64,000 nt of DNA from the NCBI GenBank assembly GCA_021780815.1, contig JAJXYC010000020.1, positions 5,046-69,045 on the forward strand, in the 5' to 3' direction. A program made the translations under genes and the position numbers. This stretch comes from Bacteroidota bacterium (GTDB lineage Bacteria > Bacteroidota > Ignavibacteria > Kapaibacteriales > UBA2268). The first letter of the stretch is position 1. The number at the start of each line of letters is the position of its first letter. Below, piece after piece: positions 1 through 64,000 of this stretch. Below the pieces are notes generated by a model. It made no database searches, was not told where the DNA came from, and saw only the letters and a list, made by a program, of their open reading frames with translations.

Positions 1-83
1 TATGAAGCGGCAGTAGCGACTTCAAAAGCTGTTCTTTTTAAATTTCCATTAAAAGAATCTAAATAAGCAATAATTTTTTTCAT
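1..83 (-). CDS. etfA: Electron transfer flavoprotein alpha subunit, N-terminal fragment (runs off the window start)
   Basis: My own reverse-strand translation from the ATG at 83-81 gives MKKIIAYLDSFNGNLKRTAFEVATAAS and stays open to position 1. A GGAG-type RBS sits in the 9-nt gap after etfB. Position and N-terminal pattern fit EtfA. Confidence 0.5.
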   Translation of the reverse strand, partial: MKKIIAYLDSFNGNLKRTAFEVATAAS

Positions 84-92
84 ATTCTTCTC

Positions 93-839
93 CTAAAATA
101 TTTTAGCATCTTCGTGTAACATACGTACAATTTCTTTAATATCTTCATCAGTATCACCTACAATCTTGTTAAGTCTTGAACGACTTGGTAATTCCATCCC
201 AATTATTTCAATATTGTTCTCATAATTAGGTGCATCAATTTCTTCTATTGGCTTTTTCTTTGCTTTCATTATGTCAGGAAGTTTAGGATAACGTGGTTCG
301 TTCAACCCTTTTTGTGCAGAAATAATACAAGGCATCTGTAAAGATAGAACTTCTTTTCCCCCTTCAATTTCCCTTTCTGCTTTTACCATATTACCTTCAT
401 AATTAAGTTTTGTAACTATAGTTGCCAATGGTAAATCAAGTATATCAGAAAGTATAGATGGTACTTGCAAAGAATCAAAATCTATACTTTGCTTACCCAT
501 AAAAATTATATCAGGCTTCATCTTGGAAGCATATTCTGCTATTTGTGAAGCAACAAAAAATGAATCAAAATTTTGTTCTGATTTTATATGTACAGCTTCG
601 TCTGCTCCGACTGCTAAAGCATTTCGCAAGATATCTTGTGCTGTTGCAGGTCCAACAGTAATTGCAATAACTTTGCCTCCGTTTTTTTCTTTTAAACGAA
701 TTGCTTCTTCTAAAGCATACTCGTCGTATGGATTTAATATAAATTTCACATTATTTGTATCAATAAATTTCCCGTCTGAACCAACTAATATCTTTGTTGT
801 CGTATCAGGGACACGTGATACTGCTACCAAAATATTCAT
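93..839 (-). CDS. etfB: Electron transfer flavoprotein beta subunit
   Basis: 248 aa. The N-terminus MNILVAVSRVPDTTTKI...NPYDEYALEEAIRLKE and VGADEAVHI are typical of EtfB. Confidence 0.9.
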   Translation of the reverse strand: MNILVAVSRVPDTTTKILVGSDGKFIDTNNVKFILNPYDEYALEEAIRLKEKNGGKVIAITVGPATAQDILRNALAVGADEAVHIKSEQNFDSFFVASQIAEYASKMKPDIIFMGKQSIDFDSLQVPSILSDILDLPLATIVTKLNYEGNMVKAEREIEGGKEVLSLQMPCIISAQKGLNEPRYPKLPDIMKAKKKPIEEIDAPNYENNIEIIGMELPSRSRLNKIVGDTDEDIKEIVRMLHEDAKIF

Positions 840-949
840 ATTACCTCAATTATTATTATAATGATTAAAAATAAATTAAAATTGCCATTTTAAGTTTTTC
901 AAAAATAAGAAGAAAAAATAAAATATAGAATATTAATTTAAAGAGACAA

Positions 950-1360
950 TTAGCTTTGTCCTTTAACAATAAAAGTTAAAGCATCAGTAAATTCAACCGT
1001 TTGTTGAATTGCACAAGGAGGAATTCCTGTAACTTTCTTTTCAATAGGTGAAGATAATTTAAGCGGCTTTAAATCTTGAATAAGTTCCATTTTGAAAATA
1101 CCTTCACTAACTTTATAATTCTTTGAGCAAACGACAGCGTTCCAAACAAGGAATCCACGATTAATTTCATTCGGTTCAATTGAAATATCTTTTTCAATTT
1201 TGGTGTTTTCTGGAATCGCTAATTTCCAACTTTTTATTAAGCTTTCATCAGGACGAAACATCTTAATTTCAATACCAGCGATTAAATCACTTGTTAAATT
1301 AATTTTTATTTTTAAATATGGATTTTCTTTATCTAAAAGGCAAATTCTATCTATTTTCAT
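950..1360 (-). CDS. Hypothetical protein
   Basis: 136-aa ORF in an otherwise empty interval. No motif recognised. Confidence 0.4.
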   Translation of the reverse strand: MKIDRICLLDKENPYLKIKINLTSDLIAGIEIKMFRPDESLIKSWKLAIPENTKIEKDISIEPNEINRGFLVWNAVVCSKNYKVSEGIFKMELIQDLKPLKLSSPIEKKVTGIPPCAIQQTVEFTDALTFIVKGQS

Positions 1361-1549
1361 ATTTCATTTTTTTTAAAATCAAATTAATAAAAAAAAATAA
1401 TTATCTTTTAATTTTTATATAATTTTTTTGTTGAAACTTTAAAAATGGACTTAAAATGTGCCGAAAGTATAAAATAGTCTATTTTAGGCAAATATTTTAA
1501 TAATTAATTAAACGAATTCTTTAATTTTGTATAAAAATAAATTGCAATT

Positions 1550-2539
1550 ATGAGTATAAGTTATAAAGATTCAGGCGTAGATATTAGTGCAGGCGAATTA
1601 ACAATTGAAAAAATAAAGCCTATGGTTAAAAGAACACATACTTCACGAGTTCTTTCTGATATAGGTTTATTCGGGGGTTTTTTTGATGCACAATTTTCGG
1701 AATATAAGCATCCAGTTTTAGTTGCAAGTACCGATGGAGTTGGTACCAAACTAAAAATTGCATTTCAATCTGGGAAACATAATACAGTAGGGCATTGCCT
1801 TGTAAATCATTGTGTAAACGATATTTTGACATCTGGGGCACGTCCATTGTTTTTTCTTGATTATTTTGCAACAGGTAAACTTGAACCTAATGTAGCGGCA
1901 AGTGTTATTGAAGGTTTTACGGAAGGTTGTTTGGAAAATGGTTGTTCGCTGATTGGAGGTGAAACTGCCGAAATGCCTTCTATGTATAATGAAGGTGAAT
2001 ACGATGTATCAGGTACTATCGTTGGTATTGTTGAAAAAAATAAAATTATAGATGGTAAGAAAATTTCATCTGGTAATATTTTAATTGGATTGCCTTCAAA
2101 TGGGTTACATACTAATGGTTATAGCCTTGCTCGCAAAGTTCTACTTGAAAAATATCAAATAAATGAATTTATACCTGAAATCAATTCGACATTATCGGAT
2201 TCTCTTTTAAGAATACATCGCTCTTATTTGAAAGTTATTGAGCCTTTACTTAATACGGATTTATTGCTTGGTATTTCTCATATAACAGGTGGTGGAATTA
2301 TTGGAAATACAAAAAGGATTATTCCTAAAAATCTAACTTTGCATATTAATTGGGAAAATTGGGATATACCACAAATTTTTAAATTAATTCAAGATTTAGG
2401 TGGGATTGCTGATGAAGAAATGCGAGAAGTTTTTAATTTGGGGATTGGATTAATTCTTGTAATACAACCACAAGATTACGATGCAGTTGTTTCACTTTTA
2501 CCAAAAGGCGAACCAATTGTAATTGGAGAAGTTAAGTAA
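1550..2539 (+). CDS. purM: Phosphoribosylformylglycinamidine cyclo-ligase (AIR synthetase)
   Basis: 329 aa. Contains SYKDSGVDISAGE, STDGVGTKL and CVNDIL..GARPLFFLDYFA, the PurM signature regions. Confidence 0.9.
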   Translation: MSISYKDSGVDISAGELTIEKIKPMVKRTHTSRVLSDIGLFGGFFDAQFSEYKHPVLVASTDGVGTKLKIAFQSGKHNTVGHCLVNHCVNDILTSGARPLFFLDYFATGKLEPNVAASVIEGFTEGCLENGCSLIGGETAEMPSMYNEGEYDVSGTIVGIVEKNKIIDGKKISSGNILIGLPSNGLHTNGYSLARKVLLEKYQINEFIPEINSTLSDSLLRIHRSYLKVIEPLLNTDLLLGISHITGGGIIGNTKRIIPKNLTLHINWENWDIPQIFKLIQDLGGIADEEMREVFNLGIGLILVIQPQDYDAVVSLLPKGEPIVIGEVK

Positions 2540-2879
2540 TTTTAGTAAAACAAATATTCTTGCTTGTTAATCAGCAAAGTAATTGTAAAAAATTTCAAAA
2601 GGGTTTAAAATCTTGCGAAGTTTTTTGCAATATACAATATATATATTAACGATTTATGAGAATTTCTCAATTTCTGATTCATATCCACCAATATTTATTT
2701 CCAGATGAGCGTCGTCCTGTTATATAATGTGTCATTCTGGGGGAACGATAGCGACCAAAGAATTTACCAGACAGAACAGAGTTACATTCCTACTTTTTTC
2801 GAGATATTTCAAAATCATCTATATAAAAGAACGTCTATTTTAAATTATAGTAGAACATTTAAAACATATATAGAATTTT

Positions 2880-4943
2880 ATGTCAAAAAAAATTATCCTA
2901 AGTGCATTAATTATGTTAATGCTTACAAGTTTTAATTTAATGTCAGAAGAGGGGATGTGGACATTTGATAATGTTCCAACCAAAGCAATCAAGGAAAAGT
3001 ATGACTTTGAACCAACCAAAGAGTGGTTAGACCATGTCCGTTTATCAAGTGTTAGATTTATGGATGGGGGTTCAGGTTCATTTGTGTCTTCAAATGGTTT
3101 AGTAATAACAAATCACCATGTTGGAGTAGGTCAAATACAAAAGATATCAAATGCACAACACGATTACGTTAAAGAAGGCTTTTTTGCTAAAAATCAAAGC
3201 GAAGAAATAAGATGTGCAGACTTAGAAGTTAATGTATTGGTTCAGATGGAAGATGTAACAAAATCTGTGAAAGAAGCAGTAAAAAGTGGAATGGACCAAA
3301 AAGAAGTATTAGAAGCAAAAAACAAATTTATAGATAAAATAGAAAAAGAAAACTTTGATAAAACAGGCTTACGCTCTGATGTTGTATCATTTTATAATGG
3401 TGGTGAATATTGGCTTTTAGGGTATAAAAAATATACTGATATTCGGCTTGTTTTTGCTCCTGAAAGACAAATGGCATATTTTGGTGGAGATTATGATAAT
3501 TTTACGTATCCACGTTATGATTTAGATTTTTGCTTGTTCCGAATATACGAAAATGGGAAACCATTAAAAACAGATAATTACTTAAAATGGAACAAAGACG
3601 GTGTAAAAGATGGCGAATTAGTTTTTATTAGCGGTAACCCTGGACATACAGATAGATTAAAAACTTTATCTCAATTAGAATTTTCACGAGATGTAACAAT
3701 TCCTTTAAGATTGGAATCAATTCAAAATATGCTCGATGCACTTTCTAGATATGCAAACAGAGGAACAGAAGAAGCAAGACGTGCTTTAATATACCAATTT
3801 GGATTAGGAAACAGCCTAAAAGCCCTTACAGGACAATTAAAAGGATTGAAAGACCCTGATTTACTTGCAATCAAAGCCAAAGAAGAAGATGACTTTATTC
3901 GAAGAATTAAATCCAATCCTGAATGGACGACAAAGTATTTATCTGCATTTGACCAAATAAAGAAATTAAATGAAGATTTTAAGAATTACTTTTATACACA
4001 AAATTATCGGAACTTTGGCTCTTCTCTCTTTGGTTATGCTTTAAGTATAGTTCGTTTTGTTGAAGAAAGTAGCAAAAAGGCCGACGATAGATTACCAGGC
4101 TATAATGATGCTTCACTTCCAGGTATGAAGTTTCATTTACTTTCTCCTGCTCCTATTTATAAGGATTTAGATAAGGAATTAGCATGGATTAATATAAAAA
4201 TGGGGGTTGCAAAAATCGGAATTGATGATGAATATTGGAGGCAAGTGTTTGGAGGAATGGACCCAAAAGAAACTTTGGATAAATTAATTAATGGAACAAA
4301 ACTTGATGATGTTAATTTCCGTAAATCTTTAATTGAAGGAGGGACGGCAGCATTAGAACAATCAGATGACCCAATGATTAAATTAGCACTCAAACTTGAC
4401 CCATATCTTCGTCAAAAAGATAAATTTTATAGAGACAATTATGAAAGTGTTTTAAATGATGCGCAAGAAAAAATTGCCGAGGCTCGATTTATTATCTATG
4501 GAAGGAATACATACCCTGATGCTAATTTTACACTTCGTTTGACTTATGGACAAGTAAAAGGATATCCAATGAATGGCACAATTGCACCTCCTTTTACTAC
4601 TTTATATGGGCTTTATGATAGATGTTTAGATTTTGGTGATAAAGGTAGCTTTGAACTTCCTCAACAATGGTGGGATAAACAAAATAAATTAGATCTTTCT
4701 ACGCAAGTTAATTTTGTTTCAACTTGTGATATAATAGGGGGCAATTCGGGTTCACCTACTATTAATTCAAAAGGTGAGTTTGTTGGTATTGTGTTCGATG
4801 GTAATATTGAAAGTTTGCCAGGTGATTTTATTTATGATGGAAAAGCAAATCGTGCTGTTAGTGTTAGCTCAAAATATATTATCGAAGCACTTACCAAAAT
4901 TTATAATGCAAAATACCTTGTTGATGAATTGTTGGGTAAATAG
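2880..4943 (+). CDS. S46 family dipeptidyl-peptidase (DPP7/DPP11-like), secreted
   Basis: 687 aa with a signal peptide. Contains EGMWTFDNVP, ITNHHVG and the catalytic-Ser region DIIGGNSGSP. Length is typical of S46 peptidases. Confidence 0.85.
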   Translation: MSKKIILSALIMLMLTSFNLMSEEGMWTFDNVPTKAIKEKYDFEPTKEWLDHVRLSSVRFMDGGSGSFVSSNGLVITNHHVGVGQIQKISNAQHDYVKEGFFAKNQSEEIRCADLEVNVLVQMEDVTKSVKEAVKSGMDQKEVLEAKNKFIDKIEKENFDKTGLRSDVVSFYNGGEYWLLGYKKYTDIRLVFAPERQMAYFGGDYDNFTYPRYDLDFCLFRIYENGKPLKTDNYLKWNKDGVKDGELVFISGNPGHTDRLKTLSQLEFSRDVTIPLRLESIQNMLDALSRYANRGTEEARRALIYQFGLGNSLKALTGQLKGLKDPDLLAIKAKEEDDFIRRIKSNPEWTTKYLSAFDQIKKLNEDFKNYFYTQNYRNFGSSLFGYALSIVRFVEESSKKADDRLPGYNDASLPGMKFHLLSPAPIYKDLDKELAWINIKMGVAKIGIDDEYWRQVFGGMDPKETLDKLINGTKLDDVNFRKSLIEGGTAALEQSDDPMIKLALKLDPYLRQKDKFYRDNYESVLNDAQEKIAEARFIIYGRNTYPDANFTLRLTYGQVKGYPMNGTIAPPFTTLYGLYDRCLDFGDKGSFELPQQWWDKQNKLDLSTQVNFVSTCDIIGGNSGSPTINSKGEFVGIVFDGNIESLPGDFIYDGKANRAVSVSSKYIIEALTKIYNAKYLVDELLGK

Positions 4944-5004
4944 CAATCAATAAGAATATTTAGTTTGAAAACATATATTTTATTATTCCACAAAAATAAG
5001 AATC

Positions 5005-5054
5005 AAAGACCTCTCTACTTTATTTTCACAGTACTCAAGGGAGGTCTTTTTATT
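5005..5054 (+). terminator. Putative rho-independent terminator after the S46 peptidase gene
   Basis: aaagacctctc (5005-5015) pairs with gggaggtcttt (5039-5049), including one G-T wobble, and is followed by a T-run. The 23-nt loop is large. Confidence 0.45.
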
Positions 5055-5245
5055 TATATATCTAAACATACTTTAAGAATTTATTTTTCTTTTGTCTTTC
5101 TACTTTTTTAATTATCATTTTGAACAAAGTAAAGAATCTAAACGTCTCTAAATTCATTCACCTAATAACTTCGGAGGCAATTGATGAATTCAGAAACACA
5201 ACGGGGAAATTTAAAAAAATTTATATCTAATAAAAAAAACTATAA

Positions 5246-5962
5246 TTAAATAAAAATCACATCTTCGATATTGGCTCTAAATCCTTTTATTATTGCATAA
5301 GTCATTTTATCCATTTTGCAATTTTTGAAGAAAGTTTTATTTAATTCGGCTTTAAAAGAAACATTAATCAAAGTACAGTTTATAAAATTAGTATTTGTTA
5401 AACCTGAATATTTAAAATTTGCTCCGATTATGAGCATATCTTTAAATGTTATATTGCCAAGTTCCGAGTAATAAAAAACTGTATTTTCTATTTTGCTCCC
5501 CTCAAAGGTAGAACCTTTCAGGTTTGATTTATGAAAATTTGCTTCTGATAAATTGCTATTATCAAAGTTACATTTTTCCAAATTACTGCATTTAAAAGAG
5601 CTTCTTGTTAAATTTGATTCACTAAAATCTGATTTTACCAAGTTTGAATAATCAAATTTTCCTTGAATTGCTTCAATTTTTTTAAAATCCGATTCTTTTA
5701 AATTCAAATAAGTTAAATCCATACCGATTTTCATTTGTAAATCTCTTGATTTTGAAGTGATTTCTTCAATTAATTCATTAATATCGCCAATGGATTTGAC
5801 TGCCAAATTAAATGCTTTTTCTTCGTCAAATCCGTTCTTTCTTAATTCTTCAAGTTTTTCCGATAAGTCTGTGTAAAGTTCTTCTTTAATTTCTTTAACT
5901 TGCTGGTTCTCGGAATAAGGTCCAAAAATTGAATCCAAATAATCTTTCAGTTTGTTTTCCAT
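5246..5962 (-). CDS. Pentapeptide-repeat protein with a PadR-associated helical N-terminal domain (DUF1700/HAAS-like)
   Basis: 238 aa. The N-terminus LKDYLDSIFGPY...VKEIKEELYTDLSEKLEE resembles the helical domains encoded next to PadR genes. The C-terminal half is A(D/N)LXX-type repeats (SNLTRSSFKCSNLEKCNFDNSNLSEANFHKSNLKGSTFEGS). No TM helix seen. Confidence 0.7.
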   Translation of the reverse strand: MENKLKDYLDSIFGPYSENQQVKEIKEELYTDLSEKLEELRKNGFDEEKAFNLAVKSIGDINELIEEITSKSRDLQMKIGMDLTYLNLKESDFKKIEAIQGKFDYSNLVKSDFSESNLTRSSFKCSNLEKCNFDNSNLSEANFHKSNLKGSTFEGSKIENTVFYYSELGNITFKDMLIIGANFKYSGLTNTNFINCTLINVSFKAELNKTFFKNCKMDKMTYAIIKGFRANIEDVIFI

Positions 5963-5996
5963 AATTTACTCCATTTAATTTTAATAAATCTAAAAT

Positions 5997-6326
5997 CTAA
6001 AAAATTAATAAATCTAAAATCTTTTTTGTAAAAAACCAATTTTGTTTATTTTCTTCCAACATTTTTTTTCCAAAATTTGTAATTTGATAATATTTTCTGC
6101 GACCTCCCTGAGTTTTGTCTCCCCAATAAGATTTAACTGCTTCCTCAGTTTCCAGTCTTTTCAAACTTGAGTATAGAGTTGCTTCCTTCAAATCATATTC
6201 TCCGTTTGTTTTGGAAGAAATTATTTTTAAAATTTCATATCCGTATTTATCGTTGTTCTTAAGTAAATTAAGCACAATGGTATCTATATGCCCACGAATA
6301 ATATCAGAATTAACAGATAAATTCAT
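5997..6326 (-). CDS. PadR family transcriptional regulator
   Basis: 109 aa. Contains HIDTIVLNLLKNNDKYGYEILK, LYSSLKRLETEEAV and GGRRKYYQITNFG, the PadR winged-HTH pattern. Confidence 0.85.
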   Translation of the reverse strand: MNLSVNSDIIRGHIDTIVLNLLKNNDKYGYEILKIISSKTNGEYDLKEATLYSSLKRLETEEAVKSYWGDKTQGGRRKYYQITNFGKKMLEENKQNWFFTKKILDLLIF

Positions 6327-6413
6327 AAAGTTTCCAATTTTAATTTTAAATGCAATACAAAATTACAAAAAGTATTATGTTTGACAAAATACCTTTGCAA
6401 ACAAATTAATATA

Positions 6414-6440
6414 TTTTACAAAAATACCACTTTTGTAAAA
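6414..6440. promoter_or_regulatory. Perfect 10-bp inverted repeat (ttttacaaaa-N7-ttttgtaaaa), candidate PadR operator
   Basis: Read directly from the sequence. It lies ~90-115 bp upstream of the padR start. A related half-palindromic copy (tttgacaaaatacctttgcaaa) is at 6380-6401. Confidence 0.3.
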
Positions 6441-6600
6441 ATTATGTTTTTTTTTGTTTAGATACTAATAAAACGGGTAAAAATGCCCAAAAATATTATT
6501 TTTGATATTCACATTAATTTTGCTCAGTAGTAGATATCAAGCAAAATCGGCGGGTCAATATATTTTATGGACAAGAAATGTTTTTTTACGATGCCAAGAA

Positions 6601-7842
6601 TTAACTTGATAACGGTAATTCAATAACAAAAGTAGTACCTTTTCCTGGTGCGGTATCTTTTATATAAATTTTTCCATTGTGATAATCTTCAACAATTTTT
6701 TTAGTCAAACTTAATCCCAGCCCCCAGCCACGTTTCTTTGTAGAAAATCCAGGAGTAAAAACGTGCCTTTTGACTTTATTTGTCATACCTTTTCCTGTAT
6801 CTCTAACATAAATTTTTATATTAGATCCTTTAATCTTAATTGTTAAATAAATCGTGCCTTGTTTTTCTTCAATTGCTTCGGCGGCATTTTTAAACAAATT
6901 TTCAAATACCCAACTAAATAAATCGACATTTAAATCGCAATAATAATCTTGATTAATTTCCCGAATAATTTGAATTTTTCTACCTAAATGAGGTAATCTT
7001 CTTTCAAAATATTTACTAATTTCTTCAATTAAATCTCTTATATTGGTTTTAGTTAAGTCCGCAGCAGAACCAATTTTGGAAAATCGGGTTGCTACAATAT
7101 TTAATCTCGTAACATCGTTAGCCATTTCGTTGACGATTTCGTTAATTCCCAAATCATCAGATTTCAATCGCAGAAGTTCAATCCAAGCAAGCAAACTCGA
7201 AAGAGGTGTACCAAGTTGGTGAGCTGCTTCTTTTGCCATCCCTACCCAAACTTTTGATTCTTCGTTTCTTCTGCTTGCATTAAATGCCGCATATCCTATT
7301 GTTAGAACAGTTAAAAAAATTATAAATGCAAAATATGGCAATGCTCGGAATTTATCTACCAAATCTGAATGGTAAAAATAATATTTTTGTAAAATTTTGT
7401 TAGTACTATCTACTAAAACAATTGGTTGATAAGTAGATTTCATTTTTTGAATTAATTGATATGCTCTTTGCCTCTTTTGAGCATAAGTCAAAGTTGTGTC
7501 AAATTTTACATTTAACGAATAAAGTTCAAATGGTTCTAATGGCACATCATTGCTATCAGTAATAATAATAGGAAAGTTTATTTGTGGAATTATTTGTTCT
7601 TGGAAAAAGTTTAAATCTTCAAAATTTGTGTTTGGGTCTGAATAATGTTCATAAATATCTGCATAAAATTTCAACAAAGCTTTTTCTCTTTTTATAATTT
7701 CATTAACTAACGAATTTGTATAAATAATTGAAGTCAATATTAAAAGCAACATAATAATAAATAATATAGCTTTAATATACCATTTTGAAAATGGTGAGAT
7801 GCTGAATTTTGTATATCTTTTTATATTATGAAATTGCAACAT
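6601..7842 (-). CDS. Sensor histidine kinase with two TM helices (no adjacent response regulator)
   Basis: 413 aa. H-box AAHQLGTPLSSLLAWIELL. HATPase_c motifs NLFKNAAEA, DTGKGM and GWGLGLSL. Confidence 0.8.
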   Translation of the reverse strand: MLQFHNIKRYTKFSISPFSKWYIKAILFIIMLLLILTSIIYTNSLVNEIIKREKALLKFYADIYEHYSDPNTNFEDLNFFQEQIIPQINFPIIITDSNDVPLEPFELYSLNVKFDTTLTYAQKRQRAYQLIQKMKSTYQPIVLVDSTNKILQKYYFYHSDLVDKFRALPYFAFIIFLTVLTIGYAAFNASRRNEESKVWVGMAKEAAHQLGTPLSSLLAWIELLRLKSDDLGINEIVNEMANDVTRLNIVATRFSKIGSAADLTKTNIRDLIEEISKYFERRLPHLGRKIQIIREINQDYYCDLNVDLFSWVFENLFKNAAEAIEEKQGTIYLTIKIKGSNIKIYVRDTGKGMTNKVKRHVFTPGFSTKKRGWGLGLSLTKKIVEDYHNGKIYIKDTAPGKGTTFVIELPLSS

Positions 7843-7851
7843 TGTATTTTT

Positions 7852-8784
7852 TTAGTTTTTGTTGTTCTTTTTTAAAATAAGAGAAAAAATTATAGACAAA
7901 ATTAAAATACTTAAAATAACAAGTAATGAATATTCAGTTGAAATTATGTAGTAATCAGAAATAAGCATTTTAACTCCCACATAAGCTAGAATAATAGCAA
8001 CACCGTATTTGAGATAAGTAAATAAATCAACAATACCAGCAAGGGCAAAATACAAAGCCCTCAATCCAAGAATTGCAAAAATATTCGAAGTAATGGCAAC
8101 AAATGGGTCGCTGGAAATTGCAAGTACAGCAGGAATAGAATCAATTGCAAACATTAAATCAGAAGATTCAATTAACACCAAAGTTAACAACAGGGGAGTA
8201 ATAAACATTTTTTTATTTTGTTTTACAAAAATATGACCACTTTTATCAGCAGGCAATAAATTAAAATGTTTTTCTAAAAATTTGATTATTTTATTATTTT
8301 CAACATCAACCTTATCCTCTCCACCGAACGCCATTTTATAAGAAGCATAAAAAAGTAAAAGCCCAAAAATATAAATTATTGGATGGAAATAATGCAAAAG
8401 AGCAACACCGGCAAGAATAAAAATAATTCGCAAAACTATCGCTGAAAGAATTCCCCATTTTAATACATGTGGTTGGTGAGTATCTTTTACCCCCATTACT
8501 TCAAAAATCATTAGAAAGACAAATAAATTATCTACCGAAAGTGATTTTTCAACTACATAAGCGGCAAAAAATTGTATTGCTTTTATATGACCATTTTCTA
8601 AATAAAAATAAAGCAATAAATTGAAAAGAAGCGAAATTGAAATCCATACTGCCGACCACATTAAGCTTGTTTTTACTCCCAGTTTCCCCTTTCTATGGTC
8701 AGTTGCATATAAATCGATATACAGCATTATTCCGATTACAACACTAAATATTCCCCAAAATATAATATGATTAAAATCGAACAT
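7852..8784 (-). CDS. TerC family integral membrane protein
   Basis: 310 aa, polytopic. Contains the SLSVDNLFVFLMIF and DSIPAVLAIS motifs typical of TerC/Alx. Confidence 0.8.
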   Translation of the reverse strand: MFDFNHIIFWGIFSVVIGIMLYIDLYATDHRKGKLGVKTSLMWSAVWISISLLFNLLLYFYLENGHIKAIQFFAAYVVEKSLSVDNLFVFLMIFEVMGVKDTHQPHVLKWGILSAIVLRIIFILAGVALLHYFHPIIYIFGLLLFYASYKMAFGGEDKVDVENNKIIKFLEKHFNLLPADKSGHIFVKQNKKMFITPLLLTLVLIESSDLMFAIDSIPAVLAISSDPFVAITSNIFAILGLRALYFALAGIVDLFTYLKYGVAIILAYVGVKMLISDYYIISTEYSLLVILSILILSIIFSLILKKNNKN

Positions 8785-8867
8785 AAAAATTATTTTTATT
8801 TAAAAGAAAATACAAACGTTTATATTAGAAAATAATTAAATTATAAAATATAAATATAAGGTTTTTT

Positions 8868-9812
8868 CTAAATTCTACGTCTAAAACCGTGCCCCACTAC
8901 TTCATGAACCATAGTTATGACAACAAAAGCTTGCGGGTCAATAGATTTTACTAAATCGGTTAGTTTGCCAAGTTCTTTTAATGTTATAACAGTGTAAATA
9001 ACTTCCGTTTCAATGTTTCGGTAAAGTCCTCTACTTTTAAGAGCAGTAACTCCACGATTCATTTTTTCCATAATAACTTTACCAATTTCATCTTTCTTAT
9101 CAGAAAAAATTAGTGCAGAACGTGCATAATCAAATCCATCAAGTACTGTATCAACAATTTTGCTCGATACAAATACAAGGAAAAGAGCATATAAAACAAG
9201 CACTAAAACGGGTTTGTCATTTGCCAAATGTTTCATTTCCAATATAATACCTGCTATAAAAATAACAAGGAAATCAATCATAATAATGGCGTTCCCTGTT
9301 TTTAGTCCCCACTTTTTATGCATAATTGCCGCAATAATATCCGAACCACCAGTTGTTGCTCTGAATTTAAAAATAAGCCCTAATCCTACACCCAAAAGAA
9401 CAGTTCCAATCAAAACAAAAAAGAAAAAATCATTATTGAACAAATACTTTATAGAAGAGATGTCTTGTAGCCTTATAAATGAGAGACCAGGAAAATCACC
9501 TCTTACCATATCTGTAAAAAAAGAAGAAACGGTAAACCCATAAAAAGTTCTAATACCAAATTCTTTGCCTAATTCCTTAATTCCATAAATGAATAAAGGA
9601 ATATTTAATATCCAAGTAATCATACCTACGCCAATTTTATTATTTGTTAAATAATGTATTGCCATAGCTAAACCACTTGCTCCACCTGGTACAACTTTTG
9701 CATCAATTAAAAAGACTCCAATACCAAGAGCCATTAAAAGACAACCAATTGTAATAACGGTATAGTCAATGATTATAATTAAATTATTTTTGTTGTAAAG
9801 GTTATTTATCAT
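8868..9812 (-). CDS. YitT family membrane protein (DUF2179 C-terminal domain)
   Basis: 314 aa. Contains VPGGASGLAMAIHY and TTGGSDIIA, with a soluble C-terminal domain. Confidence 0.7.
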   Translation of the reverse strand: MINNLYNKNNLIIIIDYTVITIGCLLMALGIGVFLIDAKVVPGGASGLAMAIHYLTNNKIGVGMITWILNIPLFIYGIKELGKEFGIRTFYGFTVSSFFTDMVRGDFPGLSFIRLQDISSIKYLFNNDFFFFVLIGTVLLGVGLGLIFKFRATTGGSDIIAAIMHKKWGLKTGNAIIMIDFLVIFIAGIILEMKHLANDKPVLVLVLYALFLVFVSSKIVDTVLDGFDYARSALIFSDKKDEIGKVIMEKMNRGVTALKSRGLYRNIETEVIYTVITLKELGKLTDLVKSIDPQAFVVITMVHEVVGHGFRRRI

Positions 9813-10498
9813 AAATTTTCATCAAATTCTTGTAAAATTTTAATCCCAGAGCTTGTCCCAAGTCTATTTGCACCTGCTCGAATTAAATCTAATGCAAATT
9901 TTAAATCACGAATGCCTCCTGAAGCTTTAATATTAGTATTTGTATTTTTGCAAATTTCCATCATTAATTCAATATCTTCAAGATTTGCTCCCGTTGAAAT
10001 TATTCCAGTTGAAGTTTTTACAAAGTCTGCTTTACAATCTACTACTATACTTGTTGCTAATTTTTTCTCTTCATTGGTTAAAAGACCTGTTTCAATAATA
10101 AATTTAGTTGTTGCTTGTAAATTTTTTGATGTTTTATTAAGGAAATTAATTTCTTCCTTGTAACTTTTTATATCTTTATTTTTTAAATAAGCATTATTTA
10201 CAACAATATCAACTTCGTTAGCACCACTTTCAATGGCTTTCTCAATTTCATAAAGTTTAACTGGCAATAAGTTTGCTCCCAACGGAAATCCAATAACAGT
10301 ACATACTTTAACGTTGCTTTTATTAAGCAAACTGCTTGCAAAATTCACATAATTAGGCAATATACACACAGAGGCAAAATTGTAAGTTATTGCCTCATTG
10401 CAAAGTTGCTCAATTTGTTCAATTTTTGTATCAGGTTTAAGCAAAGTATGGTCAATTTTTTTTGCAAATTCATTTTTTTTAATTGTAATATTATTCAT
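9809..10498 (-). CDS. deoC: Deoxyribose-phosphate aldolase
   Basis: 229 aa. Contains IDHTLLKPDT, VCTVIGFPLG and the Schiff-base Lys region FVKTSTG. The start overlaps the downstream gene by 4 nt. Confidence 0.85.
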   Translation of the reverse strand: MNNITIKKNEFAKKIDHTLLKPDTKIEQIEQLCNEAITYNFASVCILPNYVNFASSLLNKSNVKVCTVIGFPLGANLLPVKLYEIEKAIESGANEVDIVVNNAYLKNKDIKSYKEEINFLNKTSKNLQATTKFIIETGLLTNEEKKLATSIVVDCKADFVKTSTGIISTGANLEDIELMMEICKNTNTNIKASGGIRDLKFALDLIRAGANRLGTSSGIKILQEFDENL

Positions 10499-10536
10499 TT
10501 TTGTAATTTGAAATTTTTTTAAAATACAAAATTAGT

Positions 10537-11589
10537 ATGAATAGAAGGAATTTAATTAAACTTGCAGGAATTTCTATTGCCGCTCAATTATCTAATATTA
10601 AATTAGCCAGAAGTATGGAATTATATAATCAAAAACAAATTATAAAGCCAACAGCATTAAAAGAAGGGGATACCGTAGGTATTATTTCGCCAGCTACTGC
10701 TGTTACTTCGCCCGAAGATATTGAACAAGCAACATCAGTTGTAAAATTAATGAATTTAAAACCTATTTTCCCAAAGAACTTTTTTTCTAAAGAAGGGTAT
10801 AAAACACGCTCTCCAAAATTAAGAGCAGATGATGTAAATGAGATGTTTGCAAATCAAGATGTTAAAGCTATCTTTTGTATTCGTGGTGGATATGGAAGCG
10901 GAGGAATTTTACCATTCCTTGATTATAAAATAATTCAAAACAATCCAAAAATATTTGTAGGTTATAGTGATATTACAGCAATGCATCTTGCAATTAATAA
11001 AATTGCCGGGCTATCAACATTGCACGGTGCAGTATTGTTGTCTGATTTTGAGGGTAATACATTTGATTTATTGAAAAAAACTCTTTTTACAAATGAACCA
11101 CTTGGAGTAATTGCAAATCCCACAACTAATTCAATAAAAAATGAAAATCAAACAAGAACAATTATTTCTGGAAGTGCGAGAGGGCAATTGTTTGGAGGAA
11201 ATCTATCGTTAATTGTTTCTTTAATGGGTACTAAATATGAAATTGATACAGATAATAAAATTTTATTTTTGGAAGATGTTGGAGAAGAACCTTATAGGAT
11301 TGATAGGATGCTTACTCAATTAAAATTAGCAGGAAAATTTGATAATATTGCTGGTCTTGTATTTGGTAAATGCCAAGACTGTTCTCAAAAATCTGTTCCT
11401 GCAATATGGGATTATAGTCTTGCCGAATTACTTGATTTTCAATTGAAAGATATAAATAAACCTGTCTTTTATGGTCTTTTAATTGGCCATACCTCCATTC
11501 AATATCCTTTACCGCTTAATGTAGAAGCCAATCTTGATGCAGATAAAATGAATTTAACAATTGTCGAAAGTTTTTGTGAAAATTCTTGA
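10537..11589 (+). CDS. LD-carboxypeptidase (peptidase S66) with a Tat-like signal
   Basis: 350 aa. The N-terminus MNRRNLIKLAGISIAAQL resembles a twin-arginine signal. Contains the S66 nucleophile motif VGYSDITA, plus EDVGEEPYRIDRML and IGHTS. Confidence 0.75.
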   Translation: MNRRNLIKLAGISIAAQLSNIKLARSMELYNQKQIIKPTALKEGDTVGIISPATAVTSPEDIEQATSVVKLMNLKPIFPKNFFSKEGYKTRSPKLRADDVNEMFANQDVKAIFCIRGGYGSGGILPFLDYKIIQNNPKIFVGYSDITAMHLAINKIAGLSTLHGAVLLSDFEGNTFDLLKKTLFTNEPLGVIANPTTNSIKNENQTRTIISGSARGQLFGGNLSLIVSLMGTKYEIDTDNKILFLEDVGEEPYRIDRMLTQLKLAGKFDNIAGLVFGKCQDCSQKSVPAIWDYSLAELLDFQLKDINKPVFYGLLIGHTSIQYPLPLNVEANLDADKMNLTIVESFCENS

Positions 11590-11951
11590 ATGTAAAAAGT
11601 AAATTTATAAAAATACAAATTTATTTTTCTCATAAATTTATTTTTTGATTTTTTTCATTTGAGATTGTTTGAATAATGCAAGAAAAAGAAAAACAAAATC
11701 AAAATAAAATATTAACATTTGTTCATTATTTAATCAAAAAATATGTTTTAGTTTGCACTAATAAATTATTTTTTCTTAATCATTCGGAACTTATTATTTC
11801 CTGAATATATTGATAATCAATCATTTTAACCAATATAGAGTAAATTTAGTATTTCTATCGGGTAAAAAATAAATTTTGTTAATTCATTTTAATTTTTTAA
11901 TTTAGTTTTTGTATTTAAATAACATTTTAATAACATTCCTATGGAGGAAAT

Positions 11952-13055
11952 ATGACAAAGCTTCTTACCGTTATGAGAAGTGCTTTTTTACCGATTTTCT
12001 TTTTAGCATTAGCTTTCACAGCTTGCGAAGGTCCCAAGGGAGCAGACGGAGCAACAGGAGCAACAGGTCCACAAGGTCCACAAGGTCCGGCTGGTCCATC
12101 AGGTGCTCAACAATGCGGTGTTTGCCATAATAATTCAACTTTGTTGTTTGCAAAACAAAGCGAATGGGCACAATCACTTCATGGAACAGGCGAAATGTAC
12201 GTATATGGCAATCAATCTGATTGCGCATATTGCCACACAAGTCAAGGATTTTTGGAATACAACCAAACCGGCGTAAAACCAGTAACTGGTGCTCCATATT
12301 CTGACCCTGCAACAATCAACTGCCGTACTTGCCACAACGTCCATACTAACTACGATTCAACTGATTGGGGATTGAAAAGAACTGTCCCTGTTGCTTTCTA
12401 TGCTGCAACAGTTGCTTCGGCTGATTTAGGCAAAGGTAACCTTTGTGGTCAATGCCACCAAGCACGCCCATCAAGTACTCCAATTGATTTGACAAATCCT
12501 AATGCAACTATATCAATTACAGATATGCGCTTAGGTGCACATCACAGCCCAGCTGCAAACGTATACACTGGTTCTCTTCAATTTGTTCCAAATGGTAATG
12601 CAACAGTTCCAACATCAAATTATCACTCAATGGTAAAAGATGCTTGTGTTACTTGTCATATGGCTAATACTTATGTTGCGCATGGACAAGCAACTGGTGG
12701 ACATACATTTAAAACTGTATCCGATGATGGTACTATTTTCAATACTACTGCTTGCAAAGTTTGCCACACAGAAGTTGCTAACTTAACAAAATTCAATCAA
12801 ATCGGTAGTGGCTTTACTGATACATTCCAAACAGATATGGATAGTTGCGCAACAGTGATGATTCAGAAAGGTTGGATGACAGCATCAAAGAACTGGAATG
12901 CTTCATCCTCTAAACCATTAGTTGTTACTCAAAATGAAGCTGCGGCTATGTATGCTTATAACGCTCTTCAAGAAGATAAGAGTCAAGGTGTACATAATCC
13001 AAAATATGCAAGAGCTGTTTTAGATAATATTATGCAAGTTCTTGGGATCAAATAA
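11952..13055 (+). CDS. Lipoprotein hexahaem c-type cytochrome with a collagen-like Gly-X-Y stalk
   Basis: GGAGG RBS. Signal peptide plus lipobox-like LAFTAC. Eight uninterrupted G-X-Y triplets (GPKGADGATGATGPQGPQGPAGPSG). Six CXXCH motifs: CGVCH, CAYCH, CRTCH, CGQCH, CVTCH, CKVCH. Confidence 0.85.
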   Translation: MTKLLTVMRSAFLPIFFLALAFTACEGPKGADGATGATGPQGPQGPAGPSGAQQCGVCHNNSTLLFAKQSEWAQSLHGTGEMYVYGNQSDCAYCHTSQGFLEYNQTGVKPVTGAPYSDPATINCRTCHNVHTNYDSTDWGLKRTVPVAFYAATVASADLGKGNLCGQCHQARPSSTPIDLTNPNATISITDMRLGAHHSPAANVYTGSLQFVPNGNATVPTSNYHSMVKDACVTCHMANTYVAHGQATGGHTFKTVSDDGTIFNTTACKVCHTEVANLTKFNQIGSGFTDTFQTDMDSCATVMIQKGWMTASKNWNASSSKPLVVTQNEAAAMYAYNALQEDKSQGVHNPKYARAVLDNIMQVLGIK

Positions 13056-13071
13056 GTTATTTTTTAGATAG

Positions 13072-13112
13072 AAACTCCATTGTTTGCTTAATAATCAAAT
13101 AGTGGAGTTTTT
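13072..13112 (+). terminator. Weak hairpin after the hexahaem cytochrome gene
   Basis: aaactcca (13072-13079) pairs with tggagttt (13103-13110), followed by tt. The loop is long and the T-tail short. Confidence 0.3.
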
Positions 13113-13231
13113 CCAAAATGTTTATTAGAGATTTGAAAATAAAATACAATTATAAATAAATTTTATTATGTTTGTATTTTAATGTTTTCTTACGAAAGAA
13201 ATTCTTTATTTCATAAATTAAAGGAAGCCCG

Positions 13232-14500
13232 ATGAAAAAACTTACACTATTATTTTGCACGCTTTTAGCAATATCGTATTTAGGCTATTCCCGCCCAGAA
13301 TATTCAATTTTACAATCTTACGGGACAAAATGTTCTAATTGCCATGTTAACATACAAGGTGGTGGAGAACGCACACTTGGTGGATGGATGTCTCGCAATC
13401 AAACTTCAATCATAGACCCTTCTACAATTGGAATAGGGAAAATCTATGATTTTTTACAAAATACAAATCAAGCATGGAATGGGAAAATTACTTATGGGCT
13501 TGATTTCCGTTGGGAAGATGCTCGTTGGGGGTACCAAGAAGTTGTTCAACAACGTAACCCTCCATTGACCGACACAGTATTAAGCAAACCTTTACGGGAT
13601 AATATGATTATGCAATTTGACCCGTATTTGAGTATCAAACCTTTTGATTTTTTAGAATTAGAAGGTTTTTATAATTTTGCGTATGATATAGAACAATTTA
13701 AAAGATACCCAGGACAACAGCCTTATGCTTTCAGTATAAAGGTGAAACCTGCTGATTACTTACCTGAATTGAGAGTTGGATATTTCCAACCAGAAATAGG
13801 AACAAAATGGGACGACCATTCTTTATTGGTTCGTCAAGTTATTGGAAGTTCCCGTTCATCCTTATTAATCCCGGATGATTATGCTGAATGGGGCGCTGAA
13901 TTAGATTATGAATCAATTCCTTGGTTAGGAGTTGGACTTGGTGTATTTGATTCGAAAGTTATGAAAAATTTAACACTTCCGGACCAAACTGGCTCATCAA
14001 TACCAGTTGTTTCAGGAAACACCTCTTCTTTATTTTTTAAATTAGCTTTTTATCCACCTGAATGGATTCCTGGTTTTACTAATTTCTTCGGTGGATACTT
14101 TATGATGAATAGCCCATTAAAAACAGATAATGGCATATATTTTGCAAACAATTATTATGCAATTGGAGATTTGTTCTTTAACATAGGAATGACAGATAAA
14201 TTTGCACTTATGACTGAGTACATGTGGAGCAAAAAACAAGATTTGCGTACCACAAACAATTTATCATTTGAATTAACGTATCAACCATTAGATGCCGCTT
14301 ATGTATATGCAAGATACGAAGTGGGTAATACTGATTATTTGCCTGTAAGCACAAGTTATCATGCAAATCAGTATGTTCTTGGAGCTAAAGTGTTTTTGCT
14401 CCCATATATTGCATTAATACCTGAATACAGAGTTTTCGATAGAGCAAATGTACCTGGTTATTTTGCAGAATGGGCATTCCAATTACATATATTTTATTAA
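13232..14500 (+). CDS. Fused monohaem cytochrome c / outer-membrane beta-barrel protein (Cyc2-like)
   Basis: 422 aa. Sec signal, then a single CSNCH at residues 34-38. The body is amphipathic and aromatic-rich with strand-like segments. The C-terminus ...WAFQLHIFY ends in an aromatic residue. Confidence 0.65.
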   Translation: MKKLTLLFCTLLAISYLGYSRPEYSILQSYGTKCSNCHVNIQGGGERTLGGWMSRNQTSIIDPSTIGIGKIYDFLQNTNQAWNGKITYGLDFRWEDARWGYQEVVQQRNPPLTDTVLSKPLRDNMIMQFDPYLSIKPFDFLELEGFYNFAYDIEQFKRYPGQQPYAFSIKVKPADYLPELRVGYFQPEIGTKWDDHSLLVRQVIGSSRSSLLIPDDYAEWGAELDYESIPWLGVGLGVFDSKVMKNLTLPDQTGSSIPVVSGNTSSLFFKLAFYPPEWIPGFTNFFGGYFMMNSPLKTDNGIYFANNYYAIGDLFFNIGMTDKFALMTEYMWSKKQDLRTTNNLSFELTYQPLDAAYVYARYEVGNTDYLPVSTSYHANQYVLGAKVFLLPYIALIPEYRVFDRANVPGYFAEWAFQLHIFY

Positions 14501-14513
14501 TAAGGAGAAAACA

Positions 14514-14996
14514 ATGGAAAAGAAAGATATAACTAGAAGAGATTTTATTGTTAATACAGGAAAAGTAATTGGAGCAGGTGTTGTTGTAACAACTATTCCA
14601 CAGTTTTTGACAAGCTGTGAAAAAAACGAGACAGTTACTTTGCCACCACCTCCTTCTAATTTTTATACTTTAGATTTAACACCTTACCCTGAATTATTAA
14701 GTAAAGGTGGAGTAAGGAAAATAAAAATTGCAGGGAAAAACCAAGGTAATGATATTATTATTATTCACCATCAAGACGATTCATTTAAAGTGTTTGATAC
14801 AGTATGTCCACATCAAGGGTGTCCTGTTAATTCACCAAGTGATTCGGAAGCAACAATTGATTGTCCTTGCCATCCAAATGCATATTCATCAGTTACTGGT
14901 GATTGGGTTGCAGGTCCTTATTCAGGATTAGTTCTTAAAAGCTTTGAAGTTGGATATTTTGATGCAACGAAAAAAACATTAGAAATTAAAATTTAA
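14514..14996 (+). CDS. Tat-exported Rieske [2Fe-2S] lipoprotein
   Basis: Start moved to the ATG at 14514, which has an AAGGAG RBS; the track start at 14448 overlaps the previous gene. Tat motif TRRDFIV and lipobox-like LTSC. Rieske boxes CPHQGC and CPCH. Confidence 0.85.
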   Translation: MEKKDITRRDFIVNTGKVIGAGVVVTTIPQFLTSCEKNETVTLPPPPSNFYTLDLTPYPELLSKGGVRKIKIAGKNQGNDIIIIHHQDDSFKVFDTVCPHQGCPVNSPSDSEATIDCPCHPNAYSSVTGDWVAGPYSGLVLKSFEVGYFDATKKTLEIKI

Positions 14997-15035
14997 TTTT
15001 AGATTTTATTAATTCAATATTTTGGAGAAAAAACT

Positions 15036-15377
15036 ATGAAAAACTCAAAAACATTATTCGTTTCTTTATTAGCATTAGTTGTATTAGTTGGTGTTGTTTT
15101 TGCACAAACAAAAACAGGAAAAGATATTTTTATAGACTCAAAATGCAATACTTGCCATTCAATCAAATCACAAGAAATTGAATCAAAGCAAGCAGGTAAA
15201 TACCCAGATTTATCTGAAATTGGCAAAGCCGGTATTGATGAAGCAACATTGCAAAAATATCTTTTAAAAGAAGAATCAATTAAAGATAAAAAGCATGCTG
15301 TAAAATTCAAAGGAAGCGAAGAAGAATTAACTACTTTAGTAAAGTGGTTAAGTGGATTAAAAGGCGAAGACAAATAA
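15036..15377 (+). CDS. Periplasmic monohaem c-type cytochrome (paralogue 1)
   Basis: 113 aa with a signal peptide and one CNTCH. The mature protein has no Met. The only other His is in KKHAVKFKG. Confidence 0.85.
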   Translation: MKNSKTLFVSLLALVVLVGVVFAQTKTGKDIFIDSKCNTCHSIKSQEIESKQAGKYPDLSEIGKAGIDEATLQKYLLKEESIKDKKHAVKFKGSEEELTTLVKWLSGLKGEDK

Positions 15378-15416
15378 TTAATTTGTTTGTTTCACTAAAA
15401 CATTTAGGAGTACTAA

Positions 15417-15755
15417 ATGAAATTATATAAAGGCGTTATAGCCTTAGCAATAGCAGCTACCGTAGGATTTTCCTTACTACCCGCAGAGGAAGTTACAGGA
15501 AAAGATATATTTTTGAACAATAAGTGCAATACTTGCCATAGTATAAAATCGCAGGGAATTGAATCCAAAGTAGGTGAAGGTAAATACCCTGATCTTTCAA
15601 ATGTTGCTTCCAATAAATTTGAAAATGATTTTATTAAAAAATTCCTAATGAAAGAAGAAACATTAGATGGCAAAAAACATGCAATTAAGTTCAAAGGAGA
15701 CGACGCAGAACTCTCAAAACTCGTTGATTGGTTGCAAACTTTAAAGCAAGATTAA
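15417..15755 (+). CDS. Periplasmic monohaem c-type cytochrome (paralogue 2)
   Basis: 112 aa with a signal peptide and one CNTCH. It aligns end to end with the preceding gene (GKDIF..KCNTCHSIKSQ.IESK...KYPDLS...KKHA.KFKG). Confidence 0.85.
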   Translation: MKLYKGVIALAIAATVGFSLLPAEEVTGKDIFLNNKCNTCHSIKSQGIESKVGEGKYPDLSNVASNKFENDFIKKFLMKEETLDGKKHAIKFKGDDAELSKLVDWLQTLKQD

Positions 15756-15775
15756 AATAAACCAATGCGATAAAA

Positions 15776-15815
15776 ATAGGCTGTCGTTGATTGTCAAAGA
15801 CAGCCTATATTTTTG
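15776..15815 (+). terminator. Rho-independent terminator after the monohaem cytochrome pair
   Basis: ataggctgtc (15776-15785) pairs perfectly with gacagcctat (15799-15808), followed by atttttg. Confidence 0.7.
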
Positions 15816-15850
15816 AACTTCTTGAATTAGGTTTAACTAAAAGGTTAAAA

Positions 15851-17290
15851 ATGAAAAATTATAAACTCATATTGTATTTCTTAATGATGTTTTTGCTATT
15901 AAACATAGCAAAAAGTCAAAATAATCAAGTATGTTTAGACTGTCATAATGACCCTGATATGACAACTGAGAAAAATGGGAAAGAGGTGTCTTTGTATGTA
16001 AACAAAGCGGTTTTTAGTGTTTCTGCCCATGGAAAACTTCATTGTGTTGATTGCCACAAGGGTTTTAATCCTGATGATATTCCTCATAAAGCGAAAATTG
16101 AACCTATTAGCTGTAAAGAGTGCCATACAGCGCCTGTTGACAAACACAAGTTCCATCCTCAAATTGTTCAAGCAAATGGAATTAATGGCACACCTGATGT
16201 AAACTGTAAAGGTTGCCATGGCACACATGAAATTAAAACGAAAGATAGTCCTTCCTCTCCAATAAATTTTATGAACTCTGTAAATTATTGTGGAAAATGC
16301 CATACTCTTGAAAAAGACCAATATTACAAATCTGTTCATAATGTTCAATTACAAAAAAATAATCCTAATGCTCCTACTTGTATATATTGTCATAGTTATG
16401 AACTAACACCTATATCAAAATTAGATGGAGTTACCTTAAAACTTAATCAAGAAAAATTATGCCTTTCTTGTCATTTAGATGATAAAACAGGTAAAACAAA
16501 ATTTTCAAAATCTTTAATTGATTATAGTCAAAGTGTTCATGGACAGGCTATTGCTCATGGTAATGCAAATGCCGCAATTTGTACCGATTGCCATGGTACA
16601 CATGATTTAGAAAAGCAAAGTTCGCCAACATCTAAAATTAATAGAAAAAATGTAGCAAACGTTTGTGGTCAATGCCATCCGGGTATTGCTCAAGAATATA
16701 AAATGAGTGTTCATGGTATTGCTTTAATACAAGGTAACCCTGATGTTCCAACCTGTACTTTTTGTCATGGCGAACATAGTATTAATGCTGTTGTTGATGT
16801 TCCGTTGAAAATGTTTACTGATAACAAAATTAATCCACAAGCGGCAATTAAGACGAAAATGATTTATTGTATTAAATGTCATGGTAATGAAACTCTAATG
16901 GCAAAATATAATATTCTACCTTTTAATAAAGCACACGAATGGCTACCTGAATTAGAAAAACATAATGAAACAGTTCGTTGTATTGATTGTCATTCTTCTT
17001 ATGCACCTCCTAATCTTTCGCACAATCTTTTACCACCCGATAAAACTATTAAAAAGTGTGAAGAATGCCATTCTAAAAATTCAGTTTTAATGACAAAGTT
17101 ATATAAACACGAAAAAGAGCAATCCAGAGAAAAATATGGATTTATTAACGGTACCTTATTAAGTGATGCTTATGTAGTAGGGACTACAAGGAATGTTTTC
17201 CTTGATTCTTTTGCTATTCTTGCATTTGCTGTTGTAATTATTGGTATATTTTTTCATGGTTTAATGAGATGGTATTTCAGAAGGGGTTAA
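15851..17290 (+). CDS. Multihaem c-type cytochrome with 13 CXXCH motifs and a C-terminal TM anchor
   Basis: Start moved to the ATG at 15851; the track start at 15791 lies inside the upstream terminator hairpin. Signal peptide MKNYKLILYFLMMFLLLNIAKS. I counted 13 CXXCH motifs. C-terminal helix FAILAFAVVIIGIFFHGL. Repeated tri-haem modules are present. Confidence 0.85.
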   Translation: MKNYKLILYFLMMFLLLNIAKSQNNQVCLDCHNDPDMTTEKNGKEVSLYVNKAVFSVSAHGKLHCVDCHKGFNPDDIPHKAKIEPISCKECHTAPVDKHKFHPQIVQANGINGTPDVNCKGCHGTHEIKTKDSPSSPINFMNSVNYCGKCHTLEKDQYYKSVHNVQLQKNNPNAPTCIYCHSYELTPISKLDGVTLKLNQEKLCLSCHLDDKTGKTKFSKSLIDYSQSVHGQAIAHGNANAAICTDCHGTHDLEKQSSPTSKINRKNVANVCGQCHPGIAQEYKMSVHGIALIQGNPDVPTCTFCHGEHSINAVVDVPLKMFTDNKINPQAAIKTKMIYCIKCHGNETLMAKYNILPFNKAHEWLPELEKHNETVRCIDCHSSYAPPNLSHNLLPPDKTIKKCEECHSKNSVLMTKLYKHEKEQSREKYGFINGTLLSDAYVVGTTRNVFLDSFAILAFAVVIIGIFFHGLMRWYFRRG

Positions 17291-17291
17291 T

Positions 17292-19499
17292 ATGAATGGA
17301 CCAAAACATAAAATTTTTCTATATCCTTTATGGCTGAGAATTTGGCATTTGATAAATGCTGTTTTATTCATCTGCTTGATTCTTACAGGAGTGAGTTTGC
17401 ATTTCTCTGCTGATAATGCTTTGCTTTTTTCTTTTAGATTCTCTGTTATGATTCATAACATTTCTGGAATTTTGTTATCTCTAAATTATCTTTATTTCTT
17501 TATTTTCAATATTATTAAAGGTAATTATAAATATTATATCCCGAAACTCAAAGGATTAAAGAAACGGGTTATTTTGCAGGCAAAATATTATCTTCTGGGT
17601 ATTTTCAATCAAGAACCCCATCCATTTATGCCAAGCGAAGAATCGAAATTTAATCCATTGCAGCAACTTGGTTATGTAAGTATAATGTACTTATTAGTTC
17701 CAATCATAATTATTTCTGGTTGGGCTTTATTATTCCCTGAATATGCACCCGAAAACTTCTTTGGAATGGGTGGTGTTTGGCCTATGGCATTATTGCATAC
17801 AATAACAGGTTTTGCTTTGATTTTATTTGTATTTGTACATATTTACCTTGGAACTACGGGACATACAATCGGCGATTTATACAAAACTATGATTACCGGT
17901 TGGCATCTTTCTTATGATGATGAGCAAGAAGTTGCTCGTGAAACAGAAAAGCAATTGAAAAACGATAAAAGAACATTGCCTATTATACTTTATAATCCTA
18001 TTACCATAACTGGTTCTTTAATTGCAGGGATTACTTTTTTTGCTATTTTAGTTATGATGATTGTAGAACTATTAAGTACAAACACAAGTGCTTACACTGG
18101 GTTGGTTACTTTTGTTGCCTTGCCAACAGCTCTTGCCTTTGGTGTTGTTTTAATTATTTTTGGTGCTTTTCGTGAAAACAGAAGATTGTTACTTAATAAA
18201 AGTGGTAAAGTAGATAGGTTACCAATTCTTGATTTAAATAAGAGGAAACACCAAGCGGCTCTTGTTGTCTTTACTCTTGGCACTGTGATATTAATTGTTT
18301 CTACTATTTATGGTAGTTTTAAAGCATATGATTATATGGAAACTGACCAATTTTGTGGTAATGTGTGTCATAGCGTTATGCAACCTGAATATACGGCGTA
18401 TCAAAATAATATTCACTCTCGTGTTCATTGTGTGAAATGCCATATTGGACCTGGTGCTGATTGGTTTGTTAAATCTAAAATTTCAGGTTCTTATCAATTA
18501 CTTTCTGTATCTTTCAATTTATATTCTAGACCAATTAAAACTCCTGTGCATGATTTGAGACCTGCACCTGAAACTTGTGAACAATGCCACTGGCCTAATC
18601 AATTTTACAGCCAAAAACTTGTTGATTTTGATTTCTTCACTCCTGATGAACATAATTCGCACTACAAGATTCAAATGCTACTTAAAATTGGTGGTGGTAA
18701 TCAAGAAACCAGTCAAACATCCGGTATCCATTGGAAAATGTATATTCAAAATGAAATTTCTTATTATCCTGCTGATTTTAGAAGACAAATTATTCCTTGG
18801 GTACGTGTTAGAAATAAATTAACAGGACAAGAAACTTATTACGTTTCTACCGATTCTAAGTTTAAAATGACGGATTCCATTTTACGTAGCGGTGCTATTC
18901 GTAAATTTGATTGTATAGATTGCCATAATAGACCTGCACATGACTTTAAGATTCCTAATAATGTTGTTAATTCCTTTATGCTTGCATATAAAATTGACCG
19001 TTCTATCCCATATATTAAAAATATGGCAGTTCAAACTTTGGAATCTAATGCAATTAGTCAAGATTCCACATTAAAAGATATTAGACATTATCTTACTGAT
19101 TTTTACTCTCGTTTTTATCCTAGTGTCTTAACGGAAAACAAAGATGGATTAGAAAAATCAATTCGTTCTGTTGCTGAAATATTTTCCAAGAATTATTTCC
19201 CAAATATGCGTGTGAGCTGGCGAGCTTATCCTAATAATATTGGGCATATGTATGCGAAAGGCTGTTTCCGTTGCCATGATGGCAAGCACGTTAGTCCGGA
19301 AGGTAAGGTTATTAGTGCGGATTGCAACACTTGCCATTCTATTATTATGCAACAACCTCCTGATAAAGAAGCCGTTTTTGCAAAAGACCAAAACTTTATT
19401 CATCCAGGTGGTATGGATAAATTTGTACAATCAAGAATGTGTCCGGATTGTCATGCCGCTCTGCAAAAAAATGTGGTATTAGAACCAAGTAAACATTAA
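17292..19499 (+). CDS. Fusion of a b-type cytochrome membrane domain (HydC/FdnI/PhsC-like) with a NapC/NirT-like multihaem c domain
   Basis: 735 aa. It starts 1 nt after the preceding stop codon. The N-terminal ~200 aa carry LRIWHLINAV, KFNPLQQ, LLHTITGF and VHIYLGTTGH in 4-5 TM helices. Three further TM helices follow. The c domain has CGNVCH (CX3CH) plus CVKCH, CEQCH, CIDCH, CFRCH, CNTCH and CPDCH. Confidence 0.8.
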   Translation: MNGPKHKIFLYPLWLRIWHLINAVLFICLILTGVSLHFSADNALLFSFRFSVMIHNISGILLSLNYLYFFIFNIIKGNYKYYIPKLKGLKKRVILQAKYYLLGIFNQEPHPFMPSEESKFNPLQQLGYVSIMYLLVPIIIISGWALLFPEYAPENFFGMGGVWPMALLHTITGFALILFVFVHIYLGTTGHTIGDLYKTMITGWHLSYDDEQEVARETEKQLKNDKRTLPIILYNPITITGSLIAGITFFAILVMMIVELLSTNTSAYTGLVTFVALPTALAFGVVLIIFGAFRENRRLLLNKSGKVDRLPILDLNKRKHQAALVVFTLGTVILIVSTIYGSFKAYDYMETDQFCGNVCHSVMQPEYTAYQNNIHSRVHCVKCHIGPGADWFVKSKISGSYQLLSVSFNLYSRPIKTPVHDLRPAPETCEQCHWPNQFYSQKLVDFDFFTPDEHNSHYKIQMLLKIGGGNQETSQTSGIHWKMYIQNEISYYPADFRRQIIPWVRVRNKLTGQETYYVSTDSKFKMTDSILRSGAIRKFDCIDCHNRPAHDFKIPNNVVNSFMLAYKIDRSIPYIKNMAVQTLESNAISQDSTLKDIRHYLTDFYSRFYPSVLTENKDGLEKSIRSVAEIFSKNYFPNMRVSWRAYPNNIGHMYAKGCFRCHDGKHVSPEGKVISADCNTCHSIIMQQPPDKEAVFAKDQNFIHPGGMDKFVQSRMCPDCHAALQKNVVLEPSKH

Positions 19500-19526
19500 A
19501 ATTTTTCATTTTTATGCTACCTAAGT

Positions 19527-19566
19527 AGAGGCTGTCTCAAAAAGAGATAGCCTCTTTTATTTTTTC
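19527..19566 (+). terminator. Rho-independent terminator closing the cytochrome cluster
   Basis: agaggctgtctc (19527-19538) pairs with gagatagcctct (19544-19555), with one G-T wobble, followed by ttttatttttt. Confidence 0.7.
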
Positions 19567-19634
19567 CTATTAGTAATATCAATTATTGGAATAGTTTTTG
19601 ATAATATAAAATAAATACAATAAAAAGATAAAAT

Positions 19635-20531
19635 ATGAACTTATCGCAAGCAAACAGATGTTTTCTGGATTATTTAAAAACTGAAAAAAACTTTTCGGAA
19701 AGAACATTATTAACTTATCATTATGCTCTTGACAATTTTTATGAATATTTTAAGGAAATATTTGTTGAAAATCCAAATGTTTGTGAGATTGAAATAGATG
19801 ATATACGACCTTTCTTAGGTTGGCTACAAGATAAAGGATTTGCTCGTAATTCTATTAGATTGAAATCTTCCGCTTTGAAATCTTTTTTTAAATTTCTCTT
19901 TAAAAAAGAATATATTGATAACAATCCGGCTAAATCGCTTTCAACTCCCAAGCGAAAAAAAAATTTGCCAAACTTTTTAACTGAAAAAGAAATTTCAAAT
20001 TTACTTCTAAATTTTGATGGTAATGGTTTTGAAAGTATTAGAAATAAGTTTCTTATACAGATGATTTATGGTTCAGGTCTTAGAATAAGCGAAGCTTTAA
20101 ATTTAAAAATAGGGGATATTGATACTGTAAATAAGACAGTTAAAGTGTTAGGAAAAGGGAATAAGGAAAGAATTGTTCCAATGGGGACAAACACAATTGC
20201 TCTTTATGAAAAATATATAAAAAGTAAAAATAAGTGTGTTAATTCATCTAAATTTGTTTTTGTGTCTGGCACAGGAAACAAAATGAGTTATTCTTCAGCA
20301 TATAAAATTATTCATAGAGAAATTAAAAAAATAAGCGATGTTAAGCAGAAATCACCCCACACATTAAGGCATACATTTGCTACACATTTGATTAACAATG
20401 GTGCAGACATTCGCTCGGTTAGTGAGATGTTGGGACATAGTTCGTTGTCTTCAACGCAAATCTACACCCATCTTTCCATTGATAAATTGAAAGATATTTA
20501 TTTTAAAGCACATCCAAAAGCTGAAAAATAG
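19635..20531 (+). CDS. Tyrosine recombinase XerC/XerD family
   Basis: 298 aa. SAM-like N-terminal domain. Catalytic residues in RISEAL, LGKGNKER, HTLRHTFATHL and LGHSSLSSTQIYTH. Confidence 0.8.
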   Translation: MNLSQANRCFLDYLKTEKNFSERTLLTYHYALDNFYEYFKEIFVENPNVCEIEIDDIRPFLGWLQDKGFARNSIRLKSSALKSFFKFLFKKEYIDNNPAKSLSTPKRKKNLPNFLTEKEISNLLLNFDGNGFESIRNKFLIQMIYGSGLRISEALNLKIGDIDTVNKTVKVLGKGNKERIVPMGTNTIALYEKYIKSKNKCVNSSKFVFVSGTGNKMSYSSAYKIIHREIKKISDVKQKSPHTLRHTFATHLINNGADIRSVSEMLGHSSLSSTQIYTHLSIDKLKDIYFKAHPKAEK

Positions 20532-20632
20532 TTAGTTGAATTTTTATTAAGTGAAATTATTAAAATTATTTTTTTTCGTCTTGCCAAATTTATTGATTAA
20601 TTTGCATTTTTTTAATTTAAAAAATCAAAAAA

Positions 20633-21640
20633 ATGTCAAAAGTTAAAGTTTCAGTTGTTGGTGTAGGACACCTTGGAAAGATTCATGCAAAACTATGGAA
20701 AACGATAGAAGATGCAGAATTAGTAGGAATTTATGATGTTAATGAAAATGCTTCGAAAGCAGTAGCAAAAGAATTAAATTGTATAGTGTTTTCATCTATT
20801 GATGAAGTAATTAAAAATTCTGAGGCAGTTACAATTTCGTCAGATACTAAAACACATTTTTCTATTGCTAAAACAATGATTGAAAATAACATTCATTCAT
20901 TTATTGAGAAGCCTATAACAAGTAATTATAAGGAAAGCCAAAAGCTTCTTGAAATTGCAAATAAAAATAAAGTATTGGTTCAAGTTGGTCATGTGGAGCG
21001 TTTCAACCCTGCTTTAACAGCCTTGAAAGAACATAATCTTCAGCCTTTATTTGTTGAAGTTCATCGTTTGAGTCAATTTAAGACACGGGCGACAGACGTA
21101 AGTGTAATCTATGATTTAATGATTCACGATATTGATATTATATTATGGTTAGTTAAATCAAAAGTTCAAAAGATTGAAGCCAATGGTGTTGCTATATTAA
21201 CTGAAACACCTGATATTGCGAATGCTCGTATTACTTTTGAGAATGGTGCTGTTGCAAATTTGACAGCTTCTCGTATTTCAGCTTCGCCAATGAGAAAATT
21301 GAGAATTTTTCAAAAAGATGCTTATTTTTCTATTGATTTAGGAAATCAGCAAGTTGATGTCTTTAAGCTTTTAAATGAAGAGCCAGACCCAGAAAAATAT
21401 CCATTAGCATTTAATTTAGGTTCAATTTTAGAAACAAACAATCCAAAGAACATTATTTATTTAAAGCCTGAAATAACGAAGTTAAATGCAATTCAAGAAG
21501 AACAAAAATCTTTTATTAACTCAATAAAGAATAATATACAAACTGCTGTTACGGCAAAAGAAGCGGCAGAAGCTGTGAGAATTGCTGAAATTATTACTAA
21601 TAAAATAGCAAAGTATAATAAAAATATTCTTCAATTATAG
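20633..21640 (+). CDS. Gfo/Idh/MocA family NAD(P)-dependent oxidoreductase
   Basis: 335 aa. Rossmann N-terminus VSVVGVGHLGKIH, then FIEKP and VGHVERFNP. Confidence 0.75.
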   Translation: MSKVKVSVVGVGHLGKIHAKLWKTIEDAELVGIYDVNENASKAVAKELNCIVFSSIDEVIKNSEAVTISSDTKTHFSIAKTMIENNIHSFIEKPITSNYKESQKLLEIANKNKVLVQVGHVERFNPALTALKEHNLQPLFVEVHRLSQFKTRATDVSVIYDLMIHDIDIILWLVKSKVQKIEANGVAILTETPDIANARITFENGAVANLTASRISASPMRKLRIFQKDAYFSIDLGNQQVDVFKLLNEEPDPEKYPLAFNLGSILETNNPKNIIYLKPEITKLNAIQEEQKSFINSIKNNIQTAVTAKEAAEAVRIAEIITNKIAKYNKNILQL

Positions 21641-21641
21641 A

Positions 21642-23342
21642 TTGTTTATGAATAATAAAATATTTAAAATTAATTTTGGTAATTCTACATTTTTACTTTT
21701 TACTTTCTTTTTTATTTTAAATATTTGGCATCCTTTTTCATTGGGATTTTTTGCCGATGATTGGAACTATATAACTCATTATAAATTCTTGGCGCAGTTG
21801 CCTGAAAATCCATTTAATTATAATATTTTTAACTATTTTTTACAATGTTTTGGAAACCGTCCTGTGGTTTCATTAACTTTTTATCTTGGTTATTCAATAT
21901 GCGGAGGTACTAATTTTGTATTATGGCAATTTTGGACATTAATTTTATGGTTGTTATCAATTTTTACCTTCCGATTAGTCTCTAAAGAATTTTTTAAAAT
22001 ATTAGGTTATTGTAAAAACAGTTTCCTGCAAGAATTCGCTACTGTTATTTTTGGCTTATCGCCTTGGATGATGGCTTACAATCATTGGATTTCATTATCA
22101 ATGAATCTACCATTTCTTATTTTCTTCAATTTGGCTATATATTACTTTTTGAAATCATATCAAAATCATGAAACGTATTTCTTTCGTTCTGCTTTCTTTT
22201 TACTACTGAGTTATTTATCTTATGAAGCATTTTATTTTCAATGGTTTTTATTTTTGATTTTTGTATTTAAATACAAGGGATTTCGAAAAGTATATCATAA
22301 AAATATATTAATACCATTTGTTCTTTTCTCTTTTGTTCAAATTGTCGTTATTCTTTGGAATAGAATTTCAATACCGTTCTTTAAATATATTGTTATCAAA
22401 TCTCTTGATCCTTACACATTGCAATTATTCGTAGCTAACCTTTTATCATTGCCTTATGTTTGGATAGCAAGTTTTGTAATTGGTTCAATAATCTTAATAC
22501 CACTGCTAATATTTATTATAGTTAAAATTTTTAAATATAACAAAGCAAATCATCTGGCAAGAAATGAAATAATGCTTCTATCTACAATTTTCGTTTTGGG
22601 ATTATTACTTTCTCTTGCTTTGTTTGCAGTAGCAGGTTATTCAATTTGGGGATTGGGAATGAGGAGTCGTACAATGATTGTTTTTGCATGGTACTTATCA
22701 CTCTATATAGGTTATTTAGTGTTGTTTGTAGATTATCATAAAGTGATTTTTTCAAAAACAATTTATGCAATTGTGATTATAATTATAGTAGATTTAACAT
22801 TTTCAAATATACAAAATTCATTGGACTGGCGAACAACTTGGGAAATAGAAAAAGAAGTAATTGCTAAAATTCCAACGAGGAAAATACTTTCTACCGACAA
22901 AAATGCAATAATTTTAGTTAACTTGCCTTATAAATATCACTGGATATCGCTTTTTGACTATCAGTGGTCGATAAATGCACAAATGAACTACGGTAAAAGT
23001 GTAATTTTTAAATCAAATTATGATACTACGTTTTTTCGCTTTTTTTTTGTTGGAAATAACATTATACACCCAATTAAAAATGTTCCTGTCGTAAACTATT
23101 GGAATGGCAAAGAATTATTTCAATTTTATGATATGCCTAAAAAAAACAAAGAAGATGATTTAAAAGGTTATTTTTATACAAGGGAATTCAAAATGTCAGG
23201 TAGCGAACTTTGGGTTTGGAATTATCCTGAAAATACGTTTACAAAAATTACAAATAATGAAAAATTTGAATTTGAAAAAATTAAAAATTATGATTATTGG
23301 ATTACGTATTTATACAACAAATTTAAGGGATTAGAACATTAG
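21642..23342 (+). CDS. Large polytopic membrane protein, function unknown (possibly a glycosyl- or sugar-transferase-like envelope protein)
   Basis: 566 aa with more than 10 hydrophobic helices and a soluble C-terminal domain. It directly follows the oxidoreductase gene. The true start is probably the ATG at 21648. Confidence 0.5.
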
Positions 23343-23647
23343 TGTTTAAGAACATTAACCTCATCAACATAAATTGTTTGCTTTTTACGGAATAAAGCTA
23401 ATATAATAGCAAGCCCTATTGCACTTTCTGCGGCGGCAACAGCCATAACAAAAAAGACAAATATTTCACCAGAAGTATCACCTAAATATCTTGCAAATGA
23501 GATAAAAGCAAGATTTACAGAATTTAGCATAATTTCAAGGGACATAAAAACTATAATAGCATTTCTTCGCAAAATTACTCCAAGAGTGCCAATAGTAAAT
23601 AGAATTCCTGATAAAGCGATATAATATTCAAGAGGTATATTATTCAT
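23339..23647 (-). CDS. nuoK: NADH-quinone oxidoreductase subunit K
   Basis: 102 aa with three TM helices. [35 protein letters not shown] is typical of NuoK/ND4L. Confidence 0.85.
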
Positions 23648-23694
23648 TTTTTTATTTTTATTTTGTTGGTTAATAAATATTTATATTTTAAATT

Positions 23695-24204
23695 TTAATT
23701 GATTAATTTCTTTTTTGCCATAACGATTGCACCGACAATAGCGGAAAGCAACAAAATACCGACAATTTCAAATGCAACTAAATCTTTTGTAAAAAGGACT
23801 GAACCAAGCGATTGAGCAGTAAAAAGATTGTAAACATTTGTGCTATTAGGCTGATTGAGCGGATTTGACATTATAAATGTTACAATCATAATAAAGAAAA
23901 TTGCAGCAAGTACAATTCCAAAACTATTTCGGGATTGAATTCTGATTGTTTGTTTTTCATCTTCGTTTAAGTTTAAAAGCATTATAACAAAGACAACTAA
24001 AACCATTATTGCCCCTGCATAAACAAGAATTTGCAGTACCGCAACAAATGGCGATTGCAAGGTAAGATATAATGCAGATAGAGCAAAAAAATGCACTATC
24101 AAAGACATTGCAGAATAAATTGGGTGTTTTGTTGCAATTGTCCCAATGGCACTTGCTATGGCAAGTATTCCTAAAACTATGAATGCAATTAAATGTATGT
24201 TCAC
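23695..24204 (-). CDS. nuoJ: NADH-quinone oxidoreductase subunit J
   Basis: 169 aa. Contains HPIYSAMSLIVHFFALSALYL and LQILVYAGAIMVLVVFVIMLL, the NuoJ/ND6 pattern. Confidence 0.8.
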   Translation of the reverse strand: MNIHLIAFIVLGILAIASAIGTIATKHPIYSAMSLIVHFFALSALYLTLQSPFVAVLQILVYAGAIMVLVVFVIMLLNLNEDEKQTIRIQSRNSFGIVLAAIFFIMIVTFIMSNPLNQPNSTNVYNLFTAQSLGSVLFTKDLVAFEIVGILLLSAIVGAIVMAKKKLIN

Positions 24205-24351
24205 TGATTTTCTATTTTATTAATTAAGCAAAATTAAAAAAAAAAAATGAGATAAGGAAATATAAAAAACATGGAAATTTATCATAATATAAAATAAATT
24301 TTACTTTTATTTGTTTTTACAATATAATTAAATCAATAAAAGGAGTTTTAA

Positions 24352-25164
24352 ATGAAAAAAATAAGTTATTTACTGCTTTTGGCTATGTCTATGGCCATTT
24401 TTACCTCTTGTACTTCTTCTAACAACAGCACAAATCCAATAACAGGTAATCAATTTCCTTTAAGCACTGGTAATTATTGGGTTTATGATGTAATCCCATT
24501 TGACTCAACAGGTGCTCCTGCTCAATCAAGCGAATATTTCGATTCTACTTATGTAGCAAGTACCTCTGTTGAAAATGTCTTAACTATGCAAGGAGTTACT
24601 GTTTTTAATGTGAACCATATCTATTCAAATAGCAACCCAAATACATCAGAACAATATTATACGAATTCAGATGGTATTTACAATAAATTCAATGGTCTTT
24701 CAGGATTCAATGGAAATTTATTTGGCATAAATATTCTTGATTCTTTACATTTGGATTGGATGTTATATATTGATTATAACAATTCTACTTGGACATCACT
24801 TGCACCTCAAACAATAACTTTTAATAATATTCCTCTGCCACAGGTAGGTAATGTAGATTTAAGTATTACTTTCACTATGGTAGGTACAAAATCTACAACA
24901 AAACAATTTACTATACAAGGTAGTAATATTACTGCGCAAGGCTATATCTCAACGATAAAAATTACTGGTAACATTAAAGTTTTTAGCTTAGCAGGGACTA
25001 TTATACCAATTCCTGAAAGTGATATTGTTACAAATGCTTATTATGCAAGTGGAATTGGTCTAATATATTCAAAAACTGATAATGCAACTATTGGTTTGCC
25101 TGGACTTTATAGCACAACTATACTAGGAAGCGTAAAAACATTAGTTAGATATAAAGTGCAATAA
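24352..25164 (+). CDS. Hypothetical lipoprotein
   Basis: 270 aa. Signal peptide plus lipobox IFTSC. Rich in Ser/Thr/Asn. Its 3' end is duplicated at 27179-27292. Confidence 0.6.
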   Translation: MKKISYLLLLAMSMAIFTSCTSSNNSTNPITGNQFPLSTGNYWVYDVIPFDSTGAPAQSSEYFDSTYVASTSVENVLTMQGVTVFNVNHIYSNSNPNTSEQYYTNSDGIYNKFNGLSGFNGNLFGINILDSLHLDWMLYIDYNNSTWTSLAPQTITFNNIPLPQVGNVDLSITFTMVGTKSTTKQFTIQGSNITAQGYISTIKITGNIKVFSLAGTIIPIPESDIVTNAYYASGIGLIYSKTDNATIGLPGLYSTTILGSVKTLVRYKVQ

Positions 25165-25237
25165 TAGTTTTGAAAATATCTTTTGTAAGAAAAGTGTAAG
25201 AAAAAAGGTTGCCCTGAAAAGAGACAACCTTTTTTTC
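25051..25237 (+). repeat. Direct repeat copy 1 (last 38 codons of the lipoprotein gene, 3' UTR and terminator hairpin)
   Basis: Aligned by eye with 27179-27364. There are 13 mismatches in the 114-nt coding part and 1 mismatch in the ~73-nt non-coding tail. Confidence 0.85.
25205..25237. terminator. Bidirectional terminator hairpin (inside repeat copy 1)
   Basis: aaggttgcc ... gacaacctt has an A-run upstream and a T-run downstream. It lies between the convergent lipoprotein and SulP genes. Confidence 0.65.
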
Positions 25238-25325
25238 TTTTGAACGTTCCGTTTAAAAAAAAATAGTTAAAAAAATAACAAAGTTAGGAGTATGCATTGT
25301 TGTCTTTCCTTTATGTAATATTACT

Positions 25326-27041
25326 TTATTGCTTATTCTGAATTTCTCTCTTAACTGTTGGGACAAAATCTAATGGTCGTCCAATTTGGGGTAATCCTAA
25401 CAATTCTCTTGCTTTATCTAGTGCATCATCTATATTTCCGAATATAAATTTTTCGTCAATTAAATTTAAAATTCCGGACTGTGTCATTGCAAAAAGAGGT
25501 TGAGTATGCACACCTGATAATATTAATTGAATATTCTTTTTCTTTAAAGTATGATAAAGGGTTTTGATAGTATTTAACCCTGTTGCATCAATAGCAAGGA
25601 CATTTCTCATTCTAATTATTATTATTTTCGGTGGGGTAGAGACTATATTAATCTCATCTGTGAATTTATTAACAGCACCAAAGAAAAAAGGTCCATTTAT
25701 TTCAAAAACATCAACTTCGTGAGGAATAATCTTTTTTGAAACATTATTTGGATCATCTTCTACATCATTTTTTTGAATACCTCCTCTAATAGTTTCAATA
25801 CTTGTAACTTCGGACATTCTTTTCATAAATAAGAAAGCAGATAAAACCATTCCCACTTCTAATGCAAGAGACAAATCAAACACAACTGTCAAAAAAAATG
25901 TAGTAAAAAGAACAATTATATCGCTTTTGGGCGATGATAATAATTCTTTAAAAGAACGCCATTCACTCATATTATATGAAACAACAATAAGTATAGCAGC
26001 AAGAGTAGGCATAGGAATTAACATAGCGAAATTTCCGAAAAATAGCATAACAAAAAGTAGAACTAATGCATGAATAATTCCCGCAACAGGAGTTTTCCCT
26101 CCATTTTTGATATTAGTTGCTGTTCTTGCAATTGCACCAGTAACAGGTATACCGCCAAAAAGGGAAGTCCCAATATTTGCTATTCCTTGTGCAATTAATT
26201 CCATGTTGCTGTTATGCTTAGTCCCTGTCATTCCATCAGCAACAACGGCAGAAAGTAAAGATTCAATTGCGGCTAATAAGGCTATTGCTGTTGCAGGCTG
26301 AATTAATTTTTGGATTACTCCCAAATTTATTTGCAAAAAAGTTGGTGTTGGTAAACCAGATGAAAAAGAACCGAATTTGGAACCTATTGTTTCAATTGGC
26401 AAATGAAATAACTGTACTATTAAAGTTGTTATGATTATAGCAATAATAGAACCAGGGACTTTGTGAGTTATCTTTTGCCACAAAATTATAATAATTAATG
26501 ATGATATTCCAGTTATTGATGAATATATATTTACATTGGTAATATTAGAGAAATATAAATACCATTTTAAATGAAATTCAGATGGTATTTTATCAATATG
26601 CATACCCAAAAAGTCTTTTATTTGTGTTGAAAAAATTAATAAAGCAATTCCGCTGGTAAATCCTACTACTACTGGATAAGGAATATATTTTATTAAAGAA
26701 CCAAATTTTATAATTCCCATTATAATTAGGATAGTGCCAGCCATTGCTGTTGCTATTGTCAAGCCCATTATACCAAATTCTTGGATTATTCCATAAACAA
26801 TAATAATAAAAGCCCCTGTTGGACCACCAATTTGGAAACGACTCCCTCCAAAAATAGATACAAGTAATCCACCAATTATTGCAGTAATTAAACCCTTAGA
26901 TGGGGCAACCCCTGACGCAATTCCAAATGCTATGGCTAACGGTAATGCAACTATACCAACGACCAAGCCAGATATTAAATCAGATGAAAATTTTTTGGAA
27001 TTATATTCTTTTAATGATTTTACAATTTCAGGTATGTACAT
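25326..27041 (-). CDS. SulP family anion transporter with a C-terminal STAS domain
   Basis: 571 aa. About 10-12 TM helices followed by a soluble STAS-like domain (IIIRMRNVLAIDATGLNTIKTL). Confidence 0.85.
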   Translation of the reverse strand: MYIPEIVKSLKEYNSKKFSSDLISGLVVGIVALPLAIAFGIASGVAPSKGLITAIIGGLLVSIFGGSRFQIGGPTGAFIIIVYGIIQEFGIMGLTIATAMAGTILIIMGIIKFGSLIKYIPYPVVVGFTSGIALLIFSTQIKDFLGMHIDKIPSEFHLKWYLYFSNITNVNIYSSITGISSLIIIILWQKITHKVPGSIIAIIITTLIVQLFHLPIETIGSKFGSFSSGLPTPTFLQINLGVIQKLIQPATAIALLAAIESLLSAVVADGMTGTKHNSNMELIAQGIANIGTSLFGGIPVTGAIARTATNIKNGGKTPVAGIIHALVLLFVMLFFGNFAMLIPMPTLAAILIVVSYNMSEWRSFKELLSSPKSDIIVLFTTFFLTVVFDLSLALEVGMVLSAFLFMKRMSEVTSIETIRGGIQKNDVEDDPNNVSKKIIPHEVDVFEINGPFFFGAVNKFTDEINIVSTPPKIIIIRMRNVLAIDATGLNTIKTLYHTLKKKNIQLILSGVHTQPLFAMTQSGILNLIDEKFIFGNIDDALDKARELLGLPQIGRPLDFVPTVKREIQNKQ

Positions 27042-27178
27042 TTTATTTTTTAGATTCGAACTATTACAAAATTAATAATTTTTTTGACAATAACATTAAA
27101 ATGCTAATAACCATAGACGCAAATCAAAGCAAAAATTTAAGTTTTTTATATATTTTTTTGTTTTAAATTTTTAATATT

Positions 27179-27292
27179 AAAATTGGGTTAACGTATTCAA
27201 AAACTGATAATGCAACTATTGGTTTGTCTGGATTTTTTAGCACAATTATACCAGGAAGCGTAAAAACATTAGTTAAATATAAAGTGCAATAA
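27179..27292 (+). pseudogene. 3' fragment of a paralogue of the 24352-25164 lipoprotein gene
   Basis: It translates in frame to KIGLTYSKTDNATIGLSGFFSTIIPGSVKTLVKYKVQ*. An in-frame stop lies a few codons upstream and there is no start codon. Confidence 0.7.
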
Positions 27293-27332
27293 TAGTTTTG
27301 AAAATATCTTTTGTAAGAAAAGTGTAAGAAAA

Positions 27333-27364
27333 AAGGTTGTCCTGAAAAGAGACAACCTTTTTTT
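27333..27364. terminator. Bidirectional terminator hairpin (inside repeat copy 2)
   Basis: ggttgtc (27335-27341) pairs perfectly with gacaacc (27351-27357). It is flanked by A- and T-runs and sits 43 nt beyond the stop of the minus-strand DASS gene. Confidence 0.65.
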
Positions 27365-27406
27365 ATAGGTAAAAGCATAAATATGAATTAATCAATTATA
27401 TTATTT

Positions 27407-28861
27407 CTATTGTATAAAACTAAAGAACACAACAACATAAATTATTCCTAATATATTCAAAATGATACCTGTTTTTGCCATTTCCTTAATTTTTATATGT
27501 CCAGTACTAAAAACGATAGCATTTGGTGGGGTGGAAATAGGCAGCATAAAGGCAAGAGAAGCCGAAATTGTTGCTGGTATCATTAAGACCAATGGGTTGA
27601 TATGGATTACTTGCGAAAGAGAAGCAATAACAGGTAACATTGTTGCAGCCGTTGCTGTATTTGAAGAAAACTCCGTTAAAGCTACTACTATAAATGATAT
27701 AATAAGTAAATTTAAAAATAATGGTAAATTACCCAAATATTGTAAATGAATTGCAATCTCTTTGGATAATCCAGAAGTTTCAAATCCATCTGCTAATGCA
27801 AAGCCTCCACCAAAGAGTAAAATAATTTCCCAAGGGACTTTCTTTATAGCATCTTTATCTAATATTTTTTTTGATATATCTTTGAAGTTAACAGGTAACA
27901 GAAATAAAAGAAATGCTCCTGCGATTGCTATGGTTCCATCATCAATAAATTTGCTTAACCCAATCAAATTTGCCCAGCCCGGAATGGTAAAGCTACCTAA
28001 TGCTATTGGTTCTCTGAATATCCATAACAACACTACTGTACCAAAAATTGCTAATATTTTTTTCTCTACATCTTGAATTTTTCCTAATTCAGCAAGTTGA
28101 TAATCTATCTCGCTTTTGGATAATAAATTATTAGGCAATTGTTTTAAATAAGATAAACTAATAATTATTAGCAATAAAATAGTCATTCCAAAAGCAAGAG
28201 GGATTCCATATACTAACCAGTTGGCGAATGTAATATCAGGCAAGTTTGGAAAAGTAATTTTATAAATTCTCATTAAAACTAAATTTGGAGGAGTCCCAAT
28301 AATTGTTGCAATTCCACCAATAGAAGCAGAATATGCAATAGTAAGGAGTAAAGCTACGCTAAATTTATGGCTATCCTTTTTTGATACGTTATCTTCAACT
28401 TTTGTAATTATTGCTATCGCAATAGGTAACATAATCATTGCTGTTGCTGTGTTTGATAAAAACATTGACATTAAAGTTGTAGCAATTGTAAATCCAAAAA
28501 TTATTTTATATTTAGATGTTCCAATTATATTTAAAATTGACAAAGCAATGCGGCGATGCAAGTTCCATTTTTCCATAGATATTGAAAGAAAAAAGCCGCC
28601 AAGAAATAAAAATATAGTTGAGTTTATATAATTTGTTGTTACTTTGGCAGTTGTATCTATTTGTAAAATTGGAAATAGGAAAATCGGCATTAATGAAGTT
28701 ATGCCTAATGGTATAATTTCAGCAAGCCAGAAAAAACCCATTAAAATTACTACTGCAAACATATAAGAAGAATTTCGGTCTTGTGGGAAAATAGGAAATA
28801 TTAAAAATATTACAAATAATCCTATTGCAATTATCAGTTGAATAATTTTTGATATTGACAT
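27407..28861 (-). CDS. DASS/SLC13 family divalent anion:sodium symporter
   Basis: 484 aa, polytopic. Contains the repeated SNTATA hairpin motifs (FLSNTATAMIMLP and FSSNTATAATMLP). Confidence 0.8.
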   Translation of the reverse strand: MSISKIIQLIIAIGLFVIFLIFPIFPQDRNSSYMFAVVILMGFFWLAEIIPLGITSLMPIFLFPILQIDTTAKVTTNYINSTIFLFLGGFFLSISMEKWNLHRRIALSILNIIGTSKYKIIFGFTIATTLMSMFLSNTATAMIMLPIAIAIITKVEDNVSKKDSHKFSVALLLTIAYSASIGGIATIIGTPPNLVLMRIYKITFPNLPDITFANWLVYGIPLAFGMTILLLIIISLSYLKQLPNNLLSKSEIDYQLAELGKIQDVEKKILAIFGTVVLLWIFREPIALGSFTIPGWANLIGLSKFIDDGTIAIAGAFLLFLLPVNFKDISKKILDKDAIKKVPWEIILLFGGGFALADGFETSGLSKEIAIHLQYLGNLPLFLNLLIISFIVVALTEFSSNTATAATMLPVIASLSQVIHINPLVLMIPATISASLAFMLPISTPPNAIVFSTGHIKIKEMAKTGIILNILGIIYVVVFFSFIQ

Positions 28862-29047
28862 AAAAATTTTTTATTTTCCTGTTTAGCAAAATTAATAAAA
28901 TAATTTATATTAATTTAACTAAATTTTCTTTAATATTCAACTATTTTTTCTCAATTTCGTATTAAATATTAGGAACATTTATTTAATTATATAAAAAATT
29001 AAAATTTTAATATAAAACAACAAATATCACAATATAGGAAGGGCAAT

Positions 29048-30193
29048 ATGGGAGCATTTGATAAAATCAAAATTGCATATTTCAATGGCACAATGGTTGA
29101 AGGTCAAGATGGAGTAACAAGAACCCTATTCAGGATTGTAGATTATTTGGAACAACACAATATTGAAAGTAAATTTTATTCTCCATTATTTTCTAAATCA
29201 ACAGGAGATAGAATAAATATTAAAAAAGTCAATTCATTTAAATTGCCGTTTTATAAAGATTATAATATTCCAATTCCTCAAAAAAGAATTTTATCAATGG
29301 ATTTAGATAAATTTGCCCCTGATATAATCCATATTCATAGCCCTTGTCCTTTAGGCAAGTTTGCTGTAAATTATGCAAAGAAGCGAAATATTCCTGTTTT
29401 TGCAACATACCACACACATTTTCCCAGTTATACAAAATATTACAAGTTACAAGTTATTGAATATTTTGGGTGGAATTATTTAAAAAACCTTTATAATAAG
29501 TGTGATGCTGTGTTTGTGCCTTCTAAATCAATAATCACAGAATTAACTGAACATAATTTTGAAAATCTAATTCATTTACCAAATGGAATAGAAATCAACT
29601 TATTTAGTAAAGATTTTTATAACGAAAATTGGAAAAAGAATAATGGAATTGAAAATAAAAAAGTATTGCTTTTTGTTGGAAGATTAGTTTGGGAGAAAGG
29701 ATTGCAGGTATTAATTGATGCAGATAAGATTTTGCGGTCATTGCGAAATGATTACGTTTTTGTATTTGTCGGAGATGGACCATCGCAAATTGAATTACAA
29801 AATCAAATACCAAATAGTATATTTTTAGGCAGATTGTATGGTGAAAAACTTTCAGAAGTGTATGCTTCAAGTGACCTTTTTGTCTTTCCCTCTACAACAG
29901 AAACTTTTGGGATTGTTTTGTTAGAAGCAATGGCTTCCAAATTGCCAATTTTATGTGTCAATAAAAATGGTCCTTCGGATTTGATTCAAAATCAAGTCAA
30001 TGGTGTATTAACTCCTCCTGATGAACCTGTTGATTTTGCTAATAATATCAACAATTTGCTTCTTCGTCCTGATTTTATGAAACAAATTTCTGAAAATGCT
30101 TACCAAACCGTACAAAATTATTCTTGGGATGGTATAATTTCTAAGATGTTTGAATATTATGAAAGTTATTATTATGCAAAAATTAGTCTATAA
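29048..30193 (+). CDS. Glycosyltransferase family 4 (GT-B fold)
   Basis: 381 aa. Contains GRLVWEKG and the EX7E region FVFPSTTETFGIVLLEAMAS. Confidence 0.8.
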   Translation: MGAFDKIKIAYFNGTMVEGQDGVTRTLFRIVDYLEQHNIESKFYSPLFSKSTGDRINIKKVNSFKLPFYKDYNIPIPQKRILSMDLDKFAPDIIHIHSPCPLGKFAVNYAKKRNIPVFATYHTHFPSYTKYYKLQVIEYFGWNYLKNLYNKCDAVFVPSKSIITELTEHNFENLIHLPNGIEINLFSKDFYNENWKKNNGIENKKVLLFVGRLVWEKGLQVLIDADKILRSLRNDYVFVFVGDGPSQIELQNQIPNSIFLGRLYGEKLSEVYASSDLFVFPSTTETFGIVLLEAMASKLPILCVNKNGPSDLIQNQVNGVLTPPDEPVDFANNINNLLLRPDFMKQISENAYQTVQNYSWDGIISKMFEYYESYYYAKISL

Positions 30194-30229
30194 ATTTTTG
30201 AATTAATTCTGAATAAAGTGTACCAATAA

Positions 30230-30265
30230 TTTTCCCCTGATTTTATTCATAAAATCAGGGGAAAA
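30230..30265. terminator. Bidirectional terminator between the convergent GT4 and E2 genes
   Basis: ttttcccctgatttt (30230-30244) pairs perfectly with aaaatcaggggaaaa (30251-30265) across a 6-nt loop. Confidence 0.75.
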
Positions 30266-30303
30266 TAGAAAAATAGATTTAATTAAATCAAACAAATAGC
30301 AAA

Positions 30304-32142
30304 TTAAATTTGTAGCGTGTTCTCATTCATTGCTTCCAAAGCGTTTTTAATAGCAAATAAGCATTGCCCTGCTAACATACCGTCAATTACACGATGGTCA
30401 TAAGTTATAGAAATATAAGCCATATTGCGAACTAAAATCAAGTCGTTACCCATAATTTCTTTAACCACAGGTCTTTTTTGAATTGCACCTATTCCCATAA
30501 TAGCAGTTTGGGGTTGATTTATTACAGGTGTTCCAAATAAAGTTCCAAATGTACCAACATTTGTTACAGAAAAAGTTCCGCCTTGTATATCCTCTGGGTT
30601 AAGTTTTTTATTCCTTGCTTTTGAAGATAGATCATAAATTTGTGAAGCGATACCGATTAAATTAAGCTGTTCAGCGTTTTTAATTACAGGAACTATTAAA
30701 TTTCCATCATCTAATGCGGTAGCAATGCTTAAATTAATATGTTTGAATTTTATTATATTGTTCCCATCTACCCCAACATTAACATTTGGGAATTGTTTAA
30801 TTCCCTCAACAGTAGCTAATGCAAAAAATGGAGTATAATTAAGTTTAAATCCATATTTTTTGAAAAACTCATTTTTATATTTTTCTCTGAACTTTACTAT
30901 TTCCGTAACATCAGATTCAGCAACACTTGTAACATGAGCTGATGTTGATTTACTTCTTGTCATATGTTCTGAAATTAACTGACGAATACGTTCCATATGT
31001 ATAACTTCATAATCACCAGCTGCTTTGAAAATTGGATTTATTTCATAATTAGAATTTGTTTCATTAACAAGAGTTTTTGCATTCGACTCAATAAATTCTT
31101 GCTTATTGACTTTAATTTCATTGCTTATAGTTAAATTATTATCAAGTTTTGACTCAACAACTCTCGGTTCAACTTTTGCAGGTGTTGCAATTTCTTTTCT
31201 TGAATTGATAAATTTCAATAAATCTTCTTTTGTAATTCTTCCATCACTGCCTGAACCTATAATTGATTTTAGTTCTTCCAATGATACTTTATTCTGTTTT
31301 GCCATTTCACGTACAAGTGGAGAAAAGAAATGTTCACCATCTCTAAATGGAATATCATAATTTTTTGGAATAGCAATTTCGCTCTGTTCGTTTCCAGTAA
31401 CAGATGGTTGAAGATTTTCAATTTGATTTTTCTCATCAACATTATTTTTAATTGAAGGTGTTGCTTCTGTAAGAACTTGTGTAGAATTTGCAGAAAATTT
31501 ACCAGCCGATATTCTTGCAATTACTTTGCCAACTTCAACAGTATCATTTTCTTTTGCTAATATTTCAAATAAAACACCTGCAACAGGCGAGGGGACTTCT
31601 GTATCTACTTTGTCAGTAGAAATTTCTAAAATTGTTTCATCTCGTTCAATCTTTTCACCAACTTTTTTTGTCCATTTGATAATCGTGCCTTCTTGAAGAG
31701 ATTCGCCCATCTTTGGCATAACGACATCTACCAAATTCTCATTAGAGAAATTGTTCACAACAGGTTGTTGATTTTTTTCTTCAACTAATGTTTCTTTGAC
31801 TTCCGATTCAATATTATTTAATTTAATATTATTAACATTAGCATCGGTAGATTGTGTTTGTTTTGTGAGAACTTCATTTTTTCCTAAATTTATTTTAGCA
31901 TCAGTATCAGTTTCAATTTCAGCAATCTTTGTTCCAACTTCCACGGTATCATTTTCTTTAAACAAAATAGATTTTAAAATACCTGTAACGGGTGAGGGAA
32001 CTTCTGTGTCTACTTTGTCAGTAGAAATTTCTAAAATTGTTTCATCTCGTTCAATCTTTTCACCAACTTTTTTTGTCCATTTGATAATCGTGCCTTCTTG
32101 AAGGGATTCGCCCATCTTTGGCATAATTACATCTATTATCAT
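30304..32142 (-). CDS. 2-oxoacid dehydrogenase E2 component (dihydrolipoyl acyltransferase) with two lipoyl domains
   Basis: 612 aa. Two lipoyl domains (MPKMGESLQEGTI...EISTDKVDTEVPSP), an E3-binding region (SPLVREMAKQNKV) and a catalytic domain with DHRVIDG. No E1 or E3 gene is adjacent. Confidence 0.85.
   Translation of the reverse strand: MIIDVIMPKMGESLQEGTIIKWTKKVGEKIERDETILEISTDKVDTEVPSPVTGILKSILFKENDTVEVGTKIAEIETDTDAKINLGKNEVLTKQTQSTDANVNNIKLNNIESEVKETLVEEKNQQPVVNNFSNENLVDVVMPKMGESLQEGTIIKWTKKVGEKIERDETILEISTDKVDTEVPSPVAGVLFEILAKENDTVEVGKVIARISAGKFSANSTQVLTEATPSIKNNVDEKNQIENLQPSVTGNEQSEIAIPKNYDIPFRDGEHFFSPLVREMAKQNKVSLEELKSIIGSGSDGRITKEDLLKFINSRKEIATPAKVEPRVVESKLDNNLTISNEIKVNKQEFIESNAKTLVNETNSNYEINPIFKAAGDYEVIHMERIRQLISEHMTRSKSTSAHVTSVAESDVTEIVKFREKYKNEFFKKYGFKLNYTPFFALATVEGIKQFPNVNVGVDGNNIIKFKHINLSIATALDDGNLIVPVIKNAEQLNLIGIASQIYDLSSKARNKKLNPEDIQGGTFSVTNVGTFGTLFGTPVINQPQTAIMGIGAIQKRPVVKEIMGNDLILVRNMAYISITYDHRVIDGMLAGQCLFAIKNALEAMNENTLQI
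31582..31719 (-). repeat. Lipoyl-domain repeat, copy 2 (codons 142-187)
   Basis: Identical amino acids to codons 7-52. Only about six nucleotide differences, all synonymous, and a 95-nt identical run. Confidence 0.9.
31987..32124 (-). repeat. Lipoyl-domain repeat, copy 1 (codons 7-52)
   Basis: See copy 2. The offset between copies is 405 nt. Confidence 0.9.
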
Positions 32143-32197
32143 AAATACCCCATAAATTTAATACAAAAAATAATATAAATAAATTCCAAAGAACTTT

Positions 32198-32926
32198 TTA
32201 TTTATCTTCAATAACTTTGTTATCAGGCGAATCAACTTTAAAAAATGAATCTGGGAAATCTAAGTTAATTTTTATTGAATAAAACCTTTGAATAATTGGG
32301 AATTGTTGGTTTTCTAACTGGGTACGTTTAGGGAATGAGAATCCATCTACTTGTGTATAGTTATCAAAATGTACAGGTCCGATATCAGCCAGAACAAAAG
32401 GATTAGCAGAAGCAAAACGAATATCAAATGTTTTCTGGTCTAAATATAATTTAAAAACTTTGTCTGTTGGTGTAGTAACTTTCAAGACGTACACCATCAA
32501 CCCATTGTAATCATCAACTCCATCATATTCAACTTTAAAATGGTTGGTTTTATAATTTGCTAAAAAGCCTTCCATATAATTTATTGTGTTCCTTATAATA
32601 TCTTGCTCTAAATTTCCCATATCTACTGTTTTATCAACTGTTCTTACTTTTGCTTCGTCAGCATTAATGATTTTATAAACAACTTGGTTATGAAAACGTT
32701 CTTTCCATCTAAAGAAGTTAGGTGCTTTATATTGCAATCTGAACGGGTAAATATCCCCAAAAATTTGAGTTTCACCTTCAATTTCAAATGATTTGATTTT
32801 GTTAAATTTGTCTAAGCCTGTATGCTCATAAAATTTTTTGATTATTGAGTCAGCTGTAAGTTCCTCTGCTTTGGAAATTGAAAAAAGAGCAACGAAAAAT
32901 AATAAAGACACAAATATCTTTTTCAT
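32198..32926 (-). CDS. Hypothetical secreted protein (LolA-like fold is possible)
   Basis: 242 aa with a signal peptide MKKIFVSLLFFVALFSISKA. No catalytic motif recognised. Its start abuts the thyX stop. Confidence 0.5.
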   Translation of the reverse strand: MKKIFVSLLFFVALFSISKAEELTADSIIKKFYEHTGLDKFNKIKSFEIEGETQIFGDIYPFRLQYKAPNFFRWKERFHNQVVYKIINADEAKVRTVDKTVDMGNLEQDIIRNTINYMEGFLANYKTNHFKVEYDGVDDYNGLMVYVLKVTTPTDKVFKLYLDQKTFDIRFASANPFVLADIGPVHFDNYTQVDGFSFPKRTQLENQQFPIIQRFYSIKINLDFPDSFFKVDSPDNKVIEDK

Positions 32927-33805
32927 TTATATACCTTTGTTTTTATTTAATATATTTTCATTAATAAAAGTAACTTTTTGAATAAATTCATTGAGTTCAG
33001 TGTTAGATAAAATATTTTCATCATCAGAAATTAATTTTAAATTGACCTTATTAAAAACTTCTTTTAATAAATATAATTCAGAAGACGAAAATGTAATGGA
33101 ATTTAGCATATAATCTTCAAAAGCCTCAAAAGAAATTGGAAGAATTTGTTTTAAAATATTAGCAATAGTTTCAGCATACACACGAATTTCATATTGGGCA
33201 TGAACATCTAAACGTAGTTTCAAGAACCTAAATAAATTGTGTAAATCAATTTTCCAATACCATTCTGTATAAGATGAAAGTGGTAAATTAATTCTTGCTA
33301 TTTCTCTGGCAATTCCCTGATTAATGTATTGTATATATTCATCGTAACTATTTTTTTGTGAAGTTTCCATAGACTTTATAACTTCATTGCTAAGCGATTC
33401 ATCAATTAAATCGTCGCTTCTTCCTTGCTTATTAATGGTACTTTGAGTTCTTAATTGATTTTTCCCAGGCAAATAAAAATCAGATGTCATTTCTGAATAC
33501 CGACCGCTGTATTCATTTACATTGGCAGTTCTATGGCGAATCCATTGACGAGCTACAAAGATTGGCAACCTAATATGAAATTTTAACTCCACCATTTCAA
33601 AAGGTGAAGTATGAGAATGACGCATTAAATAACGAATGAGTGAACGGTCTTCTCTTATTGATTTAGTCCCTTTTCCATAACTCACTCTTGCAGCTTGTAC
33701 AATTGAACTATCGTTACCCATTATTTCAATTAATCTAATAAACCCTTTGTCTAAGCATTGGAACTCTTTACCTATAATTTCCTGTGTATGTTTGTTTCCC
33801 ATCAA
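32927..33805 (-). CDS. thyX: FAD-dependent thymidylate synthase
   Basis: 292 aa. Contains the ThyX motif RHRTANVNEYSGRYS. Confidence 0.85.
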   Translation of the reverse strand: MMGNKHTQEIIGKEFQCLDKGFIRLIEIMGNDSSIVQAARVSYGKGTKSIREDRSLIRYLMRHSHTSPFEMVELKFHIRLPIFVARQWIRHRTANVNEYSGRYSEMTSDFYLPGKNQLRTQSTINKQGRSDDLIDESLSNEVIKSMETSQKNSYDEYIQYINQGIAREIARINLPLSSYTEWYWKIDLHNLFRFLKLRLDVHAQYEIRVYAETIANILKQILPISFEAFEDYMLNSITFSSSELYLLKEVFNKVNLKLISDDENILSNTELNEFIQKVTFINENILNKNKGI

Positions 33806-34000
33806 TTTATTTATTAATTATTTTATAAATTTTGTTTTCTTAATTTTGTTTTCTTAATTTTGTTTTTAGAAATTTTTAAAAATTGAAATTAATAAAAAAT
33901 ATAAACAATTTAGGCTTCAATAAATTGTAAATTAGTCCCATTTTTTTATTAAATAATATAAAAAAACAAAATATAGAGCGATAAAGATAGTTGAAAATAT

Positions 34001-35014
34001 ATGGAAACAATGAGTGAAACAAGAAAACCAGTAATATTAAGTGGTATTCAGCCTTCTGGAATATTAACAGTAGGGCATTTAGCAGGAGCATTGAATAATT
34101 GGGTAAAATTACAAGAAACTTTTCATTGTTATTATATGATTGCAAATATGCACGCAATCACTGTAAAACAAAGTCCAGCTGAACTTAGACAAAGAACACT
34201 TGAAACGGCAGCTTTATTTCTTGCAGTGGGAATTGACCCTGAAAGAAGTCTATTATTTATTCAATCGCAAGTTCCTGAGCATTCTCAACTTGCTTGGGTA
34301 TTAAGTTCTATGACTGGATTTGGTGAACTTAGTCGTATGACACAATTTAAAGATAAAAGTGAGAAACATCCAGAAAACATTAACGCTGGACTTTTTACTT
34401 ATCCAATTCTTATGGCATCAGACATCTTACTTTACCAAGCCGATGCTGTTCCAGTAGGGGAAGACCAAAAGCAACATCTTGAACTAACCCGTAATCTTGC
34501 TCAAAGATTTAACTATTACTATTCTGATACCTTTAAAATTCCTGAACCTTATATTCCAAATGTAGGGTCAAGAATTATGAGTTTGCAAGAACCTACTAAA
34601 AAAATGAGCAAGTCAGATGAAAATCAAAATTCTTTGATTTTTTTGAATGATTCTAATGAAGTAATTATTAATAAAATTAAACGTTCGGTTACTGATAGCG
34701 AAGCAGAAGTAAAATTTGATGAAACTAATAAACCAGGTATCTCAAATTTAATGACACTTTATCATCTTGCCACTAATGCTACTTTTGATGAAATTGAAAA
34801 AGAGTTTTCTGGAAAAGGTTATGGAGATTTTAAATTAGCTGTCGGTCATGCTGTTGCAGAATGGCTCTCACCTGTAAGAGAAAAGTATAATACAATTATT
34901 AAAGATAAAAAACGTCTTCAAAGTATTCTTATATATGGTGCTGAAGAAGCACATAAAGTTGCTTTTCGTACACTTGATAAAGTATACAAAAAAGTAGGTT
35001 TTATTAGATTTTAG
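34001..35014 (+). CDS. trpS: Tryptophan--tRNA ligase
   Basis: 337 aa. Class I HIGH-like region (GIQPSGILTVGHLAG) and KMSKS (KMSKSD). Confidence 0.9.
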   Translation: METMSETRKPVILSGIQPSGILTVGHLAGALNNWVKLQETFHCYYMIANMHAITVKQSPAELRQRTLETAALFLAVGIDPERSLLFIQSQVPEHSQLAWVLSSMTGFGELSRMTQFKDKSEKHPENINAGLFTYPILMASDILLYQADAVPVGEDQKQHLELTRNLAQRFNYYYSDTFKIPEPYIPNVGSRIMSLQEPTKKMSKSDENQNSLIFLNDSNEVIINKIKRSVTDSEAEVKFDETNKPGISNLMTLYHLATNATFDEIEKEFSGKGYGDFKLAVGHAVAEWLSPVREKYNTIIKDKKRLQSILIYGAEEAHKVAFRTLDKVYKKVGFIRF

Positions 35015-35023
35015 GATGGAATT

Positions 35024-35380
35024 ATGCCAATATACACTTACAGATGCCACGTTTGTGGTAAAGAGTTTGATTTTAAACAAAGTATAAATGATGAATCTTT
35101 AAAAGTATGTCCTGATGAAATTTGCAAAGAGCATGGGCATGCCCCTGGTGAAGTTTCTCGTGTCATTAGCAAAAATGTAGGATTGATATTTAAAGGTTCA
35201 GGCTTTTATTTAACCGATTATGCAAAACATCAATCTGTTACATCTGCTCCCAAAACAAATGGAAATAGCCATAGCAGTGGTAATCACAGCAATAACGGGA
35301 ATGGAAATTCAAACAATAGTTATTCTACAAAAGAAGCTGCTCTTGTCGAGAACAAAACTACTACTGACAATTCAAACTAA
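35024..35380 (+). CDS. FmdB family zinc-ribbon protein with a low-complexity tail
   Basis: 118 aa. MPIYTYRCHVCGKEFDF...KVCPDEIC has the CXXC...CXXXC pattern. The tail is rich in Asn/Ser/Gly. Confidence 0.75.
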   Translation: MPIYTYRCHVCGKEFDFKQSINDESLKVCPDEICKEHGHAPGEVSRVISKNVGLIFKGSGFYLTDYAKHQSVTSAPKTNGNSHSSGNHSNNGNGNSNNSYSTKEAALVENKTTTDNSN

Positions 35381-35400
35381 AGCAAAAAACTACAACAAAA

Positions 35401-35441
35401 AAGAGAGATTCCTTTCATTAGGAAGTCTCTCTTTTTTTTAA
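35401..35441. terminator. Bidirectional terminator between convergent genes
   Basis: aagagagattcc pairs with ggaagtctctctt, with one bulge, and is followed by a T-run. Confidence 0.6.
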
Positions 35442-35459
35442 TCAAACCAGATACAAAAT

Positions 35460-35819
35460 CTACTTCTTGCCGTAGTCTTTTTCCGCTTCTTTAATTACTT
35501 TTGCTTCAAAACCTAAATTCTTGATTAAGTTACAAATTTTTTCGGAATTAGTTTTTGTTTTGTCATAGTCCACATAAGTAATCTTTTCATCTAAATCAAC
35601 AAATGCAGATGAAATTCCTTCATGATTTTTCAGTTCCCTTTCGATCATATCTTTGTCATAAAAACTTTGGACATCAGATTTGATTTTGCAACTTATTGTT
35701 GTGTTGTCTTGTTTATTTTTTTCATCGGCTTTACTTTGGGTTGTTACTCCTGTAATAGCAAAAATTGCAAGAATTGCTATTGTAAAAATAGCGATTTGAG
35801 TTTTGGTTGTTTTTAACAT
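35460..35819 (-). CDS. Small membrane-anchored or secreted protein with a degenerate heavy-metal-associated-like domain
   Basis: 119 aa. N-terminal hydrophobic helix. A beta-alpha-beta-beta-alpha-beta-like C-terminus (ISCKIKS...ISSAFVDLDEKITYVDYD...ICNLIKNLGFEAKVI) that lacks the CXXC metal site. Confidence 0.4.
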   Translation of the reverse strand: MLKTTKTQIAIFTIAILAIFAITGVTTQSKADEKNKQDNTTISCKIKSDVQSFYDKDMIERELKNHEGISSAFVDLDEKITYVDYDKTKTNSEKICNLIKNLGFEAKVIKEAEKDYGKK

Positions 35820-35957
35820 TTCAATCCCCTAAAAAAATTGATTTAAATGTAAATACGATTTTTTTTCAAAAAGGTTTCTAAAAACATATAAATAAAGTTG
35901 AGAATTGGAAAATTTTTCATAAATTGTAAAAATAAAAAAAGTAAACTTGGTGGAAGT

Positions 35958-36968
35958 ATGAACAAATCATTACAATCTACTTTTATTTTAGTAGCATTTT
36001 ATTTGATTAGCAGTATGCCACTATTGTCACAGATGCTAAATTATACTATGACAACAGTTGGTCGTCATAACGATGAAGTGTTGGCGGTATTTGTCAATGA
36101 AGCTAACACTATGTTTGCGACAGGCTCTTTAGACGAAACGATAAAATTGTGGAGTTTGCCTGACGGAAAAGAATTAAATACTTTAAAGGGACATTTAGGT
36201 GCAGTGTATAATGTTTCTTTTTCAGGCAATGACAAGTTGTTAGCCAGTGGTTCAGAAGATATGACAGTCAGAATCTGGGACGTTGCCACAGGCAAAGAAT
36301 TAAAGGTTTTACGTGGTCATTCAGGACCTGTGATTGGTGTTTATTTTAGTCAAGATGATAATTCAGCATTAGTTGCCTCAACAAGTTTTGATAAAACTGT
36401 TAAGCTTTGGGATGTTGCATCTGGTACTGAAGTAAAAACTTTACGTGGACATACAGAAGCAACAAACAATGTTGCTTACAGCTATGACGGAAAAACAATT
36501 GCTTCTTGCAGCGATGACAGCACAATTAGAATTTGGTCAACAGATTTACACACTACCGCACCTTTGATGATTTTACGAGGACATCATGCTCCCGTATTAA
36601 CAGTTCTTTACAGCTTTGATAGCAAAAAATTAGCTTCAAGCGACGCTGATGGTATGGTTATTATCTGGGATGCAAAAACAGGCGAAATTTTACGCAAATT
36701 TAAAGCTCATAACGATATTACGCAAGATGTAGCTTTTGCCGCAGATAACAAAACTTTAGTTACCGGTAGCTTAGATCATCATGTTAAGTTATGGGATACT
36801 GACGGTCCCAATCTTTTAATGGATATGGATTTAGGTGTAGGTGTATGGAGTGTTGATTTAGTTTCAGATGCAAGTATCATTACCGTTGCTTGTGATGATG
36901 GAACTGTCCGACTCTTAAAAAGAAATGATAATACAAAGCCTGTTAAAACTAAAAAAGGCAGAAAATAA
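35958..36968 (+). CDS. Exported WD40-repeat beta-propeller protein
   Basis: The start at the ATG 35958 (MNKSLQSTFILVAFYLISSMPLLSQ) gives a signal-like N-terminus. At least six canonical repeats of the type LKGH....V.FS.D...LASGS.D.T(V/I)(R/K)(I/L)WD. Confidence 0.8.
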   Translation: MNKSLQSTFILVAFYLISSMPLLSQMLNYTMTTVGRHNDEVLAVFVNEANTMFATGSLDETIKLWSLPDGKELNTLKGHLGAVYNVSFSGNDKLLASGSEDMTVRIWDVATGKELKVLRGHSGPVIGVYFSQDDNSALVASTSFDKTVKLWDVASGTEVKTLRGHTEATNNVAYSYDGKTIASCSDDSTIRIWSTDLHTTAPLMILRGHHAPVLTVLYSFDSKKLASSDADGMVIIWDAKTGEILRKFKAHNDITQDVAFAADNKTLVTGSLDHHVKLWDTDGPNLLMDMDLGVGVWSVDLVSDASIITVACDDGTVRLLKRNDNTKPVKTKKGRK

Positions 36969-36979
36969 GGAGGTTTGAA

Positions 36980-37687
36980 ATGAAAAAATTTACAATTGTA
37001 TTTGCAGCAATTAGTATGCTATTTATAACAAATAATTTATATTCACAACTTGTAAAAACTGTTGTTTCTGTTGAAGGGGAAGTTTATGACGCAATAACAC
37101 ACAAACCACTTAGCCTTTATGTTGAAGTTGTAAATGCTGATGGGAAAAGAATTCAAAAAGTTCAAAGCAATTCGCAAGATGGTTCTTATTTTATTACTGG
37201 CTTAACTCCCGGTGGTAATTTTGAAATTAGAATTGCCGAATTAGATTATATGAAACAATATTTTCCTCTTTCTTTGCCGAATACTGATAAGTATATGGAG
37301 TATTCCAAAGATATTAATTTGATACCAAAAAAAGTTGGGACAAAAATTCTTATTCCAATTAAATTATTTGAATCAGGAAAAAGCAACTTAAAATACGGCT
37401 CTGATTTATTCTTGAAGGATTATGTTGATTTATTAAAATTAAATCCAACTGTTTCAGTGAAAATTATGTCTTTCGCAGATGAAAATAATAGTTCTAAAAA
37501 TCCAGACTTAACAAATCAAAGAAGTGCTGCAATTAAAGAGTTTTTAATACAAAATGGAATTGAAGGTAGAAGAATTACTACCGAAGGTATTTTAACTACT
37601 GACCCCGCTTTTCCACCACCATTGGGCAAAGCATCAAAAGGTAAAAAATATCTTGGGACAAACTATTTAGTTGTTGAAGGATTATAA
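36980..37687 (+). CDS. OmpA-family peptidoglycan-binding protein with an N-terminal CarboxypepD_reg-like domain
   Basis: 235 aa with a signal peptide. The N-terminal region VEGEVYDAITHKPL...DGSYFITGLTPGGNFEIRI is followed by an OmpA-like C-terminus (NQRSAAIKEFLIQNGI). Confidence 0.65.
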   Translation: MKKFTIVFAAISMLFITNNLYSQLVKTVVSVEGEVYDAITHKPLSLYVEVVNADGKRIQKVQSNSQDGSYFITGLTPGGNFEIRIAELDYMKQYFPLSLPNTDKYMEYSKDINLIPKKVGTKILIPIKLFESGKSNLKYGSDLFLKDYVDLLKLNPTVSVKIMSFADENNSSKNPDLTNQRSAAIKEFLIQNGIEGRRITTEGILTTDPAFPPPLGKASKGKKYLGTNYLVVEGL

Positions 37688-37719
37688 TAAAAATTATAAT
37701 AAAATATTGCGAGGATTTT

Positions 37720-38139
37720 ATGTCAAAAATAATTAATTATCTCACGTTTAATGGAAATTGCAGGGAAGCAATGGATTATTATGGTAATTGCTTTGGTGCG
37801 GTTTCACCTACTTATATGACTTTCGGAGAATCTCCAATGGCGGAACAAACACCAAAAGAGTTTCTTAATAATATTATGCATTCTAATTTAATAAAGGGCG
37901 ATTTAATTTTGTATGCCTCAGATACAATGCCTAATCAAGAAGTTACAGCAGGTACAATGATATCTTTAAGTGTAGATTGCAAAACAGAAGAAGAAATTAA
38001 TAATTACTACGATGCCTTTGCAAAAGAATCGAAAATTGTAATGCCTTTACAAAATACTTTTTGGGGTGCAAAATTTGCGATGATAGTAGATAAATTTGGT
38101 ATTCCTTGGATGTTTAATTACGACTTTCCAAAGAAGTAA
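37720..38139 (+). CDS. VOC/glyoxalase superfamily protein (PhnB-like)
   Basis: 139 aa. Contains YLTFNGNCREAMDYYGNCFG and FWGAKFAMIVDKFGIPWMFN, typical of the PhnB/3-demethylubiquinone methyltransferase-like family. Confidence 0.7.
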   Translation: MSKIINYLTFNGNCREAMDYYGNCFGAVSPTYMTFGESPMAEQTPKEFLNNIMHSNLIKGDLILYASDTMPNQEVTAGTMISLSVDCKTEEEINNYYDAFAKESKIVMPLQNTFWGAKFAMIVDKFGIPWMFNYDFPKK

Positions 38140-38160
38140 GCAATATGTTCTACTTACAAA

Positions 38161-38207
38161 CAAGACACATTATACTGATAATTCTGGATAATGTGTCTTG
38201 TGTTTTT
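38161..38207. terminator. Bidirectional terminator between the VOC gene and gyrB
   Basis: caagacacattat (38161-38173) pairs perfectly with ataatgtgtcttg (38188-38200), followed by tgttttt. Confidence 0.75.
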
Positions 38208-38218
38208 ATTTTGAAAAT

Positions 38219-40264
<2,046 letters not shown>

Positions 40265-40315
40265 TTACGAAAAAAAAGTGAAAGAGTATTGATTTTTAAA
40301 TAACTTAACAAAATT

Positions 40316-40591
40316 TTATCTTGAAATTATTTGTCTAATTGTATCTTTTCCAATTTTTTCATTTAACTTGTTGATTATTAACTCTTTATTTATTGATATT
40401 TCAAAAGCCCAAAGAGAGTTATCAGCTTTTAAATATAATTTTCCATTTTTAATACTTTTTACTTGAATGTTTTTAGAAATATTTTCACCTAAAATTTCTT
40501 TTAAAATTGCATTAATCTTTATTTTCAATATAACATCTTCACGCCCATTTTGTTGAAAGATTTGATTAATTATATTTTGCAAGCTGTTCAT
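40316..40591 (-). CDS. DUF721 (DciA-like) protein
   Basis: 91 aa in the conserved position between recF and gyrB. It overlaps the recF stop by 4 nt. Confidence 0.6.
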   Translation of the reverse strand: MNSLQNIINQIFQQNGREDVILKIKINAILKEILGENISKNIQVKSIKNGKLYLKADNSLWAFEISINKELIINKLNEKIGKDTIRQIISR

Positions 40592-41754
40592 AATTGGCTA
40601 TCCATTAGTTTCCCATAACGAACTGCAAAGTATTTTGCAATTGAATTTAATTGGGTATTAGGGTATAAAAATTTAGGTTCAGTTAAAGTTATAAATGTTT
40701 GAGCATTTTTTTTAATTAACTTATTTAAGACGAGTAAGATGCGGTTTTCATCTAATTCAGCGAATAAATCATCAAGCAAAACAACTGGTATTTCATTAGT
40801 AATAGAATGTAAAAATTCAAGTTCAGCAAATTTTAAAGCAATAAGCATTGATTTATGTTGCCCTTGTGAAGCTTGTTCTCTGGCGAGAGCATCGTTTAAA
40901 AGAATTTTGAGTTCATCTTTTTGCGGTCCAAACAGCGTTAATCCACGTTTTAATTCAACAGGTAGCAATTTTACCGATTTCCCAGCTAAAGATTTGAAGA
41001 CTTTCAAAAATAATTGGTTTTTATTATCTTCGTTTAGCAAATCTTGAAAATACTCTTCACAAGAATTTGGCTCATAAATTAAATCTACAATTTCTTCATT
41101 TTGTGTTATTTCAGAATAAATTCTTTTAAATAAAGGTGAAATTTCATTGACAAACTCAAACCTTTTTGTAATTATTTTTGTTGCTAAATCAATAAAAACA
41201 TTATTCCAACTTTCAAAAAAATTTTTATCAAAAGTATTAGTTCTTTGAAATTCAGAAAGGAGAGAGTTCCGTTGTTTCAAAGCTTTCTTGAAATTAATCA
41301 AATTTTCCAAATAAGATTTGGAAGATTGAGATAAAACTTTGTCAATAAATTCACGTCGATTTTCAGGTGAGCCCATTGTGATTTCTTTTAAATCGGGAGA
41401 AAGATGTACTAATGGAATGTTACCAATTATGTTTTTAGGAATTTGCTTCTCGGCGAAGGAATCGGAAATTTTTTTTCTTTGTCCTTTTTGATAAAACACT
41501 TCAATCTTATATTTAAAATCGAAATTATTGCTTGTTTCTGCTAAAACTTTGTAGTAATTTTCTCCATTTTGGATAAGTGCGGTATCAGTTGAATTTGTAA
41601 ATGATTTGGAAAAGGAAACTATTGATATTGCTTCAAGTATAGTTGTTTTTCCTGAGCCATTTGCACCATAAAAAATATTCAACTTTTCGTTAGGAATTAC
41701 TTCACTATCAATATGATTCCTAAGATGCTGTATTTTTAGTTTTTTTATTTGCAT
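40588..41754 (-). CDS. recF: DNA replication and repair protein RecF
   Basis: 388 aa. Walker A GANGSGKTTILEAI, an SMC-type signature region (SQGQHKS) and Walker B VVLLDDLFAELD. Confidence 0.9.
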   Translation of the reverse strand: MQIKKLKIQHLRNHIDSEVIPNEKLNIFYGANGSGKTTILEAISIVSFSKSFTNSTDTALIQNGENYYKVLAETSNNFDFKYKIEVFYQKGQRKKISDSFAEKQIPKNIIGNIPLVHLSPDLKEITMGSPENRREFIDKVLSQSSKSYLENLINFKKALKQRNSLLSEFQRTNTFDKNFFESWNNVFIDLATKIITKRFEFVNEISPLFKRIYSEITQNEEIVDLIYEPNSCEEYFQDLLNEDNKNQLFLKVFKSLAGKSVKLLPVELKRGLTLFGPQKDELKILLNDALAREQASQGQHKSMLIALKFAELEFLHSITNEIPVVLLDDLFAELDENRILLVLNKLIKKNAQTFITLTEPKFLYPNTQLNSIAKYFAVRYGKLMDSQL

Positions 41755-41882
41755 TTTTAAATTTATGGAATATGCAAATTACGAACTTCACTAATTAGTT
41801 TAGTCAATTGTGGAAATCTTTTTTATTTTGCTTTCAACTTGTATATTCATACTTAAATCCTTTAAATATTCAATTACATATT

Positions 41883-43850
41883 TTAATAATTAATTTCTAT
41901 TTGTAAAACTAAATTGTTAGAAGCATTAGAAAAAATTTCATCGTAACCAGAACCTAATGAAGAAACGTTGTTTTTTGCAGTATTGTAATATATTAAACTT
42001 AAGTCAAATAGATTAAATAATTTAGATGTTAGACCTACAATTATCCTTGAACCATCGAGATATGCAGGAAAAGAATAGAGTAAACCGTTTATAAAATATT
42101 CATATTGCCATATTGCAGATTCGTAACTATCGGTCAAATAATAAGAAAAACGGGTAAAAAGTTCATAAATTTTATATTTATATGAAACTTCCACAAATGA
42201 TGCAAGTCCAACTTCATCAGAAATTACATTCATATTATTCAGATAACAAGTTTCCAATCGGAAGCGTGTATTAAAGTTATGAAAAGAATATTGAAACTCG
42301 TTTCTTAAATTAATTTTTTGTTGTTGATAAATATGAGGATTATTATTAATATTTTTACTGTTTGTTTTATTTTCATAAAATAATCTTAAAGAATAAGTTG
42401 AATTTTTAGTAATTTTCAAATCATATTGTGAAAAGATTGACCCACCATAAACAATACTATTGACAGAATAAGTAGGCGAATAAGTTTTGAAAAAATCTAT
42501 ATAAGTAGAAAGAGTTTTTACTTTGCTTATATTATATTTTAAACCTGTATAAAGTCCTAATTCATTTGCAGGATAAGAAAATTCGCCGAAAATACGTCCG
42601 AAAGGTGATTTAAAATGAGCATCAAAAGAACGCAGATGAAATGTTAATGAGTAATTACCGAAATTAAATACAGCGCCGAATTTTCCTCCTATTTTATTAT
42701 TAGCATCTAGGCTCAATTCTGACCCAATAGAAATAAGAGTATCAAGATAACGAATAAAGGCAGTTTTTAAAAAACCTGTTTGCCCATAAAAAGCAGAAGA
42801 TGATGAGCTAAGTATTGGGTATTGATAATTTAGCGACAAAAAACCTATTCCTGTAAAAATCTTTTCATTTTGAAAACTAAAACTACTACTATAAGATTCC
42901 TCTCGAAGAGAATTCTTTTTGGTAATTTCATTTTTTGTTCTATAAAGCCCCATCGTATAAAAAGAAGTAGCAATTTGATTAGACGAATCAATTGTTGCGG
43001 CTCTATTAGCACGAGAAAAGAAACTTGAAATTAACAATTTTGATTTACTTGTTAAATTAATAGAATAATCCCCGGCAATACCTCTAAATAAAGAGTAATC
43101 CAACGTTGAACGATTAGGGGCAGCACCTTTTCCAAATTTAACAGTAGGGGAGAGAACATCAATGCCTTTTCTTTCAGGGAATTCTCTCCACAAAATGTTT
43201 CCCATTCCCAATTCATAAACAAAATCCCCGAATATCAAATTTAAATTATTGGTTTTGTAATTTATAAATCCTGAATAAAAGTCAAAATTGTTAACTTCAC
43301 CAGCATCTTTATCTAAAATTAAACCAAAGTTGTATAAATTATAAGTAAAATATGTTTTAGACGAGTAATCCAATTTGCTACCTAAAAATTTTCCGTTCTC
43401 AAACCCATCAATATTATCAAAACTAATATCTGTCCGAAATCTTGATGTTAAATGTGTTTGAGTAGAAAATTGATTTTTATCAATGTATGAGCAATAAGAA
43501 AGAATAAAACTTTGTTCGTTTGTTAAATCAAGTTCTTTGCTTAATTTTGAAATTGTTGTATTTGGATTTTTTTGAACATATTCAAGGATTCTTTTCGCAA
43601 CAACAGGCTCAAAGTTTGGGAAATCAGCAATTTCATTTACTTGTGCGAAAAATAAATTTAATTTATTATCTCGCCGATAAAGTAAATATTCAATCTGAGA
43701 TTCTGAATAAGAACTTTGGTCTGAATTTTCAAATAGTTTTTCTATTTGTATATCTTTTTCAAATTCACTATTTGTCTGTGCTAATAAATTTGAAAACACT
43801 GATATAAAGAATAAAAAAAAATAAAACAACTTTTGTATTAAATTTGTCAT
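41883..43850 (-). CDS. Hypothetical outer-membrane protein with an N-terminal helix-hairpin-helix-like segment
   Basis: 655 aa with a signal peptide. Contains an HhH-like EIADFPNFEPVVAKRILEY, then a long Tyr/Phe/Asn/Ser-rich strand-like body ending ...LVLQIEINY. Confidence 0.5.
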   Translation of the reverse strand: MTNLIQKLFYFFLFFISVFSNLLAQTNSEFEKDIQIEKLFENSDQSSYSESQIEYLLYRRDNKLNLFFAQVNEIADFPNFEPVVAKRILEYVQKNPNTTISKLSKELDLTNEQSFILSYCSYIDKNQFSTQTHLTSRFRTDISFDNIDGFENGKFLGSKLDYSSKTYFTYNLYNFGLILDKDAGEVNNFDFYSGFINYKTNNLNLIFGDFVYELGMGNILWREFPERKGIDVLSPTVKFGKGAAPNRSTLDYSLFRGIAGDYSINLTSKSKLLISSFFSRANRAATIDSSNQIATSFYTMGLYRTKNEITKKNSLREESYSSSFSFQNEKIFTGIGFLSLNYQYPILSSSSSAFYGQTGFLKTAFIRYLDTLISIGSELSLDANNKIGGKFGAVFNFGNYSLTFHLRSFDAHFKSPFGRIFGEFSYPANELGLYTGLKYNISKVKTLSTYIDFFKTYSPTYSVNSIVYGGSIFSQYDLKITKNSTYSLRLFYENKTNSKNINNNPHIYQQQKINLRNEFQYSFHNFNTRFRLETCYLNNMNVISDEVGLASFVEVSYKYKIYELFTRFSYYLTDSYESAIWQYEYFINGLLYSFPAYLDGSRIIVGLTSKLFNLFDLSLIYYNTAKNNVSSLGSGYDEIFSNASNNLVLQIEINY

Positions 43851-43860
43851 ATATATTTAA

Positions 43861-45864
43861 ATGAATATTTTTGCAAAATATAAGAATATCAAACAATTAC
43901 CAAAGTCAATACTTGTAAAAAAATTCTTGTATTTTTTTTACAATAAAGTAGATTCATTTTTCAAAAAGAATAAATTAAGTAAACTTGTTGCTCAATATCA
44001 AAATTACGAATTTCCTTTGATAAATTTAACTTACTTAAGTAAAAAAAATTTTATTCTTTTTGAAGACTTAAATAAATATCAAATAAATGGAAGTTACAGA
44101 GAAGAAATTATTAACCACAATTTCAATTTGTTTTGCTCAGGACTGACAAATTTTAACCGTAAAATTGACTATAATAATATTGAAAAAGAATTAAGAGCCA
44201 TACTACCAGAAAATTTTTTTGAACAAAGTAAAGAAATTATAAAGCAAATAAATAATCAAAGATATAAATTTATTGATTGGCAGAGAGATTTTAAGAGTAA
44301 CTATACGTGGAGTGAGAAAATACCAGCAAAAGAATTAAAATATGGAATCGGCAAAGGAGAAGAGGTGAAATTCCCTTGGGAATTAGGAAGGCTTTGCCAT
44401 TTAGTTGCATTAAGCTTATATTATAATAAAGATAATGTTAATAATGCGTCCTTTTTAGTCAATGAGTTTCAAAATCAAATATTTGATTTTATTGCATTTA
44501 ATCCTCCATTCTATGGTATCAATTGGAAATCCCCAATGGATATTTCCCTGCGCTCTTTGAACATTATTTTATCTTTAAATATTTTTTTGAAAAAAGGTGC
44601 TGAATTTAGTGATAATTTTATAAAAATTCTTTCAAATTACTTGTATCTATCTGCAACATATGTCTCTAAAAATATGGAATGGTCTGCAAGTTTGCGAAAT
44701 AATCATTATTTTGCAAATTTATTAGGTTTAATTTCTATTTCAGAGATTTTTGAAAATAATAATTTAATTAAAAAGATAAAAACCAAAGTAAATAAAAAAA
44801 TTATGAAAGAGATTGATTTTCAGTTTAATAATGATGGGAGCAACTTTGAAGGTTCAATTTCTTATCATTTATTTATGCTTGAAATGATTTACTTTGTTAT
44901 AGAATTTAACAAGACAAATTCTGATGTTATTAATAACTTTAAAATTAATAAATTGCTAATTTCAAAGTTTGAAAAAATTTTAAATTTTACATCAAATATT
45001 TTAATAGATAAAGAAAATATTCCGATTATTGGAGATAATGATTCAGGTAAAATCATATATTATAATAATATATACAATAATCTTAATAAAACAAATTATT
45101 ATAATTTAATATTAAACAACATAAATCATTTATTTAAAGATAGTTATAATATTAATTTAAAATATAATAAAAATTGCATTCCTCATAAATATATTGTTTA
45201 TAAGGATATAGGAATATTTAATTATAAAAATGACAAATATAATATTTATATTTCTTTAGGACGAAAGGCGCAGCTTGGTAAAGGTGGACATAATCATTTT
45301 GACAATACATCTTTTATTTTGTATGTTCATAATAGAGAAATTATTACTGACCCAGGAACTTATGTTTATACTAGCAATCCAGAAAAGCGAAATATTTTTA
45401 GAAGTTCGTCCTCTCATAATCGTTTTTCTATCGATTGTCCTCAAAATTTATTAAGTAAAGATTTGAATAATTTGTTCTGGTTGTATGAAAAGCCGTCTAT
45501 TTATAAAATTATTGAAGAAAATGACTTTTTATCAATTGTTTTAACTTATTCATTAAACAACTTTAAAGTAAGTAGGATCTTTATATTCAGAAGCAATACA
45601 ATCCAAATAATTGATTCAGTCCCGAAAGGAATTGTAAATGGAAGAATTCATTTTCATTTTAACCCACAAATATTTCCTATAATCGATTCCGATGATAATA
45701 AAGTTCAAATAACTGATGAGATAGAGTTATATTTTGAAGATGCAAATAAAGCAACCAACTTTAATTACTTTTTTTCAGAGGAATATGGTTGTAAAACTAC
45801 TGCCAATAAAATTATTTTTCAAAATTTAAAACAAATAAATTCGTATTTAATAAAAATTAAATAA
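43861..45864 (+). CDS. Heparinase II/III-like family protein (polysaccharide-modifying)
   Basis: 667 aa. Contains WELGRLCHL and the C-terminal GGHNHFDNTSFILYVHNREIITDPGTY region, characteristic of the family. Very rich in Asn/Lys/Ile. Confidence 0.6.
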   Translation: MNIFAKYKNIKQLPKSILVKKFLYFFYNKVDSFFKKNKLSKLVAQYQNYEFPLINLTYLSKKNFILFEDLNKYQINGSYREEIINHNFNLFCSGLTNFNRKIDYNNIEKELRAILPENFFEQSKEIIKQINNQRYKFIDWQRDFKSNYTWSEKIPAKELKYGIGKGEEVKFPWELGRLCHLVALSLYYNKDNVNNASFLVNEFQNQIFDFIAFNPPFYGINWKSPMDISLRSLNIILSLNIFLKKGAEFSDNFIKILSNYLYLSATYVSKNMEWSASLRNNHYFANLLGLISISEIFENNNLIKKIKTKVNKKIMKEIDFQFNNDGSNFEGSISYHLFMLEMIYFVIEFNKTNSDVINNFKINKLLISKFEKILNFTSNILIDKENIPIIGDNDSGKIIYYNNIYNNLNKTNYYNLILNNINHLFKDSYNINLKYNKNCIPHKYIVYKDIGIFNYKNDKYNIYISLGRKAQLGKGGHNHFDNTSFILYVHNREIITDPGTYVYTSNPEKRNIFRSSSSHNRFSIDCPQNLLSKDLNNLFWLYEKPSIYKIIEENDFLSIVLTYSLNNFKVSRIFIFRSNTIQIIDSVPKGIVNGRIHFHFNPQIFPIIDSDDNKVQITDEIELYFEDANKATNFNYFFSEEYGCKTTANKIIFQNLKQINSYLIKIK

Positions 45865-45865
45865 T

Positions 45866-47170
45866 ATGTTTAAAATATCCGAACACCTTGATAAAATCTC
45901 CTGGACAGCCGCCGATAAAGTAATTTTTCTATTATATGGTTTTGTAAATTTAGTACAAATTAAATTTTTAGGTCCAAGCGAGTCCGGAAAGTTTACAATG
46001 TTATTAATGGTAAATACTTTTATTCTTGCAATAGGGGATTCTTTTGGTTTACAAACAATAATCCAATATACGGCTTATAAAGAGGAACGACCCAAAGTTT
46101 TAACTCTATCACTTTTGAATTTTGTTTCATTTGTGTTTCTTTCCTCTTTGATTGTTTGGTTATTCAAATATCAAGTGGCAACCTTAATGAAGGCACAATA
46201 TTTTGTAAATATTGCCGATTATTTGGTACTTTTATCAATGTCATTAATTTTTAGAGCATTTGCGCAAAAAATTATGTTTAGAGAATATAACTTTAAAGGA
46301 TTGTTTTTTAGTGATTTAATTTTTTTCGGATTTTTAACGGTCATAACTTTATATTTAATAATTTTCCAAAGATACTTAAATTGGGTTTTATTAACTCAGT
46401 CATATATATTTTCTGCTTTTTCTTCATCAATATTTTCTTTGTTTGTTGTGAGAAAATACTTAAAATTCTCATTTAACGGTACAATTAAAAATTTAGAATT
46501 AGTTAAATTTTCAGGACCTTTAGCAATAAGTTCGTTGTTATATAACATTCCAAGAACTATGGAAGTTTATATTATCAAATACTTTTTTTCAATAGAAATA
46601 GTTGGTATTTACTCTAGTGCAAAAACACTTTATCGGGTATTTGATGAAATTGGAAATGCTGTTTACGGGTTAATTTATCCTGTTGCAGCCAAGCTAATTA
46701 AATTGAATGATAAATTAAATTTAAAGAAATTAATGGAAAAATCTACTTCATTTTTATTTGTATTTATACTTGCGTTAGTTATTCCGCTGGAATTAGGTTT
46801 AACTGATTTAATAGTCAAAATCTTTTTGGGTGGAAAATTTTTAAAGGCAATTCCTTTCTTTAGGTTAATGTTAGTAGGTAGTTTAGCATATCCTTTGATA
46901 GCACAATCGCTTGTTTTAATTGCGGCAAATGATTTGTTTTACTCAATTAAATCTTTAATTGTTGCAAATTTAATTTTAGTTTGTTCATTAATTACAATTG
47001 GTTACACAAATCAAACATATTTAATTCCTTTGGGAGTAGTTTTCTTTAACTTAAGTAGTGGGTTATTTTATTATTTAAGAATAAAAAATAGATTTAATTT
47101 TGAATTTAAATCAATATTTTCTAGTATTCCGGATTCGTATAATTTTGCAAAATCTGTAATTAATAAGTAA
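45866..47170 (+). CDS. Polysaccharide biosynthesis flippase (MOP/Wzx-like)
   Basis: 434 aa with about 12 TM helices. It is adjacent to polysaccharide genes. Confidence 0.6.
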   Translation: MFKISEHLDKISWTAADKVIFLLYGFVNLVQIKFLGPSESGKFTMLLMVNTFILAIGDSFGLQTIIQYTAYKEERPKVLTLSLLNFVSFVFLSSLIVWLFKYQVATLMKAQYFVNIADYLVLLSMSLIFRAFAQKIMFREYNFKGLFFSDLIFFGFLTVITLYLIIFQRYLNWVLLTQSYIFSAFSSSIFSLFVVRKYLKFSFNGTIKNLELVKFSGPLAISSLLYNIPRTMEVYIIKYFFSIEIVGIYSSAKTLYRVFDEIGNAVYGLIYPVAAKLIKLNDKLNLKKLMEKSTSFLFVFILALVIPLELGLTDLIVKIFLGGKFLKAIPFFRLMLVGSLAYPLIAQSLVLIAANDLFYSIKSLIVANLILVCSLITIGYTNQTYLIPLGVVFFNLSSGLFYYLRIKNRFNFEFKSIFSSIPDSYNFAKSVINK

Positions 47171-48252
47171 TGAAAATTATATATATATATATCCTTAAAA
47201 AGTTTATTAACACTTTTTTCTTTTCACTGCTTGCTTTAAGTATAATATTTATTATTGTAGATTTATTTGAAAATTTAGATAAATTTTTAGATAGAAATGC
47301 AGGATTGCAAAATATTGCACTTTATTATTTGTATTATATACCTTCAATTATTAAATTATTAATACCTATTGGCACATTAGTTTCAGCATTATTTTCAATT
47401 GGTAATTTATCAAATCAAAATGAAATAATTGCTATGAAATCTGGCTCGATGAGTTTATACAAATTAATGTTACCATTGATAATCTTGACGATATTCATAT
47501 CTGCTTTTCAACTTTGGTTTGTAGCTTACCAAGTCCCAAAAGCAAATAAAGAAAAGAATATCCTTGCTTATAAATATTTGGGTCAAGGAAATGAAACATC
47601 GTATTTAACTAATTTATATTTACGTGAAACACCTACAAGAAATGTATTAATTCGTGAGTTTAATTCAGATAAGCAAATTGGTTTTGATTTACAAGTTAAT
47701 GATTTTACAAACGATAAATCACCAAGGTTAAAAGATAGATATAGTGCTAAAAGTTTTAAATGGGATTCTATAGGCAAATGTTGGGATGCTACCAATGTAA
47801 CTAAAAAGTCTTTTAATTTCACAAAGATGAAAGAAGAGGTTTTGCCTGATTTAAAATTCAAATTTGACTTTAATAATAAAGAGTTATCGGAACTTGTAAA
47901 ACCTACCGAAGAAATGAATATTAAGGAATGGTATAAATTCATTATGTTTAACAAATCGGGTGGACAAAATGTTGAATTACAATTAACTGATTTTTATGGG
48001 GTAATTGCTTTTCCATTTGCCAATACTATCGTTATTTTATTTGCTGTTCCTTTTGCTTCTGTAAAAAAACGTGGAGGATTAGCTGTACAAATTGGTGCAG
48101 CGCTTACAATTTCTTTTGTCTATTTAATTTTTACCAAATTAGGCCAAACATTAGGTTTTGGTTTGGGGTTTCAACCTATACTTTCAGCTTGGTTAGCTAA
48201 TATTTTATTCTTTATTAGTGGCATTATTTTAATTTTAAAGACACCCAAATAA
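47170..48252 (+). CDS. LptF/LptG family LPS export permease
   Basis: 360 aa. The N-terminus IYILKKFINTFFFSLLALSIIFIIVDLFENLDKF is followed by a periplasmic beta-jellyroll region and C-terminal TM helices. Its ATG overlaps the preceding stop. Confidence 0.8.
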   Translation: MKIIYIYILKKFINTFFFSLLALSIIFIIVDLFENLDKFLDRNAGLQNIALYYLYYIPSIIKLLIPIGTLVSALFSIGNLSNQNEIIAMKSGSMSLYKLMLPLIILTIFISAFQLWFVAYQVPKANKEKNILAYKYLGQGNETSYLTNLYLRETPTRNVLIREFNSDKQIGFDLQVNDFTNDKSPRLKDRYSAKSFKWDSIGKCWDATNVTKKSFNFTKMKEEVLPDLKFKFDFNNKELSELVKPTEEMNIKEWYKFIMFNKSGGQNVELQLTDFYGVIAFPFANTIVILFAVPFASVKKRGGLAVQIGAALTISFVYLIFTKLGQTLGFGLGFQPILSAWLANILFFISGIILILKTPK

Positions 48253-48263
48253 CAAATAGTTTA

Positions 48264-48908
48264 TTAGGTCTTTAATAATTGTAAAATTTCATCACAAGTA
48301 TATTGACCATTTCCTGTCAGTAATTCTTTATTTACACCACAATAGGTGAACGGAGCTCCCAACTTTAAGGAATGTATTCTAGAATATTTGGAAAATTCAC
48401 CTTCAAAAAAACAAATTAATTTTATTTTTTGACTATCTGCAAAATCAAAGAATGAAGAATATATTTTTTCCTGTATCTCTTGCCATTTTTCAATATGCCC
48501 GTCTAAAACTAATTTGATAAAACTTGGCTGTAATGATGTAAGTGTTTGGAATAATTCAAAGTTATTATTGTTTAACTCTTCAAATTTAAGATTATGTAAT
48601 GATATAATAAAATTAAATTCAGATAAATAACTAATTCCTTTATTTCTAATATAATTATAATCAATATCTATAATTATATTTTGATTTGTTATGTGATTAC
48701 TTAATAATTGTAATTGATTTAGCGAATTTATTTTATAAATTATATTTTGAAAATTATTAGAATAATATTGTAAGTCTATATTTAATAAATTTATATTATC
48801 TAATCGTATTTCAATTAAATTTGTTATTGATTTTGCGTAATTTACTATATCATCATTGATATACTTTAAACTTAGACAAATCTTTGATAATTTGGTTAAA
48901 TTCATCAT
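48264..48908 (-). CDS. aroD: Divergent type I 3-dehydroquinate dehydratase
   Basis: 214 aa. KICLSL...IEIRLD aligns with the AroD N-terminus, SLHNL with the catalytic His region, FIKLVL with the Schiff-base Lys region, and GEFSKYSRI...GAPFTY with the C-terminal glycine/SR motif. It lies downstream of aroB. Confidence 0.55.
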   Translation of the reverse strand: MMNLTKLSKICLSLKYINDDIVNYAKSITNLIEIRLDNINLLNIDLQYYSNNFQNIIYKINSLNQLQLLSNHITNQNIIIDIDYNYIRNKGISYLSEFNFIISLHNLKFEELNNNNFELFQTLTSLQPSFIKLVLDGHIEKWQEIQEKIYSSFFDFADSQKIKLICFFEGEFSKYSRIHSLKLGAPFTYCGVNKELLTGNGQYTCDEILQLLKT

Positions 48909-49887
48909 TATTTAAATTCATTATTTTGGGTATTTCAAGATTTTCTAATAACACTAATTTATTAGTATTACTTAAATGCTTTTTATCTTTGGTAAGAGCT
49001 AATTTATTTATATTGCGATAATTAATTTTTAAGTTATAGTTAAAAGCATTAAATAAGTCAATAATATCATTTTTGGTGTTTGTTGGTAAGCCTGCAAATT
49101 TTTCAGAAATTTCCAAAGCAAGGTTGATGCCTTTTGCAACCGCTAACCCGTGCGGAATATTTTCTTTTAATTCAAATGAATGAGCGAAAGTATGACCAAA
49201 ATTTAAAAATAATCTCTGGTTTTCATCTTTAAAATCTATATTTATAATCTCACACTTTAAAGATATTGCTATTTCTAAAATTTCAGCAAGCACACCAAAA
49301 TTTAATAATTTTATTTGTTCAATATTTTGTTGAATTATTAAAAATAAGGATTTAGATTTAACAATAGCAATTTTAATTATTTCTGCTAAACCCGAAAAAA
49401 AATGCTCTTCTTGCAATGTTTTTAAAAAGTTAATATCAATAATCACTTTTTTGGGTAAATAATAGCTACCAATTAAATTTTTAATGTGTTGAAAATTAAT
49501 AGCATTCTTTCCTCCAATTGAAGCATCAGCCATAGAAAGTAAGGTTGTTGGTACTAATATTAAATTGACCCCACGTAAATACGAATTACAAGCAAATCCA
49601 ATTAAATCAGATAATGTGCCTCCACCAACACATACAACATTGTTGTCTTTGTGCAAATTGTTCTTTGAAAAAAATGAGTAAACGTTTTTTAGGTTATTAA
49701 AAGATTTTAACTCTTCGTTACTTTCAAGAATTAAAACTTTATTAGTTGGAAAGGTATATTTATATTTATTAAAAACATTTTTATCAATAATTACAAAGTC
49801 ATTATCATTAATATGAAACTCTGAAAAACCCATAAAGTGAATTTCTGATAAAAGCAGGGGAGATATTTCAATTTTATTAAACAACAT
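48853..49887 (-). CDS. aroB: 3-dehydroquinate synthase
   Basis: 344 aa. Contains VCVGGGTLSDLIGFACNSYLRGVNLILVPTTLLSMADASIGGKNAINF and FGHTFAHSFE. Confidence 0.85.
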   Translation of the reverse strand: MLFNKIEISPLLLSEIHFMGFSEFHINDNDFVIIDKNVFNKYKYTFPTNKVLILESNEELKSFNNLKNVYSFFSKNNLHKDNNVVCVGGGTLSDLIGFACNSYLRGVNLILVPTTLLSMADASIGGKNAINFQHIKNLIGSYYLPKKVIIDINFLKTLQEEHFFSGLAEIIKIAIVKSKSLFLIIQQNIEQIKLLNFGVLAEILEIAISLKCEIINIDFKDENQRLFLNFGHTFAHSFELKENIPHGLAVAKGINLALEISEKFAGLPTNTKNDIIDLFNAFNYNLKINYRNINKLALTKDKKHLSNTNKLVLLENLEIPKIMNLNNDEFNQIIKDLSKFKVYQ

Positions 49888-50935
49888 AATAGTTAATTGC
49901 TTTTAGTATATTATGCAGAACATCTAATTCAATTGTTTGTTCGGCATCACTCAATGCTTTTTCTGGGAACTGATGTGCTTCAATTATTAAACCATTAAAG
50001 CCAATCTGCATAGCCGCTTGTGAAAGTGAAGGCACTAAATTTCTTTTCCCAGCCGAGTGTGAAGGGTCAAAAATAACAGGTAAATCGCTTTTTGATTTTA
50101 TTTCAATAATTGAAGCAAAATCAGGAGGGAATCGCCAAAAATTTGAAGCACTTTCAAAAGTTCTAATTCCACGCAAACATAATATAACATTAGGATTTCC
50201 TTCATTAGTTATATATTTTGAGGCACTAATAAATTCATCTATTGTTGAGCCAAATCCTCTTTTAAGGATTACAGGTTTTTGATTTTTGGCAGTTAATTTT
50301 CCAATTTTACGTAAAAATTCAAAGTTTGTCATATTTCTACTGCCAATTAGAATTACATCAAAATATTCGTAATAATCTTTTGCTTGCTCTATATCTAAAA
50401 ATTCACTTACTGTATATAAGCCATTGTCTTTCGCCGCACTATAAAATATTTCAAGTCCTTTTTCTTGAAGACCTTGAAATGAATCTGGATTTGTACGAGC
50501 TTTAAAAATTCCACCTCTTAAAAATTTCACTCCAAATTCTTTAACTTTAATAGATATTTGTCGTATTTGTTCTTTACTTTCAACAGAACAAGGTCCTGCA
50601 ATTATAAGCTTATTGTTATTTATATACTTATTTATATCATCTAATACATTTGTATTTTGAATGTAAGATGTTGTTTTAACTTCTTGAAATATTCGTCTAT
50701 AAATATTAATAATTATATCTTTTACTTCATAATCAGAAATATTACAAGTAATTTCTCTAATTATTTTATTTTCTTGCTCAATATCTATTATTTTTAAATT
50801 ACTATTGATCTTTATTTTATGAATTAATTTTACTAAATCTAATCTTTCTAATATATTAGATACAATTAGTTTATCTATATTGTTAAGAGATTGGCGTAAT
50901 TCATTTATTTTATTTATATTATTAAGATTGTCCAT
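49877..50935 (-). CDS. Bifunctional chorismate mutase / 3-deoxy-7-phosphoheptulonate (DAHP) synthase
   Basis: 352 aa. AroQ-type N-terminus (INELRQSLNNIDKLIVSNILERL) and a type I-beta DAHP synthase core (IIAGPCSVES, RGGIFKARTNP, ILKRG, FDPSH). Confidence 0.8.
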   Translation of the reverse strand: MDNLNNINKINELRQSLNNIDKLIVSNILERLDLVKLIHKIKINSNLKIIDIEQENKIIREITCNISDYEVKDIIINIYRRIFQEVKTTSYIQNTNVLDDINKYINNNKLIIAGPCSVESKEQIRQISIKVKEFGVKFLRGGIFKARTNPDSFQGLQEKGLEIFYSAAKDNGLYTVSEFLDIEQAKDYYEYFDVILIGSRNMTNFEFLRKIGKLTAKNQKPVILKRGFGSTIDEFISASKYITNEGNPNVILCLRGIRTFESASNFWRFPPDFASIIEIKSKSDLPVIFDPSHSAGKRNLVPSLSQAAMQIGFNGLIIEAHQFPEKALSDAEQTIELDVLHNILKAINYYVV

Positions 50936-50938
50936 ATT

Positions 50939-51760
50939 TTAATTGCTGAATAATTCATTAAAATTGCTAACTTCTTTATATTTAGTTAAATTAATTGATT
51001 TTATTTCATTAATTACATTGATTTTATCAAAACTTTCAATTTGTAAAGTGATTTTATTATTTTTTACAACGTCTTGGATAACAATATTTAAAGGCAAATT
51101 ACCATAATTACCATAATTAGCAAAATTATTATAATTTATTTGATAATTGTTAATTTTATAATTAACAATTATTTTGATTATAGAATTTAAAGAATTCAAG
51201 TAAAAAAAATGGACATTTGCATTATTATCAAGTAATTGATTAAAAGATAACGTGTCTTGATTTGCGGTAACTTGAATATTATCAAAATTTTGAAGAAATG
51301 GTTCAGCAGTAAAAACTTTAAAAAATATTTGAGACATAGGACTTAAAAATTCAAAATTTTCAATTCCCTCTTTATTCTTATAATATTTTCCTTGCCAAAG
51401 ATTGCAAAAAATATTTGTTAAAGTATCCGAATAAATACGTGCGACGTTGATTCCAAAAGGTCCAAAAATATCTAAAAGAAAAATGCGATTTTTTATAGAT
51501 TGAATCTCAAAACTGCCTTTTAATTCTTCTCCATTTAATAATAAAGAAATTTGTCCATTGCATTCGAAACTTTCAATATTCTTTGATTTAATTTCTATAT
51601 TTGATTCTTTCCCGTTTTGTTCAGTATTTAAAGTATCTTTTTTTATATGAGTTTGCTCATATTTTTTTTGTACTTTTGTTGATGAACAAGTTAAACAAAA
51701 TATAGCAATAAGAAAGAAAAAAAGAAATTTTACTATTTGTAAGATTTTTGATTTTATCAT
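50939..51760 (-). CDS. Hypothetical lipoprotein
   Basis: 273 aa. Signal peptide plus lipobox CLTCSS. No other motif recognised. Confidence 0.5.
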   Translation of the reverse strand: MIKSKILQIVKFLFFFLIAIFCLTCSSTKVQKKYEQTHIKKDTLNTEQNGKESNIEIKSKNIESFECNGQISLLLNGEELKGSFEIQSIKNRIFLLDIFGPFGINVARIYSDTLTNIFCNLWQGKYYKNKEGIENFEFLSPMSQIFFKVFTAEPFLQNFDNIQVTANQDTLSFNQLLDNNANVHFFYLNSLNSIIKIIVNYKINNYQINYNNFANYGNYGNLPLNIVIQDVVKNNKITLQIESFDKINVINEIKSINLTKYKEVSNFNELFSN

Positions 51761-51879
51761 AATTTCAAAAATACGTAATTAACGTAAATATTAATTAATT
51801 CTCAAAATCAAAGTAAAAAAGTTTATACTAATATTTAACTAATAAATTCGTTTTATGCATTAATAAATATAGCAGTATT

Positions 51880-52332
51880 ATGGTATATGTAACACGTAAG
51901 GCAAGTTTTTCAGCTGCACATAGATTGAATAACCCCGAATTAAATGAGAATGCTAATAGTGAACTTTACGACAAGTGTAATAATTTTTGGGGACATGGGC
52001 ATAATTATACAATAGAAGTAACTATATGCGGTAAGCCTAATCCTGATACTGGATATTTAATAGATTTAAAATTATTGAAGAAAATAATTGAAGAAAATAT
52101 ACTTTCAAAGGTTGACCACAAACATTTAAATTACGATGTTAATTTTTTTAAAGGAATTATAACTTCTATTGAAAATATGGTATATTTGTTTTGGCAACAA
52201 TTAGTGGACAAAATACCAAATGGGAAACTTTACAAAATAAAAATATGGGAAACTGAAAACAACGCAATCGAGTATTTTGGTGAACCGTTTGAAGTAAAAA
52301 TTTTTGAAGAAAAGGAAAAAGCAAATGAGTGA
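51880..52332 (+). CDS. queD: 6-carboxytetrahydropterin / 6-pyruvoyl-tetrahydropterin synthase family protein
   Basis: 150 aa. Contains FSAAHRL, CNNFWGHGHNY and HKHLN, the PTPS/QueD signatures. Confidence 0.75.
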   Translation: MVYVTRKASFSAAHRLNNPELNENANSELYDKCNNFWGHGHNYTIEVTICGKPNPDTGYLIDLKLLKKIIEENILSKVDHKHLNYDVNFFKGIITSIENMVYLFWQQLVDKIPNGKLYKIKIWETENNAIEYFGEPFEVKIFEEKEKANE

Positions 52333-53083
52333 AACAACAAATTTACCACAAAAAGCCGAAAGTTCAGGATTAGTTAAACCACAAGAGATGTCTATTGAGC
52401 AATTTGAAGAAAAGTATTATGATTTACCTTTGGATATATTTCCAAAATTTAATTCTCTTGGGTATGAGCTTTTTGATTCAAACGATAATAGAAAACTCAG
52501 TGATTTTGAAAGAAAGCAAATGATACTTGAGTTAGAAAAAAAAATATCTGAAATGCTGGATGTGTTAAGAATATCCAGACGAGACCCGAATAGCACACAT
52601 ACTCCTTTAAGAGTTGCTAAAATGTTAGTAAATGAATTACTCGTTGGTAGATATTCTGCACCACCAAAGATGACAATATTTCCAAATAGAAAACATGTAA
52701 ACAATTTAATTATTAGTCAAGGAATAGAAATAATGTCTCTTTGTTCTCATCATTGGCAAACAATTTCAGGACGCTGTGTTATTGGCTATATTCCTGGAGA
52801 TTATGTTGTAGGAATATCAAAGTTTAGTCGTATAGTTCAATGGTTTTCTCGTCGTCCACAAATTCAAGAAGAACTTGGCGAACAAATTGCTGATTATATT
52901 CAAAAGATTTTAAAACCAAAAGCATTAGGTGTTGTAATTAAAGCCAAACACTTTTGTATGATTGCTCGTGGAGTAGAGGAATCTGAGGAAGAAACCCAAA
53001 TGATTACTTCAGTGATGAGAGGATATATGTTGAATGACCAAACTTTGCGAAATGAGTTTTTAAATTTGATTAAGGATTTTTAA
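52304..53083 (+). CDS. folE: GTP cyclohydrolase I with an N-terminal extension
   Basis: 259 aa. Contains HTPLRVAKML, SLCSHHWQ and the C-terminal HFCMIARGV. The start may be the ATG at 52325, which would overlap the queD-like gene by only 8 nt. Confidence 0.8.
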   Translation: MKKRKKQMSETTNLPQKAESSGLVKPQEMSIEQFEEKYYDLPLDIFPKFNSLGYELFDSNDNRKLSDFERKQMILELEKKISEMLDVLRISRRDPNSTHTPLRVAKMLVNELLVGRYSAPPKMTIFPNRKHVNNLIISQGIEIMSLCSHHWQTISGRCVIGYIPGDYVVGISKFSRIVQWFSRRPQIQEELGEQIADYIQKILKPKALGVVIKAKHFCMIARGVEESEEETQMITSVMRGYMLNDQTLRNEFLNLIKDF

Positions 53084-53737
53084 TTGAATTTCCCTGATTT
53101 TTCTGAAGAACAAAAGTATTGGGATAATGAAACTTTTATAGTTGGGGTTGATGAGGCGGGACGTGGTTGTCTTGCAGGTCCAGTTGTTGCGGCAGCGGTA
53201 GTTTTTCCAATTAATTTTACGGTTGATAATTCAATTTGTGTTATTAATGATTCCAAAAAATTAAACTTAAAGCAACGCTTAAAGTGTTTTCAATATATTA
53301 CTCAAAATGCAATTGACTTTTCTGTTGCTATCGTAGATTCATCAGTTATTGATGAAATCAATATTTTAAATGCTTCTATTTTAGCTATGAATTTAGCTAT
53401 TAGCAAACTTCATCAAATTAAATTTCATCTTTTAATTGATGGTAATAGATTTTACACTAAATTATCATTTTCTTACACTACGATTGTAAAAGGAGATAGC
53501 AAATCTATTTCTATTTCGGCGGCATCAATTATAGCCAAAGTAACGAGAGATAATTTTGTAAGAAATTATTTACATCAAATTTATCCTAATTATAAATTTG
53601 ATAAACATTTAGGTTATGCTACCAAACAACATTTTGAAGCAATTGACGAATTTGGAATTACACCAGACCATAGGAAATCCTTTTTAGTCAAGTATTATAA
53701 TAGAAAAAACTATCAAATAAACAAGCCATTGTTTTAA
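53084..53737 (+). CDS. rnhB: Ribonuclease HII
   Basis: 217 aa with a TTG start. Contains GVDEAGRGCLAGPVVAAAV, DSKKL and IAKVTRD. Confidence 0.85.
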   Translation: MNFPDFSEEQKYWDNETFIVGVDEAGRGCLAGPVVAAAVVFPINFTVDNSICVINDSKKLNLKQRLKCFQYITQNAIDFSVAIVDSSVIDEINILNASILAMNLAISKLHQIKFHLLIDGNRFYTKLSFSYTTIVKGDSKSISISAASIIAKVTRDNFVRNYLHQIYPNYKFDKHLGYATKQHFEAIDEFGITPDHRKSFLVKYYNRKNYQINKPLF

Positions 53738-53772
53738 ATTTTTCGTATTTTTGTAAAAAATTATTTTTCAAT

Positions 53773-55056
53773 ATGAATTATTTATTTAAAAAAATAAGAA
53801 TAATCAATCCGTTTCAAAATCTTGATGAAATAGCGGATTTATGGATTAAAGATGGAGTAATTGTAAAAATTGCAAAAGAAATCTCAACTACCGATAATGA
53901 CATAGAAATAATTGATAGTCAAACACTTGTAGCCTCACCGGGTTTTTTTGATATGCATGTTCATTTTCGTGATCCAGGATTTGAATATAAAGAAGACTTG
54001 CGAACAGGTGCGGAATCTGCGGCAAATGGGGGATTTACAGGTGTGTTAATAATGCCCAATACGAAACCTCCTATTCACGATAAAACAGTAGTTGAATACA
54101 TCAAATCTAATACTCAAAACTCAATAGTTGATATATATATATCAGGAACTATTACTCAAAATCAAGAAGGAAAGTTAATTTCTAATATGCTGGAAATGAA
54201 TGAACATGGAGTTAAACTATTTACTGATGATGGCAAGTGTGTTATGAACAGTGATGTTATGAGACGTGCTTTTGATTATGCAACACCAAAGGATTTACTA
54301 ATATCTCAACATTGCGAAGATATATTTTTGACTGAAGGTTTTGATATGAATGAGTCAGAAATTTCGGTTAAACTTGGTCTAAAAGGTTATCCATCTATTG
54401 CAGAAGAAGTTATTTTATATAGAGATATTCTATTATCTGAATATTGTGGTAATCGTCGTTATCATGCTCAACATTTAAGCACTCAAAATTCTGTTGACCT
54501 AATACGTTATGCTAAAAGAAAAGGTTTACGTGTAACTTGCGAAGTTACTCCACATCATTTTTCTTTAACAGAAGATACACTTACCTCGTATAATACTAAT
54601 TTTAAGATGAATCCACCTTTAAGAAAAGCAAATGATTTGCAAGCAATTAAAGAAGGATTAAAAGATGGAACAATTGATGTAATTGCAACAGACCATGCTC
54701 CACATTCTAATTTAGAAAAAGAAGTTGAATTTGACAAAGCGCCTAATGGAATTATCGGACTTGAAACTGCATTTGGGTTATCTGTTACTCATCTTGTTGA
54801 AGAAAATTGGCTTACAATTAATCAATTAATTGAAAAAATGTCTGTTAATCCAAGAAAAATATTGCATCTTCCGCCAATTTCTTTCCAAGAAAATTTACAA
54901 GCAAATATTACGATTTTTGACCCAAAAGAAGAATGGATTGTTAATAAAACAAACTTTAAATCAAAATCACAGAATACTCCATTTGATAATTTAAAATTGA
55001 AAGGAAAAGTCAAATTTATTTTTAACAATAATAAAGTTTATAAATCTTCACTATAA
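53773..55056 (+). CDS. pyrC: Dihydroorotase
   Basis: 427 aa. Contains PGFFDMHVHFRDPG, the TDHAPH motif (VIATDHAPHS) and GIIGLETAF. Confidence 0.85.
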   Translation: MNYLFKKIRIINPFQNLDEIADLWIKDGVIVKIAKEISTTDNDIEIIDSQTLVASPGFFDMHVHFRDPGFEYKEDLRTGAESAANGGFTGVLIMPNTKPPIHDKTVVEYIKSNTQNSIVDIYISGTITQNQEGKLISNMLEMNEHGVKLFTDDGKCVMNSDVMRRAFDYATPKDLLISQHCEDIFLTEGFDMNESEISVKLGLKGYPSIAEEVILYRDILLSEYCGNRRYHAQHLSTQNSVDLIRYAKRKGLRVTCEVTPHHFSLTEDTLTSYNTNFKMNPPLRKANDLQAIKEGLKDGTIDVIATDHAPHSNLEKEVEFDKAPNGIIGLETAFGLSVTHLVEENWLTINQLIEKMSVNPRKILHLPPISFQENLQANITIFDPKEEWIVNKTNFKSKSQNTPFDNLKLKGKVKFIFNNNKVYKSSL

Positions 55057-55095
55057 TTATAACTTGCAAATATTATATATTATAATGGGTTTAAA

Positions 55096-55341
55096 ATGGA
55101 AGATTCAAAAAATAATAATAAAAAAAACTTAGAAAAGCCTAAAAAAGATGAAGTTTCAGAATATAAGCAAAAAAGTCAAGAAGAACTTTTCCGAGCAATG
55201 ATGGTTAAAGAAATGTTACATAAAATAGAAGATAAATTGCAAAACAGCGATAACGATAGAGAAAATATCGTGAATACAATTAAACAAGTATCTGATGAAA
55301 GTGCATTTATAGCCGCATTGAAAAAAATTAAGAATAAATAA
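55096..55341 (+). CDS. Hypothetical small charged protein
   Basis: 81 aa, Lys/Glu-rich. No motif recognised. Confidence 0.35.
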   Translation: MEDSKNNNKKNLEKPKKDEVSEYKQKSQEELFRAMMVKEMLHKIEDKLQNSDNDRENIVNTIKQVSDESAFIAALKKIKNK

Positions 55342-55470
55342 TTGGAATATAATCTATATTATGTAAACTAATATTTATTTCTTATTTTATCTTAAAAAAA
55401 ATAATTTATTTTATCTTAAAATTGTTCTCTGTTTATTAATTTTGTATTTGATATTTTATTAACAAAAAAA

Positions 55471-55992
55471 TTGGTACTTATGAAAAATAATTCTAAAAAT
55501 TACGTCATTGCAGTCAGTTTGGTATTGCTTACTTTTGTAATGAGACTGGTTCCACATTTTGCAAATTTCACTCCATTATTCACGATTGGAATTTTTTCAG
55601 CAGTTTTTTTCAAAAATCGCCTATACTCTGTTTTGCTTCCAATAATTGCAATGTTAATATCCGATATTTTTCTGGGATTTTATACCGAAGTTTGGGCTAT
55701 ATATTTGTCAATGGTCGTTGCTCAATTGATAAGTTTTGATTTAGCAAAATCCAATAAAAAGTCTTTATTTGCCACAGCAAATTTTGTAGCACCTACTATT
55801 TTCTTTATTTTATCAAACTTTGCCGTATGGATTGCTTGGTATTCTCACGATTTCATTGGATTATCTGACTGTTACATAAATGCTCTGCCATTTTATGGAA
55901 CAACAGTTGTTAGCACATTCTTATATTCTTATTTATTTTATGGTATTTATAAAATTAATTTGAAACATTCTTTGAAAATTCAAGAAAATTAG
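55471..55992 (+). CDS. Small polytopic membrane protein (DUF6580-like putative transporter component)
   Basis: About 170 aa with 5-6 TM helices. The N-terminal RLVPHFANFTP pattern recalls the DUF6580 family; this is from memory and not verified. Confidence 0.45.
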   Translation: MVLMKNNSKNYVIAVSLVLLTFVMRLVPHFANFTPLFTIGIFSAVFFKNRLYSVLLPIIAMLISDIFLGFYTEVWAIYLSMVVAQLISFDLAKSNKKSLFATANFVAPTIFFILSNFAVWIAWYSHDFIGLSDCYINALPFYGTTVVSTFLYSYLFYGIYKINLKHSLKIQEN

Positions 55993-56016
55993 CAACTGAC
56001 TATTTGTATATAACTT

Positions 56017-56062
56017 AAACAAACTCATTGTATTAAATAAATATAATGAGTTTGTTTTTATT
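56017..56062. terminator. Bidirectional terminator between the membrane protein gene and fliO
   Basis: aaacaaactcatt (56017-56029) pairs perfectly with aatgagtttgttt (56045-56057), followed by tt. Confidence 0.75.
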
Positions 56063-56101
56063 ACTTAAAAATTTATAATTAATTGTATTAATTACCTTGT
56101 A

Positions 56102-56509
56102 TTAATTACCTTTTGAAAAAGCAGATTTCAAAAAAGCTTTAAAAGACAAATTATCTTCCGTTGTTACTGGTATATTTTCAACTTGTTTATTTGATTGTTT
56201 ATTAGAAACATAAGAAGGATTAGGAAAATCAGACTTAGATAAAAATGTATTTGAATTGTTTTCCGTTAATTCAGAAATTAAAGCAATATTTTTATCGGTA
56301 ACTCCAATTAAAAAAATCCTCTCACCTACTTTAAATGTAAATAAAGAGGCATTTCTAGAAAGTGAGATTTTAGAAATAACCTTCCCATGGTGTGTTCCTA
56401 ATTGAGAATATTTTTTTGTAGAGAACTTTTTTAAATATAAAGAAATAATAAAAAGCACTAGAATAATCAAAGAAAGAAAAATAAATGAGTTTAATAAATT
56501 TCCATCCAT
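56102..56509 (-). CDS. fliO: Flagellar biosynthesis protein FliO-like
   Basis: 135 aa with a single N-terminal TM helix (FIFLSLIILVLFIISLYL). It sits immediately downstream of fliN. The call rests mostly on position. Confidence 0.5.
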   Translation of the reverse strand: MDGNLLNSFIFLSLIILVLFIISLYLKKFSTKKYSQLGTHHGKVISKISLSRNASLFTFKVGERIFLIGVTDKNIALISELTENNSNTFLSKSDFPNPSYVSNKQSNKQVENIPVTTEDNLSFKAFLKSAFSKGN

Positions 56510-56550
56510 AAAAGTACATCCTTCTGTATATGGTTATAAAAACAAAAAAA

Positions 56551-56943
56551 TTAAGAACGAGCAGCACGCAGTCTTTCAGAAGGAGTAATTAAAGTAGTAA
56601 TACGGATACCAAAATGTTTATCTATAACAACTACTTCGCCTTCTGCAACTTTTTTGCCATTAATTAAAACATCAATTGGTTCGCTGACTAATTTATCAAA
56701 TTCAATAACAGAACCTCGTCCCAATCTCAAAATATCACGAATAAGCATATTAGTTCGTCCCAGTTCAATTGAAACAGGTAGTTGCAAATCTAACAAAAGT
56801 TCTAATTTGGGGTCTAAAGAATCAAATTTCACTTCTGATTGTTCATTATCGCTATCAAGAGGATGTTGCTCTTGTGAAGTATCTTCAGCAGTGTCCAAAC
56901 CACCACTGATTAAAGCATCAATTTCTTCCTGAGTCATAGTCAT
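56551..56943 (-). CDS. fliN: Flagellar motor switch protein FliN
   Basis: 130 aa. The C-terminal SpoA domain is LLDLQLPVSIELGRTNMLIRDILRLGRGSVIEFDKL...INGKKVAEGEVVVIDKHFGIRIT. Confidence 0.9.
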   Translation of the reverse strand: MTMTQEEIDALISGGLDTAEDTSQEQHPLDSDNEQSEVKFDSLDPKLELLLDLQLPVSIELGRTNMLIRDILRLGRGSVIEFDKLVSEPIDVLINGKKVAEGEVVVIDKHFGIRITTLITPSERLRAARS

Positions 56944-57977
56944 ATTTTTTCCTCCGGTTTATATCTTAAATCTTGTTCTATTAAATCTTCTTCTTTTAAT
57001 GCTCGGGTAATTCTAACAGATTTTTTCCCTTCAATACTTCCGGGGCGCCCAGCTAACTTTCTTTTCCCATTTATTAAAATTTCAATTTCTTCATTTACTC
57101 TTTTGTCAAGTTTAATAATATCCCCTTCTTCAAGCTCTAAAAGTTCCCCTACTGCAATTGAAGTTTTGGCTAATTCTGCAATAACAGGCAAAAATGTTGT
57201 AGAAATTTGTTTGTTGATTAGTAAAAAGTTTTCTCTTCGTTTTTTCATGGGTAAAGTTACTGGACCGGCAGTTACTTGTTGGCGGTTCAATTTAGTTAAA
57301 ACTTCTTCCAAAGCAAAAGTTGGGAAGCACAAATTCATCATATAAGTATTAACTCCAACATTTACATCAAAAGAAACCACCAGAACAATTTCCGATGAAG
57401 GAGCAACCTGAACAAAATCTGCTTCCATTTCTAATCTTGAATATCTAAAATTAATTTCAGAAATTGAACGCCAAGCATTACGCAAATCTGAAAGACCATG
57501 TTCAATTATCCCTCTAATTACAGCCTGTTCAATTGGAGTAATAGAGCGTGGTTTAGGTGCAACTTCCCCACTACCTCCAAGCAACTTTTCTACAATAATT
57601 AACGCTAATTGAGGACTAACTTCAAGTATTCCACTGCCATCAGTTCCTACTATATCAAAAACATACAAGCAACTTGGGTTAGAAACTGATAAAATAAATT
57701 CAGAATAAAAAAGTTGGTCAATTGAAGTTACTTCCACAGATATTAAAGATTGTAATTTTGATACTAGATAGTAGCCAAAAACCTCAGCAAAATTTTCATG
57801 AACTGTTTGTAAAGTTCTTAATTGATTTTTTGAAATTCTATTTGGTCTTCTGAAATCATAGTTTGAAATGTCGCTTGTTTTAAACTTACCGCTTATTACA
57901 TCTTCAACGGCTATTCGTCCACTGGACATCTCAGAAAGTAAATTATCTATTTCATTTTGTGAAAGTAAGTCTGCCAT
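56940..57977 (-). CDS. fliM: Flagellar motor switch protein FliM
   Basis: 345 aa. The N-terminus is the CheY-P binding motif LSQNEIDNLL. A FliM middle domain and a C-terminal SpoA-like domain follow. Confidence 0.9.
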   Translation of the reverse strand: MADLLSQNEIDNLLSEMSSGRIAVEDVISGKFKTSDISNYDFRRPNRISKNQLRTLQTVHENFAEVFGYYLVSKLQSLISVEVTSIDQLFYSEFILSVSNPSCLYVFDIVGTDGSGILEVSPQLALIIVEKLLGGSGEVAPKPRSITPIEQAVIRGIIEHGLSDLRNAWRSISEINFRYSRLEMEADFVQVAPSSEIVLVVSFDVNVGVNTYMMNLCFPTFALEEVLTKLNRQQVTAGPVTLPMKKRRENFLLINKQISTTFLPVIAELAKTSIAVGELLELEEGDIIKLDKRVNEEIEILINGKRKLAGRPGSIEGKKSVRITRALKEEDLIEQDLRYKPEEKI

Positions 57978-58003
57978 AATATTCTTTAACTTTACTACAA
58001 AAA

Positions 58004-58624
58004 TTATTCTTGTATAATAAATTCAATTAATCCTACGTTCAAGAGTTTAAAACCAAACTCATTCATAGTTGTCTTTAACGCATCTTTATAAATATTTTCT
58101 AATTCAGGCCTTTTTGCCTGTAATTCAGCTAATGTTAAACTTGCAATTTGATTATTTACGATACTTTTTATTCGTCCCAACATTTTTTGTACTATTGGAT
58201 GATTCATATTAAGTCCTTCTTTTCCCATTATTTCTTTTACTTTATCATCGTCTTTGTTATAAGGGACAAATTCTAAAGATAAATTTAAAACAACAAAAGT
58301 AGATGGAGCATCTTTGGGATTAGTTGTAATTCTACCTGTTTCCATATACAAAGAAGAATGAATATCATCTTCACTTTTTTTCTTGTCTTTATTGTCATTG
58401 CTGTTCGTAACTTGTCCATTTTGAGGAACAACTATTGGTTGTGTTGGAAACAATTTGGTTGCAATAAAATATCCAAAAACAACTGTAACGAGAATTAAGA
58501 CAATTCCTCCACCACCAATGCCAATAAGCATAGGTAAAGACAAAGCTCCGCTTGCTCCTTGCTTCTTTTCTTTTTCTTTTTTCTTTTGTTTTTCAGGTTC
58601 TTGCTTTTCTAATTCTTCTGCCAT
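58004..58624 (-). CDS. fliL: Flagellar basal body-associated protein FliL
   Basis: 206 aa. Charged N-terminus, a single TM helix, and a C-terminal FliL-like domain (FVVLNLSLEF...). Confidence 0.75.
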   Translation of the reverse strand: MAEELEKQEPEKQKKKEKEKKQGASGALSLPMLIGIGGGGIVLILVTVVFGYFIATKLFPTQPIVVPQNGQVTNSNDNKDKKKSEDDIHSSLYMETGRITTNPKDAPSTFVVLNLSLEFVPYNKDDDKVKEIMGKEGLNMNHPIVQKMLGRIKSIVNNQIASLTLAELQAKRPELENIYKDALKTTMNEFGFKLLNVGLIEFIIQE

Positions 58625-58643
58625 AAATTTCCCTTTTGTTTAA

Positions 58644-58670
58644 TTATCGGTTAATATTAAAATTATTTTA
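58644..58670 (-). promoter_or_regulatory. Sigma-28 (FliA)-type promoter upstream of fliL
   Basis: The minus strand reads TAAA (58670-58667), N15, then aCCGATAA (58651-58644), against the consensus TAAA-N15-GCCGATAA. The -10 element ends ~20 nt before the fliL ATG. Confidence 0.5.
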
Positions 58671-58805
58671 TTTAGAACCGCATAATTAAATTTCAACAAA
58701 TGAAACTTTAAAAATTATGCCAAAAATAATTCAATTTTAACCTTGTTTAAAATATACGAATTACTTGATTTTGAATTGTATAAAATTCATTTGTGGATGT
58801 TAATA

Positions 58806-59789
58806 TTATCTTTTTTCATTTTTATGGATAATAATCAACATCTTATTAAATTCAAATTTTACTTTATCTATTGCAATACCACGAATGTCATCAATCCCTT
58901 CATCTGCAAAAATAGTGCTATTAATATCGCTTAAAGGTTTAAACCAAGTATATGTCTCCTTTAATCCGGAATGAAGAGTAATAACCGGTGTATTAAAGGC
59001 AGCAGCAATATGAATTAACGAGGTATCTGGACTTAATAAAATATCAGTATTTTTTAATAAAGAAATCATATCTTTTATGTTTCTTGATTTAAATAATTTT
59101 AGATCTTTTACTTTGTTTACGATTTCTTCTGCCATTTCTATATGTTTGGGTTCACAGGTAATTATAAAGTTATCGTTCAGTAAGTCACAAGATAATAAGA
59201 ATTCAATCCACTTTTCTTTTAACCACATTTTGTTATCTTTGCTGGCAGACAAGTTGCAAACAATATTCTTTTGATTAAAGTTTAAAAATTGCAAAAAGTC
59301 TCTAACATAAAGTTTTGAGTTTTCATCTTCAACTAAAATTGGTTTAATAGGTTTATCAGGCAAATCAATCCCTAAACAGGTCAAAGGTAACCAAAGTCTT
59401 TGTACAAAATGAATAGATTGATGTTGTTCCATACCATCAATCCCTAAATCAAAATTATTTGAATTAATTTTGTTAAAGCCTATTTTTATTTTTGCTTTTA
59501 TAATTTTAGAAAAAATTGAACTTTCCCGTGAAAAATGGTCTTTCGGGTCAATATAATAATCATAATTTGTTGATCGCAAAGTAGATATTAATTTTAATAT
59601 TCTGTAAAACTTCTTATCGTAAACAAAAACTTTAGATACTGATGGATTGTTTTTTAAAATTTGAAAATTATAGTTAGAAGCAATAACATCAATATTTGCA
59701 TATGGAAAATTATTTTTTATTACTTGAATAAAAGGAGTAAGCAGGACCATATCACCGATCCTGCCTAGTAAAATAACCAAAATATTCAT
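58806..59789 (-). CDS. Glycosyltransferase family 9 (LPS heptosyltransferase-like)
   Basis: 327 aa. Contains MNILVILLGRIGDMVLLTPFI and the C-terminal DTSLIHIAAAFNTPVITL. Confidence 0.75.
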   Translation of the reverse strand: MNILVILLGRIGDMVLLTPFIQVIKNNFPYANIDVIASNYNFQILKNNPSVSKVFVYDKKFYRILKLISTLRSTNYDYYIDPKDHFSRESSIFSKIIKAKIKIGFNKINSNNFDLGIDGMEQHQSIHFVQRLWLPLTCLGIDLPDKPIKPILVEDENSKLYVRDFLQFLNFNQKNIVCNLSASKDNKMWLKEKWIEFLLSCDLLNDNFIITCEPKHIEMAEEIVNKVKDLKLFKSRNIKDMISLLKNTDILLSPDTSLIHIAAAFNTPVITLHSGLKETYTWFKPLSDINSTIFADEGIDDIRGIAIDKVKFEFNKMLIIIHKNEKR

Positions 59790-59792
59790 TTT

Positions 59793-60800
59793 TTATTGAT
59801 ATAGGTTTAATGCTGCTTGGTGTTCAGTTTTAACTTTATCAATTAATTCAAGTGGAGCTAAAACTTGGACATTGCTACCAAAGCCTAATATCCAGTTTAT
59901 CAATTCATTGTTAAGAACTACATTAAAGCTAATTTTGACATTGCCTTGTTCATCAGTAGTAGTAATTTGTTTTGGATTAAATTTACGATAACCAAAAACT
60001 TTTGCAAATTCACCTTTAAATAGTAATTCTGCAACCACTAATTCACCGTTTGATACACCAATTCTGTTTCCAAAGAATTCTTGTGGCTTAAATTCAGGAA
60101 CATATTCATTATATGGTAAAGCAGGAGTTACTTTTGAGATATTTTCCAACGGAATACAAACATAAGAGTGTTTTCTTGGAACAAAAGCAACAAAGAATAT
60201 AGAATTGTGGTATGTAAAGAAACCTTTGAACATAGCAAATTGATGTCTTATTTCAGTTTCAAACATTTCTGAATACGTAATATTAACCCATTTTTTGTCA
60301 ATAGTTGAGTTTACTAATTCTTCAAAAACACTGGAATAATTTTTGTAATCAACTTGCCCCCATTCGTTTATCATTGAAAACGATTCTTTAATGAAGGCGT
60401 CACCTGGTGCAAGATGTTCAATGCGTTTAAGTAATTTTTCTACTTCTTTTTCGAGAGGTGAATTTTCAAGTAATTGTAAGTGTGCTTTTAAATAATGCAA
60501 ATTTAACAAATCCCCTGAATCAAATTCGCCTAAGTACTTTGGTGTTAAAGCTGTTTTTGCTAATCTCCAATATACTTGGCGTCCAATATTAACTTGTTCC
60601 ATATTGGAAGCCATATCGTGAAGAGTACGCAAATCTCTTTGAACTGTCCTTAAGGATAAGTTTACTTTGAAAACTTTAATAATCTCGTCGTACATTTCAG
60701 CGCTAGAATAGCTGTTTCCTTCAAGAAACTTATTGTACATATAAATGACTCTGCGAGCCTGCTCTGTACCTAAATCAATCCTTGGCTTTGCTCTTCTCAT
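59793..60800 (-). CDS. HTH transcriptional regulator with a WYL-like domain
   Basis: 335 aa. N-terminal wHTH (YSSAEMYDEI...SLRTVQRDLRTL). The central domain (WVNITYSE...FFVAFVPRKHSYVCIPLENISKV) resembles a WYL domain with a degenerate WYL triad. Confidence 0.45.
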   Translation of the reverse strand: MRRAKPRIDLGTEQARRVIYMYNKFLEGNSYSSAEMYDEIIKVFKVNLSLRTVQRDLRTLHDMASNMEQVNIGRQVYWRLAKTALTPKYLGEFDSGDLLNLHYLKAHLQLLENSPLEKEVEKLLKRIEHLAPGDAFIKESFSMINEWGQVDYKNYSSVFEELVNSTIDKKWVNITYSEMFETEIRHQFAMFKGFFTYHNSIFFVAFVPRKHSYVCIPLENISKVTPALPYNEYVPEFKPQEFFGNRIGVSNGELVVAELLFKGEFAKVFGYRKFNPKQITTTDEQGNVKISFNVVLNNELINWILGFGSNVQVLAPLELIDKVKTEHQAALNLYQ

Positions 60801-60967
60801 TGTATATCTCCTTATTGTTTAATGAATTATTATAAATTGTTAATGTCACTATTTTCAAAATTTAATTTGTTGTTTTAAAAAATTTATATTTAAATTTCCT
60901 AAAAATGCAATTTAATAAATTATTTGAAATAATACCAATAAAATATAATATTTTTTTTATTTTTTTT

Positions 60968-62131
60968 TCAATTCAATATCTTTAATATTATTTCATTTAT
61001 TAGATATTTTCCTTTTGCATTTATCGATATTAAATTTTCATTTATTATAAAATATTCATTAATTTCAGGAAATTTTTCTTTAATGACTTTCAAAATATCT
61101 ATATCAAATTCTTTCAAAATTTCATTATTATTTAGCCCTTTTGCTCTTAATTGTAGCATAATTCTTTCAATAAATAAATCGCTTTTTGTTAATATTTCCT
61201 TGTTTTCAACAGGTAATTTGTGATTTTCTATTGAACTATAATAGTTGTTGATTTTTTTTGTATTCCAGGAACGTATATTTTTAAAAAAACTATGCGATGA
61301 AGGTCCAAAGCCGAAATATGGAATATGTTCCCAGTATTTGCTATTATGTTTTGATTCAAATCCTTTTTTCGCAAAATTTGAAATTTCGTATTGAACGTAT
61401 TGGTTTTCAGACAATTGATTAATTAATTCAAAATATAACTTTTCTTCAAGTTCTTCATCTATTAATTTTATTTTGCCTTTTTGTAGTGCTTTTTTTAATG
61501 GAGTACCATCTTCGTAAATTAAATTATAAGCAGATATATGTTCTGCCCCAATTTGAGTTGCAATTGACAAATCCGTTTTCCAATTTTCCAGAGTTTGATT
61601 TGGAAGACCATATATTAAATCAATTGATAGGTTATCTATGCCAGTTTCCCTTATTTTATTTATTGCTTCAATAGATTGTTCCGATGTATGTATTCTTTGT
61701 AAAAATTTTAATTGATTATCATTAAATGTTTGAACTCCAAGGCTAATTCTATTTATTCCTAATTTTTTATAATCTTGCAAATATAAACTTTCAAGTGTTC
61801 CAGGATTTGCTTCTAAAGTTATTTCGGATGATGGATTTAATATAAAATTATCATCTAAAGTTCTCATAATTATTTCAAGATTTTTGGGATTTAACAAAGA
61901 AGGAGTACCGCCGCCGAAATATATTGTATCAATTGCATATTTGGTATTATGCTCTTTTTTAAAAATTATAATTTCTTGAACTAAATTTTGAACAAAGTAG
62001 TCTAAATCTTGAACTTGAGTTAATGAAAAGAAATCGCAGTAAAAGCATTTATGAATGCAAAACGGTACGTGTAGATATAGTCCTGGTAATTTATCTACGT
62101 TAAAGTTTATTTTAAAATTTTGACTATTCAA
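60968..62131 (-). CDS. hemW: Radical SAM family haem chaperone HemW (HemN-like)
   Basis: 387 aa. CX3CX2C cluster motif HVPFCIHKCFYCDF, then GGGTPSLL. Length and C-terminal domain fit HemW. Confidence 0.8.
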   Translation of the reverse strand: MNSQNFKINFNVDKLPGLYLHVPFCIHKCFYCDFFSLTQVQDLDYFVQNLVQEIIIFKKEHNTKYAIDTIYFGGGTPSLLNPKNLEIIMRTLDDNFILNPSSEITLEANPGTLESLYLQDYKKLGINRISLGVQTFNDNQLKFLQRIHTSEQSIEAINKIRETGIDNLSIDLIYGLPNQTLENWKTDLSIATQIGAEHISAYNLIYEDGTPLKKALQKGKIKLIDEELEEKLYFELINQLSENQYVQYEISNFAKKGFESKHNSKYWEHIPYFGFGPSSHSFFKNIRSWNTKKINNYYSSIENHKLPVENKEILTKSDLFIERIMLQLRAKGLNNNEILKEFDIDILKVIKEKFPEINEYFIINENLISINAKGKYLINEIILKILN

Positions 62132-63351
62132 TTTTCTATATTCAAATTATAGTATTTCAATTTCCTATAAAATGTTCTCAAACTAATTCCAAGAGATTGA
62201 GCAGCCATTTTCCTATTTCCATTATATTTCTTTAAAGAAAACATAATAAGCTCCTTTTCAATGTTTTCTAAATTCAATGAATTAAGTGATTCAGCCCAGC
62301 TGTCGCTATTTTCTTCTTCAACAGAATAATAATTGTTTGTAGGCATTTGATAAATCTCTTGTTTGATTGCATCTATGTCATTTAAAATTTTTTCATTTTG
62401 ATTTTTCAGATAATCTATTTTACTTTCTAATTGAAATAATGCCTTTAAAAACAATGTTGTTTCAAATTTTTTAAAATCATCTTCGCTTTTAATTGGCATC
62501 AATTTGTTTTCGTCGTCATTGAAAACAACAGATTTTGCAGGAAGACCGAGTGGCAAATATTTTTGTATAATTGGTAAAGTAAGATATTCACCATTTTCTA
62601 ATGTTACAACTTTTTCGGTGAAATTTTTCAACTCTCTAATATTACCATTCCATTCAAGTTTTTGAAGAATATTTATTGCCTCTTGCGAAATTCCTTGGAA
62701 AGTAAATTTGTTTAATTCAGCAGTTTGTTTTGCAAAGAAATCAAACAGTAAAGGTATATCTTCTTTTCTTTCTTTTAATGAAGGAAGATAAATACGAAAT
62801 GAATTCAGCCTATAAAATAAATCAGAACGGAAATTACCATTATAAACTTCATTTTCAATATTACGGTTTGTTGCGGCAACAATTCTTACTTGAACTTTAT
62901 GTATTTCAGAAGAACCAAGACGAGAAAATTCACCAGTTTCTAAAATTCTCAGTAATTTTACTTGAATAGATAGTGGCATTTCCCCTATTTCATCTAAAAA
63001 AAGTGTACCTTTATTAGCGGCTTCAAAGAAACCTATTCTACGCTCATTGGCGCCTGTGAAAGCACCTCTTTCATATCCAAAAAGTTCAGATTCAAGCAAA
63101 GTTTCAGGTATAGCAGCACAATTAACACTCAAAAATGGATATCTATACCTTTTACTTAATTTGTGTATTGCGTTTGCAAACACTTCTTTTCCAGTGCCTG
63201 TGTCTCCTAAAATTAATACTGCTAAATCTGTTGGTGCAACTTGGATAAGTTGCTCAATTGCATTTTCAATTAAAGCAGATTGACCAATTATGCCTAATTG
63301 GTTTACCATCAATTCTTTTTGAGACTCAATATTTATTTTTTGTATTTTCAT
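62128..63351 (-). CDS. Sigma-54-dependent transcriptional activator with no N-terminal sensory or receiver domain
   Basis: 407 aa. The AAA+ core starts near residue 20. Walker A GDTGTGKE, the GAFTGA loop (ERGAFTGA), Walker B LFLDEIGEM and a C-terminal Fis-type HTH (AAQSLGISLRTFYRKL). Confidence 0.85.
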   Translation of the reverse strand: MKIQKINIESQKELMVNQLGIIGQSALIENAIEQLIQVAPTDLAVLILGDTGTGKEVFANAIHKLSKRYRYPFLSVNCAAIPETLLESELFGYERGAFTGANERRIGFFEAANKGTLFLDEIGEMPLSIQVKLLRILETGEFSRLGSSEIHKVQVRIVAATNRNIENEVYNGNFRSDLFYRLNSFRIYLPSLKERKEDIPLLFDFFAKQTAELNKFTFQGISQEAINILQKLEWNGNIRELKNFTEKVVTLENGEYLTLPIIQKYLPLGLPAKSVVFNDDENKLMPIKSEDDFKKFETTLFLKALFQLESKIDYLKNQNEKILNDIDAIKQEIYQMPTNNYYSVEEENSDSWAESLNSLNLENIEKELIMFSLKKYNGNRKMAAQSLGISLRTFYRKLKYYNLNIEN

Positions 63352-63354
63352 TAA

Positions 63355-64000
63355 CTATTTAATGTTTTCTTTTTCTGACCATTCAGCCCAACCACCCGAG
63401 TAAACAAATATATTTTTGAAACCAAATTGAATTAATTCTTTTGCTAACTCATCGGATAAATCACAAGCTCCACCATCACAGTAAACTACAATTTTTTTAT
63501 CTGTTGGCAAATTAAACATTTTTGGAACCTTAATGTTTGGGTCATCTAATGCAAAGATATTTATTGCCCCTTTAATGTGTCCTCTGTTGTAATTCTCAGA
63601 TTGTCTTGCATCAATTATGATAAAGTTAGGAGCATTTATAATTTTTCTCATTTGCATATAGGATATAAACTTTAACTCTTGTGGTTTTTCTTTTTTCAGC
63701 GTGTCGTTCGATTTTTTTTCATTCTTGGGTATTGAATCTATATGTATTGATGTATTATTATTTTGAACGGGAAAAGCATTATCTTTGGTAGCAACTAATT
63801 TATTAGAATCTTTTTTTGCAAGTTGGACTATATTATTAGTTGTATCATTTCCAAAAAGCAAAGAATCATTAGTAATTTCAACTTGTTTAGGTTTATATAC
63901 CAGCGGAAGTGCATTTGGTAATAATGAATTATACAATAATCCAACAACAATTGCTGTTGTTGAAATAATTAATACATCAACAAGGTTTGTTTTGCTAAAA
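63355..64000 (-). CDS. Membrane-anchored rhodanese-domain protein (N-terminus beyond the window end)
   Basis: The reading frame stays open upstream of the track's TTG start to position 64000 and encodes a hydrophobic helix (..LVDVLIISTTAIVVGLL..). The C-terminal rhodanese fold has IIIDARQSENYNRGHIKGAINI and VVYCDGGACDLS. Confidence 0.7.
   Translation of the reverse strand, partial: FSKTNLVDVLIISTTAIVVGLLYNSLLPNALPLVYKPKQVEITNDSLLFGNDTTNNIVQLAKKDSNKLVATKDNAFPVQNNNTSIHIDSIPKNEKKSNDTLKKEKPQELKFISYMQMRKIINAPNFIIIDARQSENYNRGHIKGAINIFALDDPNIKVPKMFNLPTDKKIVVYCDGGACDLSDELAKELIQFGFKNIFVYSGGWAEWSEKENIK

Follow-up and report, generated by a model that had tools for sequence, protein, structure and literature searches.

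Must a porin that carries a haem of its own be a Cyc2, and what could such a protein do in an operon in which most other genes encode cytochromes? The question is raised by the open reading frame 13232..14500 (+ strand, start ATG, 422 amino acids) in a stretch of 64,000 nucleotides from a Bacteroidota bacterium, which is here called the window. A sequence-only reading had classified the product as a Cyc2-type protein. Structural modelling supports this in terms of architecture, a monohaem cytochrome fused to a 16-strand porin as in Cyc2, and the protein is termed haem-porin below. As judged from sequence, however, it appears to belong to a separate, uncharacterised and unnamed family and not to the Cyc2 family as defined by Keffer et al. 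in 2021.

Haem site and barrel

The N-terminus of the haem-porin (MKKLTLLFCTLLAISYLGYS followed by RPEY) is a typical Sec signal, and the signals of its orthologues finish with AYA, ANA or LNA ahead of a conserved RP, as in AXA-type cleavage. CSNCH at residues 34-38 (nt 13331-13345) is the sole CXXCH and is part of a clade motif that reads ARPQYSILQSYGTKCxxCHxNxQGGGxR. As C34, C37 and H38 are invariant in the alignment of 48 close homologues and unchanged in all 150 family members of a full-length alignment, the CSNCH is no chance match, and in the larger alignment also P22, G31, G43-45, R47 and G51 are conserved to at least 87%. The Sec signal, the single haem motif and the aromatic C-terminus WAFQLHIFY, all pointed out from the sequence before, are thus genuine, and a loss of the CXXCH in close orthologues, which had been named as a possible objection, is not seen in any of the 48.

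The AlphaFold2 model, based on the 48-sequence alignment, has a mean pLDDT of 82.6 and a pTM of 0.80, with 16 long beta-strands predicted in residues 86-421 and pLDDT values of 74-89 in residues 31-80. The segments that the sequence-only reading had described as strand-like come out as real strands, and of the 16-18 strands that it had expected of an AlphaFold barrel, 16 were obtained. Best PDB matches in Foldseek were OprO (4rjw, E 1e-9) and OprP (2o4v, E 1.6e-9), each with a probability of 1.00, a value reached by many 16-strand porins; PorB, Omp32 and OmpT were among the further hits. Porins of the OmpF/OprP class are built of 16 antiparallel strands, which are joined by long loops outside the cell, among them the in-folding L3, and by short turns on the periplasmic side, and they end in an aromatic residue; the strand and loop pattern predicted for the haem-porin, which terminates with QLHIFY, is that of this general fold. 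Strands 5 and 6 are joined by a long loop (residues 186-218) with a near-invariant D195-H196-T197, and strand 2 contains M127, which is 97% conserved in the 150-sequence alignment. A motif-bearing Cyc2-like protein from Ralstonia, modelled by the same pipeline, likewise has 16 strands and a long 5-6 loop, and its best matches in the PDB are also porins with 16 strands.

A family of its own

Sequence searches with the haem-porin in Pfam, NCBIfam and the PDB gave no match. When 1.84 billion representatives were searched at E<=1e-3, the family came to about 281 clusters (50% identity), and all members that have any name are called 'hypothetical protein'. It occurs in Ignavibacteria/Kapabacteria (Ignavibacteriota) and in MAGs of Myxococcales/Myxococcota. 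The 63 close loci come from 63 species-level genomes, every one of them a MAG and none from a cultured organism. The examined papers that deal with Chlorobi Cyc2, with how iron oxidation originated or with the similarity network of Fe(II) oxidation do not mention the family, and no publication on extracellular electron transfer in Kapabacteria came up in a literature search. In the 150 sequences its signature consists of the invariant CXXCH, GGG-x-R, M127/Q128, the D-H-T loop motif and a C-terminal Q-x-H-x-[FW]-[YF]. It is proposed that proteins with this signature and an adjacent gene for a Tat-exported Rieske protein form a new family, the Rieske-associated haem-porins, to which the protein of the window would belong.

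Relation to Cyc2

Keffer et al. filter for AXPXFAR[Q/K][T/Y] (or PXFAR[Q/K][T/Y]) upstream of the CXXCH, a motif described as unique to Cyc2, and further demand a signal peptide, a single CXXCH near the N-terminus, a PXL about 4 residues past the CXXCH, a length of at least 365 amino acids, a 16-stranded OprO/OprP-like porin domain, and a BLASTP E<=1e-5 to a cluster query or a hit with a FeGenie HMM (PMC8406198). The haem-porin has the signal peptide, the one N-terminal CXXCH, the length and the predicted 16 strands with OprO and OprP as templates, but not the two motifs. Upstream of the haem site it reads S-R-P-E-Y-S-I-L-Q-S-Y-G-T-K-C (A-R-P-Q-Y-S-I-L-Q in the clade), and downstream CH-VNIQGGGER (family consensus CH-x-N-x-Q-G-G-G-x-R), whereas the Cyc2-like references have CH-VSF-PEL. 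The counterpart of the upstream motif in the broad family, A-[LI]-P-[QR]-[FY]-[SA]-L-x-T-G, contains half of it, in that the A, the P, the aromatic and the small residue are common, but R and [Q/K] never occur.

For comparison, Cyc2-like proteins were collected by tblastn of an N-terminal peptide against plasmids and one subsequent protein search. The haem-porin scored 1.6 bits with an HMM of these 122 motif-bearing proteins, which are all of the Burkholderiales/Acidiphilium type, as distinct from the biochemically validated Cyc2 (PV-1, the chromosomal copy of A. ferrooxidans, Cyt572), and its best BLASTP match among the 122 had an E of 0.014. In profile-profile comparisons by hhalign, the close clade of the haem-porin reached a probability of 9-32 against the Cyc2-like proteins, and an alignment of four Cyc2 sequences was uninformative. 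The broad family reached 94-96 (E 8e-9 to 2e-7), which is modestly better than the 77-80 (E 2e-5) of an unrelated cytochrome c used as control. The likeness is confined to some 20-34 N-terminal columns round the haem site, where the residues of the broad-family A-x-P-x-F-[SA]-L-x-T-G-x-x-CxxCH are spaced like those in the AVPAFARQTGMACMACH of Cyc2-like proteins, and the barrel never aligns. The Cyc2 assignment of the sequence-only reading is therefore supported for the architecture but not for the family, FAR[Q/K] and PXL being absent. Fe(II) oxidase activity, a further criterion of Cyc2, is possible for the haem-porin.

The operon

The haem-porin gene lies in an operon (11952-19499) that encodes, in this order, a hexahaem lipoprotein, the haem-porin, a Rieske protein, monohaem cytochromes c, a 13-haem cytochrome and a fusion of cytochrome b with a multihaem domain (Table 1). 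The order is conserved in the clade, where the last two genes are often, but not always, present.

Table 1. Features of the haem-porin gene cluster (positions in the window)
Feature	Position	Strand	Basis
MtrC-like hexahaem lipoprotein cytochrome	11952..13055	+	six CXXCH; Pfam PF22113
Sec signal peptide of haem-porin, residues 1-20	13232..13291	+	read from sequence; orthologue cleavage sites
Haem-binding N-terminal region of haem-porin, residues 21-85	13292..13486	+	conservation, pLDDT
Predicted outer-membrane beta-barrel of haem-porin, 16 strands, residues 86-422 and stop codon	13487..14500	+	AlphaFold2, Foldseek, conservation
Tat-exported Rieske [2Fe-2S] lipoprotein	14514..14996	+	Pfam Rieske E 2e-11
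Class I monohaem cytochrome c, periplasmic, copy a	15036..15377	+	Pfam Cytochrom_C E 8e-6, one CXXCH
Class I monohaem cytochrome c, periplasmic, copy b	15417..15755	+	Pfam Cytochrom_C E 5e-9, one CXXCH
13-haem c-type cytochrome, C-terminal transmembrane helix	15791..17290	+	thirteen CXXCH
Inner-membrane PhsC/HydC-type cytochrome b and NrfH/NapC-like fusion	17292..19499	+	Pfam/NCBIfam, six CXXCH
Intrinsic terminator-like hairpin, closes cluster	19527..19555	+	12-bp stem, 6 G-C pairs, then T-run

The Rieske protein, which had already been noticed behind the haem-porin, has a twin-arginine motif (TRRDFI), a lipobox (LTSC35) and the cluster boxes CPHQGC and CPCH, and its closest solved relatives are the arsenite oxidase subunit AioB and the Rieske proteins of bc1/b6f complexes. 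Its start is likely the ATG at 14514, because the Tat motif follows this ATG; the alternative ATG at 14448 was rejected, as it overlaps the porin gene. A Tat-exported Rieske lipoprotein is a recurrent partner of the haem-porin family: its gene adjoins that of the haem-porin in 47 of the 63 close loci, with no Rieske recognisable by tblastn in about a quarter of them, and among the 48 Rieske sequences examined (the window included) the Tat motif is found in 46, the lipobox in 40, and the cluster ligands C-x-H...C-x-x-H in all. Also in the distant subfamilies a Rieske gene adjoins the porin gene, there on its opposite side, in five of seven informative loci, and is absent in the other two.

Directly upstream of the haem-porin, as likewise noticed before, is the lipoprotein cytochrome. 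Its lipobox Cys25 is followed by nine collagen-like G-X-Y triplets (residues 27-53) and the six CXXCH, and it resembles the pentahaem domain of MtrC/OmcA, with the MtrC/MtrF domain II/IV (PF22113) found above the cutoff (E 7e-11) and TIGR03507 (OmcA/MtrC) below it (E 7e-9). In about 50 of the 63 loci the porin is immediately preceded by such an ORF, with six haems (five in two loci) and 3-11 G-X-Y triplets, and with a single exception the triplets begin one residue past the lipobox Cys. The G+C content is raised at 12-14 kb of the window; horizontal transfer was rejected as explanation, since the rise might simply stem from the cytochrome genes and from the collagen-like segment, which is rich in Gly, Pro and Ala.

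Downstream, most loci have kept copy a of the cytochrome c behind the Rieske gene. The 13-haem cytochrome, the true start of which is probably an internal ATG at about 15851, matches the cytochrome c7/c3/NrfB and DmsE families and is kept in about 36 of the 63 loci at 43-78% identity. The fusion, which is also kept in about 36 loci, consists of a dihaem cytochrome b (residues 5-205; PF01292, E 6e-25; NF011582 PhsC, E 2e-52, with 178 bits against a cutoff of 204) and a multihaem c domain with the six CXXCH (NrfH, E 1e-11), and by its sequence it is likely a quinol/quinone-coupling module with a CbcL-like layout. The hairpin behind it is the sole strong terminator-like site of the + strand in 11400-19800. 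Many loci lack this inner-membrane module and retain the four-gene core of hexahaem lipoprotein, porin, Rieske and cytochrome c, which stands alone in loci L009, L010 and L025; L018 has the core layout too, with a gene at the Rieske position that is not recognised as Rieske. In marine Myxococcota and other MAGs the porin-Rieske pair occurs without multihaem cytochromes, often with a YceI-like gene, in two loci of distant subfamilies a redoxin gene is near the pair, and a distant paralogue of the haem-porin is paired with a non-haem lipoprotein. The suggestion of the sequence-only reading that the haem-porin acts in a larger complex is strongly supported by the conserved gene order in the 63 genomes.

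Proposed electron path and its direction

The haem-porin, with its Cyc2-like design, its separate family and its Rieske partner, is best regarded as the part of a chain for extracellular electron transfer that resides in the outer membrane, to which reading we assign a probability of roughly 55%. H38 would be the proximal ligand of the haem, and the distal ligand would probably be either M127 of strand 2 or H196 of the 5-6 loop that folds inwards, which is a guess; the conservation of M127 fits a His/Met ligation. The haem may sit in the barrel or at its mouth, again a guess, and electrons would pass through the outer membrane. At the periplasmic side the haem-porin may swap electrons with the Rieske lipoprotein and this in turn with the small class I cytochromes c. 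The operon would add the MtrC/OmcA-like hexahaem lipoprotein on its collagen-like tether at the outer-membrane side, and the 13-haem cytochrome together with the cytochrome b/NrfH fusion at the inner-membrane side, which would complete a path between the quinone pool and the cell exterior. The operon probably carries electrons across the entire cell envelope.

With regard to the direction, the favoured view is that a periplasmic chain of high potential takes up electrons from Fe(II) or reduced minerals outside the cell, and an outward flow is also possible. The preference is due to the high-potential character suggested by the AioB/bc1/b6f-like Rieske protein, in which CPHQGC and CPCH supply the disulfide cysteines, by the class I cytochromes c, and by M127; the Cyc2 of Mariprofundus PV-1, which oxidises Fe(II) at +208 mV (PMC8406198), points the same way. 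Against the proposed path, Keffer et al. placed the haem of Cyc2 at the periplasmic mouth (PMC8406198). If the haem had this position also here, one haem could not bridge to the hexahaem cytochrome at the surface, and another role or another site would have to be sought for this lipoprotein.

Alternative explanations

Outward flow has rather less than an even chance. In this case quinol would feed the cytochrome b/NrfH fusion, from which electrons would move over the 13-haem cytochrome to cytochrome c, then to the Rieske protein, and leave through the haem-porin for the hexahaem cytochrome at the surface, where an anode, humic substances, Fe(III) or Mn(IV) would receive them. That the genes for the multihaem proteins and the cytochrome b/NrfH fusion resemble modules of metal reducers argues for this direction, as do the MtrC/OmcA-like lipoprotein, the DmsE/NrfB-like cytochrome and the PhsC and NrfH parts of a quinol-dehydrogenase-like fusion, and some Ignavibacteria reduce Fe(III), and the group becomes enriched on anodes (PMC7399161). 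However, the inner-membrane module is missing from many core loci, and a bc1/AioB-type Rieske protein and class I cytochromes c are unusual in low-potential metal reduction, though outward flow to acceptors of high potential would be compatible with them. It is unlikely that the haem-porin is a true, highly divergent Cyc2 that alone oxidises dissolved Fe2+ entering the pore, with its neighbours as mere downstream carriers. Architecture and structural templates are those reported for Cyc2, full-length Cyc2 pairs can be as low as about 15-20% identical (both PMC8406198), Cyc2-like genes have been reported in MAGs of Ignavibacteriaceae (PMC6344600), and spacing and profile score of the broad family agree with such an origin. 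On the other hand, the missing motifs, the low HMM and BLASTP scores and the weak close-clade profile match without any aligned barrel speak against it, the profile search yielded 281 clusters where thousands would be expected were Cyc2 proper in reach, and the inspected Cyc2-like loci continue with a c-type cytochrome gene instead of a Rieske gene.

The occurrence of the pair without multihaem cytochromes, its frequent YceI-like neighbour, the redoxin genes and the paralogue with a non-haem lipoprotein would be in line with another redox task at the outer membrane, such as oxidation of Mn(II) or sulfur compounds, reductive iron uptake or oxidant defence, the multihaem genes being a clade-specific addition, but this is quite improbable, as no conserved enzyme for such substrates adjoins the pair and the links to YceI and redoxin rest on few loci. 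That the protein is an ordinary diffusion or nutrient porin with a CXXCH of no redox role agrees with the general 16-strand fold and is nevertheless very hard to believe, since none of the 150 sequences, which come from two phyla, deviates from the CXXCH and the surrounding genes encode nearly exclusively redox proteins.

Implications

Beyond the reading of the haem-porin as an outer-membrane element of electron transfer, it may be tentatively considered, with the odds clearly against it, that haem-porin and Rieske protein are a third, minimal and previously unrecognised trans-outer-membrane conduit beside the MtrCAB type and Cyc2, present in at least Ignavibacteriota/Kapabacteria and Myxococcota, and that the operon of the Ignavibacteria type forms a trimeric complex in which the collagen-like stalk trimerises the hexahaem lipoprotein to match a trimeric porin. 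If so, a porin with a single haem could transfer electrons to or from minerals in solid form, a capacity that present models of Cyc2 deny to such proteins.

Cyc2 is the main metagenomic marker gene for inferring microbial iron oxidation. As the haem-porin family escapes the Cyc2 motif filter and stays below the BLAST threshold with the tested Cyc2-like set, iron cycling may be mis-scored in groundwater, sediments and ferruginous lakes that are rich in Ignavibacteria and Kapabacteria. With the recurrent Rieske lipoprotein, a haem-porin has a specific candidate partner in the periplasm that can be put to the test, and such partners are uncertain for Cyc2. The compact conserved operon is a candidate for the reconstitution of a complete envelope electron path, from the surface multihaem lipoprotein to the quinone-coupled cytochrome b, and as no cultured member of the lineage carries the gene, a reconstituted system may be the sole route to testing.

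Comparison with known systems

The trimeric porins of the OprO/OprP and OmpF class are the best structural matches of the haem-porin (TM 0.46-0.54, E ~1e-9) at a sequence identity of 9-12%, but they have neither haem nor redox partners. Like in the MtrCAB, MtoAB and PioAB systems, the gene of an outer-membrane barrel lies beside those of an MtrC/OmcA-like lipoprotein and of multihaem cytochromes, and the operon plausibly joins the quinone pool with the cell exterior. The barrel of MtrB, however, has 26 strands and sheathes the decahaem MtrA, whereas the haem-porin is predicted to have 16 strands and has its own single haem. It is thus not a large haem-free barrel around a periplasmic decahaem cytochrome as MtrB, PioB and MtoB are, and no match to the MtrB family was found in Pfam or NCBIfam. 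Geobacter CbcL consists of a HydC/PhsC-type cytochrome b fused with a multihaem c domain, as does the fusion of this operon; the latter has six c-haems and CbcL nine, and the two are alike in their architecture. The OmbB-OmaB-OmcB type of Geobacter, which is known also in Ignavibacteria, likewise has its genes for a porin, a multihaem lipoprotein cytochrome and cytochromes of the periplasm in one cluster (PMC7399161), but its porins are haem-free and of other families, and a Rieske partner of such complexes is not mentioned in the literature examined (PMC6344600, PMC7399161).

With the Cyc2 proteins (Cyc2 of Acidithiobacillus ferrooxidans and of Mariprofundus ferrooxydans PV-1, Cyt572 of Leptospirillum) the haem-porin shares the Sec signal, the one N-terminal CXXCH, a size of about 400-450 amino acids, the OprO/OprP-modelled 16-strand barrel with its long 5-6 loop, and the A-x-P-x-aromatic-small residues before the haem site. 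It differs from them by the absence of the FAR[Q/K][T/Y] core, of PXL and of significant full-length similarity, and its clade by a two-residue insertion ahead of the haem site. Cyc2 is partnered with a gene of the cytochrome c4/Cyc1 type, whereas the haem-porin, unlike Cyc2, is flanked by multihaem cytochromes and has the Rieske lipoprotein as its partner.

Fold and family of the haem-porin

The haem-porin gene lies where the sequence-only reading had placed it and encodes 422 aa, with the Sec-type signal peptide, the lone CXXCH (CSNCH, residues 34-38) and the C-terminus ...WAFQLHIFY that had been described. The strand-like segments noticed in that reading correspond to a barrel: an AlphaFold2 model built on a 48-sequence alignment is confident (mean pLDDT 82.6, pTM 0.80) and has 16 long strands spanning residues 86 to 421, with short turns on one side, longer loops on the opposite side and a 33-residue loop joining strands 5 and 6. 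Its best Foldseek matches in the PDB are OprO (4rjw) and OprP (2o4v), both 16-stranded porins, at probability 1.00.

The sequence itself has no match in Pfam, NCBIfam or the PDB sequence library. A word-indexed search yielded 58 homologues with 40-99% identity from Ignavibacteria/Kapabacteria-type MAGs, the named ones all being "hypothetical protein", and a profile search of 1.84 billion representatives gave only 281 clusters at E<=1e-3, the distant ones with named members from Myxococcales/Myxococcota and from Ignavibacteriota MAGs. Loss of the CXXCH in orthologues was not seen, as C34, C37 and H38 are invariant in 150 full-length members, in which P22, G31, G43-45, R47, G51, D91, R93, M127, Q128, G183, D195-H196-T197, R361, E363, E398, R400, Q417 and H419 are also 87-100% conserved. 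The haem site is thus under strong selection, and the sixth haem ligand may be M127, H196 or H419. In the literature searched, no description of this family or of a Rieske-coupled haem-porin was found; the "Cyc2-like" or iron-oxidation genes that others have reported from Ignavibacteriales MAGs might be members of it, or might not.

The cytochrome cluster

The c-type cytochrome genes of the 64-kb window are all in a single same-strand cluster (11952-19499) that is closed by a strong terminator-like hairpin, and the haem-porin gene follows a hexahaem lipoprotein gene and precedes a Rieske gene, as had been read from the sequence.

Features of the cytochrome cluster in the window
Feature	Position	Strand	Remarks
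1, hexahaem lipoprotein	11952-13055	+	Cys25, then nine G-X-Y triplets; MtrC/OmcA-like domain
Collagen-like run of gene 1	12027-12110		residues 26-53
Region of raised G+C	12001-14000		0.376; flanks ~0.27-0.30
Inverted repeat	13071-13115		8 bp, then T-run; just 3' of gene 1
2, haem-porin	13232..14500	+	422 aa
3, Rieske protein	14514-14996	+	Tat signal and lipobox; boxes CPHQGC, CPCH
4, two class I monohaem cytochromes c		+	after the Rieske gene
5, 13-haem cytochrome		+	membrane helix at C-terminus
6, PhsC-type cytochrome b fused to NrfH-like six-haem domain	17292-19499	+	735 aa
Terminator-like hairpin	19527-19555

The nearest relatives of the Rieske protein are AioB and the Rieske proteins of bc1/b6f complexes. 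The last gene encodes one protein that combines a PhsC/HydC-type cytochrome b, the NrfH-like domain and further c-haems (six CXXCH in total; its score with the thiosulfate reductase cytochrome b model is 178 bits); no sequence-related solved structure was found for this fusion, the layout of which we take to be CbcL-like. The inverted repeat (AAACTCCA ... TGGAGTTT) may act within the cluster as a weak terminator or attenuator, uncoupling expression of the hexahaem lipoprotein from that of the remaining genes, and the raised G+C content likely stems from the cytochrome genes together with the collagen-like segment, which is rich in Gly, Pro and Ala.

This collagen-like segment, which matches the (PKG)10 collagen peptide and collagen-like adhesin models, recurs: the hexahaem lipoprotein is encoded upstream of the haem-porin in about 50 of 63 loci, each time with 3-11 G-X-Y triplets, and in all loci but one the run begins one residue past the lipid-anchor cysteine. 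A stalk of this kind is not known to us from any other multihaem cytochrome; it could hold three lipoproteins together to fit a trimeric porin, or serve as a long tether.

Pairing of the haem-porin with a Rieske protein

Gene order is conserved across the 63 species-level genomes surveyed, all of which are MAGs. A Rieske gene lies downstream of the haem-porin in 47 loci, always with the four cluster ligands, and the two inner-membrane genes are found in about 36. Three loci (L009, L010, L025) have only the four-gene core of lipoprotein, porin, Rieske protein and cytochrome c; L018 is laid out in the same way, with a gene at the Rieske position that is not recognised as such. Distant paralogues (~31% identity) keep the Rieske gene and have a non-haem lipoprotein upstream, and in more distant subfamilies, including those of Myxococcota, one or two Rieske genes are on the opposite side of the porin gene. 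Two distant subfamilies have no Rieske neighbour. The pairing persists despite changed gene order and across phyla, and it is the strongest functional clue.

Some of these loci have further peculiarities. The ~31% identity paralogue is of high G+C in L054, L056, L057, L058 (9184-11960) and L062, where a 99-aa membrane protein and a Rieske lipoprotein follow and multihaem cytochromes are absent; L058 is a MAG contig labelled Melioribacter roseus P3M-2, a label that looks unreliable. Two tandem Rieske genes precede the haem-porin gene in some subfamilies (L072, 4485-5433; L074, 1063-2058), with an AhpC/thioredoxin-like gene close by on the other strand. Distant loci, among them those of Myxococcota type, often have a YceI-like gene after the pair (L071, 8234-8815; L076, 7430-8047; a JGI contig). 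YceI proteins reside in the periplasm and their ligands are polyisoprenoids or quinones; this neighbour may point to a connection with quinones at the outer membrane.

The Rieske protein of the window clade has the bc1-type extra cysteine pair (CxHxGC ... CxCH), whereas many orthologues have CPHQG-V ... CPKH instead. Past the lipobox, its mature N-terminus is acidic (C-E-K-[DN]-E), and because this presumably resembles the surface-lipoprotein export signal of Bacteroidota, the Rieske protein might even be exposed on the cell surface.

Proposed electron path and direction

The system combines a barrel in the outer membrane, whose haem site is conserved, with an exported and likewise conserved Rieske partner and small cytochromes c; the window clade adds multihaem and quinone-linked modules within the same operon. 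The haem, in the barrel or at its mouth, would relay electrons between the outside of the cell and the Rieske cluster, and from there they would pass to the cytochromes c. These may in turn serve terminal reductases or oxidases encoded elsewhere in the genome, or alternatively the 13-haem protein, the cytochrome b fusion and the quinone pool.

We favour an inward route, with Fe(II) or reduced minerals as the source of electrons, because the conserved core carriers are high-potential in kind, because the core module often occurs without a quinol-oxidising partner, and because the best-studied protein of the same design oxidises Fe(II). Electrons may instead run outward to acceptors of high potential, a rival that is to be taken seriously. 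Geometry is a difficulty: Keffer et al. argue that the haem of Cyc2 closes off the barrel at the periplasmic mouth and is accessible to dissolved Fe2+ alone. Were it placed likewise here, a surface hexahaem lipoprotein could not wire to it directly. The solution would be a haem placed higher in this barrel, a lipoprotein that faces the periplasm, or a link through a diffusible iron species.

Comparison with Cyc2

Cyc2 is defined by five features: a signal peptide, one CXXCH, the motif AXPXFAR[Q/K][T/Y] upstream of it, which is called unique to Cyc2, a PXL motif downstream, and a length of at least 365 aa including a 16-strand OprO/OprP-like porin (Keffer et al. 2021, PMC8406198). Of the Cyc2-type identity claimed from the sequence, the architecture stands, but the two Cyc2 motifs are not matched: the haem site reads SRPEYSILQSYGTK-CSNCH-VNIQGGG, compared to AVPAFARQTGMA-CMACH-VSFPEL in Cyc2-like references. 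These references were motif-bearing genes on plasmid records of Ralstonia, Ideonella, Methylocystis and Acidithiobacillus, and the set was enlarged by >3,900 relatives. Against an HMM of 122 Cyc2-like proteins of Burkholderiales/Acidiphilium type, the haem-porin scores 1.6 bits, and the lowest BLASTP E-value against the same proteins is 0.014.

In distant members of the haem-porin family, the N-terminus (A-L-P-R-F-A-L-Q-T-G-x-x-CxxCH) is spaced as in Cyc2, with A, P, F, A/S, T and G in common. In hhalign, the broad family aligns to Cyc2-like profiles with probability 94-96 (E 8e-9 to 2e-7), over only 20-34 N-terminal columns, whereas the unrelated class I cytochromes c of the haem-porin operon, used as a control, give 77-80 (E 2e-5) and the close-clade profile alone gives 9-32. 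A Cyc2-like protein put through the same modelling pipeline likewise has 16 strands, of which the fifth and sixth are joined by a long loop, and its best PDB matches are also 16-strand porins.

Motif-bearing genes are present on large plasmids of Ideonella (L064, 2459-4543), Methylocystis (L066, 2321-4747) and Acidithiobacillus ferrooxidans (L067, 2390-4686), in all three with a c-type cytochrome gene 3' of them; plasmids of Ralstonia, Paraburkholderia, Caballeronia and Acidiphilium also carry matches. The Rieske pairing of the haem-porin is absent from the Cyc2-like loci inspected. In our reading, based on this plasmid-derived set and its relatives, the haem-porin falls outside Cyc2 as currently defined; the two are of the same design, and a very distant shared ancestry is possible.
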